Source of the DNA: a virus
Lineage: Duplodnaviria > Heunggongvirae > Uroviricota > Caudoviricetes
Length of the DNA stretch: 8,918 bases
IMG/VR virus record: IMGVR_UViG_2534682329_000008
Reading direction: 5' to 3' (one strand)
Shown: positions 1-8,918 of the stretch, one piece after another
How the letters are laid out: every line of letters starts with the position of its first letter
How positions within the stretch are numbered: the first letter of the stretch is position 1
Made by a program: the position numbers and the translations under genes
Notes under the pieces: model-generated
What the model was told of the DNA's origin: nothing
Seen by the model: only the letters and a program-made list of their open reading frames with translations
The model's database searches: none

Positions 1-336
1 CGCTGGCTGTTTTACGCGTATGACAGGATACGGAGGACAGTTGTGGCGTACGTTTTCGGTGAACGCACTCTGGCCACACTGGAGCGTCTTCTGAGCCTGC
101 TGTCGGCCTTTGAGGTCGTGGTATGGATGACGGATGGCTGGCCGCTGTATGAATCACGCCTGAAGGGAAAGCTGCACGTTATCAGCAAGCGTTACACTCA
201 GCGCATTGAGCGACATAATCTGAATCTGAGACAACATCTGGCAAGGCTGGGACGGAAGTCGCTGTCGTTCTCAAAATCGGTGGAGCTGCATGACAAGGTC
301 ATCGGGCATTATCTGAACATAAAACACTATCAGTAA
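1..336 (+). CDS. insB: IS1 transposase InsB, C-terminal part (5' end truncated by the window edge)
   Basis: Open frame from nt 1 with no in-frame start needed; the ORF-track start at 43 is only an internal GTG. Protein matches the IS1 InsB C-terminus from memory; stop TAA at 334-336. Confidence 0.85.
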
Positions 337-351
337 GTTGGAGTCACTACC
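1..351 (+). mobile_element. IS1 insertion sequence, right-hand ~350 bp (left part lies outside the window)
   Basis: Frame from position 1 translates to the InsB C-terminal region (…RWLFYAYD…VFGERT…[69 protein letters not shown]). The sequence then ends in the characteristic IS1 terminus …AAGTTGGAGTCACTACC at ~340-351. Junction position is uncertain by 1-2 bp. Confidence 0.9.
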
Positions 352-829
352 GTTTTTTCTTCCATGATAATTTAACCCGACTTGACTTTATCTCGCTTTC
401 TTCATTTGCCCTTTGTGCTATAAGTATGGCTTTTATTAATGAATATGGCTCATTCAAAGAGTCAATATTATAGACTGTATTGTCGCAAAGAGTTATAACA
501 TCAATACCGTGATTCAAAATCAATTTCAGACGTTCAATCGCTTCACCGACTTTTTCTCTTGAAAGTCTGTCCAGACTTTCAACTAACAATGTAGTTCCTG
601 GCAATATATAACCATGCTCTATAGCATCTAAAAATTCCGAAAAAGCTCCTGATTGTGCATGCTTTCCTTTGAATGCACTTAATCCTAAATCTTCATATGT
701 TATGGTATCAAGATAATAATCACTATTTACCTTTAACCATTCAGCAATAAGTCTTCTCTGTCGGTTTAATGAGTCGCCAGACATCTGACCTGGTGATGAA
801 AATCGCATATATGCTATGGCTTTTTTCAT
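352..829 (-). pseudogene. ybcK: Large serine recombinase (YbcK-like, DLP12 prophage recombinase), 3'-truncated by the IS1 insertion; only the ~160-aa N-terminal resolvase-type catalytic domain remains
   Basis: Translation MKKAIAYMRFSSPGQMSGDSLNRQRR… is a typical serine-recombinase N-terminus (catalytic Ser in the RFSS motif). The frame runs straight into the IS1 terminus and stops at 347-349 inside IS1. From memory the intact K-12 homologue is ~500 aa. The region is AT-rich. Confidence 0.8.
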
Positions 830-1014
830 GGTGACACCTGCTAACGTATGCTTTTATAAACCTTAGTGGTGGGATATAATTTTTGTTTATTTTTTATTTA
901 AAAAGACAATTAAGGTCACATTATCTTGAATATACAACAATAATCGTATTGCAATTTTCTTACGCCATAATCTTGAAAGCACAAAAGAATACATAAAAAA
1001 TAAAGACATTAACA

Positions 1015-1053
1015 AAAAGCATAAAACGAGGCTCATATAAATATAAGAGCCTC
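1015..1053 (-). terminator. Putative intrinsic terminator downstream of emrE
   Basis: Inverted repeat GAGGCTC (1028-1034) / GAGCCTC (1047-1053) with a 12-nt loop, followed on the minus strand by a U-rich tract (GUUUUAUGCUUUUU). The loop is long, so strength is uncertain. Confidence 0.4.
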
Positions 1054-1083
1054 CATATTTTAGTCGTTTAGAAACAAATTATT

Positions 1084-1416
1084 TTAATGTGGTGTGCTTC
1101 GTGACAATAAATTAATAATCAACACACCGGCACAAATCAACATCATGCCTATAATGGCTGGCAGGTCCAGCCGTTGGCCGAAAAATCCCCATGACAGTAA
1201 GCTAATCAGGACAATACCGACTCCTGACCAGATAGCATAAGCAATCCCTGTAGGAATATAAGCCAGCGTCTGAGCTAATAACCAGAATGATGCACAATAA
1301 CAAATAATTGTACCAACAGATGGCCATAACCGTGTAAAACCTTCTGAAAACTTCATTAAGGTTGTACCAATGACCTCTGCAAGTATTGCACCACCAAGAT
1401 AAATATAAGGGTTCAT
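1084..1416 (-). CDS. emrE: Small multidrug resistance (SMR) efflux transporter EmrE, 110 aa
   Basis: Translation from the internal ATG (1416) is MNPYIYLGGAILAEVIGTTLMKFSEGF…LLSRSTPH, matching E. coli EmrE from memory, with four predicted TM helices and the conserved Glu14 (…AILAEVIG…). SD AGGAAA lies ~6 nt upstream. The ORF-track start at 1470 is an unsupported N-terminal extension. Confidence 0.95.
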   Translation of the reverse strand: MNPYIYLGGAILAEVIGTTLMKFSEGFTRLWPSVGTIICYCASFWLLAQTLAYIPTGIAYAIWSGVGIVLISLLSWGFFGQRLDLPAIIGMMLICAGVLIINLLSRSTPH

Positions 1417-1483
1417 AGCATATTCTTTCCTGTTCAAACTGGAGAGAATTGTACTACAGTTTGAACTCAACTCACCTGTTTCA

Positions 1484-1786
1484 TCATTGTGTTCCCATTG
1501 ATGTTCTTTTATATACCCTCAATACCCGTTTCATCGCGGCACTCTGGCGACACTCCTTAAAAATCAGATTCGTGCTCACCTTTCCTTCCCGTTCTTCTCT
1601 GGTAGCGAACCGGTAATACACCGTTCGCCAGACCTTACCATCAACGACCAGGATTCCTGCCCGTGCCATTTTAGCCGCGGCCTGATTTATGCTGGTTACT
1701 GTTGCGCCTGTTAGCGCGGCAACGTCCGGCGCACAGAAGCTATTATGCGTCCCCAGGTAATGAATAATTGCCTCTTTGCCCGTCAT
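1484..1786 (-). CDS. ren: Ren-like protein (lambda ren homologue)
   Basis: MTGKEAIIHYLGTHNSFCAPDVAALTGATVTSINQAAAKMARAG… matches lambda Ren from memory. It sits immediately downstream of P with an ATGA start/stop overlap, as in lambda. Confidence 0.88.
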   Translation of the reverse strand: MTGKEAIIHYLGTHNSFCAPDVAALTGATVTSINQAAAKMARAGILVVDGKVWRTVYYRFATREEREGKVSTNLIFKECRQSAAMKRVLRVYKRTSMGTQ

Positions 1787-2484
1787 ACACTTGCTCCTTT
1801 CAGTCCGAACTTAGCTTTAATTTCTGCGATCTTCGCCAGAGCCTGTGCACGATTTAGAGGTCTACCGCCCATAACAGGAAGTTGTTTTACTGGTTCAGGT
1901 ATCGTCTCACCACGGTTAATTCGCGCTGTCATACAGGTCAGTTCATCGGCAGCCTTGCGCCGTAATTCCGCGTCAGTCAGCGCATTGGCCCGCATGTTCT
2001 GGTACAAGTTGGTAACCAACCAGTAGTGCGCGTTTGATTTCCATGGATAAGACTCTGCGTCCGGATACAGGCCACGCTTCCGGCAATACTCGTAAACCAT
2101 ATCAACCAGCTCGCTGGCGTTTGGCAGCCCGGCGGTAACGGATGTTTCTTCCCGGCACCAGGCAACAAACTGCCCGGGTGATGGCAGGAATGGTCGATTC
2201 TGCCGACGGGCTACGCGCATTCCTGCGTTAACCTGTTCCATTGTGGTGATCCCGTTTTCCCGGAAAGCCAGCACCCACTGGCGGCGGATTTCGTTCAGTT
2301 CGTTCTGGTCCCGGTTAGCCAGGCTCGCCGGGAAAGTTGCCAGTAACTGGCTGAACACACCATTGATGATCTGCGCTACCAGCTGTACCTGCGGCTTTTC
2401 GTCGTACTGTTCCGGCATGTTATTGGCGATCCGACGCATCTGCTCACGGTCAAAGTTAACCATCTGTGCGGCGATGTTTTTCAT
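1783..2484 (-). CDS. P: Replication protein P (DnaB helicase loader), 233 aa
   Basis: MKNIAAQMVNFDREQMRRIANNMPEQYDEKPQVQ…AEIKAKFGLKGASV is near-identical to lambda P from memory, with the same length. Translationally coupled to O (ATGA overlap at 2481-2484). Confidence 0.95.
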   Translation of the reverse strand: MKNIAAQMVNFDREQMRRIANNMPEQYDEKPQVQLVAQIINGVFSQLLATFPASLANRDQNELNEIRRQWVLAFRENGITTMEQVNAGMRVARRQNRPFLPSPGQFVAWCREETSVTAGLPNASELVDMVYEYCRKRGLYPDAESYPWKSNAHYWLVTNLYQNMRANALTDAELRRKAADELTCMTARINRGETIPEPVKQLPVMGGRPLNRAQALAKIAEIKAKFGLKGASV

Positions 2485-3410
2485 AAATCCACCCCATAAA
2501 TCCAGTCAGTGTTTGTCAGGTCGAGTTTTGGTTTGCCGGATGTCACGCCAGCCTGTTGCTTGTTTCGGTTGATTTCGAGCTGGGTCCACTTGTCGCGGAG
2601 TTTGGCCGGACTCAGCACGTTACCGGACCAGAAGTTGTCCTGGCATGCCCAGCGGAACAGCACGCACATGTCGCGGTGGTTACGTCCGTCACGTTCACGC
2701 ATCAGGCGGATATCGTTAGCCCACCCTGCAAAATTCGGTTTTCTGGCTGATGGCGCGATGGTCTTCACCATGTCAAACATCCACTCTGCGGCGGTCAGGT
2801 CTTCTGCTGTCCCCCACTTGCTGCCACTCTGAATTGCAGCATCCGGTTTCACCACAGGAAGGTCGTTTTCTGGCTGGTCAGAGGATTCGCCAGAATTCTC
2901 GGACGAAAAAGGTTTTATATTGTCTTTTGTTAGTTTGTCTTTTGTGTTTACCTGATTCGGGTAAACGCCTTTACCTGATTTGGGTAAACTTTTCTTACCT
3001 GATTCAGGTAAATTTACCTCTTTCAGGTAAACTTTATTTTTCTTACCTGATTCGGGTAATGTTGACCATTCACTGACCACATTATTAATGCCGATATTTC
3101 GCCCGCTCTGAATAAGAATCCCACGCTTTACCAGAACGCTTTTTGCAGCAGAACACTTGTGCGGCAATATCCCGGTCAATTCGGAAAGTTGCTCGTTGCT
3201 CACCCAATCCAGTCTTTTATTAAAGCCATATGTTTTGCGCATGACAGCCAGGAAGACCAGAAGCTGGTGCTGTGTTAATCCGGCCAGCATCACAGCTTCC
3301 AGCAACTCATTTGCAATGCGCGTATAACCATCATCGAGATCTGCCACGCGCGGCTCCTTTTGTGCCGCATCCGGCACTGGAAAATTGAATATCTCAGCAG
3401 TGTTTGCCAT
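2481..3410 (-). CDS. O: Replication initiator protein O (hybrid: non-lambda N-terminal iteron-binding domain, lambda-type C-terminal P-interaction domain)
   Basis: C-terminal ~110 aa (…EDLTAAEWMFDMVKTIAPSARKPNFAGWANDIRLMRERDGRNHRDMCVLFRWACQDNFWSGNVLSPAKLRDKWTQLEINRNKQQAGV…LDLTNTDWIYGVDL) match lambda O from memory. The N-terminal domain is only lambda-like in outline (ADLDDGY…RKTYGFNK). Start chosen at ATG 3410, preceded by a strong SD GGGAGGAATT; the longer track ORF to 3500 is judged an artefact. Iterons lie inside the gene. Confidence 0.9.
   Translation of the reverse strand: MANTAEIFNFPVPDAAQKEPRVADLDDGYTRIANELLEAVMLAGLTQHQLLVFLAVMRKTYGFNKRLDWVSNEQLSELTGILPHKCSAAKSVLVKRGILIQSGRNIGINNVVSEWSTLPESGKKNKVYLKEVNLPESGKKSLPKSGKGVYPNQVNTKDKLTKDNIKPFSSENSGESSDQPENDLPVVKPDAAIQSGSKWGTAEDLTAAEWMFDMVKTIAPSARKPNFAGWANDIRLMRERDGRNHRDMCVLFRWACQDNFWSGNVLSPAKLRDKWTQLEINRNKQQAGVTSGKPKLDLTNTDWIYGVDL
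2921..3070 (-). repeat. Origin of replication (ori-lambda type): five ~18-bp iterons plus an adjacent AT-rich region, embedded in the O coding sequence
   Basis: Five copies of the dyad TTACCTGATTCGGGTAA and variants at ~2958-2976, 2981-2999, 3005-3022, 3024-3042 and 3053-3070. In the O direction they are followed by the AT-rich tract 2921-2957 (GGTTTTATATTGTCTTTTGTTAGTTTGTCTTTTGTG). They encode the repetitive peptide …LPESGKK…LPESGKKSLPKSGK…. Confidence 0.8.
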
Positions 3411-3496
3411 AATTCCTCCCGCAATGAGTGTGTTACGATTTGCACCTGAAAGTCGGTTCTGTTCGCGCAGACCGGCTTTCGCCATTTCCGAACCTG

Positions 3497-4042
3497 TCAT
3501 ATTGCCCCCAGCATGGTGGTGACCATCGCCATCAGTGGACCAGCCAAATCCGGGTCCACACGAAACATCGACACAATGCCTTCACTCATCTCCTTCAGTT
3601 TCTGGTGGCGTGGTGCGTTGAGAATGACAGCCTGTTTTGCCTCACTGAGTTCCTTTTCCATTTCAGCCAGCCGAGCCATGTAGCTATCCTGCTCAACCAG
3701 GTGGCCGCGATATTCCAGCGGTAGTACCGCCAGAATTGCCGGGGTCAGTTCACGCACGTTATTTCGGTATTTTTCAGAATCGAATTTGTTATCGAGGAAG
3801 CGGAACAGCTTCTGGCGTGCACGGCTGACATCATCAGGGAAATCGATGGTGCCGCCGCCCTGCTCCCGATACTCATTCACAATGAGTGCGGCAACAACAT
3901 CCTGATTATCTGCAGCCGACCAGGCGCGAACGGCATCACGGATTTTTTCGTGGCCTGGCGCCTGTTTTGTTTGAGAACGATTTATCACCGCAGTCGGGCT
4001 AAATCCGCTAGTCTGTTGGTATGTAAGTGGTTGCATAGTCAT
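3497..4042 (-). CDS. Hypothetical protein in the cII position, downstream of cro; YdaT-like (my assignment is tentative)
   Basis: 181-aa ORF with no recognisable similarity to lambda CII. Its position between the cro-like gene and O, together with a YdaS-type Cro, is the arrangement seen with YdaT-family proteins in Rac-like prophages. Family assignment is from memory of the architecture only. Confidence 0.55.
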   Translation of the reverse strand: MTMQPLTYQQTSGFSPTAVINRSQTKQAPGHEKIRDAVRAWSAADNQDVVAALIVNEYREQGGGTIDFPDDVSRARQKLFRFLDNKFDSEKYRNNVRELTPAILAVLPLEYRGHLVEQDSYMARLAEMEKELSEAKQAVILNAPRHQKLKEMSEGIVSMFRVDPDLAGPLMAMVTTMLGAI

Positions 4043-4066
4043 TGCCTTATCAGTTAACGCCGCAGT

Positions 4067-4294
4067 TTAGGCGGCAGAATTACTCGCGTTAAACAATGGT
4101 GCGAGGTCGGGACGAATATCTGCTGGTTTAATCTTTCCACCAGTGGCTGAGACAATTTTCATTACATAGCGGGCATCAATTCCGCCACCGTGTAGCCAAC
4201 GCCAAACTGTGGGTTGGGCTACACCGCATAGATCTGCCAGTCGTTTTTGACTACCTGTAATACTGATTGCGAGTTGAATGGTTTGATTTGTCAT
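4067..4294 (-). CDS. Cro-like HTH repressor (YdaS/Cro family), 75 aa
   Basis: HTH motif …GSQKRLADLCGVAQPTVWRWLHGG… and a C-terminal …GGKIKPADIRPDL… typical of the YdaS/Cro-like family. Divergent from the cI-like gene across an operator region. Start taken at ATG 4294, with SD AGGA 8 nt upstream on the minus strand; the track start at 4300 is a TTG two codons upstream. Confidence 0.75.
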   Translation of the reverse strand: MTNQTIQLAISITGSQKRLADLCGVAQPTVWRWLHGGGIDARYVMKIVSATGGKIKPADIRPDLAPLFNASNSAA

Positions 4295-4300
4295 TATCAA

Positions 4301-4404
4301 TTCCTATTGGTATTGCAATGAATAAATAATAGCAATACGTATTAATCCAAGCAATAGCAAAACGTGTTTTGACCATCAATACGCAAGCGTATAAATTAAA
4401 ACTT
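4301..4404. promoter_or_regulatory. OR-like divergent promoter/operator region: PR-like promoter (minus strand) for cro and PRM-like promoter (plus strand) giving a near-leaderless cI mRNA
   Basis: Minus strand: -35 TTGCTT (4349-4354), 17-bp spacer, -10 TATTAT (4326-4331). Plus strand: -35 TTGACC (4369-4374), 15-16 bp spacer, -10 TATAAA/ATAAAT (4390-4396), placing +1 within a few nt of the cI ATG at 4405, which has no SD. The 8-mer AATAGCAA occurs at 4328-4335 and 4353-4360, and ATTGCAAT at 4312-4319. Confidence 0.55.
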
Positions 4405-5097
4405 ATGAAAAAAGAAACTCTTGCTGATCGCTTAAACCTAGCGATGGAACAATCTGGAATGTCTCAAGGCGCTCTTGCAAAGGCGTCTGGCGTAGCTCAA
4501 CCCACAATCTGGAGACTGACAAGCGGCAACGCTCGCGGCTCAACAAAAATTGTTGAAATAGCTAATGCATTGGGTGTTCGAACAGAATGGCTCTCATCAG
4601 GCATAGGCCCGATGAGAAATGACGGTCAACAATCAGGGAAGCCTGCTGTCAGCCATTCAAAATACTTCAAGATTGACGTTCTTGATATAGAAGTGAGTGC
4701 CGGGCCGGGAGTCATCAACCGTGAGTTTGTAGAAGTTCTACGCTCGGTTGAGTACTCGTTTGACGATGCTCGTCACATGTTCGATGGTAGGAAGGCAGAA
4801 AATATCCGCATCATTAACGTACGCGGTGACAGCATGTCAGGAACGATCGAACCAGGTGATCTGCTGTTCGTTGATATCACGGTTAAATCTTTCGACGGTG
4901 ATGGTATCTATGCGTTTCTGTATGACGACACCGCCCATGTAAAGCGCCTGCAAATGATGAAGGATAAGCTACTGGTTATCTCTGATAACAAGAGCTACTC
5001 ACCGTGGGACCCGATCGAGAAAGACGAGATGAACCGGGTATTCATATTCGGTAAGGTTATTGGGAGCATGCCGCAGACGTACAGAAAACACGGATAA
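4405..5097 (+). CDS. cI: cI-like prophage repressor: N-terminal XRE-type HTH plus C-terminal LexA/S24 autopeptidase domain
   Basis: HTH …SQGALAKASGVAQPTIWRLTSG…; a candidate Ala-Gly cleavage site in the linker (EVSAGPG); S24 catalytic motifs …VRGDSMSGTIEPGDLLFVD… (Ser nucleophile) and …AHVKRL… (Lys). Start placed at ATG 4405 (MKKETLADRL…); the track start at 4369 is a TTG that coincides with the promoter -35. Confidence 0.85.
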   Translation: MKKETLADRLNLAMEQSGMSQGALAKASGVAQPTIWRLTSGNARGSTKIVEIANALGVRTEWLSSGIGPMRNDGQQSGKPAVSHSKYFKIDVLDIEVSAGPGVINREFVEVLRSVEYSFDDARHMFDGRKAENIRIINVRGDSMSGTIEPGDLLFVDITVKSFDGDGIYAFLYDDTAHVKRLQMMKDKLLVISDNKSYSPWDPIEKDEMNRVFIFGKVIGSMPQTYRKHG

Positions 5098-5179
5098 TCA
5101 GCCGCGTGTTGATGAGGCTTTTGGGTAATACGCTGAAGAAAATACCTTATAAAAAATAACATTACGGGAAAGGCAAAAA

Positions 5180-5443
5180 ATGAGTAATAAAACACTTGTT
5201 AAAAAATCAAATAACTGTGTCGATGCATACGCCGACGCGTTTGGCTACTCTTCGTTTGGTGACGGCTCTCAGCGCCTAGGTTCAATTTCTTTTTTTCATA
5301 ATGTAACTGAATGGCCTGTTGATGAAAGTGACGATGTTGAGAACATAAAGTACAACATTGCAACCATTAGAATGCCCGAAGAATTGATGCTTAAATTGGC
5401 TGACTTCATTCGCGACCAGCATGACAAAGCTAAAACAAACTAA
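5180..5443 (+). CDS. Hypothetical 87-aa protein, first gene of an immunity-region accessory cassette (moron)
   Basis: ATG with SD (GGGAAAGG) ~6 nt upstream. Markedly AT-rich relative to flanking phage genes. Co-oriented downstream of cI. No family recognised; the C-terminal segment …IATIRMPEELMLKLADFIRDQ… has a beta-strand/helix pattern faintly reminiscent of a ribbon-helix-helix, but is too short to call. Confidence 0.5.
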   Translation: MSNKTLVKKSNNCVDAYADAFGYSSFGDGSQRLGSISFFHNVTEWPVDESDDVENIKYNIATIRMPEELMLKLADFIRDQHDKAKTN

Positions 5444-5455
5444 TCGTAATTAATT

Positions 5456-5899
5456 ATGAAACACGATTATTACGAAGCTCCAAACCTAAATGATAAAATT
5501 GCAAAGGCGGCAAAATCATTTTGTTTGCACTCCAGTGCGTCTTCCCAGCTAGCAGGTATATCTGGAAAAAGATGGGACATGCTACAATCAAGTGGTAGCA
5601 GTGGGTCTGGGAGTGATAACATGCCTGAAAAAGTTGCAAAACTGGAGTCCGATGTTGCTCATATCAAACGAGACGTTGATGAACTTAAAACAGACGTTAA
5701 AGCTATCGACAAAAATATGATAACTATTCTTGCACGTCTGGACTCTATAAAAGAATCCTTAACAAACAAGCCATCAAGTGATGCTGTCGATAGAAAGATT
5801 TCAGACGCAAAGCTTGCGGTATTGCTTGGTGTTCCAGCAATCATCGCTGCAGGAACAGGACTTTATAAGCTATCAATGTACTTTTTCTTTAGTGCTTAA
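5456..5899 (+). CDS. Hypothetical coiled-coil protein with a C-terminal transmembrane anchor (XhlA-like architecture), 147 aa (or 92 aa if translated from the internal ATG at 5621)
   Basis: Heptad-like charged coiled-coil segment (KLESDVAHIKRDVDELKTDVKAIDKNMITILARLDSIKESL), then the hydrophobic stretch LAVLLGVPAIIAAGTGLYKL near the C-terminus. The first ATG at 5456 has no SD, whereas the internal in-frame ATG at 5621 is preceded by GGAG at 5609-5612. AT-rich. Confidence 0.55.
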   Translation: MKHDYYEAPNLNDKIAKAAKSFCLHSSASSQLAGISGKRWDMLQSSGSSGSGSDNMPEKVAKLESDVAHIKRDVDELKTDVKAIDKNMITILARLDSIKESLTNKPSSDAVDRKISDAKLAVLLGVPAIIAAGTGLYKLSMYFFFSA

Positions 5900-5974
5900 G
5901 AAAATGCTCGCACCCTTGCATTAGGTAAAGCGATTTTTCATTCCCCATTACCCTCGCTCTTAACCAATCATCTA

Positions 5975-6003
5975 AACCCGGCCACCGTGCCGGGTTTTCT
6001 TTT
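5975..6003 (+). terminator. Rho-independent terminator ending the cI-orf87-orf147 operon (t_imm analogue)
   Basis: Stem CCCGGC (5977-5982) / GCCGGG (5989-5994), 6-nt loop, followed by TTTTCTTTT (5995-6003). Confidence 0.75.
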
Positions 6004-6089
6004 GCCCTCCCCTCATCACACACCGTTCAAAAAACCACCACGACCTCACTTCAGTTATCGCTATGCGATGCAAGTCACAAAATTAATTC

Positions 6090-6178
6090 TTTTTGCTATC
6101 AAACATTTAATATCAAAACACATCAACTAATAGCAACAAGTATTGATATCACCAATAGCAATAGCTATTATCACCATA
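6090..6178 (+). promoter_or_regulatory. OL/PL-like operator-promoter driving the rightward (plus-strand) early operon towards gam-bet-exo
   Basis: -35 TTGATA (6143-6148), 17-bp spacer, -10 TATTAT (6166-6171). The same AATAGCAA 8-mer as in the OR region occurs at 6129-6136 and 6154-6161, the latter inside the spacer, with a 7/8 inverted copy TTGCTATC at 6093-6100. Confidence 0.55.
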
Positions 6179-6364
6179 TCGCAACAACACAACGATACGG
6201 CAACCACCTGATTCACCGTTGCGATGACCGTTTAGATCCGCAGCTTGAATTTCAGCAGGCTTCGGGGAGTGCGAGGGGTGAAACGGACGCGTGAACGTCG
6301 GTGTGACCAGCTGAAATTAACTCAACATTTCATACCTCAGTCGCTTCAACGAGGCGGCTTAGTT

Positions 6365-6655
6365 ATGACAACCGGCGGCCATCCACCGCCTGAATATGCG
6401 CAGAAGTCTCTATATGTTCAGCAGCCCAGCTTACGGGCAGGAGTTTTTATGGTTCATCAACATTACGGAACGCAGACCGTTAATCGCGGTGCGGTCATGC
6501 CAGGCATGCTGGTCAAACACAAAGATGGTACCTGGACTGCATCAGCTAATTTACGCGGACGGCTTTATCTGCATCGCGGCATCGAGCGCACTTATACCCG
6601 TGATTTGCTCGTGGAAGTTTTTCTCGACGGACGCGGTAACGGCCTCAATCACTAA
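6365..6655 (+). CDS. Hypothetical 96-aa protein between PL and gam (kil/cIII position)
   Basis: ATG 6365 with SD GAGG ~10 nt upstream; stop TAA 6653-6655. No similarity to lambda N, cIII or Kil that I can recognise. The track ORF from a TTG at 6245 is a longer alternative with no SD. Confidence 0.4.
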
Positions 6656-6730
6656 TCCCCTTTCCTGTTTTCCTAATCAGCCTGGCATTTCGCGGGCGAT
6701 ATTTTCACAGCCATTTTCAGGAGTTCAGCC

Positions 6731-7027
6731 ATGAACGCTTATTACATTCAGGATCGTCTTGAGGCTCAGAGCTGGGCGCGTCACTACCAGCAGATCGCCC
6801 GTGAAGAGAAAGAGGCAGAACTGGCAGACGACATGGAAAAAGGCCTGCCCCAGCACCTGTTTGAATCGCTATGCATCGATCATTTGCAACGCCACGGGGC
6901 CAGCAAAAAAGCCATTACCCGTGCATTTGATGACGATGTTGAGTTTCAGGAGCGCATGGCGGAACACATCCGGTACATGGTTGAAACCATTGCTCACCAT
7001 CAGGTTGATATTGATTCAGAGGTATAA
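6731..7027 (+). CDS. gam: Gam, host RecBCD nuclease inhibitor (short 98-aa form)
   Basis: [60 protein letters not shown]…[10 protein letters not shown] is near-identical to the lambda Gam C-terminal 98 aa from memory. SD GGAG ~8 nt upstream. Confidence 0.9.
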
Positions 7028-7032
7028 AACAA

Positions 7033-7818
7033 ATGAGTACTGCACTCGCAACGCTGGCAGGGAAGCTGGCTGAACGTGTCGGCATGGATTCTGTCGACCC
7101 ACAGGAACTGATCACCACTCTTCGCCAGACGGCATTTAAAGGTGATGCCAGCGATGCGCAGTTCATCGCATTGTTGATCGTCGCCAACCAGTACGGCCTT
7201 AATCCGTGGACGAAAGAAATTTACGCCTTCCCTGATAAGCAGAACGGCATCGTTCCGGTGGTGGGCGTTGATGGCTGGTCCCGCATCATCAATGAAAACC
7301 AGCAGTTTGATGGTATGGACTTTGAGCAGGACAATGAATCCTGCACATGCCGGATTTACCGCAAGGACCGTAATCATCAGATCTGCGTTACCGAGTGGAT
7401 GGATGAATGCCGCCGCGAACCATTCAAAACCCGCGAAGGCAGAGAAATCACGGGGCCGTGGCAGTCGCATCCCAAACGGATGTTACGTCATAAAGCCATG
7501 ATTCAGTGTGCCCGTCTGGCCTTCGGATTTGCTGGTATCTATGACAAGGATGAAGCCGAGCGCATTGTCGAAAATACCGCATACACTGCAGAACGTCAGC
7601 CGGAACGCGACATCACTCCGGTTAACGATGAAACCATGCAGGAGATTAACACTCTGCTGATCGCCCTGGATAAAACATGGGATGACGACTTATTGCCGCT
7701 CTGTTCCCAGATATTTCGCCGCAACATTCGTGCATCGTCAGAACTGACACAGGCCGAAGCAGTAAAAGCTCTTGGATTCCTGAAACAGAAAGCCGCAGAG
7801 CAGAAGGTGGCAGCATGA
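7033..7818 (+). CDS. bet: Bet (Red-beta) single-strand annealing recombinase, 261 aa
   Basis: [66 protein letters not shown]… is near-identical to lambda Bet from memory, with the same length. ATGA overlap with exo. Confidence 0.97.
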
Positions 7819-8495
7819 CACCGGACATTATCCTGCAGCGTACCGGGATCGACGTGAGAGCTGTCGAACAGGGGGATGATGCGTGGCACAAATTACGGCT
7901 CGGCGTCATCACCGCTTCAGAAGTTCACAACGTGATAGCAAAGCCCCGCTCAGGAAAGAAGTGGCCTGACATGAAAATGTCCTACTTCCACACCCTGCTG
8001 GCTGAGGTTTGCACCGGTGTGGCTCCGGAAGTTAATGCTAAGGCGCTGGCCTGGGGAAAACAGTACGAGAACGACGCCAGAGCCCTGTTTGAGTTTACTT
8101 CCGGCGTGAATGTTACTGAATCCCCGATCATCTATCGCGACGAAAGTATGCGCACCGCCTGCTCTCCCGATGGTTTATGCAGTGACGGCAACGGCCTTGA
8201 ACTGAAATGCCCGTTTACCTCCCGGGATTTCATGAAATTCCGGCTCGGTGGTTTCGAGGCAATAAAATCGGCTTACATGGCCCAGGTGCAGTACAGCATG
8301 TGGGTGACGCGAAAAGATGCCTGGTACTTTGCCAACTATGACCCGCGTATGAAGCGTGAAGGACTGCATTATGTCGTGGTTGAGCGGGATGAAAAGTACA
8401 TGGCGAGTTTTAACGAGATGGTGCCGGAGTTCATCGAAAAAATGGACGAGGCACTGGCTGAAATTGGTTTTGTATTTGGGGAGCAATGGCGATGA
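7815..8495 (+). CDS. exo: Exo (Red-alpha) 5'-3' dsDNA exonuclease, 226 aa
   Basis: [65 protein letters not shown]… is near-identical to lambda Exo from memory, with the same length. Confidence 0.97.
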
Positions 8496-8674
8496 CGCAT
8501 CCTCACGATAATATCCGGGTAGGCGCGATCACTTTCGTCTACTCCGTTACAAAGCGAGGCTGGGTATTTCCCGGCCTTTCTGTTATCAGAAATCCACTGA
8601 AAGCACAGCGGCTGGCTGAGAAGATAAATAATAAACGGGAGGCGGTATGCACAAAGCATCTCCTGTTGAGTTAA
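8486..8674 (+). CDS. Small early-left ORF (lambda orf61-like hypothetical protein)
   Basis: 62-aa ORF whose start overlaps the exo stop, with SD GGGGAG upstream. Recalled as conserved in lambda immediately distal to exo; function unknown. Confidence 0.55.
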
Positions 8675-8838
8675 GAACGAGTATTGAGATGGCACATAGC
8701 CTTGCTCAAATTGGAGTCAGGTTTGTGCCAATACCAGTAGAAACAGACGAAGAATTTCATACGTTAGCCGCATCCCTTTCACAAAAGCTGGAAATGATGG
8801 TGGCGAAAGCAGAAGCAGATGAGAGAGACCAGGTATGA
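8647..8838 (+). CDS. Small early-left ORF (lambda orf63-like hypothetical protein)
   Basis: 63-aa ORF with a strong SD GGGAGG ~7 nt upstream of ATG 8647. Overlaps the preceding ORF by 28 nt in a different frame. Confidence 0.55.
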   Translation: MHKASPVELRTSIEMAHSLAQIGVRFVPIPVETDEEFHTLAASLSQKLEMMVAKAEADERDQV

Positions 8839-8918
8839 CAACCACTGAATGCATTTTTCTGGCAGCGGGCTTCATATTCTGTGTGCTTATGCTTGCCGAC
8901 ATGGGGCTTGTTCAGTGA
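8835..8918 (+). CDS. Possible 27-aa hydrophobic micro-ORF, translationally coupled to the previous gene
   Basis: ATGA overlap with the stop of the previous ORF. Translation is MTTTECIFLAAGFIFCVLMLADMGLVQ (single TM-like segment); stop TGA is the last three bases of the window. No other support. Confidence 0.25.
   Translation: MTTTECIFLAAGFIFCVLMLADMGLVQ

Follow-up and report, generated by a model that had tools for sequence, protein, structure and literature searches.

A YdaS/YdaT-type Cro and CII pair in a DLP12-like lambdoid prophage, with a candidate establishment promoter in the first codons of the CII gene

Two adjacent genes in an 8,918-nucleotide stretch of phage DNA (the whole of which we call the window) are best read as the Cro and CII regulators of the lysis/lysogeny decision, at the head of the rightward early operon of a DLP12-like (Bievrevirus-type) lambdoid prophage. 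They are of the YdaS/YdaT (phage phi80) type and not of the lambda type. We assign a probability of about 85% to this reading, in which the CII protein would act by a PRE-like mechanism. The Cro/CII identity of the pair and the interpretation given to it in the original prediction both hold and were both already known. What is new is one point only: within its first 22 codons, the CII gene appears to harbour its own target promoter.

The gene order is that of a normal immunity region with an S24 repressor, namely cI (4405-5097, plus strand), cro (4294-4067, minus strand), cII (4036-3497, minus strand), O, P and ren. The cI-type repressor of 230 aa, encoded divergently from cro and cII, combines a helix-turn-helix (Pfam: HTH_3) with a self-cleaving S24 peptidase domain (Pfam: Peptidase_S24, E 1.3e-18) and is annotated as 'CI-like repressor' in phage 4A7. 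A promoter scan placed a PRM-like promoter (TTGACC-17-TAAATT) at 4369-4397 on the plus strand; as it ends 7 nt ahead of the cI ATG (4405), the cI mRNA would be leaderless. By repeat search, OR repeats were found at 4307-4360 directly upstream of cro, the first gene after this divergent operator region, and an OL copy of the operator block lies at 6125-6177. The replication gene O (2481-3500, minus strand; Pfam: Phage_rep_O, E 4e-34), with which five ori iterons at 2947-3061 are associated, overlaps the cII stop by 4 nt, and its downstream position fixes the assignment of the second gene to the cII position. The consensus promoter and terminator scan of 3400-4500 returned PRM only and no terminator between cro and cII. 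Rfam at permissive thresholds gave chance-level miRNA/sRNA matches and no put, nut or oop family.

The cro-position gene (4067-4294, minus strand) encodes a 75 aa helix-turn-helix protein that Pfam, PHROG and PDB comparisons place in the YdaS/Cro family. It matches YdaS_toxin (Pfam: PF15943) with 54.6 bits at a cut-off of 30 (E 9.6e-15) and PHROG 35, 'transcriptional repressor', with an E-value of 9e-24. The original prediction had taken an IRPDL motif in this protein as a mark of YdaS-type Cro proteins, and this is borne out: the motif (I60 to L64) aligns with ELRPDI of Rac YdaS and ELRPDV of the Xylella prophage Cro (PDB: 3bd1). The direct BLASTP alignment with Rac YdaS has 32% identity over 63 aa (E 6e-10), and the similarity to lambda Cro is marginal and concerns the helix-turn-helix (E 0.004). 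The cro-position product of HK639, annotated as 'transcriptional repressor', is 57% identical to the protein and the product of phi80 gene 30 is 30% identical.

The cII-position gene (3497-4036, minus strand) encodes a phi80-type CII of the YdaT family with 179 aa, as supported by Pfam, PHROG, structure and identity to phi80 CII. The profile search against the YdaS and YdaT families, as proposed in the original prediction, gave clear matches to both, here to YdaT_toxin (Pfam: PF06254) over residues 69-156 with 102 bits at a cut-off of 21 (E 2.4e-29). Chance cannot account for either family match. No further Pfam family was found for the protein at E <= 0.01, and homology to YdaT, not to another regulator class, is what the searches returned. 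PHROG 163, 'CII-like transcriptional activator', matches with an E-value of 7e-67, and NCBIfam, in which no model matches the protein, is uninformative either way. The nearest characterised relative is phi80 CII with 66.7% identity over all 179 residues, which makes the gene a bona fide phage cII allele and more than a YdaT-like gene. In 16 records of cultured E. coli phages, genes under the name cII are 95.5-100% identical to it, and RefSeq names the protein 'toxin YdaT domain-containing protein'. The Rac YdaT of E. coli K-12 is 35% identical over 96 aa (E 5e-12, direct BLASTP). That the protein is unlike lambda CII, as originally predicted, holds, with no BLASTP alignment at E <= 100; the predicted length of 181 aa does not, because the protein has 179 aa from the conserved ATG.

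The solved CP-933P YdaT structures (PDB: 8bt1 and 3c4r) are the top matches of the CII-position protein by sequence and by fold. In Foldseek they match its AlphaFold2 model, which is of moderate confidence (mean pLDDT 68.8), with a probability of 1.0 and TM-scores of 0.58-0.63 on the target over 118-122 aligned columns. Both Pfam families, the Rac BLASTP alignments and the CP-933P fold agree with the earlier claim that the pair resembles the YdaS-YdaT module and not lambda cro-cII. The model has helices at residues 29-40, 45-58, 70-82, 88-104, 107-110, 119-138, 143-160 and 162-177. Residues 1-28 are predicted to be a disordered N-terminal extension, residues 29-110 form a POU-like helix-turn-helix domain of five helices with helix 70-82 as the recognition helix, and the long helix 119-138 probably corresponds to the YdaT tetramerisation helix. 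The two C-terminal helices (143-160 and 162-177) are missing from Rac and CP-933P YdaT. In the recognition helix, 9 of 14 positions are identical to CP-933P, among them R72, Q75, K76 and R79. Within the phi80 type R72, R74, Q75 and K76 are invariant, and R79 is invariant in the alignment across the phi80, CP-933P-like, Klebsiella and Rac proteins. R79 is equivalent to CP-933P Arg60, which according to PMC9986795 is the one recognition-helix residue with full conservation in the family. It is also equivalent to R57 of Rac, where the H56A/R57A double mutant has lost DNA binding (PMC11879457).

The length of 181 aa results if the open reading frame is begun at the ATG at 4042, which adds the two codons ATG ACT (4037-4042, minus strand). 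This ATG is probably not the start: in the alignment, phages in which another cro precedes this cII allele lack it, and homology begins at ATG 4036. The ATG at 4036 is conserved, has a Shine-Dalgarno sequence in front of it and is the start of the 540 nt cII in RefSeq and in the phage annotations. A start at codon 17, where the PHROG profile begins, was judged unlikely as well, since 17 of the 57 genes have CTG, TTG or GTG there, every lineage has an ATG as codon 1 and a Shine-Dalgarno sequence before it, and indels past codon 22 remain in frame.

Phi80-type CII proteins (phi80, JX871397 / NC_021190; HK639, HK225, mEp237, 4A7 and the PhiR phages) can be aligned along their whole length of 179-180 aa and share the 28 aa N-terminal extension and the two extra C-terminal helices. 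Their genes likewise sit between a cro-type gene and the replication genes, and have the embedded dyad and TAnnnT described below. The window differs from phi80 in that the partner is a YdaS-type cro, distant from phi80 gene 30, and in that lambda-type O/P genes replace phi80 genes 15/14. The overlap of cII and O furthermore leaves no space for an oop/M3 RNA. The CP-933P YdaS/YdaT pair is an experimentally supported Cro/CII analogue with the operator TTGATT-N6-AATCAA (PMC8630535, PMC9986795). Its YdaT (141 aa, 26-29% identity) belongs to the same Pfam family and appears from the model to have the same fold, without counterparts of residues 1-28 and of the C-terminal 40 residues. The repressor of CP-933P is PaaR2 with toxin-antitoxin cargo, whereas the window has an S24 repressor. 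Rac, with a YdaT of 140 aa, has the divergent repressor in common with the window, but its RacR is not an S24 protein. Rac YdaT, silenced by RacR and OxyR, is an activator of leftward repressor transcription (PMC11879457).

The evidence for the new point is found in the first 22 codons of cII. Codons 17-22 (3971-3988) contain a dyad that resembles the YdaT box and is a candidate CII binding site, with the sense sequence GTGATA-AATCGT-TCTCAA (plus strand TTGAGAACGATTTATCAC). Of the 12 positions of the consensus TTGATW-N6-WATCAA (PMC9986795, PMC11879457), it matches 10; many homologues have a weak right half (GCTCAA). A scan for the strict YdaT box at up to 3 mismatches returned nothing near the cII start, and the dyad surfaced only once natural variants from relatives were permitted. 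On the strand antisense to cII, the hexamer TAGTCT (4009-4014, plus strand) follows 20 nt after the dyad and is a candidate -10 element of a PRE-like promoter directed leftward, towards cro and cI. The gap of 20 nt would put the dyad centre at about -41.5, which is the geometry of an activator site, with a predicted leftward start near 4020-4022 on the plus strand. The consensus promoter scan gave nothing in the region of 4009-4014; this is expected for an activator-dependent promoter and lends it no support.

We compared 57 distinct cII homologues, which are related genes, so that the following counts are not independent events. The dyad is at the same position in all 57, with nTGAT(A/T) invariant, and TAnnnT is found at the fixed offset from it in 57 of 57 compared with a background of 0.9%. 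The Ile18 codon is ATA in 47 genes, ATT in 10 and never ATC, although ATC makes up 57% of the other Ile codons. Similarly, Gln22 is CAA in 76% of the genes compared with 26% elsewhere. Six different amino acids occur at codon 21, always with T as the third base, and six at codon 9, also with T in 100%. The third base is invariant in 6 of the 177 codon columns. Three of these are Met or Trp, and the remaining codons 9, 17 and 21 fall exactly on the 'TA' of the -10 hexamer and on the two half-sites. What the two proteins are is shown; from these patterns we infer where CII binds, the promoter and the direction of regulation, and a PRE-like promoter embedded in the cII gene appears moderately probable.

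The spacing also recurs in other YdaT lineages. In Rac, the footprinted YdaT box and TATGAT are exactly 20 nt apart. The Klebsiella phage ST405 has the same 20 nt between its box and TAGCAT, and in the CP-933P-like phage Tritos 21 nt separate TAGTTT from the identical box, which there overlaps the start codon and is not within codons 17-22 as in the window. In the four phi80-type and Rac stretches scanned, the composite pattern of box and hexamer occurs once per stretch and nowhere else, and its match in Rac is the footprinted box. A second composite copy was found neither in the window nor in 4A7, the phi80 right arm or the DLP12-like locus. Measurements in Rac (PMC11879457) and in CP-933P (PMC8630535) have shown that YdaT activates leftward transcription. 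The published promoter positions differ from the present reading: PMC11879457 puts PracR4 some 190 bp away from the Rac box, and the CP-933P operator OM was said to cover the PRE933P transcription start (PMC9986795). In the literature searched there is no described phi80 PRE and nothing on binding or transcription by phi80 CII or by the 179 aa protein.

Besides the dyad in cII, we searched the window and its relatives for further YdaT boxes. An exact TTGATW-N6-WATCAA match (TTGATTTGTCATTATCAA) was detected by pattern scan at 4283-4300, over the spacer of the cro Shine-Dalgarno sequence and the ATG, where 0.15 matches are expected at up to 1 mismatch. By its sequence it is a possible second CII site. 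As a general feature of the family it was rejected, being absent in 55 of 56 other family loci and carrying a mismatch in phage 4A7. In complete relatives, another box is found in the nin region, where it overlaps the -35 element and the spacer of a strong near-consensus promoter (TTGATT-17-CATAAT) upstream of ybcN/ninB; in phage 4A7 this box is at 42998-43015 of NC_049946. Homology between the phages begins at this box in the nin-region alignment, with conserved half-sites and a free spacer, and every complete phage record with the nin box in its match also has a phi80-type cII. In K-12, DLP12 has a perfect box (TTGATT-TTGGGA-AATCAA) upstream of ylcH, and YdaT is now encoded by Rac only.

These additional boxes are among the arguments for a different reading, in which the protein is a repressor only, for example of the nin-region promoter or, through the box at 4283-4300, of PR/cro, and in which the dyad in its own 5' end is an autoregulatory roadblock and not part of a promoter. 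The nin-region box over the -35 element and spacer has repressor geometry, and the exact box over the cro start would fit as well. Moreover, Rac YdaT lowers racR expression from intergenic sites (PMC11879457), and the structural paper terms YdaT a repressor (PMC9986795). A roadblock, however, fails to explain why TAnnnT stands at a fixed 20 nt in every one of the 57 genes and why three other YdaT lineages have a spacing of 20-21 nt. The measured leftward activation by YdaT in two systems and the poor conservation of the cro-start box in the family also speak against pure repression, which we consider unlikely.

Another explanation takes the synonymous constraint in codons 1-22 as an RNA-level feature of the cII mRNA, such as an initiation structure, an RNase site or antisense pairing like that of lambda oop or phi80 M3, and not as a DNA site or promoter. 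The 5' ends of coding regions are often under RNA-level constraints, third-base conservation is somewhat raised over codons 1-22 (0.71 compared with 0.60), and an oop-like M3 RNA is encoded next to cII in phi80 and HK639. Just upstream of cII there is also a conserved hairpin. This GC-rich hairpin (GCCGC-N7-GCGGC; 4059-4075, minus strand) lies across the cro stop codon, 39 nt upstream of the cII ATG, and has a folding energy of -9 kcal/mol (z -2.1); the window contains no other copy, and 0.08 would be expected. A regular-expression scan found a hairpin in 22 of 57 distinct cro/cII junctions, in 21 of them at this position (-36 to -39), behind unrelated cro genes. We rejected it as half of a nutL/nutR pair for lack of another copy in the window. 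Against an RNA-level feature, the constrained bases are the YdaT half-sites as defined by experiment, with an unconstrained 6-nt spacer between them, together with the three key -10 positions, which is a pattern of DNA recognition and not of base pairing. Furthermore, M3/oop RNA is located at the 3' and not the 5' end of cII, and Rfam gave no find. We regard this explanation as improbable, slightly more so than pure repression.

The reading as a toxin-antitoxin pair, in which the small helix-turn-helix protein serves as antitoxin and autoregulator to a toxin, the larger protein, draws on the word 'toxin' in the Pfam and RefSeq names and on the killing of cells by over-expressed Rac YdaT (PMC11879457, PMC5700377), but is largely refuted and very improbable, as it was explicitly rejected for homologues (PMC8630535, PMC5917428), the genes lie in a complete immunity region between the S24 repressor and the O/P replication genes, and plaque-forming phages carry the same cII allele behind two unrelated cro/cI pairs joined exactly at the cII ATG, so that co-inheritance fails and cro and cII are not a co-evolving pair. 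The literature agrees with the original prediction that YdaS and YdaT were once called toxin and antitoxin and are now seen as Cro/CII analogues (PMC8630535, PMC9986795, PMC5917428). Rac YdaT acts as a transcription factor, given that it binds the promoter of rcsA and that the phenotype of its over-expression goes along with mis-regulation of the RcsA/B regulon (PMC11879457). The further suggestion that the larger protein could affect host growth when derepressed is by analogy only, and the analogues diverge: Rac YdaT is toxic on over-expression (PMC11879457), whereas no toxicity was detected for CP-933P YdaT (PMC8630535).

Under our preferred reading of the pair as Cro and CII, infection or derepression would lead to transcription of cro and cII from PR. 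CII would then bind the dyad nTGATA-N6-nnTCAA within codons 17-22 of its own gene (3971-3988) and, centred about 41.5 bp upstream of the start, recruit RNA polymerase to the weak leftward promoter with the -10 hexamer TAGTCT (4009-4014) and a start near 4021. The leftward transcript would run antisense through cro into cI, and repression would be established. In relatives, CII at the nin-region box would be expected to repress the ybcN/ninB promoter and thereby to delay Q.

The same gene order and the same logic are known from lambda Cro/CII with PRE. In lambda, the 5' end of cII contains the CII site together with part of the promoter that CII activates, and transcription runs antisense through cro to cI. 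Lambda CII, a protein of 97 aa, recognises TTGC-N6-TTGC, a direct repeat at -35. The YdaT type, unlike lambda CII, is a symmetric tetramer on an inverted repeat (PMC9986795). Box searches of relatives found no counterparts of lambda PI and PaQ: the xis-int region of phage 4A7 has no box at up to 3 mismatches, and the only match at its Q has 3 mismatches and lies at the Q start. With no matching box near int or within Q, the three-promoter scheme of lambda is not reproduced.

These observations can be joined in a wider reading, for which we see about an even chance on the sequence comparisons. The first 22 codons of phi80-type cII would be overprinted on a CII-dependent establishment promoter. 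The YdaT-activated promoters of Rac and CP-933P would adjoin the box and not lie at their assigned places, and the same family of regulators would shut the boxed ybcN/ninB promoter, which is directed towards rusA and Q. If this is true, the N-terminal extension of the protein is translated promoter DNA.

The identity of the pair re-derives the annotation and three recent papers and as such matters little. It does confirm that the label 'toxin' is misleading for a widespread prophage gene of the Enterobacteriaceae. The prediction of the site of action of a YdaT-type CII is testable at single-base resolution. If the wider reading holds, cross-talk is predicted in K-12, from Rac YdaT to the ylcH-ybcN-rusA-quuD genes of DLP12. 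If confirmed, the embedded promoter would give the lysogeny switch of the phi80 type a defined PRE and would reconcile the discordant promoter assignments of Rac and CP-933P.

Both genes of the original prediction are present in the window. The cro-position protein carries the IRPDL signature at residues 60-64 of its 75 amino acids and matches YdaS_toxin (Pfam: PF15943) with 54.6 bits against a cut-off of 30, and the larger cII-position protein matches YdaT_toxin (Pfam: PF06254) with 102 bits against a cut-off of 21 (E 2.4e-29). PHROGs assigns the smaller protein as 'transcriptional repressor' (E 9e-24) and the larger one as 'CII-like transcriptional activator' (E 7e-67). Among solved structures, the smaller protein matches Cro of a Xylella prophage and the larger one CP-933P YdaT (8bt1) and 3c4r. 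With BLASTP the pair is 32% identical to YdaS (E 6e-10) and 35% identical to YdaT (E 5e-12) of the K-12 Rac prophage, and the predicted unlikeness of the larger protein to lambda CII was borne out, as BLASTP gives no alignment between the two. The predicted length of 181 amino acids holds only from the ATG at 4042, which is not kept in relatives. In phages with the same cII allele behind another cro, homology starts at the second ATG, at 4036, downstream of a Shine-Dalgarno sequence, so that the gene spans 3497-4036 and encodes 179 amino acids, as annotated in RefSeq and phage records.

The nearest named relative is the CII protein of phage phi80, with 66.7% identity across all 179 residues, and further alleles of this phi80-type cII are found in HK639, HK225 and mEp237. 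An exhaustive HMMER search returned just 112 clusters at 50% identity, so the family is narrow, and the nearer relatives are mostly Enterobacteriaceae prophages. In an AlphaFold2 model (mean pLDDT 68.8) residues 1-28 are disordered, and the rest comprises a five-helix helix-turn-helix domain, a long helix at 119-138 and two extra C-terminal helices; Foldseek found 8bt1 and 3c4r as the only significant matches (probability 1.0). The C-terminal extension of about 40 residues (139-179, window 3497-3620), with two predicted helices and the hydrophobic tail GPLMAMVTTMLGAI at its end, is conserved in phi80-type CII proteins and missing from the YdaT proteins of Rac and CP-933P. In lambda CII, stability or degradation by FtsH depends on the C-terminus; that the extension might act likewise is pure speculation.

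YdaS and YdaT of CP-933P behave like Cro and CII, a toxin-antitoxin pair was ruled out, and homology of this YdaT to phi80 CII was shown (PMC8630535). Rac YdaT is toxic when over-expressed (PMC11879457). Cultured phages weaken the toxin-antitoxin reading further: in them one cII allele (96-98% identical) stands behind either of two unrelated cI/cro pairs, and the mosaic joint falls precisely on the cII ATG. CP-933P YdaT has a POU-like helix-turn-helix domain and a tetramerising helix, and its operator is the inverted repeat TTGATT-N6-AATCAA (PMC9986795), here called the box. The Rac box ATGATTCATGAAAATCAA was mapped across the ydaT start codon and is required for activation of leftward racR transcription; in vitro, Rac YdaT also binds the box of CP-933P, and in vivo the Rac box-dependent promoter is activated by Rac and CP-933P YdaT alike, although they are about 30% identical (PMC11879457). 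Together with the profile matches, these papers support the reading of the pair as Cro and CII analogues, so that the predicted interpretation is correct and, like the observation behind it, already known from literature and annotation. The sole new element is the prediction of a promoter embedded in cII.

Since the window protein shares 9 of the 14 CP-933P recognition-helix positions, among them R72, Q75, K76 and R79, we looked for the published box in the window. A strict search found one near-perfect site at 4283-4300 (TTGATTTGTCATTATCAA), over the cro start codon, which we treat as uncertain because it is not conserved in the family. A weaker second dyad lies in cII codons 17-22 (window 3971-3988, sense GTGATA-AATCGT-TCTCAA), and all homologues examined, 57 distinct genes from phages and 50-odd Enterobacteriaceae species, have a related dyad at that position. 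None of these genes departs from nTGAT(A/T). For Ile18, 47 use ATA, 10 ATT and none ATC, compared with 57% ATC among the remaining Ile codons of the same genes; Gln22 is CAA in 76% versus 26% elsewhere; and codon 21, although it specifies six amino acids, always has T as third base. On the antisense strand, TAnnnT occurs 20 nt past the dyad in 57/57 genes (background frequency 0.9%), in the window as TAGTCT at 4009-4014. Codon 9, which provides the 'A' of this -10-like hexamer, again encodes six amino acids and always ends in T. An invariant third base is found in only 6 of the 177 aligned codon columns, three of them Met or Trp and the others codons 9, 17 and 21. The constrained bases correspond to two half-sites with a free spacer and to a -10 element at its three key positions. 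Judged from this codon alignment, the constraint in the 5' end of cII is selection on DNA, not protein. The dyad centre would lie about 41.5 bp ahead of the start predicted at window ~4021 (+ strand), as a class II activator site does.

Other systems show this spacing too: in Rac (K-12, Rac stretch 3695-3652) the footprinted box is followed by TATGAT after exactly 20 nt, in a Klebsiella lineage a box-like dyad by TAGCAT at 20 nt, and in the CP-933P-like phage Tritos (602-560 of the Tritos stretch) the box by TAGTTT at 21 nt. The Tritos box is identical in sequence to the Rac box, and its hexamer follows leftward, as in Rac. This arrangement suggests that in Rac and Tritos a promoter directly adjoins the box; the published assignments differ, with a distance of about 190 bp between PracR4 and the Rac box (PMC11879457) and PRE933P overlapping the operator OM (PMC9986795). 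From the constrained dyad and hexamer, the class II geometry and the recurring spacing we infer that they may form the phi80-type analogue of PRE, the CII-activated establishment promoter of lambda. The candidate site would lie inside the 5' end of the activator's own gene, as it does in lambda, and the transcript would cross cro in antisense before entering cI. The phi80-type reading frame would have been extended across the whole candidate promoter, which would explain the disordered N-terminal extension of 28 residues.

At the cro/cII junction, a GC-rich hairpin (4059-4075) spans the cro stop codon. Hairpins occur in 22 of the 57 junctions scanned, 21 of them at this same position; the preceding cro genes are unrelated and all have Ala-Ala-stop ends, and in many junctions the conserved leader CCTAACCACGAAAGGGAAAGCA follows. 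The hairpin is not an intrinsic terminator because it lacks a U-tract; it could be an RNA element, or else a linker or a boundary sequence between modules.

The window belongs to a lambdoid, DLP12-like E. coli prophage. Its nearest chromosomal matches are prophages adjoining argU/intD (98% identical), and plaque-forming phages such as 4A7 (Bievrevirus), D2, 1W, 3W, Perceval and PhiR70_1 share the immunity region at 97-99.8% identity. On the minus strand the cro-type gene (4294-4067) and cII (4036-3497) are followed by O (3500-2481), whose five 20-nt iterons TTTACCTGATTCGGGTAAAC at 2947-3061 mark the replication origin, then P, ren, emrE (1084-1416) and ybcK. The small multidrug efflux pump gene emrE is phage cargo, placed likewise in 4A7. 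The serine-recombinase gene ybcK (347-829) is interrupted after 160 codons by an IS1 end (transposase C-terminal ORF 43-336), so this prophage copy is rearranged or truncated right of emrE. On the plus strand, the S24-type cI repressor gene (4405-5097) is followed by two small ORFs (5180-5443 and 5456-5899; 87 and 147 amino acids; PHROG 4231 and 3556), an intrinsic terminator closing the cI operon (5974-5997), the PL/OL block (operator repeats 6125-6177; TTGATA-17-TATTAT 6143-6171) and kil, gam, bet and exo. The two ORFs fill the post-cI slot, occupied in lambda by rexAB and in sister phages by GevT/GevA, an ASCH-domain protein or a lipoprotein; these differing contents give it the look of a variable slot for cargo or defence genes. 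No N-like ORF was found in the ~270 nt between the PL block and kil (about 6451-6657), the 4A7 annotation has no feature between kil and the gene downstream of cI, and Rfam gave no match. An RNA-based, put-like mechanism as in HK022 and HK639 could provide antitermination, or there may be none.

The window ends in IS1 short of the nin region, where a further box is known from relatives. Phage 4A7 (NC_049946) has one perfect box, at 42998-43015, ~165 bp ahead of ybcN (ybcN/ninB); chance alone would give an estimated ~0.003 perfect boxes in 49 kb. We aligned this locus from eight phages and prophages, with box and promoter at 42998-43026 in 4A7, 14719-14747 in phi80 and 8286-8314 in K-12 DLP12. 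The sequences become homologous precisely at the box, and the half-sites TTGAT(T/A) and (A/T)ATCA(A/T) are kept around a free 6-nt spacer. The left half-site also serves as the -35 of a conserved, near-consensus promoter, with CATAAT after a 17-nt spacer, so that the box overlaps -35 and spacer. Just downstream of this promoter are two hairpins (4A7 43030-43100; phi80 14752-14815, IR4 in the phi80 record; phage 82 82-110), the first labelled 'possible regulator-binding site' in the phage 82 record. Their sequence varies between phages with the pairing kept (CACCGGAG..CTCCGGTG versus CTGCCAGCGG..CCCTGGCAG, then GCGC..GCGC), and they could be a leader RNA element ahead of orf33/ylcH.

A phi80-type cII is present in all complete phage records with a match that covers the nin-region box. 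In K-12, DLP12 has lost its own cII but still has a perfect box ahead of ylcH, so Rac YdaT may act there; the genes ylcH-ybcN-rusA-quuD, which it may thus regulate in K-12, are not mentioned in the Rac paper (PMC11879457). Box and promoter are arranged in a way that suggests that rightward transcription towards rusA and Q is repressed, an effect that, if true, would be functionally comparable to lambda PaQ.

Follow-up and report, generated by a model that had tools for sequence, protein, structure and literature searches.

The window, the whole 8,918-nt stretch of phage DNA that was analysed, contains a divergent pair of regulatory genes, a cro-like gene on the minus strand and a cI repressor gene on the plus strand, which flank three dyads starting at 4328, 4353 and 4378. 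A second cluster of dyads lies beyond the cI operon. The features are listed below, with predicted operators and promoters named in lambda terms and site scores given in bits.

4067-4294, minus strand: cro-like gene, 75 aa, YdaS-family HTH (Pfam YdaS_toxin, 9.6e-15; P22_Cro, weak; phrog_35, transcriptional repressor)
4299-4314: candidate fourth OR-side site, AATTCCTATTGGTATT, in the cro leader and overlapping the cro Shine-Dalgarno; 13.0 bits
4326-4354, minus strand: putative PR, -35 TTGCTT (4354-4349), 17-nt spacer, -10 TATTAT (4331-4326), which would drive cro
4328-4343: predicted OR1, AATAGCAATACGTATT, 16-bp dyad lying on the PR spacer and extending over the initial 4 nt of the PR -10
4353-4368: predicted OR2, AATAGCAAAACGTGTT, overlapping the PR -35 by 2 nt and abutting the PRM -35; 14.4 bits
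4369-4397, plus strand: predicted PRM, TTGACC-17-TAAATT; 9/12 in the promoter scan
4378-4393: predicted OR3, AATACGCAAGCGTATA, lying on the PRM spacer and -10, at a distance of exactly 25 bp from OR2; 14.1 bits
4405-5097, plus strand: cI repressor gene, 230 aa, with a 434-like HTH N-terminal domain and a LexA-like S24 C-terminal domain
5974-5997, plus strand: intrinsic terminator-like hairpin, 9-bp stem with 6 GC pairs and a T-run, closing the cI-cargo operon directly before OL
6085-6100: candidate distal OL3, AATTCTTTTTGCTATC
6129-6144: predicted OL2, AATAGCAACAAGTATT, overlapping the PL -35 by 2 nt; 15.5 bits
6143-6171, plus strand: predicted PL, TTGATA-17-TATTAT; 10/12 in the promoter scan; would drive kil-gam-bet-exo
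6154-6169: predicted OL1, AATAGCAATAGCTATT, lying on the PL spacer and extending over the initial 4 nt of the -10

The cI protein has 100% identity to its counterpart in phage PhiR30_1 and matched the Pfam families HTH_3 (1.8e-6) and Peptidase_S24 (1.3e-18). Its translation contains the predicted self-cleavage residues Ala99-Gly100, Ser143 (GDSM) and Lys180 (HVKRL). An HTH motif, GVAQPT[IV]WR, is common to cI and Cro, with the version GVAQPTVWRW in Cro, and the predicted recognition helices are QPTIWRL in cI and QPTVWRW in Cro. PADLOC and Pfam searches with the two cargo ORFs gave nothing significant.

An earlier note on this DNA reported four exact copies of an 8-mer, AATAGCAA, and these were found at 4328-4335, 4353-4360, 6129-6136 and 6154-6161, all on the plus strand and with no further copy in the window. 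The spacing within each pair is exactly 25 bp (4328/4353 and 6129/6154). Dinucleotide-preserving shuffles gave an expected count of 0.46 against the 4 observed, in agreement with the previous estimate of well under one per strand. In both host and phage DNA the background density was about one copy per 24-25 kb (host chromosome, 4 unclustered copies in 100 kb; related phage DNA, 49 copies outside OR and OL in 1.17 Mb). A motif common genome-wide would have spoken against an operator, and by these counts this one is not common in any meaningful sense. Both the 8-mer and the intergenic DNA around it are AT-rich, and the four copies could in principle have clustered by chance; however, four or more copies were reached in 0 of 200 shuffles, the exact 25-bp spacing is seen twice, and the same sites were found again in six genera. 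Chance clustering, to which we give practically no credence, is already refuted. Two related sequences had also been pointed out. The inverted copy, matching at 7/8 positions, is indeed at 6093-6100 (TTGCTATC; reverse complement GATAGCAA) and is now reassigned to a conserved distal element, the candidate OL3, within which it lies. The second, ATTGCAAT at 4312-4319, is present in the sequence but was rejected as a related operator, as it is unconserved in the ST104 and Klebsiella alignments.

The 8-mer had been proposed as the operator half-site, and it does form part of an operator; it comprises, however, a 6-bp half-site, AATAGC, plus two bases of a 4-bp centre. The functional unit is predicted to be the 16-bp dyad AATAGC-N4-GCTATT, whose half-site is AATA-S-S. 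Three such sites lie 25 bp apart at OR (4328, 4353 and 4378), and two, also 25 bp apart, at OL (6129 and 6154). The previous list of sites at OR contained the first two and overlooked OR3 (4378-4393), which does not contain the 8-mer. OL1 is a perfect dyad with 0 mismatches and is the top-scoring site of the window (17.4 bits by PWM), and OR1, with 2 mismatches to the dyad, scores highest among the OR sites (17.1 bits). The PWM found six dyads of at least 13 bits in the window (five of them at least 14 bits) against 0.12 expected, all within the two intergenic control regions, and no dyad of at least 14 bits in 100 kb of host DNA. Neither 6104-6119 nor 6179-6194, the places for a third OL site in the 25-bp register, gave a match, and such a site was rejected.

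The proposed overlap with PR-like and PL-like promoter elements was borne out, as the sites overlap PR, PRM and PL in a lambda-like geometry. This geometry is equal at PR and PL, where the operators share 2 nt with the -35 and 4 nt with the -10, and at PL it is built in and maintained in ST104-type, Klebsiella-type and other OL lineages. The 6129-6169 cluster had been placed upstream of a rightward early operon, and it does lie there; in lambda terms it would be OL/PL, driving kil-gam-bet-exo. PR was absent from the consensus promoter scan, its -35 matching only 3/6, and it was assigned purely by geometry. PRM is invariant across genera, while the 7 nt between its end and the cI ATG vary and contain no Shine-Dalgarno. 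This short distance makes a leaderless cI mRNA probable. Since its -35 (TTGACC) is near-consensus, PRM may not require activation.

The same layout was found in 119 viral contigs and in phages and prophages of Escherichia, Salmonella, Klebsiella, Kluyvera, Raoultella and Siccibacter. The 119 viral loci, many of which are close relatives, were chosen by an exact 22-mer spanning OR2 and the PRM -35, and because this selection covered OR2, the invariance of OR2 in that set is by construction. Across 120 loci (1.17 Mb in total), dyad matches numbered 433 at OR, 214 at OL and 18 elsewhere. OR1 lay at -25 from OR2 in 118/120 loci and OR3 at +25 in 116/120. The OL cluster was present in all 73 loci long enough to test, in 30 architectures and at variable distances from cI, and the pair with 25-bp spacing dominates these loci. 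In alignments, E. coli, Salmonella ST104 and Klebsiella phages have OR1-3 in common but differ in the spacers, and OR2 is invariant across the phages of these three hosts. Among six aligned phages, OR3 is invariant, and OR1 has invariant half-sites around a variable centre. Prophages of Kluyvera, Raoultella and Siccibacter show the same operator pattern. Taken over all six genera, the sites are conserved, whereas spacers and flanking sequence vary.

Two sister phages, PhiR5_1 and IdasGreatGrand, have a cI whose C-terminal domain is near-identical to that of the window phage but whose HTH is different (VSQAAIQK); the HTH of their Cro is different too (VSQQAVYK). A search of both phages for AATAGC dyads found none. 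At OL, between otherwise near-identical flanks, a cassette of about 95 bp (window 6083-6177) has been exchanged, and AACAAC-N4-GTTGTT dyads occupy the same places; the same replacement is seen at OR. The sister type resembles the one described here in its common OL flanks and in having 6-4-6 dyads throughout, at three OR sites, at two OL sites and in the leader; it differs in its half-site, AACAAC rather than AATAGC, and in its spacing, 23-24 bp rather than 25 bp.

The co-replacement of dyads and HTH bears on whether the repeats mark a protein site at all. PL and PR have the -10 TATTAT and the layout in common, and the sites are AT-rich and partly coincide with promoter hexamers, so the repeats might be a by-product of ancestry and composition if PL and PR arose as paralogous copies of one AT-rich promoter module. 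In the sister phages, however, dyads and repressor HTH have been exchanged jointly, and both the -35 TTGA and the flanks are retained. The sites are also dyad-symmetric, which promoters need not be; OR3 lies over a different promoter with a different sequence yet obeys the same dyad rule; and half-sites are kept while centres and spacers drift across the 30 OL architectures. Conservation in an intergenic region of about 110 bp packed with promoters cannot fully part promoter from operator constraint, and we consider promoter duplication as the sole explanation to be very improbable.

A further question is which protein binds the dyads. The motif GVAQPT[IV]WR is invariant in 12/12 intact cI N-terminal variants that accompany these operators, and its presence in both cI and Cro is expected if both read the same half-site. 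Binding by cI and by Cro is computationally indistinguishable, and as the sister specificity has replaced cro as well as cI, co-variation by itself does not tell which protein the sites belong to; the dyads could thus be bound by one regulator only (e.g., Cro alone, with cI binding elsewhere) or by a third factor, such as the YdaT-like protein in the cII position or a host protein. Against this, the ST104 Cro is only 69% identical overall, yet it has the same helix and the same operators, and OR and OL show no further repeated motif. The YdaT-like gene does not co-vary with the sites, because it is common to the sister-specificity phages, which are annotated with the same cII-like protein. We regard binding by a single regulator or a third factor as unlikely and favour operators read by both cI and Cro.

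What was established computationally is the sequence and spacing of the sites, how they overlap the promoters, their conservation and the way they co-vary with the HTH, and all computational tests agree in supporting the prediction that these are cI/Cro operators of an immunity specificity other than lambda's. Very likely, the repeats are operators through which a lambdoid prophage of E. coli, of the DLP12 family, runs an immunity switch of the lambda kind. From these features we infer binding, an order of affinities, cooperativity, a leaderless cI start and induction. Each 16-bp dyad would be bound by a cI dimer, and by Cro. OR1 and OL1, the best matches, would cover the spacer and first four -10 bases of PR and PL, and cI on OR1/OR2 and OL1/OL2, probably bound cooperatively, would turn both early lytic operons off. 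Since OR3 covers the PRM -10, high levels of cI, or Cro, would stop cI synthesis. The S24 C-terminal domain (Ala99-Gly100, Ser143, Lys180) would imply RecA-stimulated self-cleavage on induction.

Two auxiliary sites, weaker but conserved, probably exist as operators in addition to these five. At the leader site (4299-4314), AATTCC-N4-nGTATT persists around a variable centre in Klebsiella, Kluyvera, Raoultella and Siccibacter, a conservation confounded by that of the cro Shine-Dalgarno; the sister specificity has its own leader dyad, AACAACCTCCGTGGTT, with 1 mismatch, in the same place. At the distal OL element (6085-6100), 78 of the 84 loci with an OL pair have AATTCnTTTnGCTATC at a point exactly 44 bp upstream of OL2, and the other 6 have AATTCATTTAATTATC there. 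Seven variants of this element occur across E. coli, ST104-type and Klebsiella-type OL lineages, whose flanks are unrelated. Its right half falls inside the specificity cassette that is swapped in the sister phages, and its left half is a weak PWM match, so that only half of it is a good site. Both auxiliary sites would probably contribute cooperativity or looping. We put forward only tentatively, and with some doubt, a switch with 4+3 operators as opposed to lambda's 3+3, distinguished by the leader site, the distal OL site and an intrinsically strong leaderless PRM. Such a switch could follow a logic different from lambda's; it could repress cro after initiation, by roadblock, and could allow OL-OR looping via the auxiliary sites, and positive autoregulation by cI could be unnecessary.

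The switch is well supported but is an ordinary lambda-style one with its own, so far uncharacterised, immunity specificity, and conceptually it adds nothing to the lambda paradigm. Its interest lies in a predicted operator code, AATA-S-S in a 16-bp dyad, for a module present in about 13% of complete E. coli genomes (719/5426) and also in Salmonella, Klebsiella, Kluyvera, Raoultella and Siccibacter prophages. This code would predict homo- versus heteroimmunity among these phages. The AATAGC and sister AACAAC types, with their near-identical C-terminal domains, may offer two ready-made repressor/operator sets that are probably orthogonal to each other.

The locus has the make-up of the lambdoid OR/OL class, with divergent genes, a cI with HTH and S24 domains, a second operator cluster at OL, and dyads over the -35 and -10 elements. 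As in lambda, cI and cro diverge around a tripartite OR and a second operator cluster lies at PL; the best sites are over the lytic -10, OR2 is beside the PRM -35 and OR3 is over PRM; the 25-bp site spacing compares with one of 23-24 bp in lambda; and cI has a probably leaderless start and a LexA-like self-cleaving C-terminal domain, the cleavage being predicted here. In contrast to lambda, the operator is the 16-bp AATAGC-N4-GCTATT rather than the 17-bp TATCACCGnCGGTGATA. OL consists of two clear sites and a weak distal one 44 bp away, whereas lambda has three adjacent sites; in addition, the PRM -35 is near-consensus, Cro is a YdaS-family HTH protein, and no N gene lies downstream of PL. Lambda-type operators, TATCACCGnCGGTGATA, had 0 matches in the window with up to 3 mismatches allowed, which upholds the suggestion in the earlier note that the half-site is unlike lambda's operators and belongs to a different immunity group. 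Look-alikes of the lambda half-site (TATCACC, at 6147 and 6168) were rejected, as they are isolated, form no dyad and have bases that vary among close relatives.

The phage 434 repressor is the closest solved structure by sequence, although it is only distantly similar; the N-terminal domain aligns to it without gaps (E about 2e-6), with GVAQPTIWRLTSG against GTTQQSIEQLENG. The 434 operator is a dyad in which the outer 4 bp are conserved and the centre is variable, as is likewise seen here. It differs in being 14 bp long rather than 16 bp, and the recognition-helix residues are different. Sites of the type ACAA-N6-TTGT, by which the 434 immunity group is judged, had 0 matches in the window.

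Phage HK022, as described in PMC8053113, which cites Carlson & Little 1993, has operators that are adjacent and cooperative, an OL3 placed distally at 53 bp from OL2 and an extra operator beyond OR. On that account, the distal OL3 and extra operator would be analogous to the 6085-6100 element and the leader site. The HK022 cI has a C-terminal domain of the same family and an N-terminal domain unrelated in sequence. The HK022 immunity region (cI to nun or cro) contains no AATAGC dyads, and no HK022 operators were found in the window. An immunity the same as that of HK022, which the ST104 annotation suggests, was rejected on the grounds of the different N-terminal domain and the lack of such dyads. 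HK022 also uses put RNAs and Nun, whereas no put-like element was found here: no HK022/HK639 put core was seen in the window on inspection, and Rfam gave no match. The HK639 annotation had pointed to an antiterminator RNA of the put kind beyond PL on its downstream side, which was rejected here, with a weak HK639 alignment and a fold z-score of +0.9.

The ST104 repressor type is listed, and no more than listed, as a predicted specificity of its own in Table 1 of the epsilon34 paper (PMC2629481), in which the same specificity is predicted at a repressor identity of at least 92%. The cI described here is 86% identical to the ST104-type cI, below that threshold. Operators of the ST104 type were not annotated in PMC2629481 or in the GenBank records examined; a literature search with the operator strings and for ST64T/ST104 operators returned nothing relevant and no paper describing these operators, and a paper using the PhiR phages contained nothing on their immunity. 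ST104 differs in being a P22-like phage with gene 24 (the N analogue) downstream of OL, in its other OL context, and in its Cro (only 69% identical). It is alike in its recognition helix, QPTIWRL, which is identical, and in having OR1-3 and an OL pair with the same dyads at the same 25-bp spacing. OR2 and OR3 of ST104 are identical to those of the window, OR1 departs from the window's in just two bases, the last of the centre and the innermost of the right half-site, and the OL dyads obey the same AATAGC dyad rule. As the recognition helix and the operators are the same, homoimmunity with the ST104 type is predicted.

The window holds the immunity and early region of a DLP12-family lambdoid prophage at tRNA-Arg (intD), laid out as follows.

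minus strand: ren, P and O
3497-4042, minus strand: YdaT-family gene at the cII position (Pfam 'YdaT_toxin' match)
4067-4294, minus strand: 75-aa YdaS-family HTH protein at the cro position (Pfam 'YdaS_toxin' match)
4405-5097, plus strand: cI, 230 aa (HTH_3 and Peptidase_S24)
5180-5443 and 5456-5899, plus strand: two small cargo ORFs between cI and the terminator/OL, at the rexAB position
5974-5997: terminator-like hairpin in the plus-strand gene series, after the cargo ORFs
plus strand, after the hairpin: kil, gam, bet and exo

In lambda nomenclature, 4300-4400 is OR and 6080-6180 is OL/PL. The 4067-4294 product is a Cro-like repressor and the 3497-4042 product, which RefSeq names 'toxin YdaT domain-containing protein', is a cII-position regulator; the 'toxin' family names are misleading in a lambdoid switch. 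The cargo ORFs match phrog_4231 and phrog_3556, families without assigned function; the second is coiled-coil-like in its middle part and hydrophobic at its C-terminus. The slot after cI is filled quite differently in relatives that share the immunity or the flanks (PhiR5_1 has HipA and HipD, 4A7 an ASCH-domain gene and a Klebsiella phage a ParA-like gene), and PhiR47_2 has GevT/GevA annotated on both sides of cI. The cI-to-OL slot resembles a hot spot for moron or defence genes expressed by the prophage. This prophage also carries emrE and ybcK, cargo typical of the DLP12 family, together with an IS insertion. Next to ren lies emrE, a multidrug efflux gene, and an IS1 InsB-like C-terminal fragment adjoins a ybcK serine-recombinase gene that is apparently cut short, since ybcK is full-length in strain OkiPb01695 (stretches bearing the IS1 fragment, ybcK and emrE: 43-336, plus; 347-829, minus; 1084-1416, minus).

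An earlier note had proposed the 8-mer AATAGCAA as an operator half-site. Its four exact copies are present in the 8918-bp window (starts 4328, 4353, 6129 and 6154, all on the plus strand), where shuffles predict 0.46 copies and none of 200 reached four; the members of each pair (4328/4353; 6129/6154) are 25 bp apart. The inverted 7/8 copy TTGCTATC at 6093-6100 and the related ATTGCAAT at 4312-4319 were also found in the sequence. The same note would have given up its reading had the motif been common genome-wide, and it is sparse, at about one copy per 24 kb of host or phage DNA: across 100 kb of the chromosome of an E. coli strain with a 99.9% identical prophage, four copies occur, none clustered, and 1.17 Mb of DNA from related phages has 49 besides those in the two control regions.

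The 8-mer does belong to a repeated dyad, the predicted operator, but it is not itself the half-site; the dyad, AATAGC-N4-GCTATT, is 16 bp long, and the 8-mer covers its left 6-bp half and the next two bases, which belong to the centre. The dyad is perfect at 6154-6169 (OL1) and has two mismatches at 4328 (OR1), two at 6129 (OL2) and three at 4353 (OR2). A half-site weight matrix revealed OR3 (AATACGCAAGCGTATA, 4378-4393) exactly 25 bp past 4353, overlooked earlier because its half-site is the variant AATACG. Six sites score at least 13 bits, five of them at least 14, with 0.12 expected in shuffles, and the highest scores (OL1, 17.4 bits; OR1, 17.1 bits) fall over the lytic -10 elements. The half-site consensus from 33 non-redundant sites in relatives is A-A-T-A-S-S, with 1.3-1.9 bits at positions 1-4 and a variable, A/T-rich dyad centre.

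Two promoters were predicted by a consensus promoter scan.

6143-6171: PL, TTGATA-17-TATTAT
4369-4397: PRM, TTGACC-17-TAAATT

The PL -35 shares 2 nt with OL2, and OL1 spans the spacer and contributes the first four bases (TATT) of the -10. Exactly this arrangement recurs for OR2 and OR1 on the minus strand, around TTGCTT-17-TATTAT, which by this geometry we take to be PR; its -35 matches 3/6 and did not pass the consensus scan. The proposed overlap of the repeats with PR-like and PL-like elements holds for the predicted PL and, with the same geometry, for the inferred PR. OR2 adjoins the PRM -35, and the PRM spacer and -10 lie under OR3. The cI mRNA of lambda is leaderless. Because the 7 nt between the end of PRM and the cI ATG differ among lineages and lack a Shine-Dalgarno, the likeness to lambda suggests that cI mRNA is leaderless here as well.

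The cro-cI module recurs with 96-100% cI identity in phages PhiR30_1, PhiR68_2, 4A7, Lambda_4C10, D2, 1W, 3W and Perceval, with more distant cI in Salmonella ST104-type (86%) and Klebsiella phages (82%); at least 80% of it is present in 719 of 5426 complete E. coli genomes (~13%). In the E. coli, ST104-type and Klebsiella phages compared, OR1/OR2/OR3 keep their half-sites and 25-bp spacing, while the OR1 centre and inter-site spacers differ. Scanning IMG/VR with a 22-mer spanning OR2 and the PRM -35 gave at least 119 loci, a sample chosen by the OR2 sequence itself and with many closely related members. In the matches listed plus the window (1.17 Mb), 433 matrix matches of at least 12.5 bits belong to the OR cluster and 214 to a second cluster, 1.6-3.5 kb downstream from cI, leaving 18 at other positions; in the same set, every one of the 73 loci that extend far enough downstream has an OL cluster, in 30 distinct architectures with a dominant spacing of 25 bp. 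The flanks of the OL lineages are unrelated and their downstream genes differ (e.g., gene 24 in ST104), yet a single geometry persists, in which operator TT starts the -35 and operator TATT starts the -10. Representative Kluyvera (three species), Raoultella lignicola and Siccibacter colletis genomes have the same OR, with an OL cluster wherever the locus reaches that far. The Klebsiella-type OL (Klebsiella and Raoultella loci L003, 4706-4766; L007, 5427-5487; and L136) has good dyads at three positions (0, +20/+26 and +45), an overlapping double site AATATCAATACGTATTGCTATG, and a distal AATTCATTTAGCTATC element another 24 bp upstream, giving up to four sites; OL operator number therefore varies among lineages of one specificity.

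Two further sites are candidates.

4299-4314: leader site AATTCCTATTGGTATT, 13.0 bits, overlapping the Shine-Dalgarno of the cro leader
6085-6100: distal OL site AATTCTTTTTGCTATC, which includes the inverted 7/8 copy

At the leader site, AATTCC-N4-nGTATT with a variable centre is kept in Klebsiella, Kluyvera, Raoultella and Siccibacter, and the sister immunity type (E. coli phages IdasGreatGrand and PhiR5_1, AACAAC-N4-GTTGTT dyads) has its own-type dyad there with one mismatch. We hold it with moderate confidence as a candidate fourth OR-side site, because conservation of its left half is confounded by the Shine-Dalgarno. The distal site is a candidate OL3 and resembles the distal OL3 of HK022. 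Among the matches listed plus the window, 84 loci have an OL pair; 78 of them carry AATTCnTTTnGCTATC at a distance of exactly 44 bp on the upstream side of OL2, the other 6 have AATTCATTTAATTATC there, and the element takes 7 variants across unrelated OL lineages. Directly to its left, the AT-rich motif AAAATWAATTC (6076-6090) is kept across OL lineages with unrelated flanks; it has a counterpart in the sister specificity (AAAATAAATCC) and a similar motif just past HK022 cI (aaaaataaatttcc, locus L005, about 6425-6412, minus strand), and is not tied to specificity. The ~190-nt leader from the predicted PL start to kil (6178-6364, plus) is nearly unchanged across the two immunity types and starts with a possible hairpin, ATCG-CAACAACACAA-CGAT, similar starts occurring in other OL lineages. 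This leader contained no N-like gene, no Rfam match and no HK022/HK639 put core, and its fold is not unusual (z = +0.9).

The strongest evidence for reading these sites as operators is their co-variation with the repressor. The cI of PhiR5_1 and IdasGreatGrand is near-identical to the window cI from residue ~47 on; before it, their HTH reads LTQKALGDLVGVSQAAIQKIETG where the window has MSQGALAKASGVAQPTIWRLTSG, and Cro differs too. A weight-matrix scan found no AATAGC dyads in either phage, and the window shows no enrichment of sister-type dyads. When the OL regions of both types are aligned, the stretches on either side (window about 6010-6082 and 6178-6260) hardly differ and a ~95-bp cassette between them (6083-6177) is swapped, the substitute having AACAACTTTTGTTGTT and AACAACTATAGTTTTA at matching positions; the sister-type OR has three such dyads (1690, 1713 and 1737 of the sister-type locus L010). 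Two physically separate DNA patches therefore change along with the recognition helices, the behaviour expected of operators. Window cI and Cro have GVAQPT[IV]WR in common in the HTH, and the cI motif is unchanged in all 12 intact N-terminal variants found with these operators, a 13th being frameshifted past the helix. The cI N-terminal domain aligns without gaps to 434 repressor, with QPTIWRL at the recognition helix.

In the switch we propose, every binding step of which we infer at predicted operators, cI dimers on OR1/OR2 and OL1/OL2, probably bound cooperatively, would block PR and PL, and OR3 together with Cro would control PRM negatively. SOS-activated RecA would prompt cI self-cleavage at Ala99-Gly100 via Ser143 and Lys180, and the two auxiliary sites may help to hold complexes of higher order, or looped ones, together.

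The half-site had been called unlike lambda's operators, and indeed neither lambda-type nor 434-type operators were found in the window. Two copies of TATCACC, the consensus half-site of the lambda operator, flank OL1 at 21 bp from each other (6147-6153 and 6168-6174, plus); these copies lack a partner half-site or lambda-type dyad, their bases differ among close relatives, and they are probably coincidental. HK022 immunity was also considered, ST104 cI being annotated as 'similar' to HK022; the common feature is the C-terminal domain family only, and HK022 has no AATAGC-type dyads. The epsilon34 genome paper treats the ST104 repressor as a separate specificity type and does not name its operators (PMC2629481). 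GenBank records of the relatives inspected carry no operator annotation, and the operator strings had no match in the literature searched, subscription-only papers being outside its reach. We take the operator reading to be a sound and well-supported sequence prediction for an uncharacterised, widespread lambdoid immunity specificity, distinct from that of lambda.

Follow-up and report, generated by a model that had tools for sequence, protein, structure and literature searches.

A predicted leaderless transcript for the cI-type repressor of a lambdoid Escherichia coli prophage

Gene content and regulatory sites of the locus

The analysed stretch of DNA (8,918 nt, hereafter the window) is the early region of a lambdoid (lambda-like) prophage of E. 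coli (Table 1). The left end of the window contains emrE, an IS1 fragment and truncated ybcK. According to the comparison with K-12, the cryptic prophage DLP12 is the element of the window lacking positions 2094-8216. The K-12 gene peaD, considered as a remnant of the window cI, was rejected as such; its match is to the 3' portion of P (window 1696-2094). The Rfam scan of the whole window gave no families at threshold, and the search for the HK022/HK75 put RNAs and the HK639 M3-like RNA, which could have explained the missing N gene, gave only chance matches of 8-9 nt.

In the alignment of the repressor, Ser143 is invariant, Lys180 is nearly invariant, and an Ala-Gly pair is found within VSAGPG; these are the residues expected for RecA-stimulated self-cleavage.

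Table 1. Genes and predicted regulatory features of the window
Feature	Position	Strand	Remarks
P	2484 to 1783	-	ORF list and Pfam
O	3500 to 2481	-	ORF list and Pfam
YdaT-family gene, after the cro-position gene	4042 to 3497	-	Pfam PF06254, E=2.4e-29
Cro-position gene, YdaS family	4067..4294	-	Pfam PF15943, E=9.6e-15; SD AGGA, SD energy -4.2
Fourth operator-like site	4299..4314	.	2 mismatches on minus strand, 1 mismatch on plus strand
PR-like promoter	4326..4354	-	-35 TTGCTT (4354 to 4349), 17-nt spacer, -10 TATTAT (4331 to 4326); 9.6 bits, rank 11
OR1-like operator	4328..4343	+	AATAGCAATACGTATT; 0 mismatches; over PR spacer and -10
OR2-like operator	4353..4368	+	AATAGCAAAACGTGTT; 1 mismatch; overlaps PR -35, ends one base before PRM -35
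PRM-like -35	4369..4374	+	TTGACC; consensus and position-weight scans; 5/6 bases invariant in five lineages
OR3-like operator	4378..4393	+	AATACGCAAGCGTATA; 1 mismatch to half-site pattern; inferred assignment
PRM-like -10	4392..4397	+	TAAATT after 17-nt spacer; 12.8 bits; 5/6 bases invariant
Discriminator	4398..4404	+	AAAACTT; 7-nt length fixed; sequence varies except T 4404 (position -1)
Start codon and predicted transcription start	4405..4407	+	ATG; A 4405 at position 8 after -10
cI-type repressor gene	4405..5097	+	230 aa; HTH_3 E=1.8e-6 and Peptidase_S24 E=1.3e-18
Two small ORFs (orf5180, orf5456), then gam, bet, exo	3' of cI	+	ORF list and Pfam
Intrinsic terminator-like hairpin and T-run	5974..5997	+	closes cI operon (cI, orf5180, orf5456)
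OL sites	6129-6144, 6154-6169; 6085-6100 (minus strand)		flanking or overlapping the PL-like promoter
PL-like promoter	6143..6171	+	TTGATA-17-TATTAT; rank 1 in the window

The 16-bp operator motif AATASS-N4-SSTATT recurs at the three OR-like sites, which follow one another with 25-bp spacing, at the fourth operator-like site and at the OL sites. Two motif scans gave 8 matches where 0.94 were expected and 10 where 3.17 were expected. The OR3-like site contains the palindrome ATACGC-AA-GCGTAT, covers the PRM spacer and the first two bases of the -10, and is invariant in one alignment of relatives. The fourth site is located between the predicted PR start and the cro start codon and overlaps the cro ribosome-binding site.

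In silico, divergent PR and PRM are placed back to back in a short intergenic region, with three tandem putative operators, the third of them over PRM, and with related sites at the predicted PL. Together, the putative operators, PR and PL/OL form a lambda-like layout. The preliminary description had proposed that the regulatory architecture is conserved despite different operators and a different repressor, and the divergent PR/PRM pair, the three operators and the matching OL/PL agree with this.

Promoter and predicted start of the cI transcript

Upstream of cI, TTGACC-17-TAAATT is the sole consensus match on either strand in the interval 3900-5300, although the number of such matches is not above chance (1 found, 2.5 expected from shuffles). 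What exceeds chance is its strength and its location. When the entire window was scanned on both strands with position weights, it scored 12.81 bits and took rank 2 among 88,780 configurations; only about 0.02% of null positions have an equally good promoter whose -10 ends 6-7 nt upstream of them. The next-best plus-strand candidate in the cI-cro intergenic region reuses the TTGACC -35, combined with TATAAA (4390-4395) over a 15-nt spacer, and reaches 6.35 bits, and no other plus-strand promoter above about 6.3 bits was detected in 4280-4400 by the same scan. TTGACC-17-TAAATT is the strongest plus-strand promoter of the cI-cro intergenic region, as had been noticed earlier for its -35. The -10 had been sought around 4390-4396; a -10 is present there, but the difference between 12.81 bits for TAAATT and 6.35 bits for TATAAA places the best one slightly to the right, at 4392-4397.

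The same operator-promoter-repressor module was found in the E. coli phages PhiR70_1, 4A7 and Perceval, in the Salmonella P22-like phages ST104, ST160, SE1 and BTP1, in Klebsiella phages and, more distantly, in Yersinia phages. A single match covering at least 80% of the cI-cro region is present in 719 of 5,426 complete E. coli genomes. Across five lineages (E. coli, Salmonella ST104, BTP1, Klebsiella and Yersinia), five of the six bases are invariant in each of the two hexamers, the -10 of the Yersinia phage being TAGATT. In the discriminator only one base of seven, the T at -1, is invariant, yet its length is always 7 nt, with zero indels; TT before the ATG is retained in four of the five lineages, and the Yersinia relative has G at position 6 after the -10. 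Hexamers that are conserved, a discriminator free to change and a fixed spacing together mark a functional promoter for which the distance to the ATG is important. In a set of 25 E. coli haplotypes, variation was seen at 19 of 74 sites upstream of the -35 and at 2 of 36 sites in the stretch running from the -35 up to the ATG (Fisher p = 0.011). The haplotype variation set, 80 viral-contig loci with 100% identical cI, was useless for deep footprinting, and the deep comparison drew on individual phage records.

The 20 nt before ATG 4405 have an anti-SD duplex energy of -0.1 kcal/mol, that is, the SD is absent, as the preliminary description had stated, whereas energies of -3.8 to -10.3 kcal/mol were obtained for 13 of the 14 other genes of the window (the exception is orf5456, +0.6). 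Internal ATG codons of cI are likewise without a usable site. The Pfam HTH models start at repressor residues 6-13, so a start at an internal ATG would cut helix 1.

The TAAATT hexamer ends 7 nt before ATG 4405, and positions 6-9 after it are T, T, A and T. Transcription start sites are used at positions 6, 7, 8 and 9 after the -10 in 8, 55, 29 and 7% of cases, respectively, and purines at +1 and pyrimidines at -1 are strongly preferred (PMC5730371). A 4405 is the predicted start because it is the sole purine at positions 6-9 and follows a T. It occupies position 8, the modal position being 7, which in itself counts against a leaderless start. With a strong promoter immediately upstream of cI, the cI mRNA is very likely to begin with the AUG start codon; a start within a few nucleotides of the cI ATG, proposed earlier, is likewise what the -10 spacing and the sole purine predict. 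In a transcript starting at 4405, nucleotides 1-7 are predicted to be unpaired with a probability of at least 0.99, leaving the 5' AUG open. PMC8459731 names three determinants of leaderless initiation: AUG identity, zero leader and accessibility of the start codon. The cI gene combines an AUG start codon, the absence of an SD and an accessible 5' end. All in-silico tests that could be applied support the leaderless interpretation. It is therefore likely, judging from the sequence, that the cI mRNA is leaderless and truly starts at A 4405; as the start site for the window sequence is a predicted one, this verdict rests on prediction and comparison.

Accordingly worded as a model, region 4369-4397 would serve a lambdoid prophage as its maintenance promoter, equivalent to PRM. 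RNA polymerase with sigma-70 would bind TTGACC and TAAATT and start at A 4405, so that the cI mRNA would begin with pppAUG, with neither a 5' untranslated region nor an SD. As in the case of lambda cI, ribosomes would directly recognise the AUG at the 5' end, and the product would be the 230-aa HTH + S24 repressor. The repressor would act on the 16-bp operators: bound to OR1 and OR2, it would shut PR, from which the YdaS-type cro and the YdaT-type gene would be read; OR2 would adjoin the PRM -35, and OR3, lying over the PRM spacer and -10, would give negative autoregulation. TTG 4369 would be promoter sequence and not a start codon. We infer at which nucleotide transcription starts, how the mRNA is translated and which protein binds to which operator.

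Two other origins of the transcript were weighed. The same promoter could fire 1-5 nt further upstream, at A 4400/4401 or T 4403/4404; the leader would then be very short and SD-less, and translation less efficient than from a true 5'-terminal AUG. This is unlikely, although several features point in its direction: purine-rich discriminators move starts upstream and start choice is spread over positions 6-9 (PMC5730371), the discriminator here begins with a purine-rich AAA that would favour starts further upstream, the Yersinia relative has its G at position 6, and the alternative -10 TATAAA, at 6.35 bits, would place A 4401 at position 6. However, the TATAAA reading needs the 15-nt spacer and is without the T at -7; pyrimidines, strongly disfavoured as starts, occupy both position 6 and position 7 downstream of TAAATT; and the TT before the ATG is kept in most lineages. 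Still less probable is that most cI is translated independently of an SD from longer transcripts, originating at a PRE-type promoter in or near cro/ydaT or at a weak upstream promoter, with 4369-4397 contributing little. The AU-rich, unstructured UAUAAAUUAAAACUU before AUG 4405 would help internal initiation on such leadered transcripts, racR with its three promoters is a precedent for additional upstream promoters (PMC9638921), and a PRE933P-gfp reporter plasmid was built for the related CP-933P switch (PMC8630535). Against this stand the lack of any other plus-strand promoter above 6.3 bits in 4280-4400, the single start site reported for cI-bstA in the lysogen of BTP1, which has the same region (PMC7067206), and the strong conservation of the hexamers, which would stay unexplained. 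The leadered route is probably additional during establishment and not a replacement. In lambda, a leadered cI mRNA is made from PRE during establishment.

Very improbable is translation from TTG 4369, which opens the six-frame ORF and at the same time forms the first half of the -35 hexamer; it would yield a 242-aa repressor, as annotated for BTP1 cI (STMMW_03541) from the equivalent TTG, and TTGACC would be coding sequence. The frame is open from 4369 to ATG 4405 in all relatives, in which neither in-frame stops nor frameshifts were found between the two codons (the Yersinia phage has the only indel seen, and this is located upstream of the -35), so stop codons do not exclude the longer product. 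On the other hand, TTG is a weak start codon, it has no SD (+0.2 kcal/mol), and its transcript would need a promoter further upstream, where none was found. Non-AUG start codons function poorly without a leader. As read from the alignment of the window with the Yersinia phage, the 12-codon extension has 4 of 11 amino acids identical and the next 17 residues about 11 of 17, and the conserved bases within the extension are those of the promoter hexamers. The N-termini of heteroimmune homologues with unrelated upstream DNA align at ATG 4405 with the pattern M-(K/N)-x-(T)-(L/F)-(A/S)-(D/E)-R-L, including a Mannheimia homologue whose start is defined by an AAGGAG site, and PGAP annotates the window-type repressor from the ATG. 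TTG 4369 is thus better read as a part of the -35 than as a start codon, and the earlier view of this codon is favoured by the same set of evidence (SD absent, non-AUG codon, poorly conserved extension, homologues aligned at the ATG).

Repressor starts in related and known systems

Promoter-to-ATG geometry was calibrated on 20 repressor starts from about 13 lineages, the score being that of the best promoter with a -10 ending 6-7 nt before the ATG, against a null of about 20,000 positions from the same loci. Starts proven to be leaderless by experimental start sites scored 9.65 (lambda cI), 8.85 (paaR2) and 6.06 bits (racR); the window family scored 13.31 bits (null p = 0.0002). Heteroimmune homologues without an SD (HK639, SH2026Stx1, PhiR5_1, HK022 type and LMessi) scored 10.6-11.9 bits, with anti-SD energies of -3.0 or weaker, and homologues with an evident SD (Stx2_EH2201, Mannheimia 1152AP and ASU11) scored from -4.6 to 0.6 bits, with SD energies from -4.3 to -9.5. 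The group SfII / ST64B / Kp4872, with 6.6 bits, is ambiguous and was left unclassified; in this group TGTAAT is conserved exactly 6 nt upstream of the ATG, but G occupies -11, the critical position. The sampled genes form two clean classes, having either a good promoter 6-7 nt before the ATG and no SD, or an SD and no such promoter. By these scores, the repressor family splits into a leaderless-type class and an SD-led class, with the window as the clearest example of the leaderless type.

A leaderless mRNA of a prophage repressor is an ordinary, already documented design. The cI mRNA of phage lambda is leaderless. The window resembles lambda in the divergent PR/PRM, with start sites 83 bp apart in lambda and about 86 bp apart, as predicted, in the window; in three tandem operators, the third over PRM; in the short distance from the end of the -10 to the ATG, 6 nt in lambda and 7 nt in the window, with no functional SD; in a repressor consisting of HTH and S24 self-cleavage domains; and in OL/PL lying beyond the cI operon, accessory genes separating cI from PL. 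It differs from lambda in the sequence of the operators, AATASS-N4-SSTATT being unrelated; in the repressor, about 24% identical to lambda CI; in the PRM -35, which is near-consensus TTGACC in the window and TAGATA in lambda (13.3 versus 9.65 bits); in the centre of OR2, at about -44 versus -42; in the YdaS- and YdaT-family proteins holding the positions of Cro and CII; and in the fourth operator-like site over the cro ribosome-binding site. Since the PRM -35 is near consensus, unlike the weak PRM of lambda, dependence on activation may differ, and activation of PRM by OR2-bound repressor may be dispensable.

In the PaaR2-YdaS-YdaT system of CP-933P (E. coli O157:H7), the leaderless paaR2 transcript was established by 5' RACE and N-terminal sequencing (PMC8630535). 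This system shares with the window a rightward operon of the YdaS/YdaT families and a short divergent PR/PRM region, and the paaR2 geometry TTGCTT-17-GATAAT-6-ATG is like the promoter-to-ATG spacing of the window. PaaR2 differs in being a 123-aa HTH protein without an S24 domain, and paaR2 heads a toxin-antitoxin operon. In the Rac prophage of K-12, a leaderless racR transcript from PracR3, the strongest of three promoters, was shown by primer extension and promoter mutagenesis (PMC9638921); the geometry of PracR3 is GAATAT-6-ATG. The cro-position gene of the window is 32% identical to YdaS (E=5e-9), and the ydaT-like gene 35% identical to YdaT (E=3e-11); the YdaS-family gene in the cro position followed by the YdaT-family gene is the order of RacR/PaaR2-type loci. 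RacR differs in the absence of the S24 domain, and racR in having three promoters. BLASTP of the window repressor against PaaR2 and RacR gave no similarity, so homology of the repressors was not found.

The phages BTP1, ST104, ST160 and SE1 have the same immunity type as the window: at the nucleotide level their operators, PRM and 5' portion of cI are 78-80% identical to it, the repressor is 86% identical, and the arrangement TTGACC-17-TAAATT-7-ATG is the same. In BTP1, as in the window, an accessory gene (bstA) follows cI in the same operon. These phages differ in P22-like virion modules and in the sequence on the Cro side. The cI-bstA operon of BTP1 is reported to be highly expressed and to have a single dRNA-seq start site (PMC7067206); the available text and supplements of PMC7067206, PMC6333337, PMC5856525 (with its bioRxiv version) and PMC8585504 give no coordinate for the cI start site. 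The leaderless reading predicts this start at FN424405 379527 (minus strand), the A of ATGAAAAAAGAAAC, 36 nt inside the annotated CDS.

Beyond these phages, the CI and Cro mRNAs of the telomere phage PY54 are documented as leaderless, that of cI by RACE (PMC4488713), and setR of SXT is called leaderless in a review (PMC4542580). SetR of the SXT/R391 ICEs and PY54 CI share with the window repressor the cI-type role and have an mRNA reported to be leaderless, and SetR also has the same pair of HTH_3 and Peptidase_S24; both differ in belonging to other elements with other operators.

Implications for repressor annotation and prophage immunity

The main practical value of the result is the correction of start codons across a widespread immunity group, in which the promoter-to-ATG rule picks the correct start. 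Among the repressor records examined, five deviate from it: those of BTP1, PhiR5_1 and the Yersinia phage with an extended start, and those of Klebsiella phage 6 LV-2017 and SH2026Stx1 with a truncated one. If the two-class split is general, the same rule could correct many repressor start codons. The chances are about even that leaderless expression is the majority design among enterobacterial HTH + S24 cI-type repressors and not a peculiarity of lambda. For the present locus, a textbook design is extended to one more immunity group, and no new question is opened.

This immunity type is common in E. coli and is shared by BTP1, a prophage that undergoes spontaneous induction in epidemic African Salmonella ST313, so the amount of repressor bears on prophage stability. 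Translation of leaderless mRNAs is inefficient and differs in its response to stress and initiation factors. It is relevant to repressor levels and induction thresholds and, if the leaderless reading is true, the near-consensus, probably activator-independent PRM of the window would be a strong promoter throttled at translation, another balance than the weak, activated PRM of lambda.

Relationship to DLP12 and distribution in Escherichia coli

Comparison with the DLP12 locus of K-12 (L147) showed that positions 347-2094 and 8216-8521 of the window are 97-99.7% identical to this cryptic prophage, and the exoD/peaD junction of K-12 corresponds to about positions 8216 and 2094. From this junction, DLP12 is read as a deleted version of the window prophage: it looks like the same prophage minus the entire immunity and recombination region (2094-8216). 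The segment absent from DLP12 comprises the 5' part of P, the genes O, ydaT, cro and cI, PL, the genes gam and bet, and the 5' part of exo. Judging by the alignment, the K-12 gene peaD is a leftover of P; its interpretation as the remnant of a peptidase-type repressor was rejected. At the left end, similarity to K-12 ybcK ends at position 347, and the ybcK gene of the window strain was apparently cut by insertion of IS1.

The cI-cro region (4060-5100) has a partial match in 2,213 of the 5,426 complete E. coli genomes, but one single match spanning at least 80% of it is present in only 719 of the 5,426, leaving roughly 1,500 genomes with a partial match and no such single match.

Features of the window and annotated repressor starts of related phages (positions are those of the respective sequence)
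Feature	Sequence	Position	Remark
IS1 InsB-like ORF, C-terminal part	window	43-336	adjoins shortened ybcK-type recombinase gene
ybcK-type recombinase gene	window	347-829	truncated
Fourth operator-like site	window	4299-4314	1-2 mismatches to operator pattern
Small ORF orf5180	window	5180-5443	between cI and terminator 5974-5997
Small ORF orf5456	window	5456-5899	between cI and terminator 5974-5997
Annotated repressor start	BTP1 (L138)	1570	another ATG indicated
Annotated repressor start	Yersinia phage (L139)	1210	another ATG indicated
Annotated repressor start	PhiR5_1 (L086)	1132	another ATG indicated
Annotated repressor start	Klebsiella phage 6 LV-2017 (L003)	2013	another ATG indicated
Annotated repressor start	SH2026Stx1 (L145)	736	another ATG indicated

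Early region on both sides of the repressor gene

The fourth operator-like site, 29 bp from OR1, lies over the cro ribosome-binding site, downstream of the start predicted for PR. Lambda has no equivalent of it, while HK022-type phages possess an additional site, OFR, yet on the far side of cro.

No significant Pfam match was found for either orf5180 or orf5456; the latter lacks a Shine-Dalgarno sequence (+0.6 kcal/mol) and ends C-terminally in a hydrophobic stretch. The position of these ORFs, the 'moron' slot, is occupied by rexAB in lambda and by bstA in BTP1, and its cargo varies among related phages (HipA-like genes in PhiR5_1, for example).

In the interval from the PL candidate to gam (6172-6730), no recognisable N gene was found, and the 136-aa ORF at 6245-6655 has no Pfam match; the sole PGAP annotation in this interval of a 99.9% identical genome is a kil-like 'cell division inhibitor'. 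An Rfam search of the window gave zero family matches, and no similarity to the HK022 put RNAs or the HK639 M3-like RNA was detected in it.

Upstream motif and start of the repressor gene

The motif ATGTAAT is conserved just upstream of cI in three heteroimmune phages, namely, SfII, ST64B and Kp4872; in these, TGTAAT is separated from the ATG of the repressor gene by exactly 6 nt and carries G at the -11 position. This position of the -10 element is normally essential. TGTAAT might represent an unusual -10 element for a leaderless transcript.

The repressor starts annotated in the public records of BTP1, the Yersinia phage, PhiR5_1, Klebsiella phage 6 LV-2017 and SH2026Stx1 either reach upstream into the promoter/operator region or cut into the HTH domain, and alignment together with promoter geometry indicates another ATG as the probable start in each. 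Such annotated starts look like a systematic fault of gene callers for genes without a Shine-Dalgarno sequence.

Follow-up and report, generated by a model that had tools for sequence, protein, structure and literature searches.

Do the two small genes between the repressor gene and the OL/PL region of this DLP12/lambda-like prophage form an anti-phage system, and of what kind would it be? The window analysed is a stretch of 8,918 nucleotides. All elements of the locus were found where the original prediction had placed them, and are as follows:

4369-5097, plus strand: cI-type repressor gene with HTH_3 and Peptidase_S24 domains
5098-5179, plus strand: cI-ORF1 spacer without a terminator; ORF1 ribosome-binding region GGGAAAGG at about 5166-5173
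5098-5973, plus strand: exchangeable cargo of the cI-to-terminator slot, from BLASTN against prophages L118, L120 and L121
5180-5443, plus strand: ORF1, 87 aa, putative soluble partner protein, phrog_4231 (function not assigned)
5456-5899, plus strand: ORF2 long form, 147 aa (the length annotated in RefSeq), predicted tail-anchored coiled-coil membrane protein, phrog_3556 at 1.7e-58 (function not assigned)
5456-5620, plus strand: ORF2 N-terminal adaptor peptide (YYEAPNL..K motif, helix 10-26) and disordered Ser/Gly linker
5609-5623, plus strand: internal Shine-Dalgarno GGGAG (5609-5613), 7-nt spacer and in-frame ATG of Met56 (5621-5623)
5621-5899, plus strand: ORF2 conserved core and predicted short isoform, 92 aa, XhlA-like, with coiled coil and C-terminal membrane anchor, conserved across about 65 homologues
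5807-5863, plus strand: predicted TM helix, residues 118-136 (AKLAVLLGVPAIIAAGTGL), from Kyte-Doolittle values, inside AlphaFold helix 108-146
5974-6003, plus strand: intrinsic terminator closing the cI operon; hairpin 5974-5997 with a 9-bp stem and 6 G-C pairs, then a T tract
6129-6171, plus strand: OL/PL with AATAGCAA at 6129 and 6154 (two operator half-site motifs) and a promoter-like site

The cI operon and its two genes

As predicted, two co-oriented ORFs lie between the cI stop codon and a strong terminator. The terminator hairpin has a folding energy of -15.1 kcal/mol (z = -3.7), and none of 200 shuffled sequences folded equally well. A divergent cro-like gene (4067-4300) lies opposite the cI-type gene. 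The motif AATAGCAA occurs four times in the window, in OR (4328 and 4353) and in OL/PL, where shuffling gives an expectation of 0.46 copies and none of 200 shuffles reaches four. The proposed rexAB-equivalent topology is therefore present, with genes on the cI strand, a terminator and then the operators, and the promoter-like site at OL/PL (6143-6171) is directed away from the cassette. The spacer between cI and ORF1 has no hairpin or terminator (fold z = +0.1) and no promoter-like site on the plus strand, and no RNA family was detected when the whole window was compared with Rfam. Because the cargo lacks a promoter of its own and sits just after the cI stop, ahead of the operon terminator, it would be transcribed together with the repressor in the lysogen. 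Judging from this architecture, the cassette is presumably driven by the cI promoter or promoters.

RefSeq labels both ORFs hypothetical proteins. They are real genes under purifying selection and have homologues throughout the Enterobacterales. A comparison of the two E. coli alleles gives a dN/dS of 0.08 in ORF1, and in ORF2 the value is 0.11 in the C-terminal and 0.51 in the N-terminal part. The idea that AT-rich spacer DNA has produced these open frames by chance, as the base composition and the failure to find known domains might suggest, is already refuted by the dN/dS values of 0.08 and 0.11, by PHROG matches at 1e-54 and 1e-58, and by homologues in many genera that keep the order and coupling of the genes.

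Both ORFs have a GC content of 0.39-0.40, compared with 0.465 in cI and 0.50-0.53 in kil, gam, bet and exo, and their GC3 values are 0.39 and 0.31 against 0.49-0.62. The cassette is more AT-rich than its flanks, as had been stated. The original prediction took this as a sign of recent horizontal acquisition. The slot variants and phage UPF_BP1 (below) demonstrate modular exchange among phages, not recent acquisition.

The profile searches and the scan of a defence library that had been proposed as a check gave no Pfam or PADLOC match to either protein. Scans of Pfam, NCBIfam and PADLOC found nothing significant for ORF1, for ORF2 or for the partner proteins of related cassettes. With PADLOC-DB v2.0.0, ORF1 had no match and ORF2 had only coiled-coil matches with E of 0.004 or higher (PbeC, LmuB, JetC), and a sequence search of the PDB returned only coiled-coil noise. 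No functional study of any family member was found in the literature. The view that neither protein belongs to a characterised family thus holds for these libraries, but has to be modified for the head of ORF2, which is related to a Gram-negative XhlA-like group.

Exchange of the slot content and spread of the relatives

BLASTN comparisons between isogenic E. coli prophages show that the homology of the flanks stops at 5096, at the cI stop, and returns at 5971-5974, at the terminator. The content in between differs. L119 has this cassette, L121 has the proven abortive-infection gene bstA (product of 303 aa, PADLOC BstA 7e-122), L118 has PDC-M11A and PDC-M11B (2.9e-133 and 6.8e-52), which are a candidate system, and L120 has nothing but a spacer of about 119 bp. 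The slot is a cargo hotspot precisely bounded by the cI stop codon and the terminator. The terminator is kept in all slot variants and is part of the conserved flank, outside the exchangeable cargo. The same repressor-linked hotspot is shared by bstA and rexAB (Owen et al. 2021, PMC8585504). Since the slot alternates between this cassette, BstA, PDC-M11 and nothing, the phage life cycle does not depend on the cargo.

The P22-like phage UPF_BP1 has DNA homology to the cassette from 5152 to 5628, ending near the junction between adaptor and core. The start of the mobile unit lies 28 bp ahead of ORF1, and because the homology begins only at 5152 this unit has a ribosome-binding site and no promoter.

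A search of 5426 complete E. coli genomes found the cassette in 205 (about 4%), STEC lineages included, and it is frequent in STEC-type genomes (e.g. O103; also ECO26_0580). Natural lysogens include SE11, O26:H11 11368 and 2014C-3307. The family is also present in phages of Salmonella, Serratia, Pantoea, Proteus, Yersinia and Vibrio. Related cassettes are located directly behind ten different cI-type repressors, and one relative lies behind the 186-type CI of a Vibrio P2-like phage. The cassettes of P22-like phages are found behind mnt, in the immI region between genes 16 and 9, which is the place of sieA in P22 (PMC10883804). In a tail-region island of Proteus a relative adjoins RexA/RexB, and further relatives occupy tail-gene moron slots. 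Several siphovirus prophages have the cassette between the tail chaperone and tape-measure genes, and the gp15 moron of HK97 is found at the same kind of site. Both the cI-PL slot and the moron sites also hold cargo without a role in defence, and guilt by location is not proof of an anti-phage function.

Architecture of ORF1 and ORF2

ORF2 starts 12 nt past the ORF1 stop, and in homologues the partner and membrane genes are likewise tightly coupled, with overlap or a spacing of -26 to +17 nt. A gene encoding a coiled coil and a TM segment follows immediately downstream of the ORF1 homologue at all loci in IMG/VR (36/36). There are at least eight upstream partner families, each paired with its own N-terminal peptide on the membrane protein, and the sequence class of this adaptor covaries with the partner family. 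The adaptor peptide stays with ORF1 when the membrane module is swapped, and other tail types were seen. The architecture of the cassette is modular.

ORF1 is predicted to be a small soluble protein of beta-sheet plus helix that is translationally coupled to ORF2 and might dock onto the N-terminal peptide of ORF2. The small partners have no recognisable enzymatic or ligand-binding signature. Homology between ORF1 and partners of about 90 aa in two other groups (P2 and P9) is not established, as the hhalign alignment is collinear but has E = 0.015 and a probability of 3%. The Gifsy protein GiPD474 was rejected as a relative; it has an ATPase domain, which both ORF1 and ORF2 lack.

The AlphaFold model of ORF2 consists of a helix at residues 10-26, a disordered stretch at 27-55 (pLDDT is below 50 for residues 24-53) and two helices at 56-103 and 108-146. 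Residues 118-136 are the most hydrophobic 19-residue stretch (Kyte-Doolittle mean 1.8) and the sole hydrophobic segment, followed by a tail of 11 residues. In the predicted TM helix no variation is seen at V126, P127 and T134, and almost none at G125 and G133. The coiled coil and C-terminal anchor of the original prediction are thus recovered, and ORF2 would be anchored in the inner membrane by its tail, with the coiled coil in the cytoplasm.

The length of the second product had been given as 147 or 92 aa. Both starts have support, and the choice between them is better replaced by the likely presence of both products. Of 29 variants, 28 have GGAG or GAGG between -18 and -5 relative to the junction start codon, compared with a background of 5% of 14-nt windows. 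The start codon is ATG, with GTG in one allele, and gene callers often pick it (P0020, P0024). GGA makes up 52% of the glycine codons at residues -5 to -3 and 15% at residues -14 to -6. There is accordingly a second in-frame start with its own correctly spaced Shine-Dalgarno sequence, conserved in relatives, and two products are predicted, probably a short isoform of 92 aa from Met56 beside the form of 147 aa. A Gly-rich linker could also be kept for reasons of protein structure, but the position-specific choice of GGA codons argues against this.

Dual-start genes of a similar kind are P22 sieB/esc and lambda S107/S105, where one frame gives a long and a short membrane-acting phage product, as predicted for ORF2. 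These genes have no homology to ORF2. Its two starts are separated by 55 codons, and its long form differs from the short one by a partner-specific peptide.

The coiled-coil head of ORF2 is homologous to Gram-negative XhlA-like proteins according to profile comparison (hhalign with alignment A5, probability 98.5%, E = 2.4e-15, over only 32 columns). This Gram-negative group matches the Pfam XhlA family (PF10779) weakly, at 1e-5 to 1e-6 and about 23-25 bits, and SPP1 gp24.1 in hhalign with E = 4.5e-4 and a probability of 33%. ORF2 itself reaches 14.1 bits against PF10779 (E = 0.053), below the gathering threshold of 34.7 bits, and the direct comparison of the ORF2 core with SPP1 gp24.1 is not significant (hhalign E = 0.028).

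Residues 56-147 have the XhlA layout, in which a core of about 70-100 aa begins with a coiled coil and has its only TM helix at the C-terminal end. Small size, coiled coil and one C-terminal TM helix are shared with the holin components XhlA of PBSX and gp24.1 of SPP1, and SPP1 gene 24.1 resembles ORF2 also in its internal in-frame start with its own ribosome-binding site (PMC6316719). XhlA and gp24.1, which have their TM segment at the C-terminus, are harmless alone and lethal together with a partner holin (PMC6316719, PMC5589764). They are encoded in lysis cassettes with an adjacent XhlB-type holin and endolysin, whereas ORF2 belongs to a repressor operon, has an obligate upstream partner and carries an extra N-terminal adaptor and Gly-rich linker. 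Neither in the window nor among the related loci examined was a member found in a lysis cassette; all are in repressor, immI or moron positions. A lambda-like phage of Mannheimia has a 161-aa gene product with an XhlA domain and a single TM helix encoded beside cI (PMC4553209).

Function of the cassette and alternative explanations

The cassette is a good candidate for a new phage-defence system. We estimate a probability of about one half that it is an anti-phage system expressed in the lysogen, in which a soluble sensor or regulator acts with a holin-like membrane effector by the mechanism proposed here; expression, binding, topology, the roles of the proteins and the mode of killing are all inferred. 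The suggestion of a lysogen-expressed anti-phage moron in the original prediction has gained strong circumstantial support from the slot-mates BstA and PDC-M11AB and from the positions of the relatives, while the function itself is still deduced. Slot exchange, the spread of relatives, the modular pairing of partners, the XhlA-like head and the internal start are new here.

The cassette would protect the prophage-bearing cell against superinfecting phages, with ORF1 as the sensor or regulator and ORF2 as the membrane effector. The long form of ORF2 would carry the peptide specific to the upstream gene product, and the short form would begin at Met56. When triggered, ORF2 might compromise the inner membrane alone or with the holin of the invader, the latter in the manner of XhlA and SPP1 gp24.1, which act with partner holins. 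Infection would then be aborted, or lysis would come too early. The ratio of long to short ORF2 may set the threshold, as in holin/antiholin pairs.

Lambda RexA/RexB occupy the same place as the cassette, on the cI strand between cI and the terminator preceding OL/PL, and also consist of one soluble and one inner-membrane protein (predicted for the cassette). There is no sequence relationship to ORF1 and ORF2. RexB is multi-pass and channel-like, whereas ORF2 is predicted to have just one TM helix, at its C-terminus, beside a long coiled coil. RexA homologues are about 270 aa long (267 aa in the Proteus locus) as against 87 aa for ORF1. ORF1 has no match to PF15969 or to PADLOC RexA; with the same library a genuine RexA is recovered at 1.2e-87. 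A comparison of ORF2 with RexB (PF15968) gave only coiled-coil noise in Pfam and PADLOC, and ORF2 has one hydrophobic segment.

In the sister prophage L121, BstA fills this very slot between cI and the terminator, and the flanks are identical. Its expression presumably comes from the repressor promoter, and the protein is reported at sites of phage DNA replication (PMC8585504). BstA is a single protein, the cassette encodes two, and neither ORF1 nor ORF2 has a PADLOC match to BstA.

Superinfection exclusion at DNA entry is an unlikely alternative, though one with arguments in its favour. The inner-membrane ORF2 would block the ejection or tape-measure conduit in the manner of P22 SieA and HK97 gp15, with an accessory or stabilising role for ORF1. 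SieA and gp15 are made by the prophage and are small proteins of the inner membrane, and ORF2 is likewise small and predicted to be in the inner membrane. The niches are also shared, as the cassettes of P22-like phages next to mnt, between genes 16 and 9, take the sieA place and those of siphoviruses the gp15-type site. However, SieA is a protein of 162-164 aa in the inner membrane with 3-4 TM helices and the motif FxRYPxEAxxFNK (PMC10883804), whereas ORF2 has one predicted TM helix and lacks the motif, and is not SieA. SieA and gp15 are also single genes, whereas ORF2 is always paired with a partner and would be tail-anchored and largely cytoplasmic. Only about 11 residues are predicted to be periplasmic, which speaks against a block at DNA entry, and the diverse cytoplasmic partners and the dual start fit sensing inside the cell more easily.

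It is doubtful that the module serves the prophage itself, either as an addiction or stabilisation pair of the toxin-antitoxin type (ORF2 as toxin, ORF1 as its neutraliser) or as a pre-loaded holin accessory that tunes the timing of its own lysis. A tightly coupled pair of small genes with a potentially membrane-toxic product does resemble a toxin-antitoxin pair. XhlA-family proteins are components of lysis cassettes in Gram-positive phages, and the dual-start motif is typical of holin timing control. The lysogeny-side or moron positions of all members examined, none of them in a lysis cassette, count against this, and so does transcription from the repressor promoter, which ends on induction and would be the wrong timing for a lysis factor. 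The dispensability of the cargo for the phage life cycle argues in the same direction.

Lysogenic conversion unrelated to phages, by a membrane stress-tolerance or virulence factor ('haemolysin XhlA'), seems very improbable. UniRef and some papers label relatives 'Hemolysin XhlA', but the label appears to be name-transferred from an unrelated Xenorhabdus protein, and the Pfam family corresponds to a small phage lysis protein. The frequency of the cassette in STEC-type genomes would suit such a factor. The lambdoid morons bor and lom, which act on host fitness, are a precedent. However, ORF2 lacks a signal peptide, hardly any of it would lie outside the cytoplasm, and this explanation accounts neither for the co-variation of the partners nor for the allelism with defence genes.

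A wider generalisation of the anti-phage reading is tentative and on balance unlikely to hold in full. The cassette might stand for a large class of modular immune systems of prophages that has gone unrecognised. In it, at least eight interchangeable soluble sensor families would plug, through a cognate docking peptide, into an XhlA-like, holin-derived and tail-anchored effector. A short isoform without the adaptor would be made as well, and the ratio of the isoforms and the occupancy of the sensor would set the trigger. Firing would lead to premature permeabilisation of the membrane or lysis, possibly by co-opting the holin of the invader.

Other systems can be sought in the hotspot that runs from the cI stop to the terminator, and about 2,200 E. 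coli genomes share its PL-kil flank. If the anti-phage reading is true, the cassette would define a new family of prophage-encoded anti-phage systems that current defence finders have missed. Its small partners would be exchangeable and joined by a docking peptide to a tail-anchored, holin-like effector, which has a conserved dual start. This design would serve as a compact model of the way in which sensing is coupled to membrane killing, a question that is still open for RexAB after 60 years. The cassette would further connect the phage lysis machinery, with its XhlA-type holin components, to anti-phage immunity in evolution.

A gene pair behind the prophage repressor

The window is part of a DLP12/lambda-like E. 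coli prophage. The replication genes P and O, a YdaT-domain gene and a cro-like gene lie on the minus strand, and the order on the plus strand is cI, ORF1, ORF2, terminator, OL/PL, kil, gam, bet and exo. The features around the cassette are:

3497-4042, minus strand, YdaT-domain gene in the cII position (181 aa)
4369-5097, plus strand, cI-type repressor with HTH_3 and Peptidase_S24 domains
5180-5443, plus strand, ORF1 (87 aa)
5456-5899, plus strand, ORF2 (147 aa; an in-frame ATG at 5621 would give 92 aa)
5609-5623, plus strand, predicted internal start of ORF2 (GGGAG, 7 nt, ATG)
5974-5997, terminator (fold -15.1 kcal/mol, z = -3.7)
6143-6171, promoter-like site directed away from the cassette

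The position of the YdaT-domain gene is occupied by cII in lambda, and in a near-identical genome RefSeq names the product 'toxin YdaT domain-containing protein'. The closest genome, E. coli 2014C-3307, is 99.9% identical over 4369-6250 and has both ORFs annotated as hypothetical proteins. The original prediction placed two co-oriented ORFs (87 aa; 147 or 92 aa) between the cI stop and a strong terminator, just before OL/PL, and all of these elements are present. The ORFs are also more AT-rich than the flanking phage genes, as had been claimed, with a GC content of 0.39-0.40 compared with 0.465 in cI and 0.50-0.53 from kil to exo; GC3 is 0.31-0.39 against 0.49-0.62 in the compared phage genes.

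The two E. coli alleles of the cassette share about 80% DNA identity. Between them dN/dS is 0.08 in ORF1; in ORF2 it is 0.11 over the core and 0.51 over the N-terminal part. Judged from sequence conservation, both ORFs are real genes. Their products have matches at 1e-54 and 1e-58 to PHROG families of unknown function, and neither passes the tests for RexA/RexB, SieA, BstA or any PADLOC model, in line with the earlier view that neither protein belongs to a characterised family. Identity with RexAB, SieA, BstA or a known defence system in PADLOC is accordingly rejected, and no publication characterising the cassette was found.

No terminator, promoter-like site or unusual structure was found in the spacer between cI and ORF1. 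The octamer AATAGCAA occurs in four copies (0.46 expected), two at OR and two at OL/PL. There is no N-like antiterminator ORF at 6172-6448, between PL and the kil equivalent (annotated 6449-6655), and this leader of ~280 nt neither matches an Rfam family nor folds unusually (z = -1.07). The left end of the window (1-1470), just beyond ren and P, is another AT-rich patch of cargo (GC 0.31-0.40). From reading the translations we take it to contain part of an IS1 element at 43-336 and, on the minus strand, a truncated gene of the resolvase family similar to ybcK at 347-829 and emrE at about 1084-1416. The closest relative, L002, has a NACHT-domain protein, without a PADLOC match, and a P22AR C-terminal-domain protein at this position instead.

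A cargo slot and relatives at other positions

Comparison of four prophages with the same flanks shows that homology to the window ends at the cI stop codon (5096) and restarts at 5971-5974, the foot of the terminator. The slot holds the ORF1-ORF2 cassette in L119, a 303-aa BstA in L121 (PADLOC 7e-122), the candidate system PDC-M11A plus PDC-M11B in L118 (2.9e-133 and 6.8e-52) and only a spacer of ~119 bp in L120. The PL-kil flank (6004-6450) is present in 2,238 of 5,426 complete E. coli genomes, and the cassette in only 205. These alignments make the slot a cargo hotspot with sharp borders. The cargo is promoter-less and the terminator is common to all types, so in the lysogen the repressor promoter(s) presumably drive expression of every type. 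Experiments have established BstA as an abortive-infection protein of prophages, and the authors who discovered it pointed out that it regularly follows the repressor gene, in synteny with lambda rexAB (PMC8585504).

When window 4369-5097 is set against L003 3233-3916 and loci like it, two repressor/cro immunity types and the two cassette alleles turn up in free combination. One cI type is 100% identical to the window and the other 82%, the latter with a cro only 46% identical; ORF1 of the two alleles is about 100% and about 79% identical. This free pairing indicates recombination at the boundary between cI and cargo.

In UPF_BP1, a P22-like phage of Salmonella, DNA with 84.5% identity to window 5152-5628 follows mnt directly, within the immI region that separates genes 16 and 9; ORF1 and the end of mnt overlap there. 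The same layout is seen in further P22-like viral contigs, Serratia-type ones among them. In P22 itself this interval carries sieA, which is found in only 22 of 66 sequenced P22-like phages (PMC10883804). In L036 and L038 the ORF1 homologues are flanked by tail genes of the opposite strand.

Searched as a profile, the ORF2 alignment gave 339 proteins at E <= 0.001. Relatives follow ten different cI-type repressors (seven HTH + S24, three HTH only), another E. coli cI (L046) and, in a Vibrio P2-like element, a CI of the 186 type. Others are located at a Salmonella prophage end and in tail-region islands of Pantoea, Yersinia and Proteus prophages and one unassigned Logan contig. In Proteus a relative adjoins RexA and RexB (PADLOC 1.2e-87 and 2.5e-43); this moron island (L122 1562-5249), between the tail chaperone and tape-measure genes, encodes RexA, RexB, a 177-aa ORF, a pair of 133-aa partner and 102-aa XhlA-like protein (P0105, indexed in 264 blocks of the collection), and a 289-aa ORF. 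The Vibrio parahaemolyticus element (L124 3069-7875) has a five-gene run of 186-type CI, 99-aa partner, 95-aa XhlA-like protein with Leu instead of Met at the junction, 719-aa HATPase_c_3 protein with weak PADLOC type II REase matches and 458-aa ORF. The run faces a DNA methylase gene and is probably a compound defence locus behind a repressor. A published survey of Mannheimia lambda-like phages described a 161-aa, single-TM, XhlA-domain gene adjoining cI, read as a possible haemolysin (PMC4553209). Judged by these locations, the cassette moves among lysogeny-side and moron positions.

Architecture of ORF2 and its pairing with partners

According to homologue alignments and an AlphaFold model, ORF2 consists of a variable N-terminal peptide (YYEAPNL..K.. 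in the window; modelled helix 10-26), a disordered Ser/Gly-rich linker, a nearly universal Met, a coiled coil starting M-x-E-x-R-V-A-K-L-E-S-D-V (helix 56-103), a short break (KPSS) and a helix in which residues 118-136 form a single hydrophobic segment (Kyte-Doolittle 1.8), with about 11 residues after it. The coiled coil and C-terminal membrane anchor that had been foreseen are both part of this plan. ORF2 lacks a signal peptide, and its only TM segment comes after about 117 hydrophilic residues; it is therefore expected to be tail-anchored and to lie mostly in the cytoplasm.

The coiled-coil head shares homology with a group of Gram-negative proteins of ~90-105 aa (hhalign probability 98.5%, E = 2.4e-15, 32 columns). 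Members of this group match Pfam XhlA (PF10779) at 1e-5 to 1e-6, under the gathering score, and align weakly with the XhlA homologue SPP1 gp24.1 (E = 4.5e-4). ORF2 itself is not significant against PF10779 (14.1 bits, cut-off 34.7) or gp24.1 (E = 0.028). By profile comparison ORF2 therefore resembles XhlA in architecture and is related to it transitively, which falls short of demonstrated PF10779 membership. Both XhlA and gp24.1, each a holin component with a TM helix at the C terminus, are harmless singly but lethal when co-produced with the partner holin (PMC6316719; PMC5589764). Tandem XhlA-like paralogues occur in Pantoea/Erwinia loci (L054 3528-4267; L057; L053 and L056 around 3974-4276), where the gene upstream of the ORF2 homologue encodes a coiled-coil and TM protein (MEMRVSKLEADV...) and not a soluble partner.

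The ORF1 family is small, forming 8 clusters at 50% identity in a set of 1.84 billion proteins. The predicted fold of ORF1 is a beta-sheet packed on a C-terminal helix (pLDDT 78), with only weak fold neighbours. A coiled-coil and TM gene lies directly downstream in all 36 ORF1-homologue loci in IMG/VR. Relatives with other N-terminal peptides have an upstream gene from at least eight other families (~90-aa, ~140-aa and Zn-ribbon types), without Pfam, NCBIfam or PADLOC matches, and each partner family is tied to its own peptide class. Conversely, ORF1 with the YY/YF-type peptide is joined to at least five different coiled-coil/TM tails, and the DNA homology of UPF_BP1 stops within 8 nt of the junction ATG. 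This pattern would be most simply explained by binding of the partner to the N-terminal peptide in the long ORF2 isoform. In a 134-aa E. coli protein (P0005) the first ~57 ORF1 residues are fused in frame to the C-terminal coiled-coil/TM of a UPF_BP1-type ORF2, apparently a deletion derivative of the cassette.

GGAG or GAGG is found directly 5' of the junction Met in 28 of 29 variants representing about 15 different N-terminal classes, compared with 5% of 14-nt windows in neighbouring genes. The motif is mostly GGAGG, 5-9 nt ahead of ATG (GTG in one E. coli allele). At residues -5 to -3, GGA accounts for 52% of Gly codons; at -14 to -6, where GGT dominates, its share is 15%. The window allele has the second Gly replaced by Ser yet retains GGGAG. 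This codon choice argues for RNA-level selection at the internal start, which is frequently chosen by gene callers (P0020, P0024). Translation from 5456 is supported because the N-terminal frame is open in all variants, its start and the stop codon of the gene before it are coupled (-26 to +17 nt) and dN/dS of this part is below 1. Two predicted products, of 147 and 92 aa, are thus likeliest. An internal in-frame start has likewise been noted in SPP1 gene 24.1 (PMC6316719).

A candidate anti-phage module

The cassette may be an anti-phage module expressed in the lysogen. The evidence is circumstantial, chiefly position and architecture: the cassette is exactly allelic with BstA and PDC-M11, a relative adjoins rexAB, the cassette occupies the P22 immI interval where sieA lies, and a variable partner is joined to a conserved membrane protein. 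It resembles RexAB in position and in its soluble-plus-membrane layout but fails the RexA and RexB homology tests. ORF2 is similar to XhlA-type holin components but not a certified member, and among the loci examined no relative was found in a lysis cassette.

The soluble partner ORF1 would sense or regulate, and the holin-like, tail-anchored ORF2 would act at the inner membrane, although these sensor and effector roles could be reversed. The adaptor-less short isoform and the partner-bound long isoform might together set a threshold, and on activation the membrane would fail or the cell would lyse too early, possibly through synergy with the holin of the invader as in XhlA/XhlB. Entry-blocking superinfection exclusion is a conceivable mechanism as well, and the cassette might also have a prophage-selfish role or confer a non-phage host phenotype. 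On the anti-phage reading, the cassette would be repressor-linked prophage cargo with a distinct modular architecture and a candidate role against other phages.

Follow-up and report, generated by a model that had tools for sequence, protein, structure and literature searches.

The second gene of a two-gene accessory cassette, referred to here as cassette A-B, probably gives rise to two proteins from a single reading frame, a long form of 147 aa and a short form of 92 aa that begins at an internal ATG. The cassette lies in the window, which is the whole 8,918-nt stretch of DNA. Comparison across the family indicates that both initiation signals and both coding segments of gene B are under selection family-wide and that the type of its N-terminal tail covaries with the family of gene A. 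Gene B would therefore be a nested in-frame dual-start gene: it has two in-frame starts, each with a plausible mode of initiation and each conserved in the family, and both of its segments appear to be under selection. A preliminary description made from the window had raised the possibility of one gene with two isoforms. This possibility gains comparative support from the presence of a start codon, an SD-type core and an open, selected extension in every homologue.

Setting of the cassette in the prophage

The window comes from a lambdoid E. coli prophage, of which it represents the immunity and early region, and is 100% identical to strain 2014C-3307 over positions 5100-6000. The A-B cassette, always chromosomal, was found in 205 of 5426 complete E. 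coli genomes, among them O26:H11 11368 and O103 strains. On the plus strand the order is the cI-type repressor gene, gene A, gene B, a terminator-like hairpin, a pL-like promoter, kil, gam, bet and exo. The minus strand carries P, O, a YdaT/cII-like gene and a cro-like gene. The coordinates of the features are collected in Table 1.

Table 1. Features of the cassette and its surroundings, in window coordinates
Feature	Position	Strand	Basis or remark
cI-type repressor gene, first gene of the operon	4405-5097	+	HTH_3 (PF01381) and Peptidase_S24 (PF00717), Pfam
Gene A, partner gene, 87 aa	5180-5443	+	phrog_4231, function unannotated
Gene B, long ORF, 147 aa	5456-5899	+	phrog_3556, function unannotated, E = 1.7e-58; same form in RefSeq
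N-terminal extension, 55 codons, long form only	5456-5620	+	purifying selection; open frame
17-nt element ATGCTACAATCAAGTGG	5579-5595	+	nucleotide-invariant in all divergent subfamily members
Shine-Dalgarno core GGGAG	5609-5613	+	Gly-Ser codons GGG AGT; invariant in aligned homologues
Nested short ORF, 92 aa	5621-5899	+	every homologue examined has a start codon at the corresponding position
Predicted coiled-coil helix, residues 56-103	5621-5764	+	AlphaFold2; only generic coiled coils matched in Pfam and PDB
C-terminal hydrophobic helix LAVLLGVPAIIAAGTGLY, residues 120-137	5813-5866	+	sequence reading; presumed membrane anchor
Intrinsic-terminator-like hairpin and T run	5974-5997	+	9-bp stem with 6 GC pairs, then TCTTTTG; lambda T_IMM position
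pL-like promoter	6143-6171		between hairpin and kil

The repressor start annotated in RefSeq (PGAP) maps to window position 4405. A promoter-like site at 4369-4397 stops 7 nt 5' of this ATG, and therefore the repressor mRNA may be leaderless. No promoter-like site was found in the gap between cI and gene A, and in the P22-like phages the 3' end of mnt extends into the cassette. Because of these two features, the cassette is probably expressed together with the repressor in lysogens. The hairpin probably represents the end of the cI-A-B transcript, so that the cassette would be co-transcribed with the repressor gene up to this point.

The upstream start and the long form

The TAA stop codon of gene A (5441-5443) is followed by the 12 nt tcgtaattaatt and then by ATG 5456; the frame opens only at 5450, so that no earlier start is available. 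The 20 nt 5' of this ATG contain no Shine-Dalgarno (SD) sequence, and their best duplex with the 16S 3' end has an energy of +0.6 kcal/mol. The long start either adjoins the stop of gene A or overlaps it in every locus examined. The two are separated by 12 nt in the window and by 2-8 nt in the P22-like phages, some of which instead have an ATGA or TAATG overlap, and in distant members the long start overlaps the upstream gene by 4-17 nt. In other subfamilies the long start also has an SD sequence of its own. Most likely, translation of the long form would begin by re-initiation: ribosomes reach the stop of gene A, terminate and start again at the SD-less ATG 12 nt further on.

The missing SD sequence could also mean that gene B encodes the 92-aa protein only, the 55 upstream codons being an over-extended ORF or a functionless translated spacer. 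The short form is indeed chosen by several gene callers (for P0010, P0014 and P0017), and the O gene of the window illustrates how an ORF containing a strong internal SD sequence can be annotated too long. Against this stand several properties of the extension. Its frame is open from the internal start to the upstream gene in every locus, including those annotated with a short form alone (90-99 aa), and in all 18 representative lineages its 880 codons contain no in-frame stop, versus 40 and 88 stops in the other two frames. Against seven divergent homologues of the subfamily to which the window belongs, dN/dS for the 55 codons ranges from 0.03 to 0.59, in comparison with 0.05-0.31 for the C-terminal module and 0.05-0.17 for gene A; the estimated constraint is weaker than in the C-terminal module or gene A but still purifying. 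Moreover, the extension contributes about 71 bits of the PHROG match, its type covaries with the partner gene, and its start is coupled to the gene A stop without exception and, in other subfamilies, also has an SD sequence of its own. A 92-aa protein alone is thus very unlikely, and the comparative evidence argues that the long form is real, translated and maintained.

What the extension does is suggested by its variability. The preliminary description had noted a possible helix-turn-helix (HTH) segment and considered that the long form might be a DNA-binding domain tethered to a membrane anchor. This idea found no support: the gene B product has no HTH match at E <= 1 in Pfam or NCBIfam and none in the PHROGs. 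In the AlphaFold2 model the extension forms a single low-confidence helix (residues 11-27), and residues 28-55, which include SSQLAGISGKRWDML, have pLDDT values below 50 and are predicted to be disordered. In addition, the extension is replaced across the family by at least eight unrelated sequences that covary with the upstream gene. The 55 codons are under purifying selection within the subfamily, and the extensions of other subfamilies are unrelated in sequence. This variability fits a partner-binding tail rather than a conserved DNA-binding domain.

The internal start

Within the frame of the long form, the core GGGAG is followed by 7 nt (tgataac) and then by ATG 5621. The duplex of this internal SD sequence has an energy of -6.8 kcal/mol; those of kil, gam, bet and exo in the same window range from -6.9 to -7.3 kcal/mol. 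The preliminary description had contrasted an SD-less first ATG, 12 nt past the upstream stop, with a well-preceded internal ATG whose 92-aa product would contain only the coiled coil and the transmembrane segment, and the sequence and duplex energies agree with each of these points. It had also likened the tract SSGSSGSGS (residues 45-53) to a flexible linker; the tract is present and linker-like, and its codons also spell the SD sequence. The short form would arise by independent initiation at ATG 5621. Folding of positions 5560-5660 gave no structure masking the internal SD sequence that was better than in shuffled sequences (z = -0.17), and an Rfam scan of the entire window found no match to RNA elements. 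ATG 5579 (Met42) was considered as a third start and rejected, having no usable SD sequence and unconserved sequence upstream.

Judged on the window alone, the internal SD sequence and ATG are within chance: 4 of the 94 internal in-frame ATG or GTG codons in the genes of the window have a duplex of -6.8 kcal/mol or better. The significance of the internal start comes from comparative data only. For this purpose, DNA of the family was gathered from genomes with annotation, genomes of the GTDB, assemblies and viral contigs. It yielded 37 unique ORFs in 24 distinct upstream contexts; the place of ATG 5621 is taken by ATG or GTG in every one of them, and by ATG in nearly all sequences. Methionine has been replaced in three independent lineages, by GTG in the L003 type, by GTG in P0055/L089 and by TTG, encoding leucine, in the distant P0178/L124. 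The fourth codon upstream (codon -4) encodes glycine in 24 of 24 contexts, as GGA in 15, GGG in seven and GGT in two, and the GGA and GGG codons create GGAGG or a near variant such as GGGAG. The glycine codons at positions -9 to -6 are GGT or GGC in 42 of 53 cases. The difference from codon -4 is significant in Fisher tests for all contexts (p = 3.4e-9) and with one sequence per lineage, that is, per extension type (13/13 vs 32/69, p = 1.7e-4), the sequences being related, so that their independence is overstated and both p-values are optimistic. Of 15 lineage representatives, 13 have an SD core (GGAG or GGGG) that begins at -12 or -11, and duplex energies with the 16S 3' end range from -6.8 to -12.1 kcal/mol across contexts. 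An exception is the distant member L126, in which GGAGG lies just 1 nt from the ATG. No homologue was found without an internal-start signal, and none without the upstream region; the preliminary description had regarded the first kind of homologue as an argument for a single 147-aa product and the second as an argument for the 92-aa product.

The bias at codon -4 is read here as selection for a ribosome-binding site, because a linker requires glycine as such, whichever codon encodes it and however far it lies from a start codon. The tract contains four to seven glycines, more than an SD sequence requires, so selection for a linker acts at the protein level too and could add to the G-rich codons. 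Taken further, this excess would be compatible with a 147-aa protein as the only product, in which the Gly/Ser tract is a linker, the methionine is structural and the SD-like sequence is a by-product of glycine codons. RefSeq annotates the long form in all E. coli records inspected, the extension is under purifying selection, and an SD-like sequence before an internal ATG does arise by chance at the frequency given above. However, a linker would be indifferent to GGA or GGG at codon -4, while the neighbouring glycine codons are GGT or GGC. The replacements of the methionine are all start codons (GTG, GTG and TTG) and none of the other three valine or five leucine codons. Additionally, as read from the sequence, Met56 does not occupy a heptad core position, which is instead taken by the leucine at +1. 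The long form as sole product is accordingly judged unlikely.

Two further explanations invoke something other than initiation. In one, the internal SD sequence would cause an elongation pause at a domain boundary, for example to permit binding of protein A or membrane targeting. The motif does lie exactly at the junction between tail and coiled coil, but a pause leaves unexplained both the invariant start codon 7 nt downstream and the GTG and TTG codons of the lineages without methionine. SD-induced pausing in E. coli is itself disputed, and this explanation seems highly improbable. In the other, the glycine tract would be a cleavage site of the double-glycine-leader type and the short form a product of proteolysis. 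A Gly-Gly pair is found shortly upstream of the conserved module in all members. However, no locus has a gene for a C39-peptidase ABC transporter or another protease beside the cassette, the extensions share no common leader consensus, and one or two variable residues separate the Gly-Gly pair from the methionine. Cleavage also fails to explain the codon-level SD bias and the conservation of the start codon, and it can be given almost no credence. Internal initiation at the codon aligned with ATG 5621 is the reading retained here.

The short form may, in addition, come from a transcript of its own. The 17-nt element in Table 1 is invariant in subfamily members whose synonymous sites are otherwise near saturation. 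Of the 35 codons with an invariant amino acid, seven are also nucleotide-invariant, and four of these are consecutive, L42-Q43-S44-S45 (Leu = CTA). Within the element, TGCTACAAT (5580-5588), which lies 32 nt before ATG 5621, resembles an extended -10 promoter element (TGnTACAAT). A transcript beginning about 7 nt past this candidate -10 would carry the short form alone. Exact matches to the 17-mer in viral contigs fall within this type of gene B in 30 of 34 cases. No good -35 element accompanies the 17-mer, no equivalent conserved element was found in other subfamilies, and the pattern TGNTANAAT occurs three times in the window against 1.6 expected, which is not significant. An antisense promoter on the minus strand within the 17-mer was also considered; inspection by eye revealed no acceptable -10 at proper spacing. 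The element can be put forward only as a hypothetical promoter of the short form.

A modular family, its precedents and its possible role

Protein searches revealed a common layout for the family of gene B. A variable N-terminal extension, 31-83 residues long and closing with a Gly-rich tract, is followed by the methionine and a conserved helix (MLEARVAKLESDV..IK.DV.ELK), and then by a KPS hinge and a hydrophobic helix. The AlphaFold2 model of the long form has a mean pLDDT of 59.5 and contains a long helix that starts precisely at M56. The hydrophobic helix lies inside a second predicted helix (residues 110-145) and is strongly conserved family-wide. Because both forms share the coiled coil and the C-terminal membrane helix, they would be expected to co-assemble, with the coiled coil in the cytoplasm. 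The mostly disordered tail, present in the long form only, would be an interchangeable part matched to protein A.

Several observations bear on this modularity. The upstream partner belongs to phrog_4231, phrog_12039, phrog_5893/5881 or phrog_4293 or is an unclassified 88-aa protein, and each type is accompanied by its own type of extension. Specifically, gene A of the phrog_4231 type is always paired with the MKHDYYEAPNL-type extension of gene B. Similarity at the DNA level to P22-like phages (UPF_BP1 and the E. coli E4 prophage) covers gene A and the extension and ends at about 5628, just past the internal start. The extension type of the window occurs in combination with at least three different C-terminal modules, and the C-terminal module of gene B is joined to about ten extension types. 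The junction between modules coincides with the Gly tract and the internal start. These patterns suggest that the gene A product and the tail of the long form make up one functional unit, probably as a physical complex, and that the coiled-coil membrane part is a separate, constant unit.

The family is widespread, unnamed and uncharacterised, and its gene organisation is of an already known kind. Pfam has no model for it, and it has no recorded function; scans of gene B against Pfam, NCBIfam and PADLOC gave only coiled-coil noise (E >= 0.0037 in PADLOC-DB 2.0). Gene A had no match in PADLOC-DB 2.0, and neither gene matched a defence family in NCBIfam or Pfam. Among solved structures, sequence searches matched A to none and B only to generic coiled coils. 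A tblastn search of 50,697 isolated phage genomes with the C-terminal module found three weak partial matches and thus no lead from a studied phage, and a literature search by locus tags and accessions found no mention of gene B and no ribosome-profiling or proteomic record of either form.

The proposed mechanism has its nearest precedents in P22 sieB/esc, lambda S107/S105 and lambda rexAB with P_LIT. SieB is a membrane protein. Like gene B, sieB is a prophage-expressed accessory gene of the immunity region. Its single frame yields the complete protein and an N-terminally truncated one that modulates it, as is proposed for gene B, and the two peptides are switched by the sas antisense RNA (PMC7067206, PMC12197685). 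Gene B differs in having the partner gene A and a swappable N-terminal tail, and no antisense RNA is evident at gene B (no Rfam match). There was also no match of B to the SieB family in Pfam, NCBIfam or PADLOC at E <= 1. S107 and S105 are the antiholin and holin of lambda, made from two in-frame starts, and the ratio of the isoforms is expected to set the activity. Gene B resembles this system as a small phage membrane-protein gene with two in-frame starts. In contrast, the starts of holin genes are 1-3 codons apart rather than 55, and gene B belongs to a lysogenic operon rather than a lysis cassette and encodes a single C-terminal hydrophobic helix, where two or more membrane helices would be expected of a holin. 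No significant holin match was found for B, the sole holin/anti-holin match being to phrog_10340 (E = 0.075-0.14).

The arrangement of lambda rexA-rexB is similar at the level of the operon. In the window and in many loci of the family, as in lambda, two genes directly follow cI and are followed by a terminator before pL, with the second gene encoding a membrane protein; transcription from the repressor promoter, as in lambda, is probable here. Moreover, lambda rexB has its own promoter, P_LIT, inside rexA (bioRxiv 10.1101/2021.04.19.439022), to which the candidate TGCTACAAT is a parallel. P_LIT serves a whole second gene, whereas the candidate promoter is located within gene B and would lead to a truncated protein. 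The A and B proteins are also much smaller than RexA and RexB, B has one C-terminal helix where RexB has several membrane-spanning ones, and no RexA or RexB match was found in Pfam, PADLOC or NCBIfam.

The XhlA haemolysin of prophage PBSX (PF10779) is likewise small, with a coiled coil towards its N-terminus and a membrane helix at its C-terminus. Profile matches of this type are weak (E = 0.04-0.05 in Pfam; E = 1e-4 to 1e-3 for phrog_1193 and phrog_937, both 'hemolysin'), and the 14.1-14.6 bits obtained by gene B do not reach the Pfam cut-off of 34.7. In contrast to gene B, XhlA sits in a lysis module and is not known to have a dual start or a partner gene. T7 gene 4A/4B and the Tn5 transposase and its inhibitor are further cases in which initiation at an internal SD sequence and start removes about 55-63 residues from the N-terminus of the product; in Tn5 the short form is expressed from a separate internal promoter and acts as an inhibitor of the long form. 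The proteins and functions are unrelated to those of gene B, and these genes are precedents for the mechanism only.

The positions that the cassette occupies are informative about its possible role. It is found after cI-type repressors and before kil, as in the window; after mnt, in the immI region of P22-like phages, beside or replacing sieA; and occasionally amid tail genes. The interval between the repressor and N is a known site of accessory loci such as rexAB and bstA (PMC7067206), and sieA adjoins mnt (PMC10883804). Because the cassette shares the genome positions of rexAB, sieA and bstA, it can be inferred by analogy to be a superinfection-exclusion or abortive-infection module of the lysogen. 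In the mechanism proposed here, the isoform ratio would tune an effector that acts on the membrane, by analogy with P22 SieB/Esc and lambda S107/S105. A more speculative reading, which is possible but doubtful, combines these elements. The family would be a large group of modular two-gene exclusion or abortive-infection systems in rex, sieA and tail-gene positions, in which an exchangeable sensor, consisting of A and the tail of B, is mounted on a constant coiled-coil membrane effector at the junction formed by the Gly tract and the ribosome-binding site. Every member would make the tail-less isoform, here possibly from its own promoter, and the ratio of long to short form would act as a trigger or a safety catch.

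For annotation, the comparative evidence suggests that the 147 aa given in RefSeq and the approximately 90-93 aa given by many gene calls are probably both right. Comparison at the codon level can separate a selected internal ribosome-binding site from a look-alike linker, the informative signals being the GGA/GGG bias at one glycine codon and the GTG or TTG codons where methionine was lost. Overall, if the two isoforms are an effector and its regulator, gene B would be a new example of isoform-ratio control in phage-phage competition.

Internal start of gene B

Related cassettes locate the internal start of gene B, the 147-aa ORF (5456-5899), in relation to its modular structure. When compared with the P22-like phages represented by L001 and L005, DNA similarity to the immI cassette covers about 5152-5628, spanning the partner gene A (5180-5443) and the 55-codon N-terminal extension of gene B, and stops just 3' of the internal ATG (5621). 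Because the similarity breaks off there, the sequence comparison indicates that the nested start is a boundary of exchangeable modules. In another compared locus, L121, the same extension is joined to yet another C-terminal membrane module.

Within the extension, every nucleotide of a 17-nt element, ATGCTACAATCAAGTGG, is kept in divergent homologues; this covers the rare leucine codon CTA as well as four synonymous sites in a row. The element contains an extended -10-like sequence, TGCTACAAT, and the internal start is 32 nt downstream. It may therefore be a promoter for the 92-aa short form. Another extended -10-like match in the extension, TGATAAAAT (5491-5499, + strand), was observed, and its conservation was looked for in the homologues and not found.

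Features of the prophage region
Feature	Position	Strand	Remark
IS1 fragment	43-336		left end
Truncated serine-recombinase-like ORF	347-829		left end
emrE	1084-1416		adjoins ren and P
O replication gene ORF	2481-3500	-	annotated 339-aa form
Promoter-like site TTGACC-17-TAAATT	4369-4405 region	+	ends 7 nt 5' of cI ATG 4405
Invariant element ATGCTACAATCAAGTGG	5579-5595	+	nucleotide identity among divergent homologues
Promoter match TTGATA-17-TATTAT	6143-6200 region	+	10/12, best in region

Other starts and promoters

The O replication gene contrasts with gene B, whose extension was shown to be coding. An internal ATG of the O ORF at 3410 is preceded by GGGAGGAATT, with the strongest Shine-Dalgarno duplex in the window (-10.3 kcal/mol). 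The product from this start would begin MANTAEIFNF, similar to the N-terminus of lambda O (MTNTAKILNF). The annotated 339-aa form is probably 30 codons too long. For cI, the start given by RefSeq lacks a Shine-Dalgarno sequence, and the mRNA may be leaderless, as is the lambda cI mRNA from P_RM.

The promoter match upstream of kil (6449-6655) overlaps several copies of TATCACC, a motif similar to the half-sites of lambda operators, and this region is presumably pL/OL. No N-like gene was recognisable between it and kil, and the longest ORF there (6245-6655) merely extends the kil frame upstream.

Left end and cassette mobility

The left end of the window (1-1470) carries the IS1 fragment, the truncated serine-recombinase-like ORF and emrE beside ren and P, an arrangement also found in the K-12 prophage region of DLP12 type. 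In contrast, the record of strain 2014C-3307 has on this side a ren gene that is truncated, together with a gene for a NACHT-domain protein. The window's left part therefore derives from a different strain arrangement.

In four compared loci (L013, L069, L088 and L089), members of the A-B cassette family are located among phage tail genes rather than beside a repressor, in the order DUF6246 gene, A, B and tape-measure gene, with a partner gene of 119 or 153 aa. The A-B cassette family shifts between typical accessory-gene sites.

Follow-up and report, generated by a model that had tools for sequence, protein, structure and literature searches.

The closest described counterparts of the locus analyzed here are the early-left operons of lambdoid phages. 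In phi80, this operon runs PL-nutL-N-tL1A/tL1B-...-kil-...-gam-rec-exo, and in Rac the kilR gene presumably belongs to the early-left operon of a lambdoid element without N. The defective DLP12 prophage of E. coli K-12 is taken here to have lost its PL-kil-gam region. HK022 and HK639 are also N-less, and a put-like RNA is the usual assumption for lambdoid phages that lack N (e.g., Genome Res 2025, PMC12315714).

The locus compared with these systems lies in an 8,918-nt stretch of viral DNA (IMG/VR record IMGVR_UViG_2534682329_000008), the whole of which is called the window below. Its early region, its synteny, and its YdaS/YdaT-like cro/'cII', O, and P genes assign it to the DLP12-like phages of the genus Bievrevirus. 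The gene order ren-emrE-ybcK is of the DLP12 type and belongs to the synteny ren-emrE-ybcK...ninB-rusA-Q-nmpC-S of this lineage, whose full nin-Q-nmpC-lysis set is found in phage Perceval. Besides this order, the window shares with Bievrevirus phages a near-identical PL-kil-gam block, although, unlike them, it carries an IS1 inserted in its ybcK homologue, a recombinase-like gene. The original prediction held that no N antiterminator gene fits between a PL-like promoter and gam, and left three options: antitermination is N-independent, N lies elsewhere, or the arm carries a deletion. The reading favored here, and held to be probable, is that of a DLP12-like prophage with N-independent kil-gam-bet-exo genes, in which N has never occupied a position between PL and gam.

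Organization of the Early-Left Region

The region comprises the following elements:

5974–5997, + strand: intrinsic terminator of the cI-moron (PRM) transcript, just 5' of OL/PL
6128–6145 and 6153–6170: OL operators, two imperfect palindromes of 18 bp each that overlap PL at its −35 and −10
6143–6171, + strand: PL promoter of the sigma-70 type, TTGATA-17-TATTAT, with 10 of 12 consensus positions
6178–6327, + strand: lineage-specific 5' leader, in the slot of putL or nutL-N-tL1 in sister lineages
6283–6302, + strand: CG-rich hairpin ACGGACG-CGUGAA-CGUCGGU, read from the sequence and present in the local fold
6331–6367, + strand: hairpin 1, with a covarying upper stem and the loop UUCAACGAG
6365–6448, + strand: upstream mini-ORF (MTTGGHPPP...), in frame with kil in the window lineage, which gives a 96-aa ORF
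6374–6390, + strand: hairpin 2, GGCGG-CCAUCCA-CCGCC, nearly invariant
6424–6443, + strand: small hairpin GCCC-AGCUUAC-GGGC, then the kil SD, AGGAG (6439–6443)
6449–6655, + strand: kil (ATG 6449), 68 aa, predicted homologue of the KilR/phi80-type FtsZ inhibitors
6646–8918, + strand: lambda-derived block, with the last 10 nt of kil, the gamL upstream region, gam, bet, exo, orf60a, and orf63
6731–7027, + strand: gam, 98-aa short form (Pfam PF06064, E 3e-65)
8556–8578, + strand: terminator-like hairpin ~60 nt past exo, the strongest on the PL transcript in the window

The PL-like promoter proposed originally is borne out by the sigma-70 site, the sole promoter-like site found in 5850–6800, and by OR-like operators at 6128–6170. 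Since the segment 6125–6177 shares 74% identity with the OR region between cro and cI (4324–4376), the promoter at 6143–6171 is the repressor-controlled PL. Its transcription start is expected near 6178, and in relatives with other immunity regions the shared leader is joined at 6178/6179. With gam starting at 6731, the proposed gap of ~550 bp between PL and gam also holds. The block common to the phage relatives begins at ~5975, and the terminator at 5974–5997 has a 9-bp stem with six GC pairs and a T-run (fold −15.1 kcal/mol, z −4.2).

The kil Gene and the Lambda-Derived Block

The only plausible ORF originally noticed in this gap (6365–6655) had been described as similar to neither N nor Kil, which stands for N and for lambda Kil, but not for Kil proteins of other phages. 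The 68-aa product of the ATG at 6449 matches phrog_294 ('Kil protein for bacterial septation inhibition'; E 1e-38, profile positions 4–80 of 83) and the NCBIfam family NF008465 of KilR-type FtsZ inhibitors (E 2e-17, Kil 1–68 against profile 1–70 of 73), and is 41% identical to phi80 Kil. Its NF008465 score of 63 bits lies below the curated 92-bit cut-off, so that the protein falls into a related subfamily and is no equivalog. Like Rac KilR, it is of similar size and matches the profile over its full length, although its role in FtsZ inhibition is predicted by homology. Lambda Kil (47 aa), in contrast, is of another family and gives no BLASTP alignment to the window Kil at E ≤ 100; the two genes have in common their final 10 nt, stop codon included, and nothing else.

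The bounds of that ORF also had to be corrected. An SD (AGGAG) lies 5 nt before ATG 6449, homologues 79–87% identical from Citrobacter, Kluyvera, Enterobacter, and others start exactly at this codon, and RefSeq WP_000233576 ('phage encoded cell division inhibitor protein') supports the same start. Neither the 96-aa ORF nor a 136-aa ORF initiated at a TTG is conserved. An alignment of 12 Kil sequences holds invariant residues H5, Y6, G7, T8, R13, P18, G19, and others, and variation within kil comprises 10 synonymous versus 2 nonsynonymous changes, with a diversity of 0.0006 at codon positions 1+2 versus 0.050 at position 3. The gene occupies the same position in the early-left operons of phi80, HK639, HK225, CobraSix, KO-TP1, and S9-5.

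Comparison with lambda, from which the original prediction set out, turned out to apply only from position 6646 onward. The segment 6646–8918, which includes gam-bet-exo-orf60a and matches to Pfam DUF1317 and DUF1382, is 97.5% identical to lambda 33196–30925, whereas the 470 bp between PL and 6646 have no lambda counterpart. The region corresponds to that of lambda in its position relative to OL/PL, but lacks N, nutL, tL1, ral, sieB, ea10, and cIII. By these alignments, the PL-kil segment is a replacement and not a deletion. Past exo, the terminator-like hairpin at 8556–8578 (9-bp stem, six GC pairs, fold z −4.4) aligns with lambda 31286–31264 and presumably corresponds to lambda tL3.

Searches for N, nut, and put

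The claim that no N lies between PL and gam is confirmed and can be extended to its RNA targets. No N or Nun homologue was found in any frame of 6178–6740 with Pfam, PHROGs, and NCBIfam profiles, and no hairpin with a GNRNA loop, as expected for boxB, was detected in 6172–6460. Likewise, the PL leader contains no boxA at 1–3 mismatches, depending on the pattern length. A boxA/boxB scan of the PR-proximal region, where cro is separated from the next gene by 24 nt, revealed no nut site, and boxA-like matches (2–3 mismatches, chance level) were restricted to positions far inside the PR-operon genes. The mEp021 Gp17/nut system was also compared and is unrelated.

A put-like RNA, also suggested originally as something to look for, was sought downstream of PL as a two-stem core (GAACG...GUCGG...GGCGGG..CAGGA..CAAU), with a covariance model built from eight put RNAs (18 pairs, stem II covarying). 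This model recovers every known put, HK639 putL with 94 bits and 20 other loci with 58–98 bits, whereas the best score in the window is 9.2 bits (E 0.6), inside cI, and the leader falls below the model's reporting limit of E ≤ 10, even with the filters off. No match above 9 bits was obtained in 4A7, Perceval, PhiR68_2, or the window-type IMG/VR loci. A cmscan of the whole window against Rfam (E ≤ 1) gave three chance matches elsewhere and none in 6178–6448.

Between PL and kil-gam-bet-exo there is no terminator of the tL1 type, and terminator-like sites in 6178–8495 are all weak. Among the three options left by the original prediction, N-independent antitermination therefore fits best, given that N, nut, put, and tL1 are all missing, whereas neither the window nor the annotated early regions of complete relatives lend any support to an N located elsewhere.

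Structure of the Leader RNA

The untranslated leader extends over ~270 nt (6178–6448) and consists of two parts with very different properties. The first of them (6178–6327, ~150 nt) resembles nothing outside the E. coli lineage: distant blastn searches against phages, one-genome-per-species sets of Kil relatives, and IMG/VR yielded no diverged homologues. Since all its copies are at least 92% identical, no structure within it can be validated by covariation. Its predicted fold is no more stable than that of shuffled sequences (z −0.01 to +0.28), alifold structures are unstable, and the predicted structures shift with the chosen boundaries. An apparent co-variation of positions 6262 and 6283 was rejected as a pairing and attributed to linkage, because the neighboring positions are unpaired. 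The diversity of 6212–6327 (0.025, versus 0.05 at nearby third codon positions) is about half the neutral level, which hints at a function of the leader. No second copy that could serve the right operon in the manner of nutL/nutR or putL/putR was found in either arm, only chance 9–11-mers.

The second part, referred to here as the pre-kil module (6328–6448), is a structured RNA absent from Rfam, with one strongly covarying and one invariant hairpin. Hairpin 1 shows compensatory changes at 7 of its 15 pairs in eight phages, with 97.5% paired, as opposed to 32–40% when the partners are slid. Among 44 unique IMG/VR variants, single columns hold as many as 6 pair types with 93–100% pairing, and the fold reaches −16.3 kcal/mol (z −4.6). 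At the base of this hairpin, CAUA pairs with UAUG, burying the AUG at 6365–6367 that opens the mini-ORF. According to alignments, the mini-ORF ends after ~20–25 codons in other phages, and in phage Turner its fusion to kil is broken by the loss of 1 nt. The peptide is not conserved, as shown by the spacing between this AUG and hairpin 2, which differs by 0, −1, −2, or −3 nt. Hairpin 2 itself is invariant in eight diverged phages (diversity 0.0017), and the small hairpin at 6424–6443 (helix 4 of the alignment) holds two compensatory pairs. The module most likely tunes the translation and/or the transcript fate of the toxic first delayed-early gene, and might constitute a new class of regulatory RNA for the control of this gene. 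The RNA is widespread, opening the delayed-early left operon in phages of the phi80, HK639, and DLP12 types, and is strongly supported by covariation.

The surroundings of the module distinguish the window from its sister lineages. In phi80, HK639, and ~80 other phages, N or put is followed by a tL1 terminator that lies directly 5' of the module. Such a terminator was seen in 80 of 120 loci, and it is missing in the window. From the module onward, phi80 has the same order, and its right operon also starts with YdaS/YdaT-like genes; however, nutL, N, and the tL1 terminators are annotated between its PL and the module, where the window holds an unrelated 150-nt leader and no terminator. Among the N-less phages, HK639, CobraSix, and S9-5 share both the module and the Kil family with the window. 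In one IMG/VR locus (L124), put ends ~6 nt before hairpin 1 with no terminator between them, and thus adjoins the module as the window leader does.

Distribution among Phages and E. coli Genomes

The block formed by PL, leader, kil, and gam is 92–99% identical in the plaque formers 4A7, 4C10, and Perceval, which are intact DLP12-like phages and whose identity to the window over 5975–6760 is 96–98%. In all, 16 phages match at 92–98% identity. Both 4A7 and 4C10 have been described as inducible plaque formers (bioRxiv 10.64898/2026.05.26.727859). The leader occurs in 2210 of the 5426 complete E. coli genomes (~40%), adjoining no fewer than three immunity regions, with junctions at 6178 or 6212. 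The N-less arrangement of PL, leader, kil, and gam is the normal state of the DLP12-like lineage. Its members rank with the most common prophages of E. coli and include inducible plaque formers, and the put model finds no put in them.

This distribution refutes a private deletion in the window prophage, and with it the third option of the original prediction. A decayed lambda derivative that has lost N-ral-cIII would agree with the IS1 damage in the recombinase gene and with the 97.5% identity of gam-bet-exo to lambda. However, plaque-forming phages and thousands of genomes have identical junctions, the 470 bp from PL to 6646 show no relationship to lambda, and the immunity and replication genes are non-lambda, which makes this explanation extremely improbable.

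Expression of the Early-Left Operon

Once the repressor leaves OL, PL is predicted to give a transcript that begins with the leader 6178–6448, continues through kil, and then enters the lambda-derived gam-bet-exo genes. In this transcript, the lineage-specific 150-nt part is joined straight to the pre-kil module, in which hairpin 1 sequesters the mini-ORF AUG, hairpin 2 is kept invariant, and the small hairpin lies beside the SD of kil. Because no terminator separates PL from kil-gam-bet-exo, the synthesis of Kil, Gam, Bet, and Exo should need no antiterminator, and the expression of these genes is thus predicted to be N-independent by architecture. The example of L124, where put abuts the module without a terminator, indicates that the lack of tL1 is no proof of a dispensable antiterminator. 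Moreover, terminators remain further on: the hairpin at 8556–8578, a second terminator-like hairpin before xis-int in the complete relative 4A7 (L001 8176–8190), and two good candidates on the path from PR to Q in Perceval, after emrE and after ybcK. A phage without any processive antitermination is therefore not fully explained. Terminator-like hairpins remain in the left and the right early operon alike, so that a lambda-like cascade either can do without early antitermination or achieves it by an unrecognized mechanism.

Such a mechanism could reside in the leader itself. It is conceivable, though rather unlikely, that 6178–6327 acts in cis as an antiterminator RNA, put-like in role and unrelated to put in sequence, modifying the RNA polymerase where the PL transcript begins and letting it pass hairpins 1 and 2, the tL3-like hairpin, and the later terminators without a phage protein; if so, this would hold for the PL transcripts of very common prophages. 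The leader directly follows PL, in the slot held by putL in L124 and by nutL-N in phi80, it moves as a unit among immunity regions with a junction at +1, its 6212–6327 portion has the halved diversity described above, and there are terminators further along the PL path to be passed. As a lead only, the hairpin at 6283–6302, GAA(A)CGG...CGUCGG, is reminiscent of GAACG...GUCGG, which is invariant in put stem I. These points are countered by the failure of the leader to reach the reporting limit of the put model, by a fold that is no better than shuffles and changes with its boundaries, by variation too low for a covariation test together with a constraint that is only moderate, and by the lack of a second copy serving the right operon. 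A small probability is likewise given to an attenuator, intrinsic or Rho-dependent, formed by hairpin 1 and/or 2 (6331–6390), which would limit kil-gam-bet-exo with a readthrough governed by translation of the mini-ORF. The strong conservation of the hairpins and the burial of the mini-ORF AUG are in line with it, as are the C-rich stretch CCAUCCACCGCC, the annotation of hairpin 2 plus the following T-run as a terminator by the depositors of HK639, and a rho-dependent tL1B annotated ~100 nt downstream of the module copy of phi80. However, the window has no T-run after either hairpin, the conserved loop and flanks are not expected for a plain terminator, and the mini-ORF peptide is not under conservation.

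A protein antiterminator, namely a short N-like protein with an arginine-rich motif (ARM) read from GTG 6278 or the TTG 6245 frame, alone or fused to Kil, is very improbable. In its favor, GGGGAG lies 8 nt before GTG 6278, which is an ATG in one relative, a long ORF has been annotated here by some depositors (420 bp in Perceval), and its motif KRTRERR is taken to resemble TRRRERR of lambda N. The original prediction had, with reason, doubted the TTG-initiated extension and considered its Arg-rich stretch only superficially N-like: the frame is not conserved, and the motif corresponds to the CGN codons of the CG-rich palindrome at 6283–6302 in the 6245 frame. This frame shows 5 synonymous versus 6 nonsynonymous changes, among them an R>W inside the motif, its segregating sites fall at codon position 3 as frequently as at positions 1+2, a nonsense change at 6338 is present in ~30% of the variants, and a 5-nt insertion shifts the frame in four of them. 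By tblastn, the stretch is found only at the same locus of relatives, with amino-acid identities (87–97%) below the nucleotide identity. An N remnant or ARM protein was rejected on these grounds, which are joined by the lack of a family match and of a boxB-like target.

As regards annotation, several phage records carry 'Kil' ORFs of 96 and 136 aa that extend too far upstream, the conserved gene being that of 68 aa.

A Leftward Operon without N or put

The only promoter-like site between 5850 and 6800 is TTGATA-17-TATTAT at 6143–6171, overlapped by two palindromic repeats of 18 bp each. Since 6125–6177 and the cro-cI intergenic region (4324–4376) share 74% identity, this site is the operator-controlled PL. 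From PL to the gam start there are 560 bp, in which no frame matches the N or Nun families in Pfam, PHROG, and NCBIfam profiles, so the original prediction that no N gene fits between PL and gam was correct.

The search for put-like structures and boxA/boxB elements proposed with that prediction found neither in the PL leader (6178–6448). A put covariance model, from an alignment of eight sites in which stem II covaries (HK022 putL and putR, HK639, CobraSix, S9-5, phiEt88, UPF_BP1, and PdC23), scored 94 bits for HK639 putL and recovered put in 20 of 100 IMG/VR loci (58–98 bits) as controls. With filters off, nothing exceeded 9 bits in the window, in phages 4A7, Perceval, and PhiR68_2, or in any window-type locus. 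Neither boxA nor a GNRNA-loop hairpin was found in the PL leader or downstream of cro, which lies only 24 nt from the next gene. A whole-window Rfam scan gave no match in the leader, and the right arm holds no second leader copy. The sequence at 6206–6215, ACCTGATTCA, matches over 10 nt the iteron-like palindromes (TTACCTGATTCAGGTAA) repeated within the O gene (2950–3053), which is at chance level (E ~3).

HK022 and HK639 are known N-less lambdoid phages, and specialists commonly presume put in the absence of N (PMC12315714). Judged from sequence, the window lineage is a variant without N and without put, both demonstrably absent, and its gene content (Kil, Gam, Bet, and Exo) is ordinary.

The kil Gene

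The 96-aa ORF of this interval (6365–6655), initially left unassigned and thought not to be Kil-like, matches PHROG 294 ('Kil protein for bacterial septation inhibition') over residues 20–96 (E 1e-38). The NCBIfam profile NF008465 (Rac KilR-type FtsZ inhibitor) covers its C-terminal 68 aa from end to end (E 2e-17), with a score of 63 bits that is under the curated cut-off of 92 bits; these 68 aa are also 41% identical to phi80 Kil. No similarity to the lambda 47-aa Kil was found, and for that protein alone the initial denial of Kil similarity holds.

The true kil start is ATG 6449, with AGGAG 5 bases 5' of it. In homologues of 79–87% identity from Citrobacter, Kluyvera, Enterobacter, Silvania, and Pseudocitrobacter, similarity starts at exactly this ATG, and the sequence upstream is unrelated to the window. 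RefSeq annotates the 68-aa product. Changes within 6449–6655 are 10 synonymous versus 2 nonsynonymous, and third codon positions have a diversity of 0.050, compared with 0.0006 for positions 1+2. The GenBank records OV696612 (Perceval), PV340555, PV340558, PP925829, and PP925837 contain CDSs of 93–139 aa deposited as 'Kil' or as hypothetical; relative to the conserved 68-aa gene, these are over-extended or in the wrong frame.

PL also leads directly into kil, without N, in further Enterobacteriaceae prophages, namely L016 and L019–L022 (Citrobacter, Kluyvera), L017, and L018. In L016 and L019–L022 (~190 nt upstream of kil), the leader differs from that of the window and includes a long inverted repeat of ~18 bp (GTGAGCTTCGCGGTGGTG...CACCACCAGCGAAGTTCAC); those of L017 and L018 comprise only ~75 nt.

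A Conserved RNA Module Upstream of kil

The following elements were recognized in the leader:

6257–6301, Arg-rich stretch RLRGVRGVKRTRERR in a TTG/GTG frame
6328–6448, pre-kil module; also in L005 (3205–3330), L007 (3492–3620), L006 (4000–4138), and IMG/VR loci L113–L232 (n = 120)
6331–6367, hairpin 1; compensatory changes in 7 of 15 pairs, 97.5% pairing
6374–6390, hairpin 2, GGCGG-CCAUCCA-CCGCC; nearly invariant, diversity 0.0017

The Arg-rich frame, already doubted in the original prediction, is not protein-coding. Its changes are 5 synonymous and 6 nonsynonymous, segregating sites do not differ in frequency between positions 1+2 and position 3, and its amino-acid identity among relatives (87–97%) is below the nucleotide identity. 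Moreover, ~30% of variants carry a nonsense CAG>TAG at 6338, four have 5 nt inserted near 6314, and the motif itself shows an R>W change. The Arg codons of the motif correspond to the CGN triplets within a CG-rich hairpin (6283–6302).

The pre-kil module is conserved in phi80, HK639, HK225, CobraSix, S9-5, KO-TP1, and ENT1. Sliding the partners of hairpin 1 drops pairing to 32–40%, and an IMG/VR pattern scan yielded 44 unique variants in which some columns combine six pair types with 93–100% pairing. Its loop (UUCAACGAG in the window; consensus UUYNNNGAG) and flanks are conserved, and its basal CAUA/UAUG pairs bury AUG 6365. The spacing from this AUG to hairpin 2 varies from 0 to -3 nt; therefore the RNA, and not the 'MTTGGHPPP' peptide, is under constraint. 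The mini-ORF from AUG 6365 stops after ~20–25 codons in other phages; in the window lineage it happens to read in frame into kil, yielding the 96-aa ORF, a fusion broken in phage Turner by a 1-nt deletion.

Upstream of the module, 80 of the 120 IMG/VR loci hold an adjoining tL1-type GC hairpin with a T-run, 34 a window-type leader, and 6 another context; a Kil homologue lies 59–936 nt downstream in 92. The module is preceded by nutL-N-tL1A in phi80 and by putL, two ORFs, and a terminator in HK639; in the window lineage, PL is followed by an unrelated 150-nt leader, with neither put nor terminator. In L124 (6152–6300, IMGVR_UViG_2568526609_000001), put (98 bits) ends ~6 nt before hairpin 1 with no terminator between, an arrangement that mirrors the orphan leader of the window in position. 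This covarying module appears to be undescribed, being absent from Rfam, with hairpin 2 annotated in HK639 as no more than a putative terminator.

Distribution and Origin of the Arm

The 5975–6760 block is present at 92–98% identity in 16 sequenced phages, every one with PL-kil-gam and no N, and the leader alone in 2210 of 5426 complete E. coli genomes (mostly 95–99% identity), where it is never annotated. At 6178/6179, the inferred +1, or at 6212, the leader adjoins operator and immunity regions of at least three unrelated types. A private deletion in the window prophage is thus ruled out; phages 4A7 and 4C10 are inducible and plaque-forming. Since lambda homology (97.5%) starts only at 6646, 10 bases short of the kil stop codon common to both, the lambda 2.4-kb N-to-kil segment has been replaced, not deleted.

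The KilR-type kil and the unrelated lambda 47-aa kil share one stop codon, with the recombination junction 10 nt before it (6646–6655). The upstream frame of lambda gamL is interrupted by TAA at 6678–6680, so the 98-aa Gam is the sole possible form.

Transcription of the Leftward Operon

Among the three options first offered for the missing N, a deletion in this prophage fails on the distribution and the replacement described above, and N-independence is best supported. As no tL1-type terminator separates PL from kil-gam-bet-exo, these genes are probably N-independent by architecture: the PL transcript would reach all four without N. A strong terminator-like hairpin is still on this transcript at 8556–8578 (z -4.4), equivalent to lambda 31286–31264, presumably tL3, and 4A7 holds a second terminator candidate before xis-int. 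The PR-to-Q path of Perceval carries two good intrinsic-terminator candidates, after emrE (1028–1053 of its right arm, L030) and ybcK (L030 3102–3123). Therefore, either internal promoters and leaky termination suffice, or antitermination occurs by an unrecognised mechanism. For the latter, the lineage-specific leader (6178–6327) is the obvious candidate because of its position and moderate constraint: diversity is near neutral in 6178–6211 (0.045) and about half the neutral value in 6212–6327 (0.025 vs. ~0.05). Such a role for the leader is unlikely, and no positive structural support for it was found. The leader is predicted to fold no more stably than shuffled sequence. No relatives of it were detected outside the window E. 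coli lineage. As for the pre-kil module, it most likely regulates the toxic first delayed-early gene, via translation or transcript fate; its action as an attenuator is improbable. Perceval, N-less and put-less, has a promoter-like site before ninB (L030 4437–4465).

Prophage Identity

The window is a lambdoid prophage in the orientation opposite to the lambda map:

43–336, IS1 transposase fragment
347–829, minus strand, truncated serine recombinase
1084–1470, minus strand, EmrE-type transporter
between the EmrE-type transporter and 'cII', minus strand, ren, P, and O
right of O and left of cI, minus strand, YdaT-like 'cII', then YdaS-like cro
4369–5097, plus strand, cI
within 5180–5899, right of cI, two moron ORFs: 87 aa (phrog_4231), and 147 aa with a coiled coil and a C-terminal hydrophobic segment (phrog_3556)
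5974–5997, right of the moron ORFs, terminator
6731–7027, right of the PL-gam interval, gam, followed by bet, exo, orf60a, and orf63

The ren-emrE-ybcK order is that of the complete Bievrevirus phages 4A7, Lambda_4C10, and Perceval, whose right arms run on as ninB-ninE-ybcO-rusA-Q-nmpC-S, and which are therefore intact DLP12-like phages. The window copy is damaged in its right arm. The IS1 fragment (43–336) adjoins the serine recombinase, cut down to its N-terminal resolvase domain (347–829); the Perceval homologue has 1527 bp. The moron ORFs occupy the rexAB position, which in relatives holds other cargo, such as an ASCH-domain protein, a SIR2-family protein, or a lipoprotein.
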